NCBI GenBank assembly: GCA_043789255.1 | Contig: JAYWIA010001507.1 | Coordinates: 1-24,067 of the forward strand | Reading direction: 5' to 3' | Length of the DNA stretch: 24,067 bases | Origin: Myxococcales bacterium | GTDB lineage: Bacteria; Myxococcota_A; Polyangia; Polyangiales; Polyangiaceae | Part shown: piece by piece, positions 1-24,067 of the stretch | Layout of the letters: every line of letters starts with the position of its first letter | Position numbering within the stretch: the first letter of the stretch is position 1 | The notes under the pieces: generated by a model | What the model was told of the DNA's origin: nothing | Seen by the model: the letters and a program-made list of their open reading frames with translations, nothing else | The model's database searches: none | Program-made: the position numbers and the translations under genes

Positions 1-335
1 TTGCAAAGGATGTCCCCAAATTCGGGGTGATATAGGATGCCCGCGTCCCGTGCTTGAGTCGCCGTGACGAACGCGCGGAACGCGCTTGGGTAGAGCGGCT
101 GTTGCCACCGCTCCGAAGGCCCTGGCACGATGGTGTTGATGAACGGGATCGTGACGGTGAACACGACCGGCGCGAGGCCGGTCTGTTCGATGTCCGCCCC
201 GTCCACGCCAAAATACTTGTGCTCTCCCTGGTCGTGCTCGTAGCTCGTATCGATGGCTTTTATCGGGAAATAGACAGGTGCAGCTCCCTCGGACGCCCAA
301 CCCGTGTCTCCGAGCTGTGCGAAGAGGTCAGCCAT
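1..335 (-). CDS. Mu gp43-like DNA-circularisation/tail-baseplate protein, N-terminal domain (partial, runs off the window; absent from ORF track)
   Basis: Manual translation from ATG at 335 (SD AGGAG at 344-348): MADLFAQLGDTGW...HDQGEHKYFGVDGADIEQTGLAPVVFTVT...ILYHPEFGDILC. The H-x-Y-x-G-x-D-G...E-x-x-G and L-x-H-P-x-F-G pattern fits DNA_circ_N, and it follows the tape measure as in Mu-type tails. Confidence 0.8.
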   Translation of the reverse strand, partial: MADLFAQLGDTGWASEGAAPVYFPIKAIDTSYEHDQGEHKYFGVDGADIEQTGLAPVVFTVTIPFINTIVPGPSERWQQPLYPSAFRAFVTATQARDAGILYHPEFGDILC

Positions 336-352
336 GTCTTACGCTCCTGCGG

Positions 353-910
353 ATGATTCGTCCGCCCGCTGTCGTTGCCGTCCTGGCCCTCGCGCTCGCC
401 TTCACAACGAGCTGCACCAAGCGCTCCGAGGCAAACGACGTGGACGCGGAATCCATCCTCCCGCCCACGGCCCGAGCGCCAGTTTGCCGAGGCTGTGACG
501 GAGTGGAGCCCGTGAAGTGGGGGTTCGTCGGCATGTACCGCGACTCCGCATGCAAGCGCCCTGTCATCCAGGCCTTGCATATGGCGTGCGCCCCGGTGTC
601 GCTCCCTGCGAGTGGAGCAGAGGCGAAAGTGAGTATCTTCGAGCGCTTCCGAGGCCAACGCGGCCTTGGTCAGGAGCTTCTGCTCTCTGTGCGAGCCCCG
701 GTCACGCCTCAGGACAAGCTGTTCCTCTTGCGCGAAGGCGCGTGCCGCCCACAAGACGACAAAACCAAGCGCCTCCCCGCCGGCTGTAGCAACGGAGGCC
801 TCGTGTGCCGGACTGCGAGTGGAGCCCTAGCGTGCGACTCGTGCAGGAAGCTTGCGAATGGCTGCGCCGACTACGAAGGCGTCATGGCGTATCTAGAGGT
901 CTCGCCCTAA
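353..910 (+). CDS. Cys-rich lipoprotein (185 aa), antisense within the tail module
   Basis: From ATG 353: MIRPPAVVAVLALALAFTTSC (basic N-terminus, hydrophobic core, lipobox-like Cys), then 10 further Cys. No clear SD, so the start is inferred. Confidence 0.75.
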   Translation: MIRPPAVVAVLALALAFTTSCTKRSEANDVDAESILPPTARAPVCRGCDGVEPVKWGFVGMYRDSACKRPVIQALHMACAPVSLPASGAEAKVSIFERFRGQRGLGQELLLSVRAPVTPQDKLFLLREGACRPQDDKTKRLPAGCSNGGLVCRTASGALACDSCRKLANGCADYEGVMAYLEVSP

Positions 911-1048
911 GCCGGGACTTGCCTACACTCACCTACCTAATTCACTCGGTCGCTTGACCAATTGGTTTACATCGCCCACGACGCGCCTCGGTTGGACATG
1001 GGCGCACGACGCGCTCCAGACTGGTTCCTGGTCTCGTGGAAGAGATGC

Positions 1049-1091
1049 GGCCTCGAAGGTGCATGACGCACTTTCGGGGCCTTCTGCGTTT
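1049..1091 (+). terminator. Probable intrinsic terminator downstream of the lipoprotein gene
   Basis: 14-bp stem GGCCTCGAAGGTGC / GCACTTTCGGGGCC (two G-U pairs on the plus strand), loop ATGAC, followed by TTCTGCGTTT. Confidence 0.6.
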
Positions 1092-3403
1092 CAGTGCATC
1101 GTACCGCCCCGTGCACCGCCGGACATCGGAGCGTTCCGGTCGGGGTGTTCGGGGTGCGTGGACGCGCTTCCTGGGATCGTGGCCGCCGTGTTCGACAACT
1201 TCGCCGCGGCCGCTGCGATGGCCTTGTCTAGTTCCGACAGGCTTTTGACGATGCTCGTGTGCTGGTCGTTCGCGACGCGGGTTTTGACGGCCTGCGACTC
1301 GCGTGCAGCCTCGCCCGCCGCGCCTGGTAGGTGGGAAGCTGCGCCAAGGACCTTGTCCCCCACGGTCTCTTGCTGGTTCTCGTCCTTCGCCTTGACGAGA
1401 TCGCCCCGGAACGACTTCGCCTTCGCAAGGACCTCGCGGATCTTCGCAGGGTCATTTCCGGCGGCTTTGAGTTCGGCCTCGATACCGACCTCTTTGCTTC
1501 CGAGCATGGATCGGTCGGCAACCGCATCCTTTTCCTTGTCAGCTTCTTCCGCGAGCTTGTTGTAAGCGAGGTATGCGATGCCCGCAGTGACCGCGATGGA
1601 CCCGAGCGACATCGCCCCGCTCGCGCTAGAGAACGCGTTCGTGATGAGCTTTTGGATGCCCGCCGCGGCCATGTCCTTCGCGATGGCGGCGCCGATCATC
1701 GCCCCGATTCCCTGAAACGGGTGGTCGGCGAAGAACTTGATGGCTCCGGAAACCGTCGTTGTGAGCTGGGGGAGGTACGTGACAAATTGCTCGAGCGCGG
1801 GGAGAAGCGATGTCTGGAAGGCGTCTTGGACCTTCAGCATGGCTTGGTTGAATTGCTCCGTCCTGGTCCCCTGTACCGCCTTGAAGTCGTCTTCCGCGTC
1901 CTTCGGGGCGTACCCCATTCGCTCGAACTTCTGGACCGTCTTGAGCACGGCCAGAGAGCCCGCCTCGCCCTTCTTGGCCTTGGGGTCCTTTACCTTCGCT
2001 TCTCCTTCGGCCGCGTCATAGGTGGTTTTGAGCGATTCGAATGGCTTGATGCCGCGCTCGCCATAGATGGCCTGGATCTTGGCCATGTCGCCGCCGGTCT
2101 TCTTGAAGATTTCCGATATGATTTCGCCGGGGTCGCGAATCCCCTTCTTCGAGCCGTCCTTGTTGAAGTCGTTTACCTCGACGCCCATCGCGCGAAGCTG
2201 CTTTTGCTTCCCGGTCGTTTCCGCCACGAAATTGGACACGGCCGTGGCCGCCATTGGCGCCGTTCCGGCCGTTTTATAGGCGATCTGAGAAAGCCCCAAA
2301 AGCGATCGCTGCGCCTCCGTCTGGCCCATCGAAAACTGACCGGCCGACGCCGTAATGATGGCCGAGTGAGAAGCAAGGTCAGCCATCGAAATGGCGCCTA
2401 GCTTGCCCTGGCCTACGACGTTCAACATGGTTTTCATCATGTCTTCGGAAGAGATATTGTCGTTTTGCGTCTTGAGCGCTCCGGCCGCTCCCATCAATTC
2501 CATTATGTTCGTGCCGGACCCCTTCGCGAGCTTCGCGAGGCCGAAGAGCGTCTCTTTGCCGGCTTTGCGCTTTGCGGGGTCGTCTCCCGAGAAGGCCGAC
2601 GCATCCGAAGACTTCTCGACGTAGCTTTGCCACGCGGTGAGAAGCTCGTCCTTGTCGAAGCCCGTTGCGGCCTGGCCCTCCTTGGCGATGTCCATGATGT
2701 CGGACACCTTGGCGCGCTTGGTCCCTTCGATCTTCTCGCCGTTCGGCCCCTTCATGTCGGGGATGTACGTGGCGTTCGAAAGGTTGACCGCCGCGGACTC
2801 GAAGCCGTTCAGCTTCTTGACCGCATCGGCTGCCTGGAACCCGCCAAAGACGCCGCCGGCGAGGGCGGCGGCGTTGCCTGCCATGTTGATGCCAGTGGAC
2901 GCCATTCCGCCGGCGTAGCCGCCCACGGTTTTCCGGAAATCCGCTGTGCGCGCGCCGATGGTTTCCCGTGCGCGCGACTTCGCAAAGCTCTCTTCGAAGC
3001 GGGCCTGCTCTTCGGCCTCCCTCTTGGCGGCCCGCGTCTTCTCGCGTTGAGCATCCTCGAACGCCCGAACGCTCTCCTTGAGGCGGGCTTTCTGCTCGGA
3101 AAGGCGCTCCTTGTCGAGCTTGGCCAGTTCCTTGTTCGTGTCTGCCCATGCCTTCGCTTCGGCGTTCGAGGCCTTCTTCGTCTCCGCTTCGCGCTCTTTC
3201 ACGGCGCGCTTGGCTTCGGACGAGCGCTCCCGTTCCATGCGGGCAAGCTCGCGAGAGGCCTCTTTCCAAGCGCGTTCTTGGGCGCGGGCGGACTCGATCG
3301 CAGCCCGTTCGGCCGCACGGACAGAGTCCTCGACGCTCCGGAAAGCCTGCTGGACGTCGCGAATGCCTCCGACCTGGAATTCTGCCCGGATCGAAGCGGT
3401 CAT
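1091..3403 (-). CDS. Tail tape measure protein (770 aa)
   Basis: Long Ala/Gly/Lys-rich helical ORF with charged coiled-coil N-terminus and hydrophobic C-terminal segments, directly after tube and chaperone. Confidence 0.9.
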   Translation of the reverse strand: MTASIRAEFQVGGIRDVQQAFRSVEDSVRAAERAAIESARAQERAWKEASRELARMERERSSEAKRAVKEREAETKKASNAEAKAWADTNKELAKLDKERLSEQKARLKESVRAFEDAQREKTRAAKREAEEQARFEESFAKSRARETIGARTADFRKTVGGYAGGMASTGINMAGNAAALAGGVFGGFQAADAVKKLNGFESAAVNLSNATYIPDMKGPNGEKIEGTKRAKVSDIMDIAKEGQAATGFDKDELLTAWQSYVEKSSDASAFSGDDPAKRKAGKETLFGLAKLAKGSGTNIMELMGAAGALKTQNDNISSEDMMKTMLNVVGQGKLGAISMADLASHSAIITASAGQFSMGQTEAQRSLLGLSQIAYKTAGTAPMAATAVSNFVAETTGKQKQLRAMGVEVNDFNKDGSKKGIRDPGEIISEIFKKTGGDMAKIQAIYGERGIKPFESLKTTYDAAEGEAKVKDPKAKKGEAGSLAVLKTVQKFERMGYAPKDAEDDFKAVQGTRTEQFNQAMLKVQDAFQTSLLPALEQFVTYLPQLTTTVSGAIKFFADHPFQGIGAMIGAAIAKDMAAAGIQKLITNAFSSASGAMSLGSIAVTAGIAYLAYNKLAEEADKEKDAVADRSMLGSKEVGIEAELKAAGNDPAKIREVLAKAKSFRGDLVKAKDENQQETVGDKVLGAASHLPGAAGEAARESQAVKTRVANDQHTSIVKSLSELDKAIAAAAAKLSNTAATIPGSASTHPEHPDRNAPMSGGARGGTMH

Positions 3404-3406
3404 GCG

Positions 3407-4120
3407 TCAGCTCTCTTCGGGCGGCTCGTCGGTGGCGGGAACGCGTTCGTCGCCGTCACTTTCGTCCGAGGAATTCTCGTCGGGCAGCGGACCAGGCGAG
3501 GATGTGGCAATCGAGGAGCGATGCAGCCGGTACGCCATACGCAAGATCAGCTCGCTCGCAGCTCCCCACGACAAGGAAGCTAAAGGGACGGTGCTACCGT
3601 CCTTCGCGACCCTTTCAATCCACGCGTCGACTTCTTCCTTCGACATGCTTGCGACGATGGGCCCCGTTTCCACTTGGACCTGGAGATAGGCCCGCATGAG
3701 GACGCCGACCTGGTCATTCGTGAGCCGCTTCCGCATTTCGGCGGGGCTTGGGAACGCCGGCCACTTCGGGCCGCTGTGCGTGTCCGATGGGTCTTCGACG
3801 CGACGGCATGAGCGATAGAGGATTTCGATCGTGTTCGCGTTGGCCTCGAGGTCTTCGTAGCTCGAAGCCTCGTCTTTCTTCGGAACACTGCCCTCTGACT
3901 TCCCGTCGGCGGTCTTGAACTTCAGGTAGGTATCGCGCACGTGTCGCTCACCAGCCGCGCGCGCAGCCATGAGTTCCTGGTGCGTGAGGACCTGCATGTG
4001 CACGTCCCCGACGGAATTCCCGTTCCCATCGAAGATGGGGAGCGGCACGATGCGGAACGGCCTCGGGAGCGCCGTGACGCGCTCCCAAAGGCTGTTTGTG
4101 GGTTGGGCGGTGTCGGACAT
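3407..4120 (-). CDS. Tail assembly chaperone (gpG-like, 237 aa)
   Basis: Canonical position between tube and tape measure; acidic low-complexity C-terminus; in-phase slippery heptamer C CCT TTA at 3587-3581. Confidence 0.75.
   Translation of the reverse strand: MSDTAQPTNSLWERVTALPRPFRIVPLPIFDGNGNSVGDVHMQVLTHQELMAARAAGERHVRDTYLKFKTADGKSEGSVPKKDEASSYEDLEANANTIEILYRSCRRVEDPSDTHSGPKWPAFPSPAEMRKRLTNDQVGVLMRAYLQVQVETGPIVASMSKEEVDAWIERVAKDGSTVPLASLSWGAASELILRMAYRLHRSSIATSSPGPLPDENSSDESDGDERVPATDEPPEES
3456..3587 (-). other. Predicted -1 programmed frameshift site and alternative 41-aa C-terminus (gpGT-like)
   Basis: X XXY YYZ heptamer CCCTTTA in the correct phase; the -1 frame is open for SFLVVGSCERADLAYGVPAASLLDCHILAWSAARREFLGRK then TGA at 3458-3456. 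Confidence 0.6.
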
Positions 4121-4136
4121 GGGCGGCGTTCCTAGG

Positions 4137-4511
4137 TCACGCGAACTTCGCGAAACCTGCTCGGACCTTGAAGTTGTAGGTGGAGGGCTTGTTCACGCCC
4201 GACTGAATCGAGTCGGAGATCACGAAGCCCTTGAAAACGCACTGCTGGCCTGCGACCACGATTCCAAACTCGATCGGGATGAGTCCCTCGATCCAGTCTT
4301 GGGCGTTCCACTCGAAACCGGCTTCGGGAACTGCGCTGGTGACGTCGAGCTCCATAGATGCGGCGCCCGGGCTTTCGCCCGCGTACCCCTTTGCGACGGT
4401 CTCGATCGGGTTCGACTTCGAGTTTCGGTTGATGGTCGCTTCGGTGTGCTCCGTGAGAAGCGCACCGGCCACGAGCACGTTCAGGAGTCCGTAGACTTGC
4501 GGGTCAGACAT
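4137..4511 (-). CDS. Tail tube protein (124 aa, Mu gpM-like)
   Basis: Small beta-rich ORF immediately after the sheath gene, of tube-like size. Confidence 0.8.
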   Translation of the reverse strand: MSDPQVYGLLNVLVAGALLTEHTEATINRNSKSNPIETVAKGYAGESPGAASMELDVTSAVPEAGFEWNAQDWIEGLIPIEFGIVVAGQQCVFKGFVISDSIQSGVNKPSTYNFKVRAGFAKFA

Positions 4512-4524
4512 GGATTCGCCTTCC

Positions 4525-6042
4525 TCAGAGCTGGTCGAGAGCCGTTGCCGACTGCTCGAAGTTGTCGACCGGGGTCAGGCGAATGCGGCAATCGAGCCGA
4601 GCCTTGTTGGACGCGTTGATGGCAATCTGGAGGTCGGTTTTCGTGGTGGCGGCGTCCACGATGAGCGTCCGCCCGTCGTAGACGTCGATCAGTCCCTTCG
4701 CCGCGCCCTTCGCCATCGCCGGGCAAAGGACCTTGGGACCGGGGAGCGTCTTGCCCTTCGGGGGGTCTGGCGCGAGACGGAACCCTCCGTACTGAAGCTT
4801 GAGCTTCACGAGCCAGTCGGCCGCGAATCGGTGCATGACCGAGACCTTGTGGGCCGCGCGGATGCGGTAGTCGTTCACCGCGCCGGTGAGCGACCGTGTG
4901 GTGATGCGGTTGACGATGAAAGTACGGCGAGCCGCTCCCACGCCGATGGGAGTCACGCCGTTGTTGAGCATGGAGAGGATCTCCGCTCGCGTGGGGTGGT
5001 CGGCGTCGTTCCGAGGCGCCGGAACGGGCCAACGCGCTTGCGTGTCGGGCGTGTCGCCGAACCCCACAAAGTTTGTCCGGAAGTTGTCCGGAAGCTCCTC
5101 GAAGGCGTAGGTGGCCGCGGCGATCGCAGCCAGCTCGAGGGCCGGGAGCGGGTTTGCTTCGCTCGCCACAAGCTCGGCCACGGCCGTATTGCATGCGATA
5201 GCTAGGGCGTTGGAGTTCGCCGGCGTGTCGACGGAACCGAAGAACGCTCGGTAGCGCTTCCCAGTGACAGGGAGAGCCTGCGTGTCGAGCTGCGTGCACG
5301 CCAGCGCCTTGTTCGTCGCGTCGGCTTGGGCGTAGACGTGGTGGTAGTAGAACTTGCTCGCCACCGTCGCGAGGGCGTTCGTAATGTTGTCCGCGGTCGT
5401 GCCGCCCGTAAACGCCGTGTCGACCGACGGGGACACGGTGGTGGCAACCGAGCCGTTGGAGATGATCTGCGCGAAGAAACGGAGCTGATTCCCGCGAGGG
5501 CCCTTGTTCTTCGCCGTAAACGTAATGACGCCCGCAACGTTGCTCGCCGTGAACGGGAGGTGCGTGCGCAGATTCACCTGCGCGCACACGCCAACGGCGA
5601 TGGCCGTCACGGTGTCGCCCGTCGCGAACGAGTATTCGATGACCTCTTCCAAGGCTTCGAGGCGCACCGTTCCGGCGCCCGTGGGCGTGGTGGCGATGGT
5701 GAGCGTTCCGGTCGCGTTTGCTCCGGCGCTCTCTGCCACACAGATGAAGTAGATCGCCGTGATGTTGTTGAGCTTGGAAGCCCAGCGCCACGAGCGATGC
5801 ACCTCGGACCCGAATCCGGTCAACGTGGTGATCTGTTGTTCAGTGGATGCCGGAGTAGCCGTGTCCGGTCCGTAGACCGTCGTGTCGACCACGGCGGTTC
5901 CGGAAGGGGTCTTGTTGGCGAAGATGAGGATGGAGCGAGCGGAGTTGTCGCCCCCAGCCTCGCCCTGCGCAAAGTTGACTTCGAGGTAGTTTCCGGGGAC
6001 CGGATCGTTCGAAGCGAGGCCGGTGAGAATGACGTCACCCAT
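4525..6042 (-). CDS. Contractile tail sheath protein (505 aa, Mu gpL-like)
   Basis: N-terminal PGNYLEVNFAQG...ILIFANKT..GTA, GFGSEV motif, LNNGVTPI and C-terminal ARLDCRIRLTPV are typical of Mu-type sheaths. Confidence 0.9.
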   Translation of the reverse strand: MGDVILTGLASNDPVPGNYLEVNFAQGEAGGDNSARSILIFANKTPSGTAVVDTTVYGPDTATPASTEQQITTLTGFGSEVHRSWRWASKLNNITAIYFICVAESAGANATGTLTIATTPTGAGTVRLEALEEVIEYSFATGDTVTAIAVGVCAQVNLRTHLPFTASNVAGVITFTAKNKGPRGNQLRFFAQIISNGSVATTVSPSVDTAFTGGTTADNITNALATVASKFYYHHVYAQADATNKALACTQLDTQALPVTGKRYRAFFGSVDTPANSNALAIACNTAVAELVASEANPLPALELAAIAAATYAFEELPDNFRTNFVGFGDTPDTQARWPVPAPRNDADHPTRAEILSMLNNGVTPIGVGAARRTFIVNRITTRSLTGAVNDYRIRAAHKVSVMHRFAADWLVKLKLQYGGFRLAPDPPKGKTLPGPKVLCPAMAKGAAKGLIDVYDGRTLIVDAATTKTDLQIAINASNKARLDCRIRLTPVDNFEQSATALDQL

Positions 6043-6045
6043 GGA

Positions 6046-6441
6046 TCACTTGTCCTTTCCGCCGCTTTTCGCGGTGGTTTTGGCCGAATCCGTGGGCGCG
6101 GCTTCCGGGATTGCTTGTGCGTCTGCCGTCGGCGTAGGCGACGTGTCGGGCGCGGCCGCGGGCGACGGTGCCGCCTTGGGCAACGCCGACGCGTTGAACT
6201 TCACGCCGAGGATCTTGGCCGTGGCTTCGTCTGCCGGGGCCATTTCGCCGAGGCGCACGTGCTTCCGGTATTCGGCTCGGTCTCGAACATCGAAGGCCTC
6301 GTTTGTCGGGGTGAACGCGTGCCGACCGTTCGGGAGAGCCGCAAGGGTGACCCCGAGTTTTCGGTTCACGCCTTCTTCGAGCGCGTCGTAGTCGTCGACC
6401 AGGCACGTGCTGACGAGCACGAGTCGCAAAATATCGCCCAT
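6046..6441 (-). CDS. Hypothetical pre-sheath protein (131 aa), possibly Mu gp38/DUF2635-like
   Basis: ATG 6441 with SD AAGGAG; MGDILRLVLV...EYRKHVRLGEMAPADEATA plus Ala/Pro tail; occupies the position of DUF2635 in Mu-type tails. The longer ORF-track start is overlapping and unlikely. Confidence 0.6.
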   Translation of the reverse strand: MGDILRLVLVSTCLVDDYDALEEGVNRKLGVTLAALPNGRHAFTPTNEAFDVRDRAEYRKHVRLGEMAPADEATAKILGVKFNASALPKAAPSPAAAPDTSPTPTADAQAIPEAAPTDSAKTTAKSGGKDK

Positions 6442-6452
6442 GGAAGGCTCCT

Positions 6453-7190
6453 TCAGGTGTCGGTTTGGGCGACCACGACGGCGTCGAGGTCGGTATCTGT
6501 CGCGGCGTCGTGCACGCCGACCTCGAGGGTGATCCCCTCGAGCGCGGTCAAAGCCGTCTCGTCCGTGTTGCCGACCTCGCGGAGCTCGAACTCGATCGCA
6601 ATGGCTGGCATGTGCAGCTCGGTCGAAAAGTTCGCGACGTTCCCGAAGGTCGTCGTGCGGGGGAACACGAAGTCCACGCCCATCTTTTCGTGCAGGTCCT
6701 CGCCGAGCGTTCCACCAGGGGGCGTGTATTCGCCGTGCTGAAGGCTGCGCATGTAGCCGGTGACCACGACCTCGGCGGTGCGGAGGATCGGAGCGATGCT
6801 CTCGATCTGCGCCGCCGTCATAGGCGGGAGCACGTAGAGCAGATCGCACATGGTGCTCTCCCCATGACGTGAGCCCGTGCGCTCCGAGTGCGTCCCCTTC
6901 TTCCGGTGGATCGCGAGCATCGGAAAGCGCACTTGCTCCGAGGAGAGGTGCGGGAGCGGGTCACGCGAGAGCTTTGTGGCTACCGCGCCGTTGATGTTGA
7001 TCGAGGACGCCGGCAAGAGCGCCAGTTGCATGAGCAGGCGCGTTTGAAAGCTTCGGGCGAGGCCCCACGCGAGGAAGTCCAGGAGGTAGAAGATCGCGGG
7101 GTCCGCGTCCCGAAGGAGCGTGTAGGTCGTGGCTGTCGGGACGACCGTGGGCGACCCACCGATCGCAAAGGCATCGAGCACTTCAGCCAT
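6453..7190 (-). CDS. Putative tail terminator/completion protein (245 aa)
   Basis: Position between the gp10-like gene and the sheath; C-terminal MPAIAIEFELRE beta strand. Assignment is by synteny. Confidence 0.55.
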   Translation of the reverse strand: MAEVLDAFAIGGSPTVVPTATTYTLLRDADPAIFYLLDFLAWGLARSFQTRLLMQLALLPASSININGAVATKLSRDPLPHLSSEQVRFPMLAIHRKKGTHSERTGSRHGESTMCDLLYVLPPMTAAQIESIAPILRTAEVVVTGYMRSLQHGEYTPPGGTLGEDLHEKMGVDFVFPRTTTFGNVANFSTELHMPAIAIEFELREVGNTDETALTALEGITLEVGVHDAATDTDLDAVVVAQTDT

Positions 7191-7199
7191 GGAGCGACC

Positions 7200-7610
7200 T
7201 CAGAAGCGGAAAGCGGACTGCTCGGCGAACGACTCGAAGGCCACTTCCGCAACGTCCATTGCCGGGCCCACGAATGGGTGCGGCCTCGTGCCGGGGTGGT
7301 GCACGCGCTTGGCGAAGACCATCGAACGTCCGACCTTGAAGGCCAGCGCGCGGGCCGAGTTCGCTTCGATGACGTGGGCAACCGTGCCCTCTTCGACGAA
7401 GACCGAAGCCTTGTGTGCGGATACGAGCGCGAACCCGTCCGTGATGCCCTCGGTCGTGAGAAGCTTCTTTATGCCGCCAGGGGCGCGGCGCTTGGCTTCG
7501 GCGAGGACGGCCTTCGCGGTCTTGTTGATGACCTGGCGCACCATGGCCGGAAAAGAGTTCGCGGCTTTGGCGTAGAACGCGGCAAGCTCGCGAGCTTCCA
7601 GAACCATCAT
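7200..7610 (-). CDS. HK97 gp10-like neck/tail-completion protein (136 aa)
   Basis: ATGA overlap with upstream stop; motifs ASVFVEEGT...HVI...ALAF...FAKRVHHPGTRPHPFVGPA match this family. Confidence 0.8.
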   Translation of the reverse strand: MMVLEARELAAFYAKAANSFPAMVRQVINKTAKAVLAEAKRRAPGGIKKLLTTEGITDGFALVSAHKASVFVEEGTVAHVIEANSARALAFKVGRSMVFAKRVHHPGTRPHPFVGPAMDVAEVAFESFAEQSAFRF

Positions 7611-8077
7611 GCGTCTTGGCCCAGTCTTTCGAGGAAGAAGAACCACTTGAACGGCGAGAAGCCCTCGCCGTCGACGCGTTTGCAGAGCACGCCATCCGTC
7701 GCGAGGCCGGGGCCCGTGACGATGAAGTGCACCTCGCGCCCGGGCTCCACAACGGGGTCAATGACGTCCGCCTGTGTCCCGCCGGCGCCGTAGTCTGGGG
7801 TGAGCGGTCCGACCTTGTAGCGGGTTGCGGCGATGGTTCCGCCCGATGCGACGACGTCCTTCGACTTCACTTCGACCACCTTCGGGCGAAGGCCGCCGCC
7901 GACCGTGATCGCCGTGGTCTCGTCCGTGGCCGTGCCCTGTCCGACGAAGCCGCCGGACCATGTGCGCGTACGCACGAAGACCTCGAAGGGACGTAGGCCG
8001 AAGCTGTCGAGAATCCCGCGGGCATCGTCCAAGACGGGAAGGAGGGACTGCACGAGGGTGCCCGTTCGGACGGTCAT
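7607..8077 (-). CDS. Putative head-closure (stopper) protein (156 aa)
   Basis: TGATG overlap with upstream gene; beta-rich; position between adaptor and gp10-like gene. Confidence 0.6.
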   Translation of the reverse strand: MTVRTGTLVQSLLPVLDDARGILDSFGLRPFEVFVRTRTWSGGFVGQGTATDETTAITVGGGLRPKVVEVKSKDVVASGGTIAATRYKVGPLTPDYGAGGTQADVIDPVVEPGREVHFIVTGPGLATDGVLCKRVDGEGFSPFKWFFFLERLGQDA

Positions 8078-8682
8078 CAGTAGACCTCGAGACTCGAGCC
8101 GCGACGACTGGCCATGAGGTTGGGACTCACGCGGACCAGCTCGGAGATTTGCTCCATGATCTTCGCGTACTGAAAAAGCACGTCATTGATGACGCCGCGC
8201 CCGCCGGCGAGCCATTCGATTTCACCCTGGCCGAGCTGCTTGAGGCCCGCGGTTTGGGTGATTGAAGATCCGAAGGCCTTGGAAAAGGCACGGTTGGCTT
8301 CGCCGAGCAGGAAGCGCAGGCGCGCCTTGCCGCTCATGACGAGGACGGGATACCCGAGAAGGTCGTGGGCCTTCGCAAAGCGCGCCACGAATGACCCACC
8401 GTTTACGGCTTTCACCTCAACGATTTCCGCGTCTTCGCCGATGTCCACCACGAGGGTTGCGGCCACCACGATGTTCGTCATGACGAGCGGGGTGCACGAG
8501 GCAATCCCGGCCGCGATTGGGGAAACGCTGGTGGTTTCGGTGTCCGTCGAGAGGTTCGGAGCGATGACCTGGTCGAAGAGCGAATAGAAGCCGTCGCTCG
8601 TGTAAGGCGAGGCCCCGACGCCGATGTTGCCGTGACGGAGGTGCGCGCGGAGATTCTCGATCTCGCTCTTGGTAAGGGACAT
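8077..8682 (-). CDS. Putative head-tail adaptor/connector (201 aa)
   Basis: ATG 8682 with SD GGAGG 9 nt upstream (preferred over GTG 8760); first neck gene after the head module. Assignment is by synteny. Confidence 0.55.
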   Translation of the reverse strand: MSLTKSEIENLRAHLRHGNIGVGASPYTSDGFYSLFDQVIAPNLSTDTETTSVSPIAAGIASCTPLVMTNIVVAATLVVDIGEDAEIVEVKAVNGGSFVARFAKAHDLLGYPVLVMSGKARLRFLLGEANRAFSKAFGSSITQTAGLKQLGQGEIEWLAGGRGVINDVLFQYAKIMEQISELVRVSPNLMASRRGSSLEVY

Positions 8683-8959
8683 GCGCGCCTGCCTCCGGTG
8701 AAAGTTGCCGGCTCCTTGGAGCTCCGCCGGCGAGAGCGCGGTATACGGTGACCCGCTCACCCGACGCTCGACCCAGTGACCGCTTTGGGGGCTTCGGGTG
8801 GTCCCAAGATTTGCCGTTGCGACCCTTCCGGACGGCTACGGCGGCACATTCACGGGATGGTCTCCCGTGGCCTTCGCCTTTTCGGCGACGTGCTTCGGAC
8901 ATTGGGAACGCGCTTCGGCGTTTGGCGCGTGCGCGGCGCGCCACCGAAGCGTCTCCCAG
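8683..8959 (-). ncRNA. Candidate structured non-coding RNA immediately 3' of tRNA-Met
   Basis: About 280 nt with no credible ORF and about eight helices, e.g. TGGCGCG/CGCGCCA + CGCTTCGG/CCGAAGCG + TGGGA/TCCCA (8903-8958), TCGCC/GGCGA (8874-8888), CACGGGA/TCCCGTG (8851-8869), GCCGT/ACGGC (8813-8836). Confidence 0.4.
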
Positions 8960-9031
8960 TAGCAGGGGGTGGGATTGAACCACCGGCCTCTTGGTTATGA
9001 GCCAAGCGAGCTACCACTGCTCTACCCTGCT
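8960..9031 (-). tRNA. tRNA-Met(CAT), initiator-like; CCA not encoded
   Basis: Full cloverleaf: acceptor AGCAGGG/CCCTGCT + A73; D stem GAGC/GCTC; anticodon arm CTTGG-CTCATAA-CCAAG (CAT at 8999-8997); T arm GGTGG-TTCAATC-CCACC. Confidence 0.93.
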
Positions 9032-9120
9032 AGGTGCCGCCCGAGGGGGCGGGCGGCGAGGAGAGTTTTACGTGGTCCCCACCACGGCCCTTTGCTCGGA
9101 TGCGACGCCGAGCGGGCGAG

Positions 9121-9498
9121 TTACTGCGCGCCGCGGCGCGCGTATCGTGCGGTGAGAGCAAGCGAGGAGCTTGCCACCGTGCCCGACCCTTGGGCGGTCA
9201 TGCGGAACCACTTCCAGCCCGCGGGAACCGGCATGCGCCACGCTCGAGTGTCGGACGCGGTGAGCGTTACGGTCTCGAGAGCCGGCGTTGCGATCTGGTA
9301 GTAGGTGATGCCGTCCATCGAGACATACGGCACCAGTGTCACGTTCGTGAGCGAACCGAGCGTGAAGTCGACCTGAATGTTTAGGTAGGAGCCCGAGTTC
9401 AGGTTGTTGAGGTCCACGCGGGCGGACGCGACCGCCCCCGTGGTGAGGATGGCCGCAGAGCGAATCACTTGCGACTTGTTGAGAGCAGAGCTTCCCAT
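9121..9498 (-). CDS. Putative capsid decoration/cement protein (125 aa)
   Basis: Beta-strand-rich small ORF directly after the major capsid gene, with SD AGGAAAGG. Confidence 0.55.
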   Translation of the reverse strand: MGSSALNKSQVIRSAAILTTGAVASARVDLNNLNSGSYLNIQVDFTLGSLTNVTLVPYVSMDGITYYQIATPALETVTLTASDTRAWRMPVPAGWKWFRMTAQGSGTVASSSLALTARYARRGAQ

Positions 9499-9526
9499 TT
9501 TTGTGTCCTTTCCTGGTCAGCTAGGC

Positions 9527-10672
9527 TCAGGTGGACTGAGCTAGGATGCGCTGAATGAAGCGCGAATCCAGGGTTTCAAAGCCTTGGACCGAGCGCCAAA
9601 TGACCTTGGCGGTCTCGCCGAAGTCGGTGTCGTCCGAGAAGCGAACCTCGGGGGGTGCGCCGGTCGCGCAGCCAACGCCTTCGGGTCCGAAGAGGAGGGC
9701 TTCCTCCACGTTCACGCCCGTGCCGACCGTCGAACCGTCGTTCGGGACAACGTTCGTCGGCACGTACTGCTTCAAGGTCGTGACCTCGAAAAAGTCGATG
9801 TCTTGGCACGATGCGATCTGCCCGTAGAGCATGTTTACGCCGTTGCCAGGGCCGGCGTTGCGCGAGAGGTTCGCCCAATCCGGGTCCTGCGCCATTTGGA
9901 TGTTGAAGGCCGAGGGGACCGTGCACACGTATCGACCGTTGGGGAACGGCTTCACGTTGCGGTCCTTGAGGCTCTTCTTCGCTCGGAGGATCTGCTCGAG
10001 CGCGAAGTACGCCGTGCCGCCGACAACGAAGTCGGAAGCCAGGGTGACGCCGTCCGGGTACGTGATGTTGCCCGTCGACCGGAAAAGGTCGCGAACCACG
10101 TACTCCATGAGGTTGACGTAGTCGTACTGAAGATTTTGGGTGACCTGGCTCGCGAGCGAGATCGGGGATTTCTTGAACTGCGCATCGAAGGCCGCGATGC
10201 CGTAGGGCTCCACGCGGTTGTTCGTCGTCGAAAACGGACCTTGAAGGAGCCGAAGCACGATCGAGGCCTCGGCCGACGAGATGCTCTGCCCGGTCGTGGA
10301 GGTCGGCTTGTCCGGGGTCTTCGTGCGTTGGTCGAGGGTGTAGCCACCACCAGAGAAGACCGGGCGGGTCATCTTGACGGTCGCGCCCTCTTTCGCCCCC
10401 ACGTCATCGATCGTGAGGATCATGTCCGGGAAGGTGTCGGCGAAGCGGATCAGCCGGTCCAGTTGTGGAGAGATGTCCTTCCCCACGCCGGCCATGCTCA
10501 CGTACTGCTGTACGGTTTGCGCGCCAGCATCGATGCGCATCATGTTGAGGCGCCCCGACATGAGCGCCTGCGCAAAGAAGTATTGCGGCTGAGGCTCCAT
10601 GAGCCGGAGGCCGGAGTTTACGGCTGTGACGAACGAGCCGGGTGCGGTGGCGGAATTGACAGAGTTGCCCAT
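9527..10672 (-). CDS. Major capsid protein (381 aa, resembles N4 gp56-like family)
   Basis: Follows scaffold; LKDRNVKPF..GRYVCTVP and C-terminal FSDDTDFGETAKVIWRSVQGFETLDSRFIQRI resemble this capsid family. Confidence 0.8.
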   Translation of the reverse strand: MGNSVNSATAPGSFVTAVNSGLRLMEPQPQYFFAQALMSGRLNMMRIDAGAQTVQQYVSMAGVGKDISPQLDRLIRFADTFPDMILTIDDVGAKEGATVKMTRPVFSGGGYTLDQRTKTPDKPTSTTGQSISSAEASIVLRLLQGPFSTTNNRVEPYGIAAFDAQFKKSPISLASQVTQNLQYDYVNLMEYVVRDLFRSTGNITYPDGVTLASDFVVGGTAYFALEQILRAKKSLKDRNVKPFPNGRYVCTVPSAFNIQMAQDPDWANLSRNAGPGNGVNMLYGQIASCQDIDFFEVTTLKQYVPTNVVPNDGSTVGTGVNVEEALLFGPEGVGCATGAPPEVRFSDDTDFGETAKVIWRSVQGFETLDSRFIQRILAQST

Positions 10673-10711
10673 TGAATGCTCCTTAAAATCTCCGCCCGCT
10701 TACGGCGTCGA

Positions 10712-11368
10712 CTACTGATTTGCCGGCATCGCGGCGTGGATAGCCGCGGCGTTGGCGTTGAAGAAAATGGCAGCGAGACCGGCGTTCTTCGCTTCGAGCG
10801 CCTTGTACTGGTCCCACATCGTTGGTGCCCCCGTGCTCGGTGGAGCGGGCGGCGCGTTGCTGCTGTTCGCCGGTGGCGGCTTCAGCGCGGGTGTGGCGGC
10901 AGGTGCCGAGGAGGGGCCTAGGACGCGCATGAAAGCGTCGCGCTTCTCGGCGTCGTCTCCGGCCTCTTCGGTGATGCGAGCTTGGACGTCGGCCGGGAGC
11001 GCGGCGAAGCGCGCCGCGACATCCTTCTCGAAGCGCACCTTGTACTTCTTGAGTTCGGGCTCGAGGGGTTCGAGTTCCTTGATGCGCTTCGCCGCCTTTT
11101 CGTCGGCGGTGAGCTTCGCGTCGGCGGCCTCTTTCGCGGCCTTCTGGGCGTTCGCGAACGAGGCTTCATCCTCAAAGCCGTTCGTCTTGAGGAACGCACG
11201 ACGCTCCTTCGCGCGCTCCTCTTTGAGGCGCTCCGCGAAAGCGGCGGACGACATCGAAACGGTGACTTCCGTGGGCGTAGCGGGAGGGGTTCCCGTAGCC
11301 GGTGGCGTCACTGGGGGCGTGACTGGGGGCGTGGTGGAATCGGTGGGCGGAACGATCGGGTCGGTCAT
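10712..11368 (-). CDS. Capsid scaffolding protein (218 aa)
   Basis: Pro/Thr-rich N-terminus, charged coiled-coil core, Pro-rich linker and short C-terminal helix, immediately upstream of the capsid gene. Confidence 0.75.
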   Translation of the reverse strand: MTDPIVPPTDSTTPPVTPPVTPPATGTPPATPTEVTVSMSSAAFAERLKEERAKERRAFLKTNGFEDEASFANAQKAAKEAADAKLTADEKAAKRIKELEPLEPELKKYKVRFEKDVAARFAALPADVQARITEEAGDDAEKRDAFMRVLGPSSAPAATPALKPPPANSSNAPPAPPSTGAPTMWDQYKALEAKNAGLAAIFFNANAAAIHAAMPANQ

Positions 11369-11441
11369 GTGGGGTCGGGCTCCTACTCGCGATATCGCCC
11401 GCGAGAGCGTTGGAGGTGCCGGGTGGCCGCCCGGCGCGGGG

Positions 11442-11486
11442 TCAGCAGGGGCGAGGTTTGCCCTTGCCCTTTTTCTTCTTCGTCAT
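11442..11486 (-). CDS. Candidate 14-aa polybasic micro-protein MTKKKKGKGKPRPC
   Basis: ATG 2 nt after the upstream stop; SD GGAGG (11498-11494) 7 nt upstream; TGA at 11444-11442. Confidence 0.5.
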   Translation of the reverse strand: MTKKKKGKGKPRPC

Positions 11487-11488
11487 GC

Positions 11489-11902
11489 TCAGGCCTCCGT
11501 GAAGCCGACGAGAATTCCGATGGGTGTGGACAGCACCGGAACCGCCGTCGCATCGGTAAACTCAGTGGCCACGTCGATGGTCTTGGCGACAGACGACAGC
11601 GTCAGCTCGCACGTGATGTTTGCAGCCGCGATGGCCAGGGTCTTCAGAGCAAGGAAGACGTCCGGATCGGATGCGCGGCGGCCTGGCTGCCAAAGGGCCA
11701 GCGTGCCGGGCACCATGGTGACGGTCTTGCCGTTTCGGCGGCCGTTCTGAATTAGCGCCGGTACGTTGACAATGCGAAGGTTGTCAGCCTGCGCGTAGGT
11801 TCCGGAAGGGCTGAAGAAGAGAACCGCGTATTGCAGCGGGTCGTTTTCGTTGGCCTTCAGGATCATGAAGGTGTCGAGGCTGGTGATGTCTACGATCGCC
11901 AT
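11489..11902 (-). CDS. Hypothetical protein (137 aa), possibly a virion component
   Basis: Plausible beta-rich ORF within the head module; no recognised motif. Confidence 0.65.
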   Translation of the reverse strand: MAIVDITSLDTFMILKANENDPLQYAVLFFSPSGTYAQADNLRIVNVPALIQNGRRNGKTVTMVPGTLALWQPGRRASDPDVFLALKTLAIAAANITCELTLSSVAKTIDVATEFTDATAVPVLSTPIGILVGFTEA

Positions 11903-11970
11903 GGGTGAGTCTCTTTCGTCGTTGGGGGCGCCCCGTTGGGACGCCTGTTGTCGTGAGCGCGGCTATGGCC

Positions 11971-12288
11971 TCAGGCGAGGCCGTCCGCACCCTCGTCGGC
12001 GCCCTCTGCGCCCGGGGTCTCCGGGGCCGCGGGTTCACTGCCGGCGGGTTCGCCCGCGCCAGACTTGGCCGCCCGAGCCTGCGCTCGGCGTTGGGCCTTT
12101 GTGAGCTTTTCGGGCGAATCCCCCGCGGTGGGCTCGCCTGCTCCCTCTCCCTCGTCGGCGCCCTCTGCGCCCGGGGTCGCCAAAGGATGCCCTTCGGGGG
12201 AGCATGCGCGACAGGTCATTCCTGACTTCACCGCTTCCAGCGGAGGCGCGATCTGCGTGGAGCACGTCGAACAAAAATAGGCGGGCAT
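11971..12288 (-). CDS. Zinc-ribbon protein with low-complexity tail (105 aa)
   Basis: CSTC...CRAC motif followed by an Ala/Gly/Glu/Pro-rich tail. Confidence 0.6.
   Translation of the reverse strand: MPAYFCSTCSTQIAPPLEAVKSGMTCRACSPEGHPLATPGAEGADEGEGAGEPTAGDSPEKLTKAQRRAQARAAKSGAGEPAGSEPAAPETPGAEGADEGADGLA
11990..12178. repeat. 30-bp perfect direct repeat (11990-12019 and 12149-12178) encoding TPGAEGADEG twice
   Basis: CCCTCGTCGGCGCCCTCTGCGCCCGGGGTC read at both positions. Confidence 0.9.
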
Positions 12289-12301
12289 GTCGGATCCTTG
12301 G

Positions 12302-14044
12302 TCAGCCCTTCAAGGGCGGTTTCGGAGGAGTCTGTTTTGCCGGGTTTGGCGGAGTGCCAGGTACCGGCGGCCCGCTGGCCTGCATCGCCTTCACGGCGAG
12401 GGCGGCTGCTTCGTCCTTTTCGGACTTGGCATTGTCGTGTTCGTCGTCCGAGTTCTCGACGCCGAAGGACTTGGCCACGTGCTCGGTAGCCGTCTTGCTA
12501 GCGATGAGTCCGCCGTCCTTGGCGTCCAGCGCGGTCGTGGTCTCGGCCTGCTTTTCCGAGGCGCTTGGCGTGAAATACGGGCCCCAAGCAAGGGTGACCT
12601 TCGGGAGGCGCCACGAAGTTCCCTCGGTCGTTTCGACCTCGAAGCGTTTGGCGAGCTTGGCGAGCGTAGGTCCCCGTCGGAGGTGCATCCCATCCGCACC
12701 GCGATCGGCGAGCATCCGAAGGAACATCGCGAGGACCGCCTTGAGAGCCGGCTCCCAAGTGGCGAGGCGCATGCGGTCGGAAAGCGCGATCATGCGCGCG
12801 TAGATCATGCGTAGGAGCGAAACGGTTAGCTCCCCGCCGCCGAGGATTTCCTTGGGGGAAAGCAGCGTCACGCCCATCATTTCGAGGGCGCGGGCGCGGA
12901 TGTCGTCCACGTGGAGTGTAGCGACCTCGAAGGCGCGCCCAGTCGTTTCGAGCAGGCCAAGCCTTACGGCAGGGTCCTCGTATGACCAGATCTCGCCGGG
13001 GCCCGATTTGCGCGCCTGGTCGGCCACGTGGCCATGTGGTGCCGAGTGTTCCGTTCGTGCACTCGCTCCGCGGCCATGGGCTCCGGGGCCGTCGTCGTCG
13101 CCAACACCTGTTTCCCAGGTTTGGGGGGTGCCGAAGTGGTGGATTCCACGGTGCCGCTGCGAAAGGGCTAGGTTGAGCGCGTCCGACTCGTCAAGAAGCC
13201 CGTCGTAGAGCGAGCGTCCGTCGAGGTCGGCATGGGACCGCGGCATGTTCCGGACCCACACGACAGGACAGAAGGAAAAGCCGTGCTGTTCGCGCGATTT
13301 CTCAATCCACTTGGGTGCGTCCGAACGCGTGTCTTCGTCGGCAAGCGGCTCGTAATGAATGACCTCGGTGGCGGTGTAGTCGCGTCGGAACCAAGCGACA
13401 TCGTATTTCACGAGGCCAGCCTCGACCCGCATTCGCTCGAACCGGTAGCACCACGTCATCCCCTCGACGGGGCGCGCTGGATCGTCCTTGGTAAACTTCG
13501 GCCAACAGTCGCGAGCGTGAGGAAGCTCGAGGGAGAACATCCCGTCTCGGATCGACCCGATCGCCACACCAGTGCGGGCGGCCACGGCTCTCTGTGCAAG
13601 CTCGTAGAATGCGCATCGAAGCTGGGATTCTTCTACGATCTCATCCAACGAGTCTTTGAGGAGTTCCGCGTCAGCCTCGGAAATGGCGAGCTGAGAGACG
13701 TCGTCGTCGGCCTCCGCCTCTTCGACCTTGATTTGCGGCCAGCGTTCGCCGCCGAGCATGAAATCCAGAAGCTCGCCCACGGCCGTAGCCGCGAGTCCGT
13801 ACGTGATGCACGGGGCCCGCTCCCGGAGCGGAACAACCTCGCCGTTGCCCTTCCGTCCCGTGAAGAAGTCGGGAAGGCCCTTGTACTGGTCGCCGTCGAA
13901 GTAGGCTTGAAGGCGCTGAAGCTCCTTGTACCGCTTCAAACTCGGTAGGAGGTGCGGGGGAACCGAAGGCTCCACACGTGCAGATGTCTCGACGCCCGCG
14001 GCGGATTCGGTGCTTACGGTCCCGAAGGCTCGTTGGGAATGCAT
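12302..14044 (-). CDS. Portal protein (580 aa, SPP1 gp6-like)
   Basis: Directly after TerL; FCPVVWVRN, LDGRSLYDGLLDESDALNLALSQ and VTLAWGPYF segments are typical of portals. Confidence 0.85.
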   Translation of the reverse strand: MHSQRAFGTVSTESAAGVETSARVEPSVPPHLLPSLKRYKELQRLQAYFDGDQYKGLPDFFTGRKGNGEVVPLRERAPCITYGLAATAVGELLDFMLGGERWPQIKVEEAEADDDVSQLAISEADAELLKDSLDEIVEESQLRCAFYELAQRAVAARTGVAIGSIRDGMFSLELPHARDCWPKFTKDDPARPVEGMTWCYRFERMRVEAGLVKYDVAWFRRDYTATEVIHYEPLADEDTRSDAPKWIEKSREQHGFSFCPVVWVRNMPRSHADLDGRSLYDGLLDESDALNLALSQRHRGIHHFGTPQTWETGVGDDDGPGAHGRGASARTEHSAPHGHVADQARKSGPGEIWSYEDPAVRLGLLETTGRAFEVATLHVDDIRARALEMMGVTLLSPKEILGGGELTVSLLRMIYARMIALSDRMRLATWEPALKAVLAMFLRMLADRGADGMHLRRGPTLAKLAKRFEVETTEGTSWRLPKVTLAWGPYFTPSASEKQAETTTALDAKDGGLIASKTATEHVAKSFGVENSDDEHDNAKSEKDEAAALAVKAMQASGPPVPGTPPNPAKQTPPKPPLKG

Positions 14045-14050
14045 GTCGAC

Positions 14051-15478
14051 CTACTCCGCGGTGGCGCGTTCGTCGTGAGTGATGCCCTTCCGAGCGCCGA
14101 AGCGGTCGGGGAAGCGGTGCACGAGGCCATACCGAAGGGAGTCGAGAGCGTGGTTGTTCGCGTCCTCGATGGCTTCGAGGGTGGCCTCGGGATTCTTTGG
14201 GTCGCGCTTCCGTCGGTAGAGCCCGAACTCGTCAATCGTGTTCTTGCAGCGAGGGTGGACGAAGAGGTGGGAAAACTCTTCGCGACGCTCGACACCATCC
14301 TCGCCACGCACGCGGCGAGAGCGGACGGAAAGCCAACGCTGAAGAACGGTGACGCCGTTCTCGACGCTACCGGCCCCCTTCAAGACCTTTTGGATGTTCG
14401 CGCCGAGCTTGCGCCATCCGGCTAGGACGGAAGGGTTCGCCGGGTCGGGGTACCACTTCGCGCGAGGGTAGTGCCCAACCAGCCGAGTGACCTGTTCGTC
14501 CCACCATACGGGGTCGCGTTCGGTCTCGTAAACCTCGTCAAGAACCCACGCGATCGCGTCCTTGCCGCGGCCAAGGATGCCAACGGTGAGGATGCAGCCA
14601 GGGTCAGAAAACCCGTGGTCCGCGCAGTAGATAATTTCCTCCCACATGGTCCCTGGCGGGGGGACGCGGACGTGGAAGCCCTCGAGAAACATCGGATACA
14701 CGAGGCCTTCGCTCGCATCGAAGTCGCAGAGGTATTCGCGCTTGAAGATCGCGGGCGGAGTGTCGCTTTTGACGTCGTCCAGGTAGGACGGGTCAACGAT
14801 TTCCGGAGCGTCGTAGGCTGTCGCGTGGAAGCTCTTGAAGCGGAAGTGCTTCTTTTCGCGCGCGATCTGCGGCCATTCGTGGTGAGCCTCCCAGAGGAAG
14901 CCCTTGCGGCCGCGCCGCGGCGTCCCGCTCACCACCAGCATGCGGAGCGAGTGCGGTTGCGTGAACCAGGGCTTTACGATCGCGGAGATCATGCCCGAAT
15001 CGAGGTCGTCGGCCTCGTCGCAGCAAACGACGTCGCAGCGGATGCCGCGCGCCAGAAACGCGCGTTGCGAGCTGACGAACTGGACCCAAGAGCCGCCCGG
15101 GAACGAGATGCGCCAGGTGGTGCGGTTGACCTTGCCTCCGAGCGTGGCCCACTGGCTCTCGAGTTCGTCGAGAATCAGATCGCCGTGCACCTTCGTGGCC
15201 TGCGCCAACGTGGGCATGACGAGCACGATGCGGATGCCCGGACGGGGTGCGCCTGGACGAAGCCGGAACTCCCAGCGCTGGACGAGCGCCCACCAAAGGA
15301 GGCGCACGAACCAGCTCTTGCCGATGCCGCGGCCCCAAGGGAGGCACACGCGAAGACCGCGCATCGTGGCGCGGTCGGGGTGCATGAGGTGCGCCCATGC
15401 GAGGGATTGGGCTTTGCACTTCCGAAGGTCGACGTGTGGGTCGATCGCGATGTCTTCGACCTCGCCGAGATCGGTCAC
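14051..15478 (-). CDS. terL: Terminase large subunit (475 aa)
   Basis: Walker A GRGIGKS, Walker B VVCCDEA, coupling motif SGTP, nuclease ADHGFSDP and NHALDSLRY. Confidence 0.95.
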   Translation of the reverse strand: MTDLGEVEDIAIDPHVDLRKCKAQSLAWAHLMHPDRATMRGLRVCLPWGRGIGKSWFVRLLWWALVQRWEFRLRPGAPRPGIRIVLVMPTLAQATKVHGDLILDELESQWATLGGKVNRTTWRISFPGGSWVQFVSSQRAFLARGIRCDVVCCDEADDLDSGMISAIVKPWFTQPHSLRMLVVSGTPRRGRKGFLWEAHHEWPQIAREKKHFRFKSFHATAYDAPEIVDPSYLDDVKSDTPPAIFKREYLCDFDASEGLVYPMFLEGFHVRVPPPGTMWEEIIYCADHGFSDPGCILTVGILGRGKDAIAWVLDEVYETERDPVWWDEQVTRLVGHYPRAKWYPDPANPSVLAGWRKLGANIQKVLKGAGSVENGVTVLQRWLSVRSRRVRGEDGVERREEFSHLFVHPRCKNTIDEFGLYRRKRDPKNPEATLEAIEDANNHALDSLRYGLVHRFPDRFGARKGITHDERATAE

Positions 15479-16044
15479 GCGTCCTCGTCGCCGTCCTCGT
15501 CCTTGCGGGGGGTCTCGCTTGGGCCCTTCTCCACCGGGGTCTCTCCGTCGTCCTCGGACGGAAGAACCTGGAAGATGACTTGGAGGCCGGCTTTCTTCTC
15601 GCCGCTGTCCGCCGTGACGTCCACGAGGAGAGTTTCGCGGGAGCTTCCGAAGAATTCAGGCCATCGGCGAGAGAGCATCCACTGGGCGGTGGCTACTCGC
15701 ATTGGCGAAAGCTTGGACCGAATGGCCTTGGCCGGATCCTTCTTCGACCGCCGAAGGCCCGTGGCGGCTTCGACGATGATGTTGACGTAGAGCTCGGCGC
15801 CCATGGCCTTGGCTCGCCTACAAGCGTCTACAAAGTCCTTGTAAAGCGCGGTCGGCGGGCGGTCCTTGTCCTTGCCCTCGCCACGCCGAAGCCATCCGTG
15901 GATGGTGGAGCGGGCGACGCCGCAGGACTCGCCCGCAAGCTCCAAGGGCATGCCCTTGTGGAGTTTGGAGACGATCTGCTTTTGCAGCGCTGGCGTGAGC
16001 TTGGAGGGCCGTCCAGTGCGGTCGGCTGTCTTTGGGTTGGTCAC
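15475..16044 (-). CDS. terS: Terminase small subunit (189 aa)
   Basis: GTG 16044; GRPSKLTPALQKQIV plus HTH (LAGESCGVARSTIHGWLRRG), AQWMLSRRWPEFFG; GTGA overlap with TerL. Confidence 0.85.
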   Translation of the reverse strand: MTNPKTADRTGRPSKLTPALQKQIVSKLHKGMPLELAGESCGVARSTIHGWLRRGEGKDKDRPPTALYKDFVDACRRAKAMGAELYVNIIVEAATGLRRSKKDPAKAIRSKLSPMRVATAQWMLSRRWPEFFGSSRETLLVDVTADSGEKKAGLQVIFQVLPSEDDGETPVEKGPSETPRKDEDGDEDA

Positions 16045-16130
16045 GGCGGGCCCTTCTACGTGCCGGTACGCTGGCACGAAGCGAGGAAGGGGCCCCCTTT
16101 CGGGGGCTTTGGGTGGCGTCGTATCGAGGG

Positions 16131-16225
16131 AGCACCGGGCGGGAGTCGAACCCGCGTGTGGAAGCCCTCCTTCGGTTTGCATCCGCTTTCCAGGGCGGCG
16201 CCTTTCCGATTGGCTACTTCGGTGC
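16131..16225 (-). tRNA. Atypical tRNA-Ser(GGA)-like RNA (95 nt, long variable region), possibly pseudo-tRNA
   Basis: GCACCG/CGGTGC acceptor with AA bulge, TAGCC-AATCGGAAA-GGC D arm, CCGC-CCTGGAAA-GCGG anticodon arm, 27-nt variable region, GCGGG-TTCGACT-CCCGC T arm, U73. Confidence 0.7.
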
Positions 16226-16255
16226 AGACACCATCTTGCGATGGCGGGGAAGTTT

Positions 16256-16582
16256 CTACGGAGTGTGGGGCGAGACGCGCTGGTCGACGGGCGGAGGCTG
16301 AATCCACTGGCCGTTTCCGTCGCCCTGCGACACGGAGCCGACCCAGTTGGGGTCCCAGGTGAGCAGCTCGGCAGGCGCGTCGCCGGGCGACTCTTCGGCC
16401 GGCGGGAGCGCGACACCGTGGATGTCGTTCGGCCCGTCGTAGAACACGTGCATATTGCACGTGACAGCGGGGTCGGTGACCTTGCCGTTGACGTTCGTGA
16501 TGAGGGCCGCGCGGTACTCGCCGCCGCGCGGATGCGTGTCGGGAAGGCGGTAGTGAACGATGCGTCCGATGCTGGGAATCAT
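16256..16582 (-). CDS. Phage hypothetical protein (108 aa)
   Basis: PSIGRIVHY...RAALITNV...NMHVF pattern that I recognise as recurrent in phage hypotheticals; function unknown. Confidence 0.75.
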   Translation of the reverse strand: MIPSIGRIVHYRLPDTHPRGGEYRAALITNVNGKVTDPAVTCNMHVFYDGPNDIHGVALPPAEESPGDAPAELLTWDPNWVGSVSQGDGNGQWIQPPPVDQRVSPHTP

Positions 16583-16609
16583 GGGCTGACTTTCGGTAGG
16601 GCGGCGAGG

Positions 16610-17671
16610 TTATGCTTGCTCAGTGGCGGGGAAGGTCGTTCCAAGCTTTTCGGCGAGGACGCGGCAGTCCACGAAGCCGTGCTTCGCGAGGAGGATGCGG
16701 GCGAGGTGGTCGCGCTCCTCAGAGGTGCCGCACACAACCGTGAGCGCGAACTGCGACACATCGAGGGTGAGCGAGTCGTTCGCCAACTCGGCGTTCATCT
16801 TGGCGCGGGCGGCTTTGGAGGCGTCGTACTTGACCAGCTCTTCCGGGGACATGATGCGACCGGCGGCGTTCCGGCGGGGCTCTTCCGCGGGTTCGTCGTC
16901 TTCGCCACGCGAGTACTCGGACGACGCGTCTCCAGAGTCCTCGCGCGACGGGCTTCCGTCTCGAGCTGCTCCGAGCGACGGGTCTTCGGCGGCCGGGGGA
17001 TCGAAGGGGGTCGAGGGTGCAGGGGCGGGCTTCCGAGCGATTTCGTTGATGGCGTTGGCCGAAGCCGCCACCTCGGCGGGCTCTTCCGCAGGAAAGAGAC
17101 GGTCGAAGTCGTCAGCCGGGAGGACCATTTCGAGGTCCATGACGTCGAGAGCGACGTCTTCGGGCCGGATGCCATAGTCGAACATGTCGACCATAAGCTC
17201 AGGCACGAACTCGCCTCGAAGAGCCTCGTTGTTGAGGATGATGTTCAGCTCGCGCTCGCGCTTTTCCGTCACGTCTACGACGTTGACGTCGAGTTCGTAG
17301 TCGCCGGCTTTTTCCTTCTCGAGGATGTCGAGCTGCGTAAGGCGCTGGTGACCACCCACGAGGTTCCCCGTGCGGACGTTCCAGGTAAGGGCTTCGACAA
17401 GGCCCTTTTTCTCAAGTATTTCCCGCAACTTTCTCGCGTTCAGCTCATTGATGGCTCGCGGGTTGTAGGGGGCGTTCTTCAGCTCGGAGCGGTGCACGCG
17501 GCGGGGTCGGAACTTTTGGAAGCGGGAGAGCTTCGAATCGTCCCCGGTTAGCGGCGTGTGGGTCGGGTCGGACACGTTGGGAGCTGCTTTGGGTGACGGG
17601 TCAACCGGCTTCTTCTTGGCCTTCTTCGCCCGCGGGGTCTCCGGGACGGTCTCGGCGGGTTTTGGTGCCAT
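16610..17671 (-). CDS. ParB/Srx N-terminal-domain protein (353 aa)
   Basis: LKNAPYNPRAI...GLVEALTWNVRTGNLVGGHQRL...ERELNIILNN are ParB-N signatures; acidic Pro-rich linker follows. Confidence 0.9.
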   Translation of the reverse strand: MAPKPAETVPETPRAKKAKKKPVDPSPKAAPNVSDPTHTPLTGDDSKLSRFQKFRPRRVHRSELKNAPYNPRAINELNARKLREILEKKGLVEALTWNVRTGNLVGGHQRLTQLDILEKEKAGDYELDVNVVDVTEKRERELNIILNNEALRGEFVPELMVDMFDYGIRPEDVALDVMDLEMVLPADDFDRLFPAEEPAEVAASANAINEIARKPAPAPSTPFDPPAAEDPSLGAARDGSPSREDSGDASSEYSRGEDDEPAEEPRRNAAGRIMSPEELVKYDASKAARAKMNAELANDSLTLDVSQFALTVVCGTSEERDHLARILLAKHGFVDCRVLAEKLGTTFPATEQA

Positions 17672-18371
17672 CGTGGAAGATGCCTTTGCGGTCCGGAGCT
17701 AGCCCCGCTTCCCATCGGAAGAGCGCGGCTGGGGCGAGCGGGAACACTCGGACGAGCTTGGCGTAGTCGTCGGGAAACGTGTCCCGGAGCCACTCAAGAG
17801 ACTTGGGGTGGAGGTCCACGGAGCCCGAGACGGCACGACCGCCGAGCTTCTGCGTTGGACACGGCAGCTTTCGCTGTCGGATGTAGGCGTAGACGTTGCG
17901 CTCTTTCCACCGGTAGATCGGATAGACCCGCTGGAATTTCTCCCAAAATCCGCCGATGGGGTTCAGCTTGGCTCGGCGCGCGAACCCGTCCGAGGAGCGC
18001 TCGCCGTACGCGAACCACTCGATTCCGGTGAGGGCTCGAAGGTGGGCCTCGACCTGGGCGAGGGACAGGAGCGCGACCTTTCGAAGGCGCGGGTTGCAGC
18101 CGAAGGCGTTCTCGCGCTGGTATCGAGAGAGGTCGAAGTGCGGAAGTCGGTGGAGCTTCACCGAAGGGAAGTGCTTGAGGACGCGGGCGAGCATGGCGTC
18201 TTCGCACCAAAGGCCCGGCACAAGGTGCATGAAAAAGGCTTCCACGCGCTGGAAGCGACGAACGCAGAGGTCGAGCGTGGCGATGGAGTCTTTGCCACCG
18301 GAAAGCCCCACGAGGACGCTATCGGCCTTCGTCTTCACGAGAAGGCCTTCGGCGTCTTCAATGAGGCCCAC
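17601..18371 (-). CDS. PAPS-reductase-like PP-loop protein (256 aa)
   Basis: VLVGLSGGKDS PP-loop, YGERSSDGFARR, VYPIYRWKERNVYAYI. Confidence 0.88.
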   Translation of the reverse strand: MGLIEDAEGLLVKTKADSVLVGLSGGKDSIATLDLCVRRFQRVEAFFMHLVPGLWCEDAMLARVLKHFPSVKLHRLPHFDLSRYQRENAFGCNPRLRKVALLSLAQVEAHLRALTGIEWFAYGERSSDGFARRAKLNPIGGFWEKFQRVYPIYRWKERNVYAYIRQRKLPCPTQKLGGRAVSGSVDLHPKSLEWLRDTFPDDYAKLVRVFPLAPAALFRWEAGLAPDRKGIFHDGTKTRRDRPGDPAGEEGQEEAG

Positions 18372-18373
18372 GG

Positions 18374-18601
18374 TCAGCCGCCAGACATGCGTTTCTTGGA
18401 CTTGGCGACCAGCAAGCGCGCCTTCTTGACCTTCGGGGCCTTTTTCCAGCCTCCGATTCCAGCCTTCGCGGCCGGGTCGCCCTTTTTCATGGCGGGGTTT
18501 ACGCCGGCCTTCGGGGCCTTCGCTGAAGTCGCCGCGCTTTTCGCGAGCTTGGAGGCTATCTCTTTCGAGGCTTTGCGATCTGCACGAGACGGTTTCGCCA
18601 T
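18374..18601 (-). CDS. Small Lys/Ala-rich basic protein (75 aa)
   Basis: About 18 Lys + 4 Arg versus 3 acidic residues; stop 2 nt before the PP-loop gene start. Confidence 0.7.
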   Translation of the reverse strand: MAKPSRADRKASKEIASKLAKSAATSAKAPKAGVNPAMKKGDPAAKAGIGGWKKAPKVKKARLLVAKSKKRMSGG

Positions 18602-18928
18602 GGGGTGCTCTGCTCTTTCTGTCGCCGTTCGGCGAACTTAGAGGGGCCCGAAAGCGCGCTTGCGCCGCCCAGCGCTCACGCGGCGCCGAGCCCCGGCCGC
18701 AAGTGGAGGGCTTGAACCTCCTTCGCGCTCACTGTCGCAAGGGGAGCAACGACCGGAGCGCGAACCGGCCGATCCGGTCTCGCGTTGGACGGCCACCTTG
18801 CGGCGACCCTCATAGAGGCTTCGGCAATCCCCGTCTGTCTCGTCGTGGTCGTTCCGGTCCTGTCCTATCCTGTCTCTGCATTGCGCATATGTTACGCGCA
18901 TGCGAATGTCTCAGGAGGGAGCACGCCA

Positions 18929-19000
18929 ATGGGAGATTTCGTCAACGGCGAGCGGCTTTCGGGCGTGGATTGGGCGGAAATGAACGTGAGGCCGCGATGA
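18929..19000 (+). CDS. Candidate 23-aa leader ORF MGDFVNGERLSGVDWAEMNVRPR
   Basis: Strong SD AGGAGGGA (18913-18920); stop overlaps the next start (ATGA, 18997-19000). Confidence 0.55.
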   Translation: MGDFVNGERLSGVDWAEMNVRPR

Positions 19001-19992
19001 CGGACCAAACCCGAGAATGGCGCCGCAAGGTCGCAGCCGTCGGCCGTCACCTCCCCGCCGAAGACGAGCGCGCACTCGTCTTCCTGTTCAACGCGTTCGA
19101 AGGAGCCTGCGGGGTCCGGTCCGTCCAGGGGACGATCCAAGACATGCTGGTGTCCGGTACGGCTCGGCCCACGGGCGGAGCCACGGGGAATGGGCGCCTT
19201 GACCGGGCCGGGGAACCCGAGCTCCGGTTGCTCCCCGCCGAAGAGTGGGCTTCAGGGTCGGTCGAGCGCAGGGAGAACCTTCGGGCCGGCTCTACCCGTC
19301 GAGCCTACTTGGCCATGAAAGAGCTTTCCCGGTCGAGGGCTGGCCGCGGCCATGCGGTCGTGCTCTTCCGGTTCTTCGGCCCGCGCGACCCTTCGGCCCC
19401 TTGGGTGACCTTCGGGCCGGAGCTTGCGCCGATCGCGTGTCTCACGCGGGAGGCCTCTCGCCTCGCCTCGGACGCCGCGGACGAAGAGCACCGCGACCGG
19501 GCACGCGAGCGGCGGGCGAACGTCTTGGCCCTGCTCACCGGATGCGCCAAGGGAGGCACTTACCTCCCACGGCCTCCCACGGCCTTCGGTTCGGTTCCGT
19601 GCTCCCACGGTCGTGCGTCTGCTCGATCGCCGAGCGACGGACCACGGACGGCGCCGAGCGACGGACCAGTCGGGCTTGGTGTCGCGCTGGACGTGTCACC
19701 TCGAGGATTGAGCGACACGTCACCCGCGGCCGCGGACGACGGGGCCCTTTGCGACACGAGTACCGCGCGACCTCCAACGGTCGAAAGGGTCGCGACCATT
19801 GGCACCGTGGCCGCGCTCGCGCGGTCCACCCCGCGAGACGCAAAGCTCCACTTGCTCGCCTACATCGAAGGGCCAAAAAAAGGCGCCCCGGCCGACCGTG
19901 ACATTGTGCTCGCGCGCGTCCGCTCGGAGGCCGCCTTGCTCGTGTCCCAGGCGTGCGCCGCCTACGTACGGGCGCTCGAGGCTGTTTCGTGA
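18997..19992 (+). CDS. Hypothetical protein (331 aa), possibly regulatory
   Basis: MTDQTREW... ORF coupled at both ends (ATGA, GTGA); no recognised family. Confidence 0.65.
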   Translation: MTDQTREWRRKVAAVGRHLPAEDERALVFLFNAFEGACGVRSVQGTIQDMLVSGTARPTGGATGNGRLDRAGEPELRLLPAEEWASGSVERRENLRAGSTRRAYLAMKELSRSRAGRGHAVVLFRFFGPRDPSAPWVTFGPELAPIACLTREASRLASDAADEEHRDRARERRANVLALLTGCAKGGTYLPRPPTAFGSVPCSHGRASARSPSDGPRTAPSDGPVGLGVALDVSPRGLSDTSPAAADDGALCDTSTARPPTVERVATIGTVAALARSTPRDAKLHLLAYIEGPKKGAPADRDIVLARVRSEAALLVSQACAAYVRALEAVS

Positions 19993-20222
19993 GGGCGGAC
20001 GAGCTCCCTGTCGAGATGACCATTTCCGAGCTGGCTGTCGCGCTCGGTCTCCGCCGGCACGTCGTCCGTGACTACGTCCGGAATGGTCAGCTTCCCACCC
20101 GACGCCGCGGGCCGAAGAAGCGACGCATCGTGATCCCCTTGATCGAGCTTCGCGACGCCATGCCCTCCCTCTGGGAGGAGCTGGCTAGGCGCCTGCTCGA
20201 GCGCGAAGACGACGACTCGTAA
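19989..20222 (+). CDS. MerR/excisionase-type helix-turn-helix protein (77 aa)
   Basis: MTISELAVALGLRRHVVRDYVRNGQLPTRR winged-HTH pattern; GTGA overlap with upstream gene. Confidence 0.8.
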   Translation: MRADELPVEMTISELAVALGLRRHVVRDYVRNGQLPTRRRGPKKRRIVIPLIELRDAMPSLWEELARRLLEREDDDS

Positions 20223-20246
20223 CCCCCAACCCCGAAGGTCTCGCCC

Positions 20247-20582
20247 ATGTCCCGCAAGCTCGTTTCGTTCCTGGCCATGTTTTCCGCAATGATGGCTTCG
20301 CCCGCGCCTACGCCCCCCGCGAACGAACCCGGTTCGCCCATTGGAGACGTGGTATTTCGCCTTCGGAAAGGCCTCCCACGGGCCACGATCGGGATCTGGC
20401 GTGGCCATCCGAAGGGCGGCAACGTCCCGAACCGGCGAACCCCTACCACGTCCGCCGACCTTGCCGCGGTCGAGGCCGCCGAAGTGCGACGTGAGCGCCG
20501 AAGGGCCCGCTTCGCCGATCATTGGGACCGGCAACGCTTGGGCATGGCGCCAGCATGGGAATCCCCACCGGTCACGATCTAG
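20247..20582 (+). CDS. Hypothetical protein (111 aa)
   Basis: Continues the plus-strand operon up to a terminator; no motif recognised. Confidence 0.5.
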   Translation: MSRKLVSFLAMFSAMMASPAPTPPANEPGSPIGDVVFRLRKGLPRATIGIWRGHPKGGNVPNRRTPTTSADLAAVEAAEVRRERRRARFADHWDRQRLGMAPAWESPPVTI

Positions 20583-20600
20583 GCGCACGATCTAGGCGCA
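20573..20600. repeat. 13-bp tandem duplication CACGATCTAGGCG x2
   Basis: Copies at 20573-20585 and 20586-20598, overlapping the stop codon. Confidence 0.85.
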
Positions 20601-20620
20601 AACGCCTACAAAACGACGCA

Positions 20621-20655
20621 AGCGCCATGGTCCGAGACCATGGCGCTTTCGTTCA
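20621..20655 (+). terminator. Intrinsic terminator between convergent operons, possibly bidirectional
   Basis: Perfect 12-bp stem AGCGCCATGGTC-CGA-GACCATGGCGCT followed by TTCGTTCAGTT; A-rich tract on the other side. Confidence 0.7.
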
Positions 20656-20732
20656 GTTGCTACGGGTCATTTCTCGGTCCTGAGAAGGATCGCAGAGTCC
20701 GCGCATTCCGGCGCCGGGTCACCGTCAAGTGT

Positions 20733-21458
20733 CTATTCGGCGCGCACGCCATCCGCATCGGCGGCGGTCCACTTCGTTCCGTTCCGCACGACGATTTCGG
20801 TGTGGCACGTGCGACACCATATCCGCTCTACAAAACCGGATTCTCCCTCTCGGAACGTTTGGCCCGCCTTCGTCAGGGCGGCAAGGTCGCGACCTTCCTC
20901 AACCGCGCAAGCGTTGCATTGGTAGTGCACTTCGTCGCGTCGTTCGTCGGGGCAATCCACCACGAAGAGCGACCCCTCACCAACGGCAATGGCTTCTAGG
21001 TCGCCCCAATCCACCTCGAACGGGTCCACCTCGGCCCCGTCACAATCCGCATAGGGGCGCCTGTCCCGCATGTGGTTTCCCGCGTCACGGTCGCACGCGA
21101 ACGCGAGGAGCGTGGGCGGGAATTCGGTGCAGTTCGGTGCAACGCGGAAGCTCGCGGCAATCGCGGCTAGCTCCAGGATGGCTTCGTCCGAGTCCGTTGG
21201 ACGGTCCGCGTTTTTCGGAGATACCAAGGCTAGTTCACGCCAGCTCGTCTTGATTCCGAGGACCCGACGCACGACCGCAAGGGGCCACCTATCGGCGTAC
21301 ATGTCGAGGGGGTAGGTGGTCCGAAACTCCCAGAGTTTCACGAGTTCGGCTGTCGAGAACTCCTGCGCAAAACCCTCGTTTTGCGCGTTGAACCATTCGA
21401 CCACTTGGCGAAGTTTTTCGATGTCGAATACTGGGGGCTGGCGGGGATTCTTGCACAT
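20733..21458 (-). CDS. Hypothetical protein with C-terminal zinc ribbon (241 aa)
   Basis: ATG 21458 with SD TAGGAG; CNAC...CRTC motif. Confidence 0.7.
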   Translation of the reverse strand: MCKNPRQPPVFDIEKLRQVVEWFNAQNEGFAQEFSTAELVKLWEFRTTYPLDMYADRWPLAVVRRVLGIKTSWRELALVSPKNADRPTDSDEAILELAAIAASFRVAPNCTEFPPTLLAFACDRDAGNHMRDRRPYADCDGAEVDPFEVDWGDLEAIAVGEGSLFVVDCPDERRDEVHYQCNACAVEEGRDLAALTKAGQTFREGESGFVERIWCRTCHTEIVVRNGTKWTAADADGVRAE

Positions 21459-21468
21459 TTTTTCGCTC

Positions 21469-21708
21469 CTATTCGGCGTCATGGGCGAGAAGATCTCGCC
21501 AGTTTTCGGGAAGCGGGCCGTGGACGAACCGCTCCATTTCCTCATGGTTTCCGCACCGTCCGGACCGGACACGATGGGGGAAGTGGTAGGCGCCGCATCG
21601 GCAGATCGCCCCCACTTCACGCCTACGCCATCGGCATCGGGGGCGCCCCGGGCGGCACCCCATCGCGTGCGCCGTGTGTCCGTAGCAAACGAGCGGGGCG
21701 ACCTTCAC
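21469..21708 (-). CDS. Small Cys/His-rich protein (79 aa)
   Basis: GTGA overlap with upstream stop; its TAG forms part of the next SD; MKVAPLVCYGH...ICRCGAYHFPHRVRSGRCGNH. Confidence 0.7.
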   Translation of the reverse strand: MKVAPLVCYGHTAHAMGCRPGRPRCRWRRREVGAICRCGAYHFPHRVRSGRCGNHEEMERFVHGPLPENWRDLLAHDAE

Positions 21709-22100
21709 GCTTCGACCCGGCACGGAATGTTCATTCGCACGGCAAGGCGCTTTAGGAAGCGCGTGGCATAGTCCTGCGCTTCGCTGGGCGCGTAGCGTGT
21801 GCCGTCCGCTTGATTGGCCTCGCGTGTGTACGTGTCCGAGGGCCAAACGGTAGTGAACCGTGCGCCGGTTGCGGTGCACACGTTGCGCACGCGCCATGCC
21901 GCACCACGTGCGCCCGGACGAAGCGCGACCATCGAACCGCTCGCGTCGTGCCAAAACCGAAGCGACCCGTCACGGTCTTTTTCGATGCGAACGCCGACCG
22001 TTTCGGCCCGAAAGTGACCTGGGCAATTCTCGGTAGCAGTGAACGAAAGAGCGTTCACAACGCGGTCAACGATAGAGGCCTCAATCGCGGTCTTGGACAT
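21705..22100 (-). CDS. Hypothetical protein (131 aa)
   Basis: First gene after promoter cassette copy 1; SD GGAAGGA. Confidence 0.75.
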   Translation of the reverse strand: MSKTAIEASIVDRVVNALSFTATENCPGHFRAETVGVRIEKDRDGSLRFWHDASGSMVALRPGARGAAWRVRNVCTATGARFTTVWPSDTYTREANQADGTRYAPSEAQDYATRFLKRLAVRMNIPCRVEA

Positions 22101-22119
22101 GGCGGAATCCTTCCGTTTC

Positions 22120-22201
22120 GGGGCGCGTCGTGCGCCCCGTGTGACTTAGTTATGCGCCCTAATGCCTATCTGGTCAAAGTCTTTTTATGCGTGACCCGAT
22201 A
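22120..22201 (-). promoter_or_regulatory. Repeated promoter/stem-loop cassette, copy 1
   Basis: A-tract, -35 TTGACC (22177-22172), 17 bp, -10 CATAAC (22154-22149), then hairpin GGGGCGC-ACGAC-GCGCCCC (22138-22120). Confidence 0.8.
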
Positions 22202-22220
22202 GATTCTTTCCGAGGCCTGG

Positions 22221-22242
22221 AAAGGCGCCCTTCGGCGCCCTT
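22221..22242 (-). terminator. Probable terminator after the DUF932 gene
   Basis: AAGGGCGCC-GAAG-GGCGCCTTT on the minus strand, 12 nt after the stop. Confidence 0.6.
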
Positions 22243-22253
22243 CCGACTTCCGC

Positions 22254-23258
22254 CTAGGCCGTTGCGAGGTCTACAGCGCGCCCCAACGCTCGCGTCGAAG
22301 TCGCAGCGGCCGAACCGCCAAGGGCGAGACTTTCAAGGCGGGATTCCGCCGTTCCTCCGCGCGGGCGGTCGTTCCCTAGGTATTCGGTTACCGCGTTGTA
22401 TGCGGCCCACCACGTACCGCGGACACCGGGCGCGGCATTGCCCTTTCCGCCGACGAAAAGCGCTTCTACACGCTCCGAGCGCTCGCGGGCGTAGCTTTCG
22501 GAGCGGGACTCTTTGGCCTCGCCCGCCGCCCGCTTTGCGAACGAAAGCAGGTCTTCTTTCGGCGGGGGCGCCTCGAACACATGAGCGACGTATTTCGCGA
22601 GGTCGCTCGGGTTCACCTGTCGGGCGGCAAGAGCCCGGTATTGTTCCGCCGTGGCCTCGAAACGCGCATGGGCGACGGCCATGGTGTTGCGCACCGCGTC
22701 GAGCGTGGATTTCATCCCGGCCGTGTGTCGGACACGTAGGAGGGCGCTTCCCGTGTCCCCGTGGGCGATCGCAAGGGTGTTCGCGCACACCACTCTCGTG
22801 GGGGTGTACCCCACGCGAACCGCCTTCGTTCCGTCGTGAGAATTGCTCAAAAGAACGTATTTTTCCACGACGTCATCCGCCTTCGGAACGATCACGAGGG
22901 GATCGCCGATGCGTGCGAGCACCCAAACGACGCAACCTCCTCGCAGGGATCCGGCCGTTTCAAGCGTCGCTTCGCCCGATTCGAGAATCGGATCGAACCA
23001 CGAGAACGCTTCCGCGTTCTGCAAAAGCGTGTAGTCGGGGCCCACCGTCCCCAGAATGGCGCGGTCCGTTGCGCGGACGTTCGCGAAGCGTTCTACGGTC
23101 CGCCCATCGGCGAGAAAGAGCGGTTCGCGAGCGACCTCCCACGCAAGGCCCGCATCGTGGATCGCCTCGGCCGAGGTCGGCGGATTGTCGAGGATCGCCC
23201 CGAGTTTGTGCCAGGGGGTCTCTCGGACGGAAAACATGCTTTCGACTTCGTGCGCCAT
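22254..23258 (-). CDS. DUF932/DUF945 family phage/plasmid protein (TIGR03299-like, 334 aa)
   Basis: MAHEVESMFSVRETPWHKLG, ETAGSLRGG, LLSNSHDGT, TPTRVVCANTL, GTWWAAYNAVTEY signatures. Confidence 0.92.
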   Translation of the reverse strand: MAHEVESMFSVRETPWHKLGAILDNPPTSAEAIHDAGLAWEVAREPLFLADGRTVERFANVRATDRAILGTVGPDYTLLQNAEAFSWFDPILESGEATLETAGSLRGGCVVWVLARIGDPLVIVPKADDVVEKYVLLSNSHDGTKAVRVGYTPTRVVCANTLAIAHGDTGSALLRVRHTAGMKSTLDAVRNTMAVAHARFEATAEQYRALAARQVNPSDLAKYVAHVFEAPPPKEDLLSFAKRAAGEAKESRSESYARERSERVEALFVGGKGNAAPGVRGTWWAAYNAVTEYLGNDRPRGGTAESRLESLALGGSAAATSTRALGRAVDLATA

Positions 23259-23280
23259 GATGGGAGGCCTTTCGTTTTGC

Positions 23281-23365
23281 GGGGCGCGTCGTGCGCCCCG
23301 TTCAGTCCTGTTGTTATGCGCCCTAACGTCGATCGGGTCAATGTCTTTTTATGCGTGACCCGATA
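23281..23365 (-). promoter_or_regulatory. Repeated promoter/stem-loop cassette, copy 2
   Basis: -35 TTGACC (23341-23336), 17 bp, -10 CATAAC (23318-23313), identical hairpin at 23299-23281; 29/30 identity to copy 1 over the upstream block. Confidence 0.8.
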
Positions 23366-23406
23366 ATCAAGGGTCACATGTAGGTGAGCATGCCGGACGC
23401 CTTGCC

Positions 23407-23790
23407 CTAGTCGATCGGGAGGGCCACCGCGACCGTGCAGCCCTTGCGGGTGACCTCGAACACGGCAACGGTGGCGCGCCAAAGTGGCCGATGGTCCGAG
23501 CCGTGGGCGCGGTGCCGTGAAAGCGTTTTCAGGGTGCCGTCCCAGGTCACCCGGGTTTCTCCCGGGTACACCACGAGCGCGAGCTCCGCGACGTCAGCCA
23601 CTACCGCCAGCGCCTCGGCATGAAGCACTTCCGCGGCTTCGATCTTCTCGACGTGAGGGTCGCGTCGAATCACCAGGCCGAACGCGTCACGGCCGCCTTC
23701 TTCGAGGACCATACCGCCGGGCACAAGGGCCGCCACAAGGTGGGCCACCGTCCGAAGCGCAGCCTCCGCGTTCGCATGGTGCGCCGTCAC
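23407..23790 (-). CDS. Hypothetical protein (127 aa)
   Basis: GTGA overlap with the ASCH gene stop. Confidence 0.65.
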   Translation of the reverse strand: MTAHHANAEAALRTVAHLVAALVPGGMVLEEGGRDAFGLVIRRDPHVEKIEAAEVLHAEALAVVADVAELALVVYPGETRVTWDGTLKTLSRHRAHGSDHRPLWRATVAVFEVTRKGCTVAVALPID

Positions 23791-24067
23791 GACGGCACGC
23801 GCTTCCGCTTCGGAGGCGTCGGCGGGGACGATGGGACCACTTCGGTGTCCGGCACGTCGTAGAAACCGAGGACTCCCTTGATGGGCCTTGGCTCAACATG
23901 CTTCGGGTTTTTCAGGACCCACGCCCAACCAAGGCCCCCACGAGGGTCTTGGATGCAGTCCACGACCTCGACCGTGCACACCGTGACCCCGCACGGAAGC
24001 CCCTCCCCTCCTGGATCGGGGGCCTTGCTCGAGCACACGAGCAGCGGGCCACGGTACGTGGTTCGCC
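23787..24067 (-). CDS. ASCH-domain protein (partial, start outside the window)
   Basis: Frame open to the window edge: RTTYRGPLLVCSSK...LPCGVTVCTVEVVDC...WAWVLKNPKHVEPRPIKGVLGFYDV is the typical phage ASCH pattern. Confidence 0.85.
   Translation of the reverse strand, partial: RTTYRGPLLVCSSKAPDPGGEGLPCGVTVCTVEVVDCIQDPRGGLGWAWVLKNPKHVEPRPIKGVLGFYDVPDTEVVPSSPPTPPKRKRVPS

Follow-up and report, generated by a model that had tools for sequence, protein, structure and literature searches.

The region at 954-1091 of the window (the whole 24,067-nt stretch of DNA analysed, which is the complete contig C1507) contains a real extra copy of a conserved phage leader hairpin. This copy, to which we refer with its surroundings as site 3, is located in the 3′ flank of a lipoprotein moron gene, within the convergent spacer between that gene and a tape-measure-like gene. 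The contig is phage DNA; it forms part of a 7.8-Mb MAG (65% GC, 71% completeness), and the DNA of the window was located in one sequencing run, a biofilm metagenome. The minus strand begins with early genes (a DUF932 gene and others), followed by a PAPS-reductase-like gene, those for the terminase subunits, the head and the tail, and finally the tape-measure-like gene and the start of a gp43-like gene. A preliminary description, made from the letters of this DNA, had pointed to the hairpin and interpreted it as part of a small decoy RNA; re-reading the sequence showed that all its coordinates were correct.

The leader hairpin in early cassettes and in related phages

Two early cassettes lie on the minus strand of the window. 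Cassette B (22100-22212) consists of a conserved block, TTGACC, CATAAC, the hairpin (22139-22119), a ribosome site and ATG, and cassette A (23258-23385), with its hairpin at 23300-23280, precedes the DUF932 gene. The preliminary description had placed the cassette hairpins at 22138-22120 and 23299-23281 on this strand, which we confirmed, and had counted two cassettes; both are real, but longer assemblies show that the phage has four, plus one variant leader. L122, a longer assembly of the same phage (99.99% identical), carries four identical or near-identical promoter-hairpin cassettes (hairpins at L122 344-364, 1668-1688, 4516-4536 and 5677-5697, in the stretch L122 1-6400 that extends beyond the right end of the window), as well as a fifth early-gene leader hairpin at L122 2348-2364 (GCGAGC-ACGAC-GCTCGC), in which another stem carries the identical loop. 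Other assemblies of this phage are also 99.99% identical and so carry no population-variation information; no rearrangement is visible in them. In the cassettes and at site 3 alike, the hairpin is found 13-17 nt past the -10 hexamer and has no U-tract. Each cassette (22149-22201 and 23313-23365, minus strand) also contains two copies of CGCATAA, one within GGGTCACGCATAAAAAG ahead of the -35 hexamer and the other within TAGGGCGCATAAC at the -10 position, and these pairs may be operator-like sites. Elsewhere, at the boundary between the early genes and a divergent HTH gene block, the direct repeat GCGCCTAGATCGTG occurs twice at 20590-20650 (minus strand), directly after a 13-bp terminator-like hairpin (20648-20620).

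As relatives we used contigs L125, L126, L134 and L136, whose DUF932 proteins are 63-68% identical. Their hairpins, with ACGGA, ACGAC or ACGAA pentaloops, stand 15-26 nt before early-gene start codons on eight different stems, all fully paired and most with a closing C-G pair; in L136 and L134 they also occur in tandem. Conservation of the loop in relatives, which the preliminary description had named as a check on its idea, was thus observed, in the form ACG[G/A][A/C]. Five of the six stem pairs changed on both sides and 98% of cells were paired, although these counts are biased towards pairing, since the hairpins were gathered by a hairpin scan; that scan selected neither for a location ahead of start codons nor for a conserved loop. 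On these comparisons the hairpin is a conserved class of phage early leader, in which the GC stem varies but remains paired, a C-G pair closes the stem, and the pentaloop is ACG[G/A][A/C]. Since the loops are better conserved than the stems, a loop-specific factor would be expected to read the early mRNAs. One candidate for it is the ASCH-domain protein, encoded at L122 3673-4029 and present also in L134. Several intergenic regions of the relatives (L136 835-942 and 1554-1710; also in L125 and L126) contain a GNRA-loop hairpin after the stop codon, a long inverted repeat and one or two ACGGA hairpins, with no sigma-70-like promoter visible there. L136 has, in addition, a real ribosome site that repeats the hairpin core, GGCACGGAGCC, right before ATG.

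We assigned to the class hairpins with at least 5 pairs, a closing C-G pair and a 5-nt loop beginning ACG. The hairpin at site 3 has 6 pairs and the loop ACGAC, and covariance model R1 matched it at 998-1018 with 22.6 bits (E 0.0037). Model R2, which was built from the relatives only and includes one hairpin sharing the GCGC-ACGAC-GCGC core, placed the two window cassettes on top, at 23.5 bits, with site 3 in third place (20.9 bits, E 0.012); the following matches in the window had 18.1 and then 12.7 bits. The same class gave no convincing match in 16.5 kb of tail-gene DNA of another relative, L119 (best 16.3 bits, E 0.44), and R2 matched the host genome only at E of at least 0.1, which is chance level, mostly in coding-looking sequence. 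No relative with site 3 was found, so conservation and covariation refer to the leader class and not to the copy at site 3 itself. Searches of Rfam gave no match at E up to 5 in 850-1150, and in the window only a tRNA reached the gathering score; a match to sroE over a cassette was rejected, its 22.9 bits being far under the 51-bit gathering score.

Wider searches did not extend the group. A nucleotide search of the 'phages' collection gave no match, the hairpin 17-mers had single scattered matches only in IMG/VR, the three matches to a cassette 18-mer were at chance level, and nothing came from searching viral, metagenome and genome contigs with the lipoprotein, the tape-measure protein and the gp43-like protein. 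One 17-mer match, in an unrelated prophage family of IMG/VR (L004-L016 and others), was set aside as a plain terminator on the other strand, with a T run after it, which means that the 17-mer sequence alone is not diagnostic. The 80 DUF932 loci taken from IMG/VR (43-55% identity) had other promoters and no such hairpin, and 200 genomes of the host family yielded short chance hairpin matches only. Two contigs of the MAG (C494 3525-3669 and C1008 1383-1480) have GCGC[A/G][C/T]GAC tandem repeats, including GCGCACGACGCGC, which are unrelated to the phage element.

Site 3 and its setting behind the lipoprotein gene

Site 3 opens with a promoter-like skeleton on the plus strand (954-982), formed by TTGACC (954-959), a 17-nt spacer and CACGAC (977-982). 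The palindrome ACCAATTGGT (957-966) overlaps TTGACC and is unremarkable, about 34 such 10-bp palindromes being expected per window by our own arithmetic. By sequence reading, an imperfect hairpin copy, GCCC-ACGAC-GCGC, occupies 974-986, with one C/C mismatch and its loop at 978-982. Its last ten bases, CACGACGCGC (977-986), the first six of which start 17 nt past TTGACC, recur exactly in the full copy (1005-1014). The full copy follows 26 nt downstream as TGGGCGC-ACGAC-GCGCTCCA (999-1018), in which GGGCGC-ACGAC-GCGCTC (1000-1016) forms 6 pairs including one G-U; it was found with the covariance models and is present in predicted folds. Behind it, folding predicts a long terminator-like hairpin (1042-1092) made of a 14-bp stem (1049-1062/1068-1081), the loop ATGAC (1063-1067), an outer helix and the tail TTCTGCGTTT. 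The apex of this stem, GC-ATGAC-GC (1061-1069), resembles the leader-type hairpin: over 15 nt (GGTGC-ATGAC-GCACT against GGCGC-ACGAC-GCGCT) 12 positions are identical, two of the three differences make up one compensatory change from a C:G to a T:A pair, and the two hairpins share their outer G-U pair. The two AYGAC loops reported in the preliminary description, upstream of and within a strong hairpin on the same strand, are therefore both present. As a whole, 989-1095 folds into the hairpin and the terminator with z = -3.1.

The same description had called site 3 a degenerate third cassette, and this holds in part. Compared with a cassette, site 3 retains the -35 hexamer, the 17-nt spacer, CAnnAC, 17 of the 19 hairpin bases and GGAAG-ATG, but it lacks the A-rich block, the ATCGGGTCACGCATAAAAAG and TTAGGGCGCATAAC blocks, the CATAAC hexamer and the repeated CGCATAA blocks. 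Outside the hairpin the alignment to the cassette is at background level and not significant, and the likeness there consists of short exact blocks. CACGAC matches TATAAT at two of six positions, and a promoter scan called no site here (the scan also missed all four cassettes); the promoter of site 3 is doubtful. There is no credible gene downstream: the sole ORFs, 1036/1045-1248 and 954-1565, are shadow frames on the strand opposite the tape-measure gene and run through the terminator. In position, site 3 thus departs from the leader class, whose hairpins stand on the sense strand 15-26 nt before an early-gene start codon. A further resemblance, TTATCGGG...AAATAGACA at 264-280, upstream of the lipoprotein gene, was set aside as probably due to chance; it lies within the gp43-like coding sequence.

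The similarity of site 3 to the cassettes was also assessed by counting, with patterns that were defined post hoc, after the site had been seen. The 15-mer GGGCGCACGACGCGC has three copies in the 24-kb window versus none in the other 7.77 Mb of the MAG. The comparison with shuffled DNA proposed in the preliminary description came out in favour of the motif: the window has four AYGAC-loop hairpins whose stems have 6 bp or more, where 200 dinucleotide shuffles gave 0.3 on average and 2 at most, the four counting as three independent events since the two cassette copies duplicate each other. We found TTGACC-N17-CANNAC in the window only in the two cassettes and at site 3, versus 16 times in the other 15.5 million positions (0.05 expected per window); G-Y-GC-AYGAC-GC-R-C four times inside the contig, two of them 57 nt apart at site 3, versus 20 times across the 15.5 million positions outside; and the 15-nt pattern common to the site 3 hairpin and the terminator apex twice within these 57 nt, versus once in the other 15.5 million positions.

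The gene in front of site 3 (353-910, plus strand) encodes a Cys-rich secreted or lipoprotein-like protein of 185 aa; GC content by codon position agrees with this plus-strand frame, and the N-terminus, which resembles a signal peptide, ends in Cys. It is divergent from the start of a gene similar to the DNA circulation tail gene of Mu, gp43 (1-335, minus strand; a relative, P0157, has PF07157), of which L121, another contig of the same phage, carries the full length (337 aa). On the other side it faces the tape-measure-like gene (1091-3403, minus strand), which has weak matches to PhageMin_Tail and phrog_794 and a relative at 63% and converges on site 3. In L121 this gene has a G-to-A difference at window position 3146 (L121 9781), which turns codon 86 from TGG into a stop, and it is called there as two pieces of 85 aa and 611 aa; a second difference, at 1101, replaces Thr with Arg three codons ahead of the stop of the gene.

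Comparison of the junction with L138, L119 and L120 identified 336-1090 as an insertion. In L138, whose gp43-like protein is 55% identical, 3 nt separate the tape-measure stop from the gp43-like start; at the same junction L119 and L120 (63% identity for the tape measure, 73% for the gp43-like protein) have an unrelated 189-nt insert, filled by a reverse-strand ORF whose 58-aa product has a zinc ribbon and a hydrophobic segment (L119 6557-6733; L120 4249-4425). The lipoprotein gene is missing at this junction in all three. The two different inserts point to the tape-measure/gp43 junction as a landing place for reverse-oriented envelope morons. The closest homologue of the lipoprotein, at 67% identity, lies on a 401-kb bacterial contig (L128 5780-6400, JGI), where it adjoins no more than the first approximately 7 codons and the ribosome site of a gp43-like gene, as well as an MmeI-type restriction-modification gene; this arrangement suggests a prophage remnant. 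Seen in these comparisons, the lipoprotein moron is a foreign, horizontally acquired gene. The 3′ flank of the homologue on L128 lacks this hairpin, and any similarity there is weak at best (p about 0.04). The 136-nt spacer after the moron of our phage stands out, as neighbouring gene calls are a few to about 20 nt apart and the moron of L119 and L120 has no spare bases.

Sequence reading and the scan found no hairpin or terminator in 911-953, nor a terminator from the stop codon (910) to 1042. With no terminator ahead of the 14-bp hairpin (1049-1081), the module would be transcribed at least as the 3′ UTR of the moron, which we infer to be the default reading over a discrete RNA of about 100 nt. 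The terminator itself is a candidate: its stem is strong, and its tail, TTCTGCGTTT, is below the 5 T in 8 bases required by the scan. On the minus strand the tail of the same hairpin, GCATCTCTTCC, is a poorer tract, and the better T-rich tail on the plus strand fits a terminator of the moron that late minus-strand transcription can pass.

Likeness to known regulatory elements

The cassettes resemble the promoter-early stem-loops (PeSLs) of the T4-type phages RB49 and phi1 (Arbiol et al. 2010, PMC2839356). PeSLs are repeats of about 100 nt before small early genes. Each combines a host-type promoter, A-rich in its upstream part, with a GC stem-loop, a Shine-Dalgarno sequence and a start codon; the stem-loop is a terminator that precedes the -10 box, overlaps it or sits between the two boxes, and the copies recombine, moving the flanked genes as mini-circles, with crossovers documented within the stem-loop (PMC2839356). 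The cassettes of our phage are likewise repeated blocks of promoter and stem-loop before small early genes, and their copies could be substrates for gene shuffling. However, unlike a PeSL, they have the hairpin downstream of the -10 hexamer, free of a U-tract, and a conserved loop on variable stems. Site 3 is still further from a PeSL: it is gene-less, has a decayed promoter in place of a strong sigma-70-like one with an AT-rich upstream part, and its stem-loop is not a terminator before, between or over the promoter boxes. By these features the cassettes and their hairpin are a variant on known phage regulatory cassettes and leader hairpins, and not a member of the PeSLs.

With the nut sites of lambda the leader hairpin shares a 5-nt loop near the start of an early transcript and a loop that is more conserved than the stem. 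The boxB loops of lambda, which are bound by N, are GNRA-like (GAAAA, GAAGA, GACAA). A literal nut/boxB signal, raised in the preliminary description, does not fit site 3, as its loops, ACGAC and ATGAC, are not boxB-like and no boxA adjoins them; boxA (YGCTCTTW) occurs five times in the window versus 2.4 expected, with none near site 3, and two of the matches lie 66 and 158 nt downstream of cassette hairpins, within genes. The system further differs from lambda in that no N-like protein was identified, the loops of the class are ACGAC, ACGGA and ACGAA, and site 3 precedes a putative terminator whose read-through would give only antisense RNA.

As with CsrB and RsmZ, a non-coding RNA bearing multiple copies of a motif from mRNA leaders could act as a competitor for a binding protein. 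Those RNAs, however, have many GGA loops and depend on CsrA, whereas site 3 has only 2 to 2.5 copies of its motif. The literal CsrB/RsmZ logic offered earlier had to be dropped: the loops of site 3 contain no GGA (the two GGA of 989-1095 are both outside loops), and no CsrA was detected in the host genus. PF02599 was detected in none of eight genomes of the genus, the MAG included, five of them at least 90% complete, with positive controls. In the relatives the ACGGA loops do contain GGA (GGAG with the next G), whereas the ACGAC and ACGAA loops do not.

Three other settings are comparable in part. Provided that the promoter is correctly called, the leader hairpins are within a few nucleotides of the predicted 5′ end and beside the ribosome site, as are the 5′-terminal stabilisers of the ompA and T7 phi10 leaders, although plain stabilisers need no conserved loop. 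In the manner of sRNAs derived from 3′ UTRs, site 3 would form the final structured portion of an mRNA ahead of its terminator. Lambda bor and similar genes are lipoprotein morons that are reverse-oriented, against the late operon, and have their own terminator. The likeness to bor is one of setting only, a lipoprotein gene placed against the late operon and followed by a candidate terminator of its own; bor-type morons are not known to carry copies of an early-leader hairpin.

Possible roles of the extra copy

We tentatively favour, at a confidence just below even, the view that site 3 is a gene-less early-leader module with a weakened promoter, which is carried in the 3′ flank or 3′ UTR of the reverse-oriented, acquired moron. 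The full copy and the terminator apex would then present the same loop to the factor that reads the early leaders, and the shared loop would link the fate of the moron mRNA to the early programme. Together, the hairpins and the terminator could protect the 3′ end of this mRNA and block plus-strand transcription that would run antisense into the tape-measure gene.

Alternatively, site 3 may be a scar with no present role, left by recombination or gene conversion with an early cassette when the moron flank was built, in shuffling of the PeSL type. We regard this as rather unlikely. Repeated 100-nt cassettes would be good substrates for recombination, crossovers within a stem-loop have the PeSL precedent (PMC2839356), the promoter blocks of site 3 are decayed, and the 3′ flank of the L128 homologue is free of the hairpin. 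On the other hand, an unbroken run of 15 bases and the -35 hexamer have been preserved, whereas the sequence between them appears random, a distribution that evenly spread neutral decay would not give; the copy at the terminator apex has stayed paired despite a double change; and the phage is otherwise tightly packed.

An independent sRNA gene, as the preliminary description had it, appears unlikely. The weak promoter at 954-982 would then drive an RNA of about 100 nt (roughly 989-1090) that has its own terminator and titrates the early-leader factor. The retained -35 hexamer, 17-nt spacer and CAnnAC agree with such a gene, as do the predicted fold of 989-1095, the two loops on one strand and the tandem leader hairpins of L136 and L134. 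Its -10 hexamer, however, has only the two consensus positions noted above, the A-rich and CGCATAA blocks of the cassette are missing, and the promoter scan was blank at site 3 (though blank at four cassettes too); moreover, the same RNA segment would be produced anyway as 3′ UTR. Related to this, and to our mind doubtful to a greater degree, is the possibility that the 3′ end of the moron transcript, whether processed or made from its own weak promoter, is an RNA sponge, in which two ACGAC-type loops would compete with five early leaders for a loop-specific regulator of an undescribed kind. If so, expression of the moron would tune the early programme.

Two explanations that involve no RNA are much weaker. 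The element could be an operator in double-stranded DNA, with the palindrome GGGCGC-N5-GCGCCC, both at site 3 and at the early promoters, as the target of a dimeric protein; it is indeed an inverted repeat and, in the cassettes, lies just downstream of the -10 hexamer. Nevertheless, we consider this very improbable. Within single genomes the arms differ and yet remain complementary (this phage has GGGCGC and GCGAGC, L136 has GGCCGC and GCGCGC, and L134 has AGCGC, CGTGCGC and CCCCGA), and the conservation of the asymmetric centre ACGNN and of the strand marks the element as a folded single strand, most simply RNA, and not as a target of half-site recognition. A chance likeness of GC-rich hairpins is hardly credible: such palindromes are common, and the 17-mer has about a dozen independent occurrences in IMG/VR, near expectation by our own arithmetic, but the 15-mer count in the MAG, the shuffles, model R2, and the compound promoter and paired patterns each give a low expectation, and the features occur in the same order on the same strand.

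The leader hairpin is absent from Rfam and is present in a small group of uncultivated GC-rich phages. A functional site 3 would mean either that a foreign gene has been connected, via its 3′ end, to the early regulatory circuit of a phage, or that the phage makes an RNA sponge. A scar would be a record of cassette-mediated gene shuffling outside the T4-like phages.

What the first reader, a model, noticed from the sequence alone, without database searches (positions are those of the whole stretch)
16131..16225. Non-canonical tRNA: Ser anticodon in an 8-nt loop, bulged acceptor stem, U73 and a second Cys-like loop
Seen: the D and T arms are canonical. The acceptor has a 2-nt AA bulge before G7, the anticodon arm is 4 bp with an 8-nt loop CCUGGAAA (one nt short overall), and the end is G1:C72 with U73. 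The 27-nt variable region starts with CGG-ATGCAAA-CCG, which mimics a Cys(GCA) anticodon loop. Established: SerRS recognises the long variable arm rather than the anticodon; G1:C72/U73 is a Cys-type end; 8-nt loops characterise +1 frameshift suppressors; non-canonical cloverleaves (allo-tRNA, selC*) exist. Inference: it could be a functional odd tRNA, a decoy for anticodon nucleases or synthetases, a processing signal, a decaying gene, or contain a homopolymer sequencing error.
Basis: partly seen in the sequence, partly recalled or inferred. Interest (0 to 1): 0.65.

Follow-up and report, generated by a model that had tools for sequence, protein, structure and literature searches.

The report
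Misshapen one-off tRNA-like gene in phage
A phage contig carries, just upstream of its DNA-packaging genes, a real but badly deformed tRNA-derived gene that mixes cysteine-tRNA and serine-tRNA features, occurs in no related phage, and is most likely a decaying or chimeric relic rather than a working adaptor.

Summary
On the minus strand of 16131-16225 lies a 95-nt tRNA homologue with an AA bulge in the acceptor stem, a 4-bp anticodon stem with the 8-nt loop CCUGGAAA, a 27-nt variable region, U73, and a second hairpin with a Cys-type loop. It is not chance: Rfam tRNA gives 28.5 bits against a threshold of 29, E 0.0025 genome-wide. It is not an assembly error either, since four assemblies carry the identical sequence. 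It scores far below the same genome's real tRNA-Ser genes (53-61 bits) and the phage's own tRNA-Met (69.9 bits).

New here:
- The scaffold is tRNA-Cys-like; only the first hairpin is Ser(GGA)-like.
- The two anticodon-like hairpins share the bases CGG, so they exclude each other.
- Predicted folds are ambiguous and none is a normal cloverleaf.
- The element and the orphan ORF beside it are missing from the closest relatives. No other copy turned up in IMG/VR, in GTDB representative genomes or in about 200 genomes of the host family.
- The large late genes show no frame breaks, so four-base decoding is not needed.

Verdict: most likely a lineage-specific, degenerate or chimeric tRNA relic (about 0.5). 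A non-decoding tRNA-shaped RNA, such as a processing site or decoy, comes second (about 0.25). Interest is low to moderate.

The parts
16131..16225 (-). The 95-nt tRNA-like element. The 5' end G1 is at 16225 and the discriminator U is at 16131.
   Evidence: Rfam RF00005 gives 28.5 bits, E 6e-4 locally and 0.0025 genome-wide. ARAGORN calls it only at relaxed thresholds. The sequence is identical in L024, L025 and the Logan contig of X1.
16217..16225 (-). Acceptor 5' strand: GCACCG (16225-16220), unpaired AA (16219-16218) and G (16217). It pairs with 16132-16138.
   Evidence: The six outer pairs have probability 0.84-1.0; the seventh pair, beyond the AA bulge, has 0.002. The Rfam alignment shows the 2-nt gap.
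16200..16214 (-). D arm: GCC(A)-AUCGGAA-(A)GGC, of tRNA-Cys type with an A13/A22 mismatch.
   Evidence: Alignment to family tRNA-Cys genes. Pairing probability is 0.003 in the ensemble.
16183..16198 (-). Ser(GGA)-type hairpin: CCGC / CCUGGAAA / GCGG. GGA lies at 16191-16189.
   Evidence: Pair probabilities are at least 0.99. It resembles the anticodon arm of the one tRNA-Ser(GGA) in L018, but not the usual family stem.
16173..16185 (-). Cys(GCA)-type hairpin: CGG / AUGCAAA / CCG. GCA lies at 16180-16178. Its 5' strand overlaps the previous hairpin's 3' strand.
   Evidence: It matches CGG-U-UUGCAAA-A-CCG of family tRNA-Cys genes. Its probability in the global ensemble is 0.002, but it is part of the best fold of the central domain taken alone.
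16164..16196 (-). Alternative long central arm: GCCCU (16196-16192) pairs with AGGGC (16168-16164), enclosing the Cys-type hairpin.
   Evidence: The cloverleaf with this arm is -34.4 kcal/mol against -32.5 for the Ser-type cloverleaf. The central domain (element nt 27-70) alone folds this way at -11.7.
16156..16160 (-). CACAC, identical to the class-I variable loop of family tRNA-Cys genes, directly before the T stem.
16139..16155 (-). T arm: GCGGG-UUCGACU-CCCGC.
   Evidence: Pair probabilities are at least 0.99. It fits the consensus T loop.
16128..16130 (-). Trailer CCC. Family tRNA-Cys genes encode CC or CCA here.
16231..16244 (-). Small hairpin CCAUC-GCAA-GAUGG, 5 nt upstream of G1. It lies 12 nt after the stop codon of the orphan ORF (16258-16256).
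   Evidence: Read directly.
16256..16582 (-). Orphan 108-aa ORF immediately upstream. It is lineage-specific, like the element.
   Evidence: It has only itself as a homologue among 5.8 billion proteins. There is a weak PHROG hit of unknown function.
16092..16107 (-). GC hairpin GCCCCC-GAAA-GGGGGC downstream of the element, with no U tract after it.
   Evidence: The terminator scan does not call it. The relative L027 has a different hairpin at the same place.
16045..16091 (-). Conserved leader of terS, which includes the hairpin CGUGCC/GGCACG. It is not part of the tRNA-like element but marks the 3' border of the lineage-specific insert.
   Evidence: It is nearly identical in the 71%-TerL relative L027/L028, with one compensatory pair change.
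15475..16044 (-). terS (189 aa), followed by terL (14051-15478) and portal (12302-14044).
   Evidence: PHROG small-terminase hits at 3e-12, Terminase_3C, and portal hits.

Best explanation
The element is a lineage-specific, structurally degraded and probably chimeric tRNA gene in the variable slot between the DNA-modification genes and terS of an uncultured siphovirus-like phage. Its scaffold derives from a tRNA-Cys-type gene: acceptor end with U73, D arm, GCA loop, CACAC and T arm. Two mutually complementary insertions flank the old anticodon hairpin. The 5' insertion creates a Ser(GGA)-like hairpin with a 4-bp stem and an 8-nt loop, and two extra A residues break the acceptor/D junction. Because no reading gives a standard L-shaped adaptor, the RNA most likely no longer decodes. 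It is probably transcribed passively with the operon that runs into terS. At most its intact acceptor/T-arm minihelix is still cut by RNase P or RNase Z.

Shown: the sequence, its reproducibility, the sub-threshold score, the mosaic similarity, the ambiguous folds, the absence from relatives, and the absence of frame breaks. Inferred: loss of decoding function, co-transcription, and any processing.
For: - Score: 28.5 bits, against 53-61 for the four tRNA-Ser genes of the same assembly and 69.9 for the phage's own tRNA-Met. Default ARAGORN misses it.
- Independent lesions: the AA bulge; a missing base and unpaired C in the anticodon stem; U15 where the family tRNA-Cys has G15; and 9-nt and 5-nt linkers around a 4-bp variable stem with probability at most 0.03.
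- Folding: the global MFE (-37.9) is a rod that destroys the D arm. With the D arm kept, the long arm carrying the Cys loop (-34.4) beats the Ser cloverleaf (-32.5).
- Distribution: the closest relative (TerL 71% identical, L027/L028) keeps the terS leader but has unrelated sequence in place of the element. Four further relatives (TerL 53-57%) have no tRNA-like hit.
- No other copy by pattern search in GTDB genomes or IMG/VR, by BLAST in 201 family genomes, or by covariance model in 151.
- The neighbouring ORF is an orphan, so the pair looks like a recent insertion.
- Mosaic origin.
Against: Phage genomes are compact and tend to lose useless DNA. Here the acceptor (6 bp), the T arm and both anticodon-like loops (each with U33 and A37) are intact and the gene is full length. 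The complementary insertions could reflect selection for a long arm. The phage uses UCC+UCU for 38% of Ser codons against 26% in the MAG, which would fit a working tRNA-Ser(GGA). Only near-identical copies exist, so there is no test of constraint. No expression data exist; no RNA run was listed.
Confidence: 0.5

Rival explanations
1. It is a functional, non-decoding tRNA-shaped RNA. The acceptor/T-arm module recruits RNase P, RNase Z or the CCA enzyme and so punctuates the transcript just before the terS leader. Alternatively, the exposed Ser(GGA) and Cys(GCA) loops act as decoys for host anticodon nucleases or other tRNA-binding factors.
For: - The acceptor and T helices have probability at least 0.99 while the middle is remodelled into a long arm.
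- It sits between an operon-internal ORF and a conserved structured terS leader, and no sigma-70-like promoter of its own was found.
- Phages are known to make tRNA-region RNAs of unknown role, such as T4 RNAC and RNAD (PMC3014915).
- Phage tRNAs are proposed to counter anticodon nucleases, and tRNA-Ser(GGA) is a VapC target cut at GA (PMC10264068).
- An earlier scan note (e1-3448236) describes a phage family of anticodon-less tRNA-shaped RNAs.
Against: No homologue exists anywhere, so nothing shows selection. Relatives manage with the same terS leader and without the element. The AA bulge interrupts the acceptor/T stack that RNase P reads. There are no RNA data. No sequence look-alike was found among earlier scan findings.
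Confidence: 0.25
2. It is a working, if odd, tRNA-Ser(GGA). It would be charged by SerRS through its long variable region and would read UCC and UCU by triplet pairing with an 8-nt loop, as yeast mitochondrial tRNA-Thr(UAG) does. Or it would read a four-base codon.
For: The loop carries U-GGA-AA in the right order. The phage is 1.4-fold richer in UCC+UCU than the MAG. Natural tRNAs with 8-nt loops exist and decode triplets (PMC7609411; PMC5009743).
Against: - Discriminator is U73, not G73, and the second acceptor pair is C2:G71.
- The variable stem is 4 bp, offset by a 9-nt linker, with probability at most 0.03.
- The acceptor/D junction has two extra bases.
- The score is 25-30 bits below real tRNA-Ser genes.
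- For four-base reading, a 2+4+2 loop would have C33, and TerL, portal, the capsid-sized ORF, the 505-aa ORF and the tape measure are unbroken.
Confidence: 0.12
3. It is an attachment-site remnant, that is, a tRNA fragment left by or used for site-specific integration.
For: Partial, low-scoring tRNA genes often mark integration sites (PMC9897764). The best non-self BLAST hit extends past the tRNA 3' end into the trailer of an odd tRNA in a family genome.
Against: The element is full length from the 5' acceptor strand to the discriminator, not a 3' fragment. The precomputed Pfam lists for the 30.5-kb contig show no integrase family. The MAG holds no second copy or matching tRNA. It lies inside the late operon next to terS.
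Confidence: 0.03
4. It is a sequencing or assembly artefact: one base lost in the anticodon stem and two gained in the acceptor stem.
For: The deviations are small indels next to short C, G and A runs.
Against: The same 95 nt occur in the MAG contig, in two MEGAHIT assemblies (one from a strain with 5 SNPs elsewhere) and in Logan contigs at about 11x. Three separate indels plus the long insert cannot all be errors.
Confidence: 0.03

Closest known systems
Bacterial tRNA-Cys(GCA), as found in the MAG's family (for example L044 1501-1572)
   Same: UA at positions 8-9; D arm GCC(A)...(A)GGC with a 7-nt loop containing GG; CGG-x-UGCAAA-CCG; CACAC before the T stem; T arm; U73; CC trailer. Family tRNA-Cys genes are the best non-self hits of the element's covariance model in most genomes that had a hit.
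   Different: About 13 nt are inserted before the anticodon hairpin and about 12 nt after it. Only 3 of the 5 anticodon-stem pairs are kept. Two extra A residues sit in the acceptor strand, position 15 is U, and the acceptor stem sequence is unrelated.
Bacterial class II tRNA-Ser(GGA)
   Same: Loop CUGGAAA on a GC-rich stem, a long region between the anticodon and T arms, and a T arm 16/17 identical to the family tRNA-Ser(GGA).
   Different: 4-bp stem with an 8-nt loop; no proper variable-arm helix next to the anticodon stem; U73 instead of G73; a different acceptor stem and D loop. The usual family anticodon stem (GCAYGA) is not the one seen here.
Phage-encoded aberrant tRNAs and tRNA-region stable RNAs (T4 RNAC/RNAD; phage tRNAs with enlarged anticodon loops cited in PMC5009743)
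   Same: A phage gene with a tRNA-derived shape, non-standard loop or arm sizes and unknown function (PMC3014915; PMC5009743).
   Different: No sequence relation is shown. Those RNAs are known to be expressed and recur in related phages; this one is a single-lineage element with no expression data.
Yeast mitochondrial tRNA-Thr(UAG), which has an 8-nt anticodon loop
   Same: A natural 8-nt anticodon loop that does not imply frameshifting (PMC7609411).
   Different: That tRNA is otherwise a normal cloverleaf with a dedicated synthetase. Here several other domains are also damaged.
allo-tRNA and selC* tRNA-Cys (Mukai et al., PMC5389517)
   Same: Non-canonical tRNAs that combine a long variable arm or Cys-type identity with unusual stems.
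   Different: Those have a 12-bp acceptor/T branch arranged 8/4 or 9/3. Here the T stem is 5 bp and the acceptor is 6 bp plus one pair across a bulge.

Membership tests
Canonical tRNA (Rfam RF00005 / ARAGORN) | Score at or above the curated gathering threshold, and called by a standard tRNA finder | tested here: not met
   28.5 bits against a threshold of 29. ARAGORN at default settings gives no call.
Canonical tRNA (Rfam RF00005 / ARAGORN) | 7-bp acceptor stem, 2-nt linker, and a 5-bp anticodon stem with a 7-nt loop | tested here: not met
   The acceptor has 6 bp, an AA bulge and 1 more pair. The anticodon stem is 4 bp with an 8-nt loop.
Canonical tRNA (Rfam RF00005 / ARAGORN) | T arm with the UUCRANY loop, and GG in the D loop | tested here: met
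   GCGGG-UUCGACU-CCCGC, with GG in the D loop.
Class II tRNA-Ser | Variable-arm helix that begins 1-2 nt after the anticodon stem (the SerRS determinant) | tested here: not met
   The best variable stem is 4 bp and comes after a 9-nt linker; its pair probability is at most 0.03.
Class II tRNA-Ser | G73 discriminator and the conserved family acceptor stem GGAGAGG | tested here: not met
   U73, with acceptor GCACCG. All 22 distinct family tRNA-Ser(GGA) sequences have GGAGAGG.
Class II tRNA-Ser | Charged by SerRS | not testable with these tools
   Needs an aminoacylation assay.
tRNA-Cys | U73, GCA in a 7-nt loop with U33 and A37, and the A13/A22 D-stem mismatch | tested here: met
   Read from the sequence and from the alignment to 11 family tRNA-Cys genes.
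tRNA-Cys | 5-bp anticodon stem at the normal distance from the D and T arms; class I variable loop directly after the stem | tested here: not met
   Only 3 bp remain, and insertions of 13 nt and 12 nt separate the hairpin from the D arm and from CACAC.
allo-tRNA / selC* tRNA-Cys | 12-bp acceptor/T branch arranged 8/4 or 9/3 (PMC5389517) | tested here: not met
   The T stem is 5 bp with probability at least 0.99. Extending the acceptor to 8 or 9 pairs gives A:C and G:G mismatches.
+1 frameshift-suppressor or four-base-decoding tRNA | Enlarged loop with the extra base in or 3' of the anticodon, and U33 kept | tested here: not met
   The extra base is the unpaired C on the 5' side of the loop. 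A 2+4+2 reading puts C at position 33.
+1 frameshift-suppressor or four-base-decoding tRNA | Phage genes with frame breaks that the tRNA would repair | tested here: not met
   TerL, portal, the 381-aa, 505-aa and 770-aa late ORFs are continuous. TerL aligns over 92-97% of its length to homologues.
tRNA gene fragment at an integration site | Partial tRNA (usually the 3' part) next to an integrase, with a matching host tRNA | tested here: not met
   The element is full length. The precomputed Pfam lists for the 30.5-kb contig show no integrase family. Only a self hit was found in the MAG.
Y RNA-like (YrlA) / tmRNA | Significant match to the Rfam model | tested here: not met
   YrlA gives 13.8 bits, E 6.6. 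Permuted tmRNA gives 10.5 bits, covering the T arm only.
Phage tRNA-shaped stable RNA (T4 RNAC/RNAD type) | A stable processed transcript from a tRNA-like gene that recurs in related phages | tested here: inconclusive
   No RNA run was listed. The element is absent from every relative retrieved.

The most novel reading that the evidence does not exclude
The element is a selected, bistable tRNA-shaped phage RNA. It keeps a tRNA's acceptor/T module for processing and stability, but presents either a tRNA-Ser(GGA)-like or a tRNA-Cys(GCA)-like anticodon loop on an over-long arm. It would act as a decoy or sponge for host anticodon nucleases or other tRNA-targeting defences, or as a cleavable punctuation mark that controls expression of the packaging operon.
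Probability: 0.08. Interest if true: 0.75.

Novelty: new member of a known kind. Interest (0 to 1): 0.3.

Why it matters
If it is a relic, it shows how phage tRNA genes decay or recombine. It is also a caution for annotation: relaxed tRNA finders call it Ser, 'Phe with a four-base anticodon' or 'intron-containing', and all three calls would be wrong. If instead it is a functional tRNA-shaped RNA, it would add a two-loop mimic to the small set of phage RNAs thought to interfere with tRNA-directed host defences. Nothing found here makes that reading testable without experiments.

Tried and rejected
- Searching for homologues led nowhere. TerL-anchored loci in IMG/VR, JGI metagenomes and GTDB genomes gave only distant relatives or none. 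Exact and degenerate DNA patterns gave 0 hits, or only chance hits in coding sequence plus ordinary tRNA-Arg and tRNA-Asn genes. BLAST and the covariance model over the host family found only normal tRNAs.
- The idea that the element was recently captured from the host's tRNA-Ser(GGA) is rejected. The family gene is highly conserved and differs in acceptor stem, D loop, anticodon stem and variable arm. The resemblance of the stem to L018 is probably a coincidence of GC-rich stems.
- ARAGORN's 'tRNA-Ser with a 16-nt intron' is rejected. It is an alternative register of the same complementary insertions, and to my knowledge bacteria lack the splicing endonuclease for such introns.
- The YrlA and tmRNA readings are rejected on score.
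- The mini tRNA-like piece in L015 shares the 24-nt T arm plus acceptor strand, but it is an acceptor/T minihelix with a different architecture. I did not pursue it.
- The read-level check failed: only assembler contigs were served and no RNA run was listed.

Full report
**Context.** The window is a whole 24,067-bp contig (C1507) binned into a 7.8-Mb, 65.6% GC, 71%-complete MAG. It is phage DNA. On the minus strand it encodes a PAPS-reductase-fold protein, a ParB-like protein, an orphan 108-aa ORF, the small terminase (16044-15475), the large terminase (15478-14051), the portal (14044-12302), head and tail genes, and a normal tRNA-Met at 8959-9031. The finding lies in the 211-nt gap between the orphan ORF and terS.

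**Observation.** The Rfam tRNA model aligns it end to end at 28.5 bits against a gathering score of 29. The alignment shows two unpaired A residues in the 5' acceptor strand, the anticodon stem CCGCC/-GCGG with one base missing, the loop CUGGAAA, a long insert before the T arm, and U73. ARAGORN misses it at default settings. When relaxed, it offers two incompatible readings: an 8-nt loop with a four-base anticodon, or tRNA-Ser(gga) with a 16-nt 'intron'. Searched over the whole assembly, the hit has E 0.0025 and is the lowest full-length match. The assembly's genuine tRNA-Ser genes score 53-61 bits and the phage tRNA-Met scores 69.9. So this is a true tRNA homologue, but a badly fitting one.

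**Not an artefact.** The same 95 nt, and the whole intergenic region, are identical in two ENA assemblies. One of them is a 30.5-kb contig that differs from the window at 5 positions in 20 kb, which makes it a second strain. A Logan contig of run X1 covers 15953-17000 at about 11x with no differences. Raw reads were not available and no RNA run was listed.

**Distribution.** The nearest relative (TerL 71% identical, L027/L028) keeps the roughly 55-nt leader before terS almost unchanged, including a hairpin with one compensatory pair change. In place of the element and the orphan ORF it carries unrelated sequence and other small genes. Four more relatives (TerL 53-57%) have short gaps, or a 312-nt gap without any tRNA-like hit. 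The orphan ORF has no homologue among 5.8 billion proteins. Pattern scans found nothing homologous in GTDB representative genomes or IMG/VR. BLAST over 201 genomes of the MAG's family and a covariance model over 151 of them also found no homologue. The MAG has no second copy. The element is therefore a single-lineage acquisition in a variable slot.

**What it is made of.** I built a covariance model from the element. It scored the element itself at 127 bits. Across the family its best other hits (34-37 bits) were 72-nt genes in most genomes that had a hit, plus one tRNA-Ser(GGA). All ten of the 72-nt genes I checked are tRNA-Cys(GCA).

Side by side, the element shares these features with tRNA-Cys:
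- UA at positions 8-9;
- the D arm with the A13/A22 mismatch and a GG loop of the same length;
- CGG-x-UGCAAA-CCG;
- CACAC directly before the T stem;
- U73 and a CC trailer.

With tRNA-Ser(GGA) it shares the CUGGAAA loop on a CCGC/GCGG stem, a CCGAA.GG stretch and the T arm. However, the family's usual tRNA-Ser(GGA) has a different anticodon stem, acceptor stem, D loop and variable arm, so this is not a recent capture of the host gene.

The simplest description is a tRNA-Cys-type scaffold with about 13 nt inserted before its anticodon hairpin and about 12 nt after it, plus two extra A residues in the acceptor strand. The two insertions are complementary to each other (GCCCU/AGGGC, or GGAA/UUCC in another register). 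The first insertion, together with the old CGG, creates the Ser-like hairpin. Because both hairpins use the same CGG, they cannot form together.

**Folding.** In the free ensemble the acceptor stem (6 bp), the T arm and the CCGC/GCGG hairpin are near-certain. The seventh acceptor pair, the D stem, the Cys hairpin and any variable stem have probabilities at or below 0.03.

| Fold | Energy (kcal/mol) | Note |
|---|---|---|
| Global minimum | -37.9 | A rod in which the D-arm 5' strand pairs with the variable region; z-score only -1.4 |
| D arm kept, long arm carrying the Cys loop | -34.4 | More stable than the Ser cloverleaf |
| D arm kept, Ser-type cloverleaf | -32.5 | |
| Central 44 nt alone | -11.7 | Folds into the long arm |

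No reading gives standard tRNA geometry.

**Function tests that were possible.**
- Four-base decoding, a lead from earlier scan notes on other phages, is not needed here. The large late genes are single open frames, and TerL aligns over nearly its full length to homologues. The extra loop base also lies 5' of the U-turn, not in or after the anticodon.
- Natural 8-nt loops are known and are not known to frameshift (PMC5009743; PMC7609411).
- Codon usage gives mild support for a past or present Ser(GGA) role: UCC+UCU make up 38% of Ser codons in the phage against 26% in the MAG.
- The integration-site reading lacks support. The element is full length, the precomputed Pfam lists for the 30.5-kb contig show no integrase family, and no host tRNA matches.
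- No sigma-70-like promoter or canonical terminator flanks the element, so it is probably co-transcribed with its neighbours. This is an inference.

**Verdict.** The most likely reading (about 0.5) is a degenerate, chimeric tRNA relic that no longer decodes. Second (about 0.25) is a non-decoding tRNA-shaped RNA used as a processing site or decoy. That idea fits the known but unexplained T4 RNAC and RNAD (PMC3014915) and the proposed arms race over tRNA cleavage (PMC10264068), but it has no direct support here. A working odd tRNA-Ser is possible but unlikely (about 0.12). Known kinds cover all of these, so the finding rates as a new member of a known kind, with low to moderate interest.

Noticed in passing
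window 16045-16091 (minus strand), compared with L027 5370-5425: The roughly 55-nt leader before terS is almost identical in a phage whose TerL is only 71% identical. Its hairpin CGUGCC/GGCACG becomes CGUGGC/GCCACG there, a compensatory change. The flanking CCCUUC can pair with GAAGGG, the likely terS ribosome-binding site. This suggests a conserved translational operator or packaging-operon control element.
   Followed up: partly
L191 (G043:C46:20000-39900), about 6245-17010: A genome of the MAG's family carries about 37 tRNA-like genes in 11 kb. Many are low-scoring or fit the tRNA-Sec model better. They are interspersed with a Ro60/Rsr orthologue (TROVE + vWA_Ro60), a YrlA-like hit right after it, and an ARPP-1 protein. 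It looks like a tRNA-array and RNA-repair island. Its odd tRNA-Arg(tct) is the best non-self BLAST hit of the element, and the similarity runs into the trailer.
   Followed up: partly
L015 4748-4835 (minus strand; IMG/VR contig of 47 kb): A mini tRNA-like piece: a 7-bp acceptor-like stem joined by a 9-nt linker to a T arm. Its 24 nt of T arm plus 3' strand are identical to the element, and it ends in CCA. ARAGORN does not call it a tRNA. It lies about 40 nt upstream of a gene start.
   Followed up: partly
G000 contigs C479, C984, C273, C41, C1462: ARAGORN calls long or odd tRNAs here (Phe-aaa of 94 nt, Gly-ccc of 91 nt, Ser-cga of 95 nt, Pyl-cta, and one undetermined). The Rfam tRNA model does not support them at E up to 1, so they are probably false positives in GC-rich DNA.
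   Followed up: partly
window 16165-16173 (minus strand; element nt 53-61): The variable region contains AAGGAGG, a perfect Shine-Dalgarno-like tract with no start codon after it. It is complementary to the CCCUUCC tract of the terS leader 70 nt downstream, so the two could compete for pairing with the terS ribosome-binding site. This is pure inference.
   Followed up: no
window 16256-16582 (minus strand): The 108-aa ORF next to the element has high third-position GC (0.85), so it looks coding. Yet it has no homologue at all apart from the same phage.
   Followed up: partly

Follow-up and report, generated by a model that had tools for sequence, protein, structure and literature searches.

Probable reiterated promoter and mRNA-leader cassettes flanking a DUF932 gene in an uncultivated sheath-tailed phage

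We analysed a window of 24,067 nucleotides, i.e. one whole contig, and its genes for sheath, head, portal and terminase proteins identify it as phage DNA. The early and the structural genes are located on the minus strand, with one three-gene module running in the opposite direction. The same phage is present on a longer contig of 30.4 kb (L118), which is 99.99% identical to the window. The source is an uncultivated sheath-tailed phage from a biofilm sample, not T4-like, with an SPP1-like portal, a Terminase_3C-type TerL, a G+C content of 64% and a contig of more than 30 kb; binning and a similar G+C content are the sole basis for its assignment to the host. The region of interest contains the following features, given in window coordinates:

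20611..20648, minus strand: canonical intrinsic terminator of the early operon, a 13-bp stem plus T-run between convergent genes (L118 7168-7196 plus tail)
21705..22100, minus strand: gene of 131 aa after cassette D, an open reading frame with no Pfam or PHROG match
22101..22201, minus strand: cassette D (copy 1 of the first-pass annotation), core and hairpin as in the other copies
22119..22139, minus strand: hairpin in the leader of cassette D, same sequence as in the other copies; 18 nt separate its end from the start codon at 22100
22149..22177, minus strand: promoter-like motif of cassette D, TTGACC (22172-22177), 17-nt spacer, CATAAC (22149-22154)
22214..22260, minus strand: stem-loop that spans the stop codon of DUF932 (22254-22256); its main stem, GC-rich and 11 bp long, occupies 22219-22244
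22254..23258, minus strand: DUF932 gene (334 aa; Pfam PF06067, E=2.6e-51; phrog_1221, E=2.9e-66), the sole gene between cassettes C and D
23259..23385, minus strand: cassette C (copy 2 of the first-pass annotation), starting just behind the upstream gene's stop codon and reaching the base that precedes the DUF932 start codon
23280..23300, minus strand: leader hairpin of cassette C, 8-bp GC stem with pentaloop ACGAC, ending 21 nt ahead of the start of DUF932
23313..23341, minus strand: promoter-like motif of cassette C, TTGACC (23336-23341), 17-nt spacer, CATAAC (23313-23318)
23332..23364, minus strand: dyad ATCGGGTCA-N15-TGACCCGAT, 9-nt arms, perfect in cassette C
23355..23377, minus strand: inverted repeat GTGACCC-N9-GGGTCAC, centred at about -60 from the predicted start
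23407..23748, minus strand: gene of 113 aa ending 21 nt before cassette C, called on L118 (4068-4409), no family match

The first-pass annotation had placed the DUF932 gene between two direct repeats, and we could confirm both the gene and the repeats with their features, located on the minus strand immediately 5' to DUF932 and to the gene that follows it. The repeats are 91% identical over 53 nt (22149-22201 versus 23313-23365), the full alignment spanning approximately 22101-22201 and 23259-23385. The window's own assembly contains just these two copies, C and D, and ends 700 bp past cassette C. On L118 we found four copies (A to D), all in the same orientation and each reaching a start codon, showing that the phage has more than two; the phage genome being incomplete, this total is a lower bound (at least four). 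A 19-mer of the block has four matches on L118 versus 0.01 expected in shuffles, and the 19-nt hairpin four versus 0.05. A 118-nt block of cassette C is 97% identical to copy A and 90% identical to copy B, both on L118, while cassette D deviates in the 5' extension, in the spacer between -35 and -10 and in the segment preceding the hairpin, its leader being identical to that of copy B at 20 of 21 positions. The unitig of the shared repeat has a depth of 26.6 versus 10.7 for the phage, which fits three ABC-type copies plus D.

Each cassette is a block of about 100 bases with the order A-tract, TTGACC-N17-CATAAC, 8-bp hairpin with ACGAC loop, Shine-Dalgarno sequence and ATG. Cassettes A to D and one additional leader-only site are located within 5.7 kb of small genes with almost no family matches, and the cassettes divide these approximately 5.7 kb into units, of which the DUF932 unit (C to D) is the only one consisting of a single gene. 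Database matches of the 131-aa protein are restricted to the phage's own sequence, and the search for homologues of both small proteins flanking the unit likewise returned none but the phage's own sequences. The genes downstream of the cassettes are unrelated to each other, and the similarity of the cassettes therefore does not originate from gene duplication.

In the promoter-like half of the cassette, TTGACC-N17-CATAAC is present in both window copies as had been described, on the minus strand. No variation is seen in the hexamers, their 17-nt spacing or the TTAGGGCG block, while the spacer sequence differs in cassette D and in X2, the sole close strain. Compared to the sigma-70 consensus, TTGACC matches at five of six positions and CATAAC, without the terminal T, at four of six. 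A promoter scan of the E. coli type returns no hit at any of the four copies; the promoters of the host group are uncharacterised. As genome-wide counts of hexamers following TTGAC were too low to inform, we compared the motif with the regions preceding host tRNA genes. Upstream of these genes TTGAC occurs 14 times versus 3 expected, mostly at a distance of about 25-75 nt, and degenerate -10 hexamers follow 16-18 nt downstream, including AATAAC and CTAAAC. The cassette promoter resembles these sequences, suggesting that a host-type sigma-70 promoter would drive each unit; predicted transcription would begin 5-9 nt beyond CATAAC and 3-6 nt ahead of the hairpin. An A-rich UP-like tract, ATAAAAAGA, is present at -46 to -38 in all four copies. 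An alternative promoter within this A-tract was rejected, as it would have no -35 element within usable reach and the upstream part is missing from copy D.

The dyad GGTCA-N15-TGACC is present at 22172-22196 and 23336-23360, as had been reported, with two occurrences observed versus 0.03 in shuffles. In the longer form found in cassette C its right arm overlaps the -35 element, its centre lies at about -42 and its middle is AT-rich (ATAAAAAGA). The extra dyad described for the second copy, GTGACCC-N9-GGGTCAC at 23355-23377, is also present; we found it in copies A (with one mismatch), B and C, and it is missing from D. In strain X2 both arms of the dyad around -42 are changed while the -35 and -10 elements, the A-tract and the hairpin are unaltered, so that its suggested role as a repressor site common to the cassettes is not proven. 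With its centre near -42 the dyad is as compatible with an activator as with a repressor, and it may bind a phage regulator of either type. The one DNA-binding protein that could be recognised is an HTH_17 protein of 77 aa at 19989-20222.

No related phages with the same cassette sequence were found in IMG/VR, JGI metagenome and GTDB contigs: scans with 17- and 19-mers of the promoter block (IMG/VR, JGI metagenome contigs, GTDB genome contigs) returned single matches in unrelated organisms without the remaining cassette, the search for the -35 to -10 pattern in IMG/VR returned zero matches, and the 19-mer of the hairpin returned 11 single matches in IMG/VR that we judged to be chance. Blastn of the region against GenBank phages gave no match, a DNA search in 60 related host genomes gave weak matches to coding parts only, and among 200 host-family genomes a TerL search found relatives of at most 43% identity only. 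Closer relatives, with TerL identities of 71% and 55-56%, come from other samples.

The leader half contains the hairpin, and the 19 nt noted as identical in both copies (22120-22138 and 23281-23299) are indeed identical in all four. The hairpin folds with -17.3 kcal/mol, lies 18-21 nt ahead of every start codon, and its stem begins 9-12 nt beyond the -10 hexamer and hence inside the predicted transcript. A fifth, promoterless site (L118 2348-2364) consists of hairpin and leader only, having the ACGAC loop on a different stem, 18 nt from the start codon. Hairpins with an ACGAC loop and a stem of at least 6 are observed six times versus 0.19 in shuffles. An ACGAC hairpin is also present at window positions 1000-1016, outside any leader. 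Phage relatives have their own hairpins immediately before the Shine-Dalgarno sequence with lineage-specific loops, and orthologous genes in these relatives carry analogous elements. One relative (L148) has five hairpins with a GCUGA loop on five different stems, often in tandem, versus 0.37 expected. We rejected an N4-type hairpin promoter, the loop having 5 nt and not 3, an RNase III site, the stem having just 8 bp, and replication iterons, the copies being dispersed over 5.4 kb. Most likely the hairpin would work at the RNA level, stabilising the 5' end or being bound by a trans-acting factor.

Taken together, these data support a model according to which the repeats are reiterated early promoter plus mRNA-leader cassettes of the phage, to which we assign a probability of roughly 70%.

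Other readings of the hairpin have to be weighed against this model. Neither the cassette hairpin nor the stem-loop following DUF932 has a U-tract, and neither is therefore a canonical terminator. Both are very stable intergenic GC stems, the one following DUF932 folding with -32.7 kcal/mol (z = -2.5), and stem-loops of the promoter-early-stem-loop (PeSL) cassettes terminated transcription in E. coli (PMC2839356). This would be in line with cassette hairpins acting as terminators or attenuators insulating the units, with the stem-loop after DUF932 as a true terminator and DUF932 as an insulated moron. However, the terminator of the early operon combines its 13-bp stem with a T-run, the terminator scan was silent for the stem-loop after DUF932, and a cassette hairpin located downstream of its own predicted start would also halt its own transcripts. 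We consider termination at the cassette hairpin unlikely and the complete scenario quite improbable, and the proposal that DUF932 has a terminator of its own is not supported. There is somewhat more to be said for the hairpin being the main element and the promoter-like block secondary, the hairpin serving as the site for a phage RNA-binding protein, for example an antiterminator of the N/boxB kind, a repressor of translation or a nuclease that processes the RNA. The ACGAC loop on a different stem at the promoterless site with the same 18-nt distance, the constant GCUGA loop on five different stems in one relative, the lineage specificity of the loops and the ACGAC hairpin beyond leaders all point in this direction. 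Yet no candidate RNA-binding protein was found, most early proteins being without family, and only one of the five stems in this phage deviates from the rest, leaving a single additional site as the basis for covariation. Moreover, the loop ACGAC is not of the G...A type (GNRA-like) of boxB in a lambdoid nut site, no boxA-like element was recognised before the hairpin on reading the sequence, and no Rfam family matches above threshold (best hit sroE, 22.9 bits versus a cutoff of 51). The GCUGA loops of the relative would presumably fit a boxB-like G...A pentaloop. We regard a protein site as the main element as possible but doubtful. More speculative, and rather unlikely in our view, is a broader version in which the leader hairpins are lineage-specific protein-recognition RNAs of one phage regulator, with the loop constant and the stem free in each lineage (ACGAC here, GCUGA in one relative, other loops in another). 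Such a regulator would control all early units post-transcriptionally, by antitermination, translational control or processing, and loop and RNA-binding regulator would co-evolve across this group of uncultivated phages. Independently of this, recombination at the cassettes may carry the DUF932 unit from phage to phage.

The arrangement of the copies raises the question of recombination. The cassettes are mosaic: in the promoter half A, B and C agree and differ from D, whereas in the leader half B and D agree versus A and C, which are similar to each other. Since the copies in direct orientation share identical stretches of 20-50 nt, this pattern is an indirect sign of past exchange of parts between copies. 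Copies in direct orientation could in principle permit gain, loss and movement of the intervening units, as proposed for PeSLs. The strictest version, in which recombination between the flanking cassettes now excises DUF932 as a circle of about 1.16 kb that re-inserts at any cassette, makes the gene plug-in cargo and not a resident. It would agree with the mosaic structure, with direct repeats 1164 bp apart that share perfect stretches of 22-23 nt, and with the fact that DUF932 was not found in 31 kb of a third relative. In a further relative (L161; TerL 55% identical) a DUF932 gene of 49% identity occupies a different position, upstream and not downstream of the conserved anchors, i.e. the homologue of a 165-aa protein and ASCH, and is bracketed by its own direct repeats of about 60 nt that are unique to this site, which would fit exchange at such cassettes. 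At 13 of 33 informative loci in IMG/VR, the immediate downstream flank of DUF932 holds the best repeat of its upstream region, these loci being mutually related and non-independent. On the other hand, we saw no C/D joint, deletion form or circle in the contigs of four runs, a weak argument as contigs drop rare forms, so that the excision foreseen by the first-pass annotation has no direct evidence. Strain X2 keeps the junction of upstream gene, cassette C and DUF932, the 49% identity of DUF932 in two relatives is near the divergence of the backbone (TerL 55%) and fits vertical descent, and one promoter copied per unit would by itself place repeats on both sides of a gene. We therefore consider ongoing excision and re-insertion improbable. 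Copies A to C are 97-99% identical including the spacers, which could mean recent duplication and not function, and assemblies break at the repeat, with contig L119 starting inside the hairpin. The idea that the repeats have no regulatory role and arose neutrally, through recent segmental duplication or through assembly, is nevertheless hardly credible: the arrangement recurs in three independent assemblies or samples, the variation in D and X2 is limited to spacers, and orthologous genes of relatives have analogous elements.

Reiterated early promoter and mRNA-leader cassettes have counterparts in other phages. In phiC31 the early promoters have conserved inverted repeats and L5 has stoperators, both being reiterated early promoters or repressor sites of temperate phages from GC-rich hosts. 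The cassettes share with them the principle of one conserved promoter/operator sequence before many early genes and one regulator; they differ in that the half-sites of the dyad are widely spaced (N15) and not kept in the related strain, and a repressor was not identified. PeSLs are described for the T4-type phages RB49/phi1, T4/PST and KVP40/nt-1 (Arbiol et al. 2010, PMC2839356; Comeau et al. 2014, PMC4122927). A PeSL-like system in an unrelated phage had been proposed, and this stands for the layout, i.e. promoter hexamers, hairpin, Shine-Dalgarno sequence and ATG reiterated among small genes, but not for excision, which was unseen. Both systems have an AT-rich tract upstream of the -35 element, host sigma-70-type hexamers, a stable GC stem-loop, a Shine-Dalgarno sequence and numerous copies, recombined by their appearance, in the same orientation among small genes. 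In contrast to PeSLs, the phage analysed here is GC-rich and not T4-like, only four to five copies are seen, the -10 element is weak by E. coli standards, a dyad lies around -42, and neither indels between close relatives nor mini-circles were seen. Unlike in most PeSLs, the stem-loop belongs to the leader of the predicted transcript, keeps a constant 18-21 nt from the start codon and has no U-tract. The leader half is analogous in layout to the SAS/ESAS of Cluster K mycobacteriophages, repeats in one orientation at the translation starts of some non-structural genes, about half of the SAS having inverted repeats of variable spacing ahead of them and their function thought to be translational (Pope et al. 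2011, PMC3203893); in sequence the two are unrelated. As a likeness, the hairpin, Shine-Dalgarno and ATG module also occurs here without promoter. The SAS itself is a 13-bp motif at the Shine-Dalgarno position in 11-19 copies, the ESAS arms have 17 bp and the unit contains no promoter; the 13-bp motif GGGATAGGAGCCC, located 3-8 bp upstream of start codons in Cluster K, is absent from the cassettes.

As a summary, our data show that a PeSL-type layout exists beyond the T4-like coliphages, in a GC-rich environmental phage lineage without cultured member, in which one unit of promoter-like hexamers, hairpin and Shine-Dalgarno sequence is reused before many small early genes. For a host group with uncharacterised promoters this provides testable parts: the -35 and -10 hexamers, the UP-like tract, the leader hairpin with its fixed distance and, as a candidate regulator site, the dyad at -42. 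DUF932 single-gene units lie between direct repeats in this phage, in a relative and at the 13 of 33 loci in IMG/VR, and on this sequence evidence there are hints that this widespread, uncharacterised gene may travel or be regulated as an autonomous module.

The contig C1507, complete at 24,067 bp and lying within a fragmented 7.8-Mb metagenome-assembled genome, is phage DNA, with PHROG profile matches to tail sheath, major head protein, portal and both the large and the small terminase, and further matches to a ParB-like and a PAPS-reductase-like protein. The early and structural genes occupy the minus strand, a single three-gene module running in the opposite direction. This opposed module lies at 18997-20582 on the plus strand (331 aa, 77 aa HTH_17/MerR-like, 111 aa); its 331-aa and 77-aa genes have homologues that are co-directional with the terminase in the relatives L147/L161 and L148/L160, and it is inverted in the present phage and in the relative L145, the differing orientation among relatives indicating an inversion in part of the lineage. 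The DUF932/repeat region is part of a small-gene block upstream of the packaging genes, in which the repeats, hairpin, promoter-like motif and dyads described by the first-pass annotation were all confirmed in place. In minus-strand order the region comprises:

23748-23407, minus strand: 113-aa gene, first in order
23385-23259, minus strand: repeat copy 2 (copy C below)
23258-22254, minus strand: DUF932 gene (Pfam E=2.6e-51), between repeat copies 2 and 1
between the DUF932 gene and repeat copy 1, minus strand: stem-loop
22201-22101, minus strand: repeat copy 1 (copy D below)
22100-21705, minus strand: 131-aa gene, after repeat copy 1

Both repeats lie directly 5' of a gene start, share a 53-nt core at 91% identity and an identical 19-nt hairpin, and gapped alignment widens their similarity to ~100 and ~127 nt. 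They are the only copies in their own assembly, the contig ending 700 bp past copy 2. L118, a 30,461-bp ENA contig, likewise encodes the 131-aa protein; it matches the window at 99.99% identity over 12.4 kb and reaches 3.7 kb farther upstream (window coordinate = 27816 minus L118 coordinate). The first-pass annotation would have taken a total of only two copies as refuting its reading; L118 carries four, all in the same orientation and each ending at a start codon:

L118 259-387: copy A
L118 1583-1709: copy B
L118 4431-4557: copy C, window copy 2
L118 5615-5718: copy D, window copy 1

A 19-mer of the block and the 19-nt hairpin are each matched four times on L118 (expected 0.01 and 0.05, respectively). 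In Logan contigs of the source-like sample, depth is 26.6 for the unitig into which the repeats collapse vs 10.7 for the phage, which fits three A/B/C-type copies and argues against many more elsewhere.

In the four-copy alignment, copies A-C start immediately 3' of the upstream stop codon and open with a common 20-nt extension; the GTGACYC within it and a GGGTCAC nine bases farther on make up an inverted repeat. All four copies then run from TATCGGGTCAC through an A-rich tract, TTGACC, a spacer of 17 nt that closes with eight invariant bases (TTAGGGCG), CATAAC and a variable stretch of 9-12 bases to the hairpin (ACGAC loop on an 8-bp stem, -17.3 kcal/mol), followed by a leader with Shine-Dalgarno sequence (SD) and ATG, the hairpin ending 18, 18, 20 and 21 nt before the start codon. 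The promoter halves of A, B and C are near-identical (51-52/53, flanks identical) while that of D diverges (46-48/53, flanks unrelated); in the leader half B equals D at 20/21 positions, and A equals C for its first 12 nt. This mosaic switches at the invariant hairpin. The proteins downstream of the four copies show no mutual similarity. As the halves group differently and the downstream proteins are dissimilar, the cassette is evidently a discrete unit with sharp ends, the halves of which appear to have been exchanged between sites. This exchange parallels that described for the promoter-early stem-loop (PeSL) cassettes of T4-type phages, in which crossovers were mapped within or beside the stem-loop (PMC2839356).

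With C as the last base of the second hexamer, none of the four copies was called by an E. coli-type promoter scan. The presumed host assembly, G000, is assigned from binning and G+C content only (64.2% vs 65.6%). Within 120 nt upstream of its 58 tRNA genes TTGAC occurs 14 times vs 3 expected, mostly ~25-75 nt before the tRNA, and the hexamers 16-18 nt after it are loosely conserved (TATGAA, TAATTC, CTAAAC, AATAAC, TATGGT), several being without terminal T. The cassette's TTGACC-N17-CATAAC fits this pattern, the closest host example being TTGACG-N17-AATAAC before tRNA-Pro. Given this hexamer placement, ATAAAAAGA spans -46 to -38 and agrees at 8/9 positions with AAAAAARNR, the proximal UP-element consensus of E. 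coli. Changes in copy D and in the related strain in X2, a run of another metagenome, fall in the spacer and the region just upstream of the -35; the hairpin, the A-tract and both hexamers with the distance between them are unchanged, a distribution pointing to a promoter, as which we infer the block to act. The X2 contig (345 nt) covers 23230-23574, and 7/8 differences fall in 23329-23357, a cluster resembling either a patch of conversion or a spacer under relaxed constraint; for this strain of an aquatic metagenome it amounts to 7 differences in 29 nt of cassette C, the 316 nt around them having 1.

Two instances of the dyad GGTCA-N15-TGACC lie in the window vs 0.03 expected in shuffles, with perfect 9-nt arms in copy 2 (ATCGGGTCA / TGACCCGAT), its centre lying near -42 and its right arm forming part of the -35. 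The four copies do not differ in the left arm, nor in any of the sequence around it. In X2 both arms change, GGGTCA to GGGTGA and TGACCCGAT to TGACCGAAT, reducing the palindrome to 6/9. A regulator site here, such as the shared repressor site proposed earlier, is thus possible but draws no support from conservation. At -42 the dyad could serve a class II-type activator just as well as it could a repressor. The sole recognisable DNA-binding protein nearby is the 77-aa HTH_17/MerR-like protein of the opposite-strand module.

The cassette hairpin was rejected as a canonical terminator, being without a U-tract; the closing terminator of the early operon, between convergent genes at 20611-20648, combines a 13-bp stem with a T-run behind it. 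What had been annotated as DUF932's own terminator exists as a stem-loop but was rejected as a canonical terminator on the same grounds. At a fifth L118 site (2348-2364), which has no promoter block, the ACGAC loop tops another stem, GCGAGC/GCTCGC, 18 nt before a start codon, the leader resembling those of copies B and D. Counting stems of 6 bp or more, the 30.4-kb contig has six ACGAC-loop hairpins vs 0.19 in shuffles. Syntenic relatives found via the large terminase (TerL, 53-55% identity) have hairpins of their own immediately before early-gene SDs: L147 has a 10-bp stem in three copies with variable loops, and in L148/L160 a constant GCUGA loop recurs in five hairpins, each with a stem of its own and many of them in tandem (expected 0.37; L148 527-567, 1694-1735 and 3967-3987 and L160 about 9030-9075). 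Together, these suggest an RNA function of the hairpin linked to translation starts; a 5'-stabiliser and a site for a phage RNA-binding regulator would both fit. Rfam gave no family match to the hairpin. In L148/L160 (TerL 53%), with tandem pairs frequent, one loop reads GCAGA instead of GCUGA, and the G...A pentaloop could adopt a GNRA-like fold of the boxB kind. GC hairpins also directly precede the SD in other early intergenic gaps of the present phage, at L118 3641-3662 (equivalent to window 24154-24175, past its end) and 2290-2310, one of them with a different loop, GAAGAT, before the ASCH gene; hairpins before the SD are thus general in this early region. A further ACGAC-loop hairpin with nearly the same stem (1000-1016, plus strand) lies in the tail region, ~90 nt past the stop codon of gene 353-910 (plus strand), and adjoins no start codon.

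The excision of DUF932 by recombination between the copies, as proposed in the first-pass annotation, found no direct support as a present-day event, and neither did its loss: no joint connecting the two copies occurs in the contigs of four runs, which cannot reveal rare forms, and the X2 strain keeps the same junction at cassette C. The relative L161 (TerL 55%) has a DUF932 gene of 49% identity flanked by ~60-nt direct repeats (7422-7480 and 8538-8598; no other copies in 11 kb), each comprising a 12-bp GC hairpin and the perfect 16-bp palindrome TTGCGACTAGTCGCAA; the hairpins differ between the two repeats in a compensatory manner. DUF932 lies upstream of the 165-aa/ASCH homologues in L161 and downstream of those genes in the present phage, and was not found in 31 kb of sequence of a third relative. 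The similar divergence of DUF932 (49%) and TerL (55%) from L161 is compatible with vertical inheritance plus rearrangement. Of 77 DUF932-bearing phage loci from IMG/VR, taken together with L118 and L161, 33 were informative (best repeat at least 28 bits), and in 13/33 the best repeat of the DUF932-upstream region lay at most 300 nt past the DUF932 stop, ~5% being expected if position were uniform; this favours DUF932 lying between repeats only suggestively, the loci being interrelated and intergenic regions sharing signals. The more distant L163 (NCBI assembly, TerL 51%) has a gene for a sigma-70-like protein (regions 2 and 4) that lies between 24-nt direct repeats (2821-2844 and 3671-3694), both beginning at stop codons; the 30.4 kb known for the present phage showed no sigma-like gene.

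The best-supported reading is that the repeats are reiterated early promoter-leader cassettes of PeSL-like layout, with the hairpin inside the leader of the predicted transcript, a fixed distance ahead of the start codon, and past exchange between copies evident from their mosaic sequences. The first-pass observation is confirmed and extended; present-day excision of DUF932 and a shared repressor site stay hypothetical. As this kind of cassette is already known from T4-type phages, what is new here is the very different phage and host background rather than the kind itself. In G000, tRNA upstream regions (e.g. C178, C494, C1258) display clear TTGAC -35 boxes with poorly conserved -10 hexamers, often without terminal T, and these boxes provide a usable first promoter sketch for an uncultured lineage.
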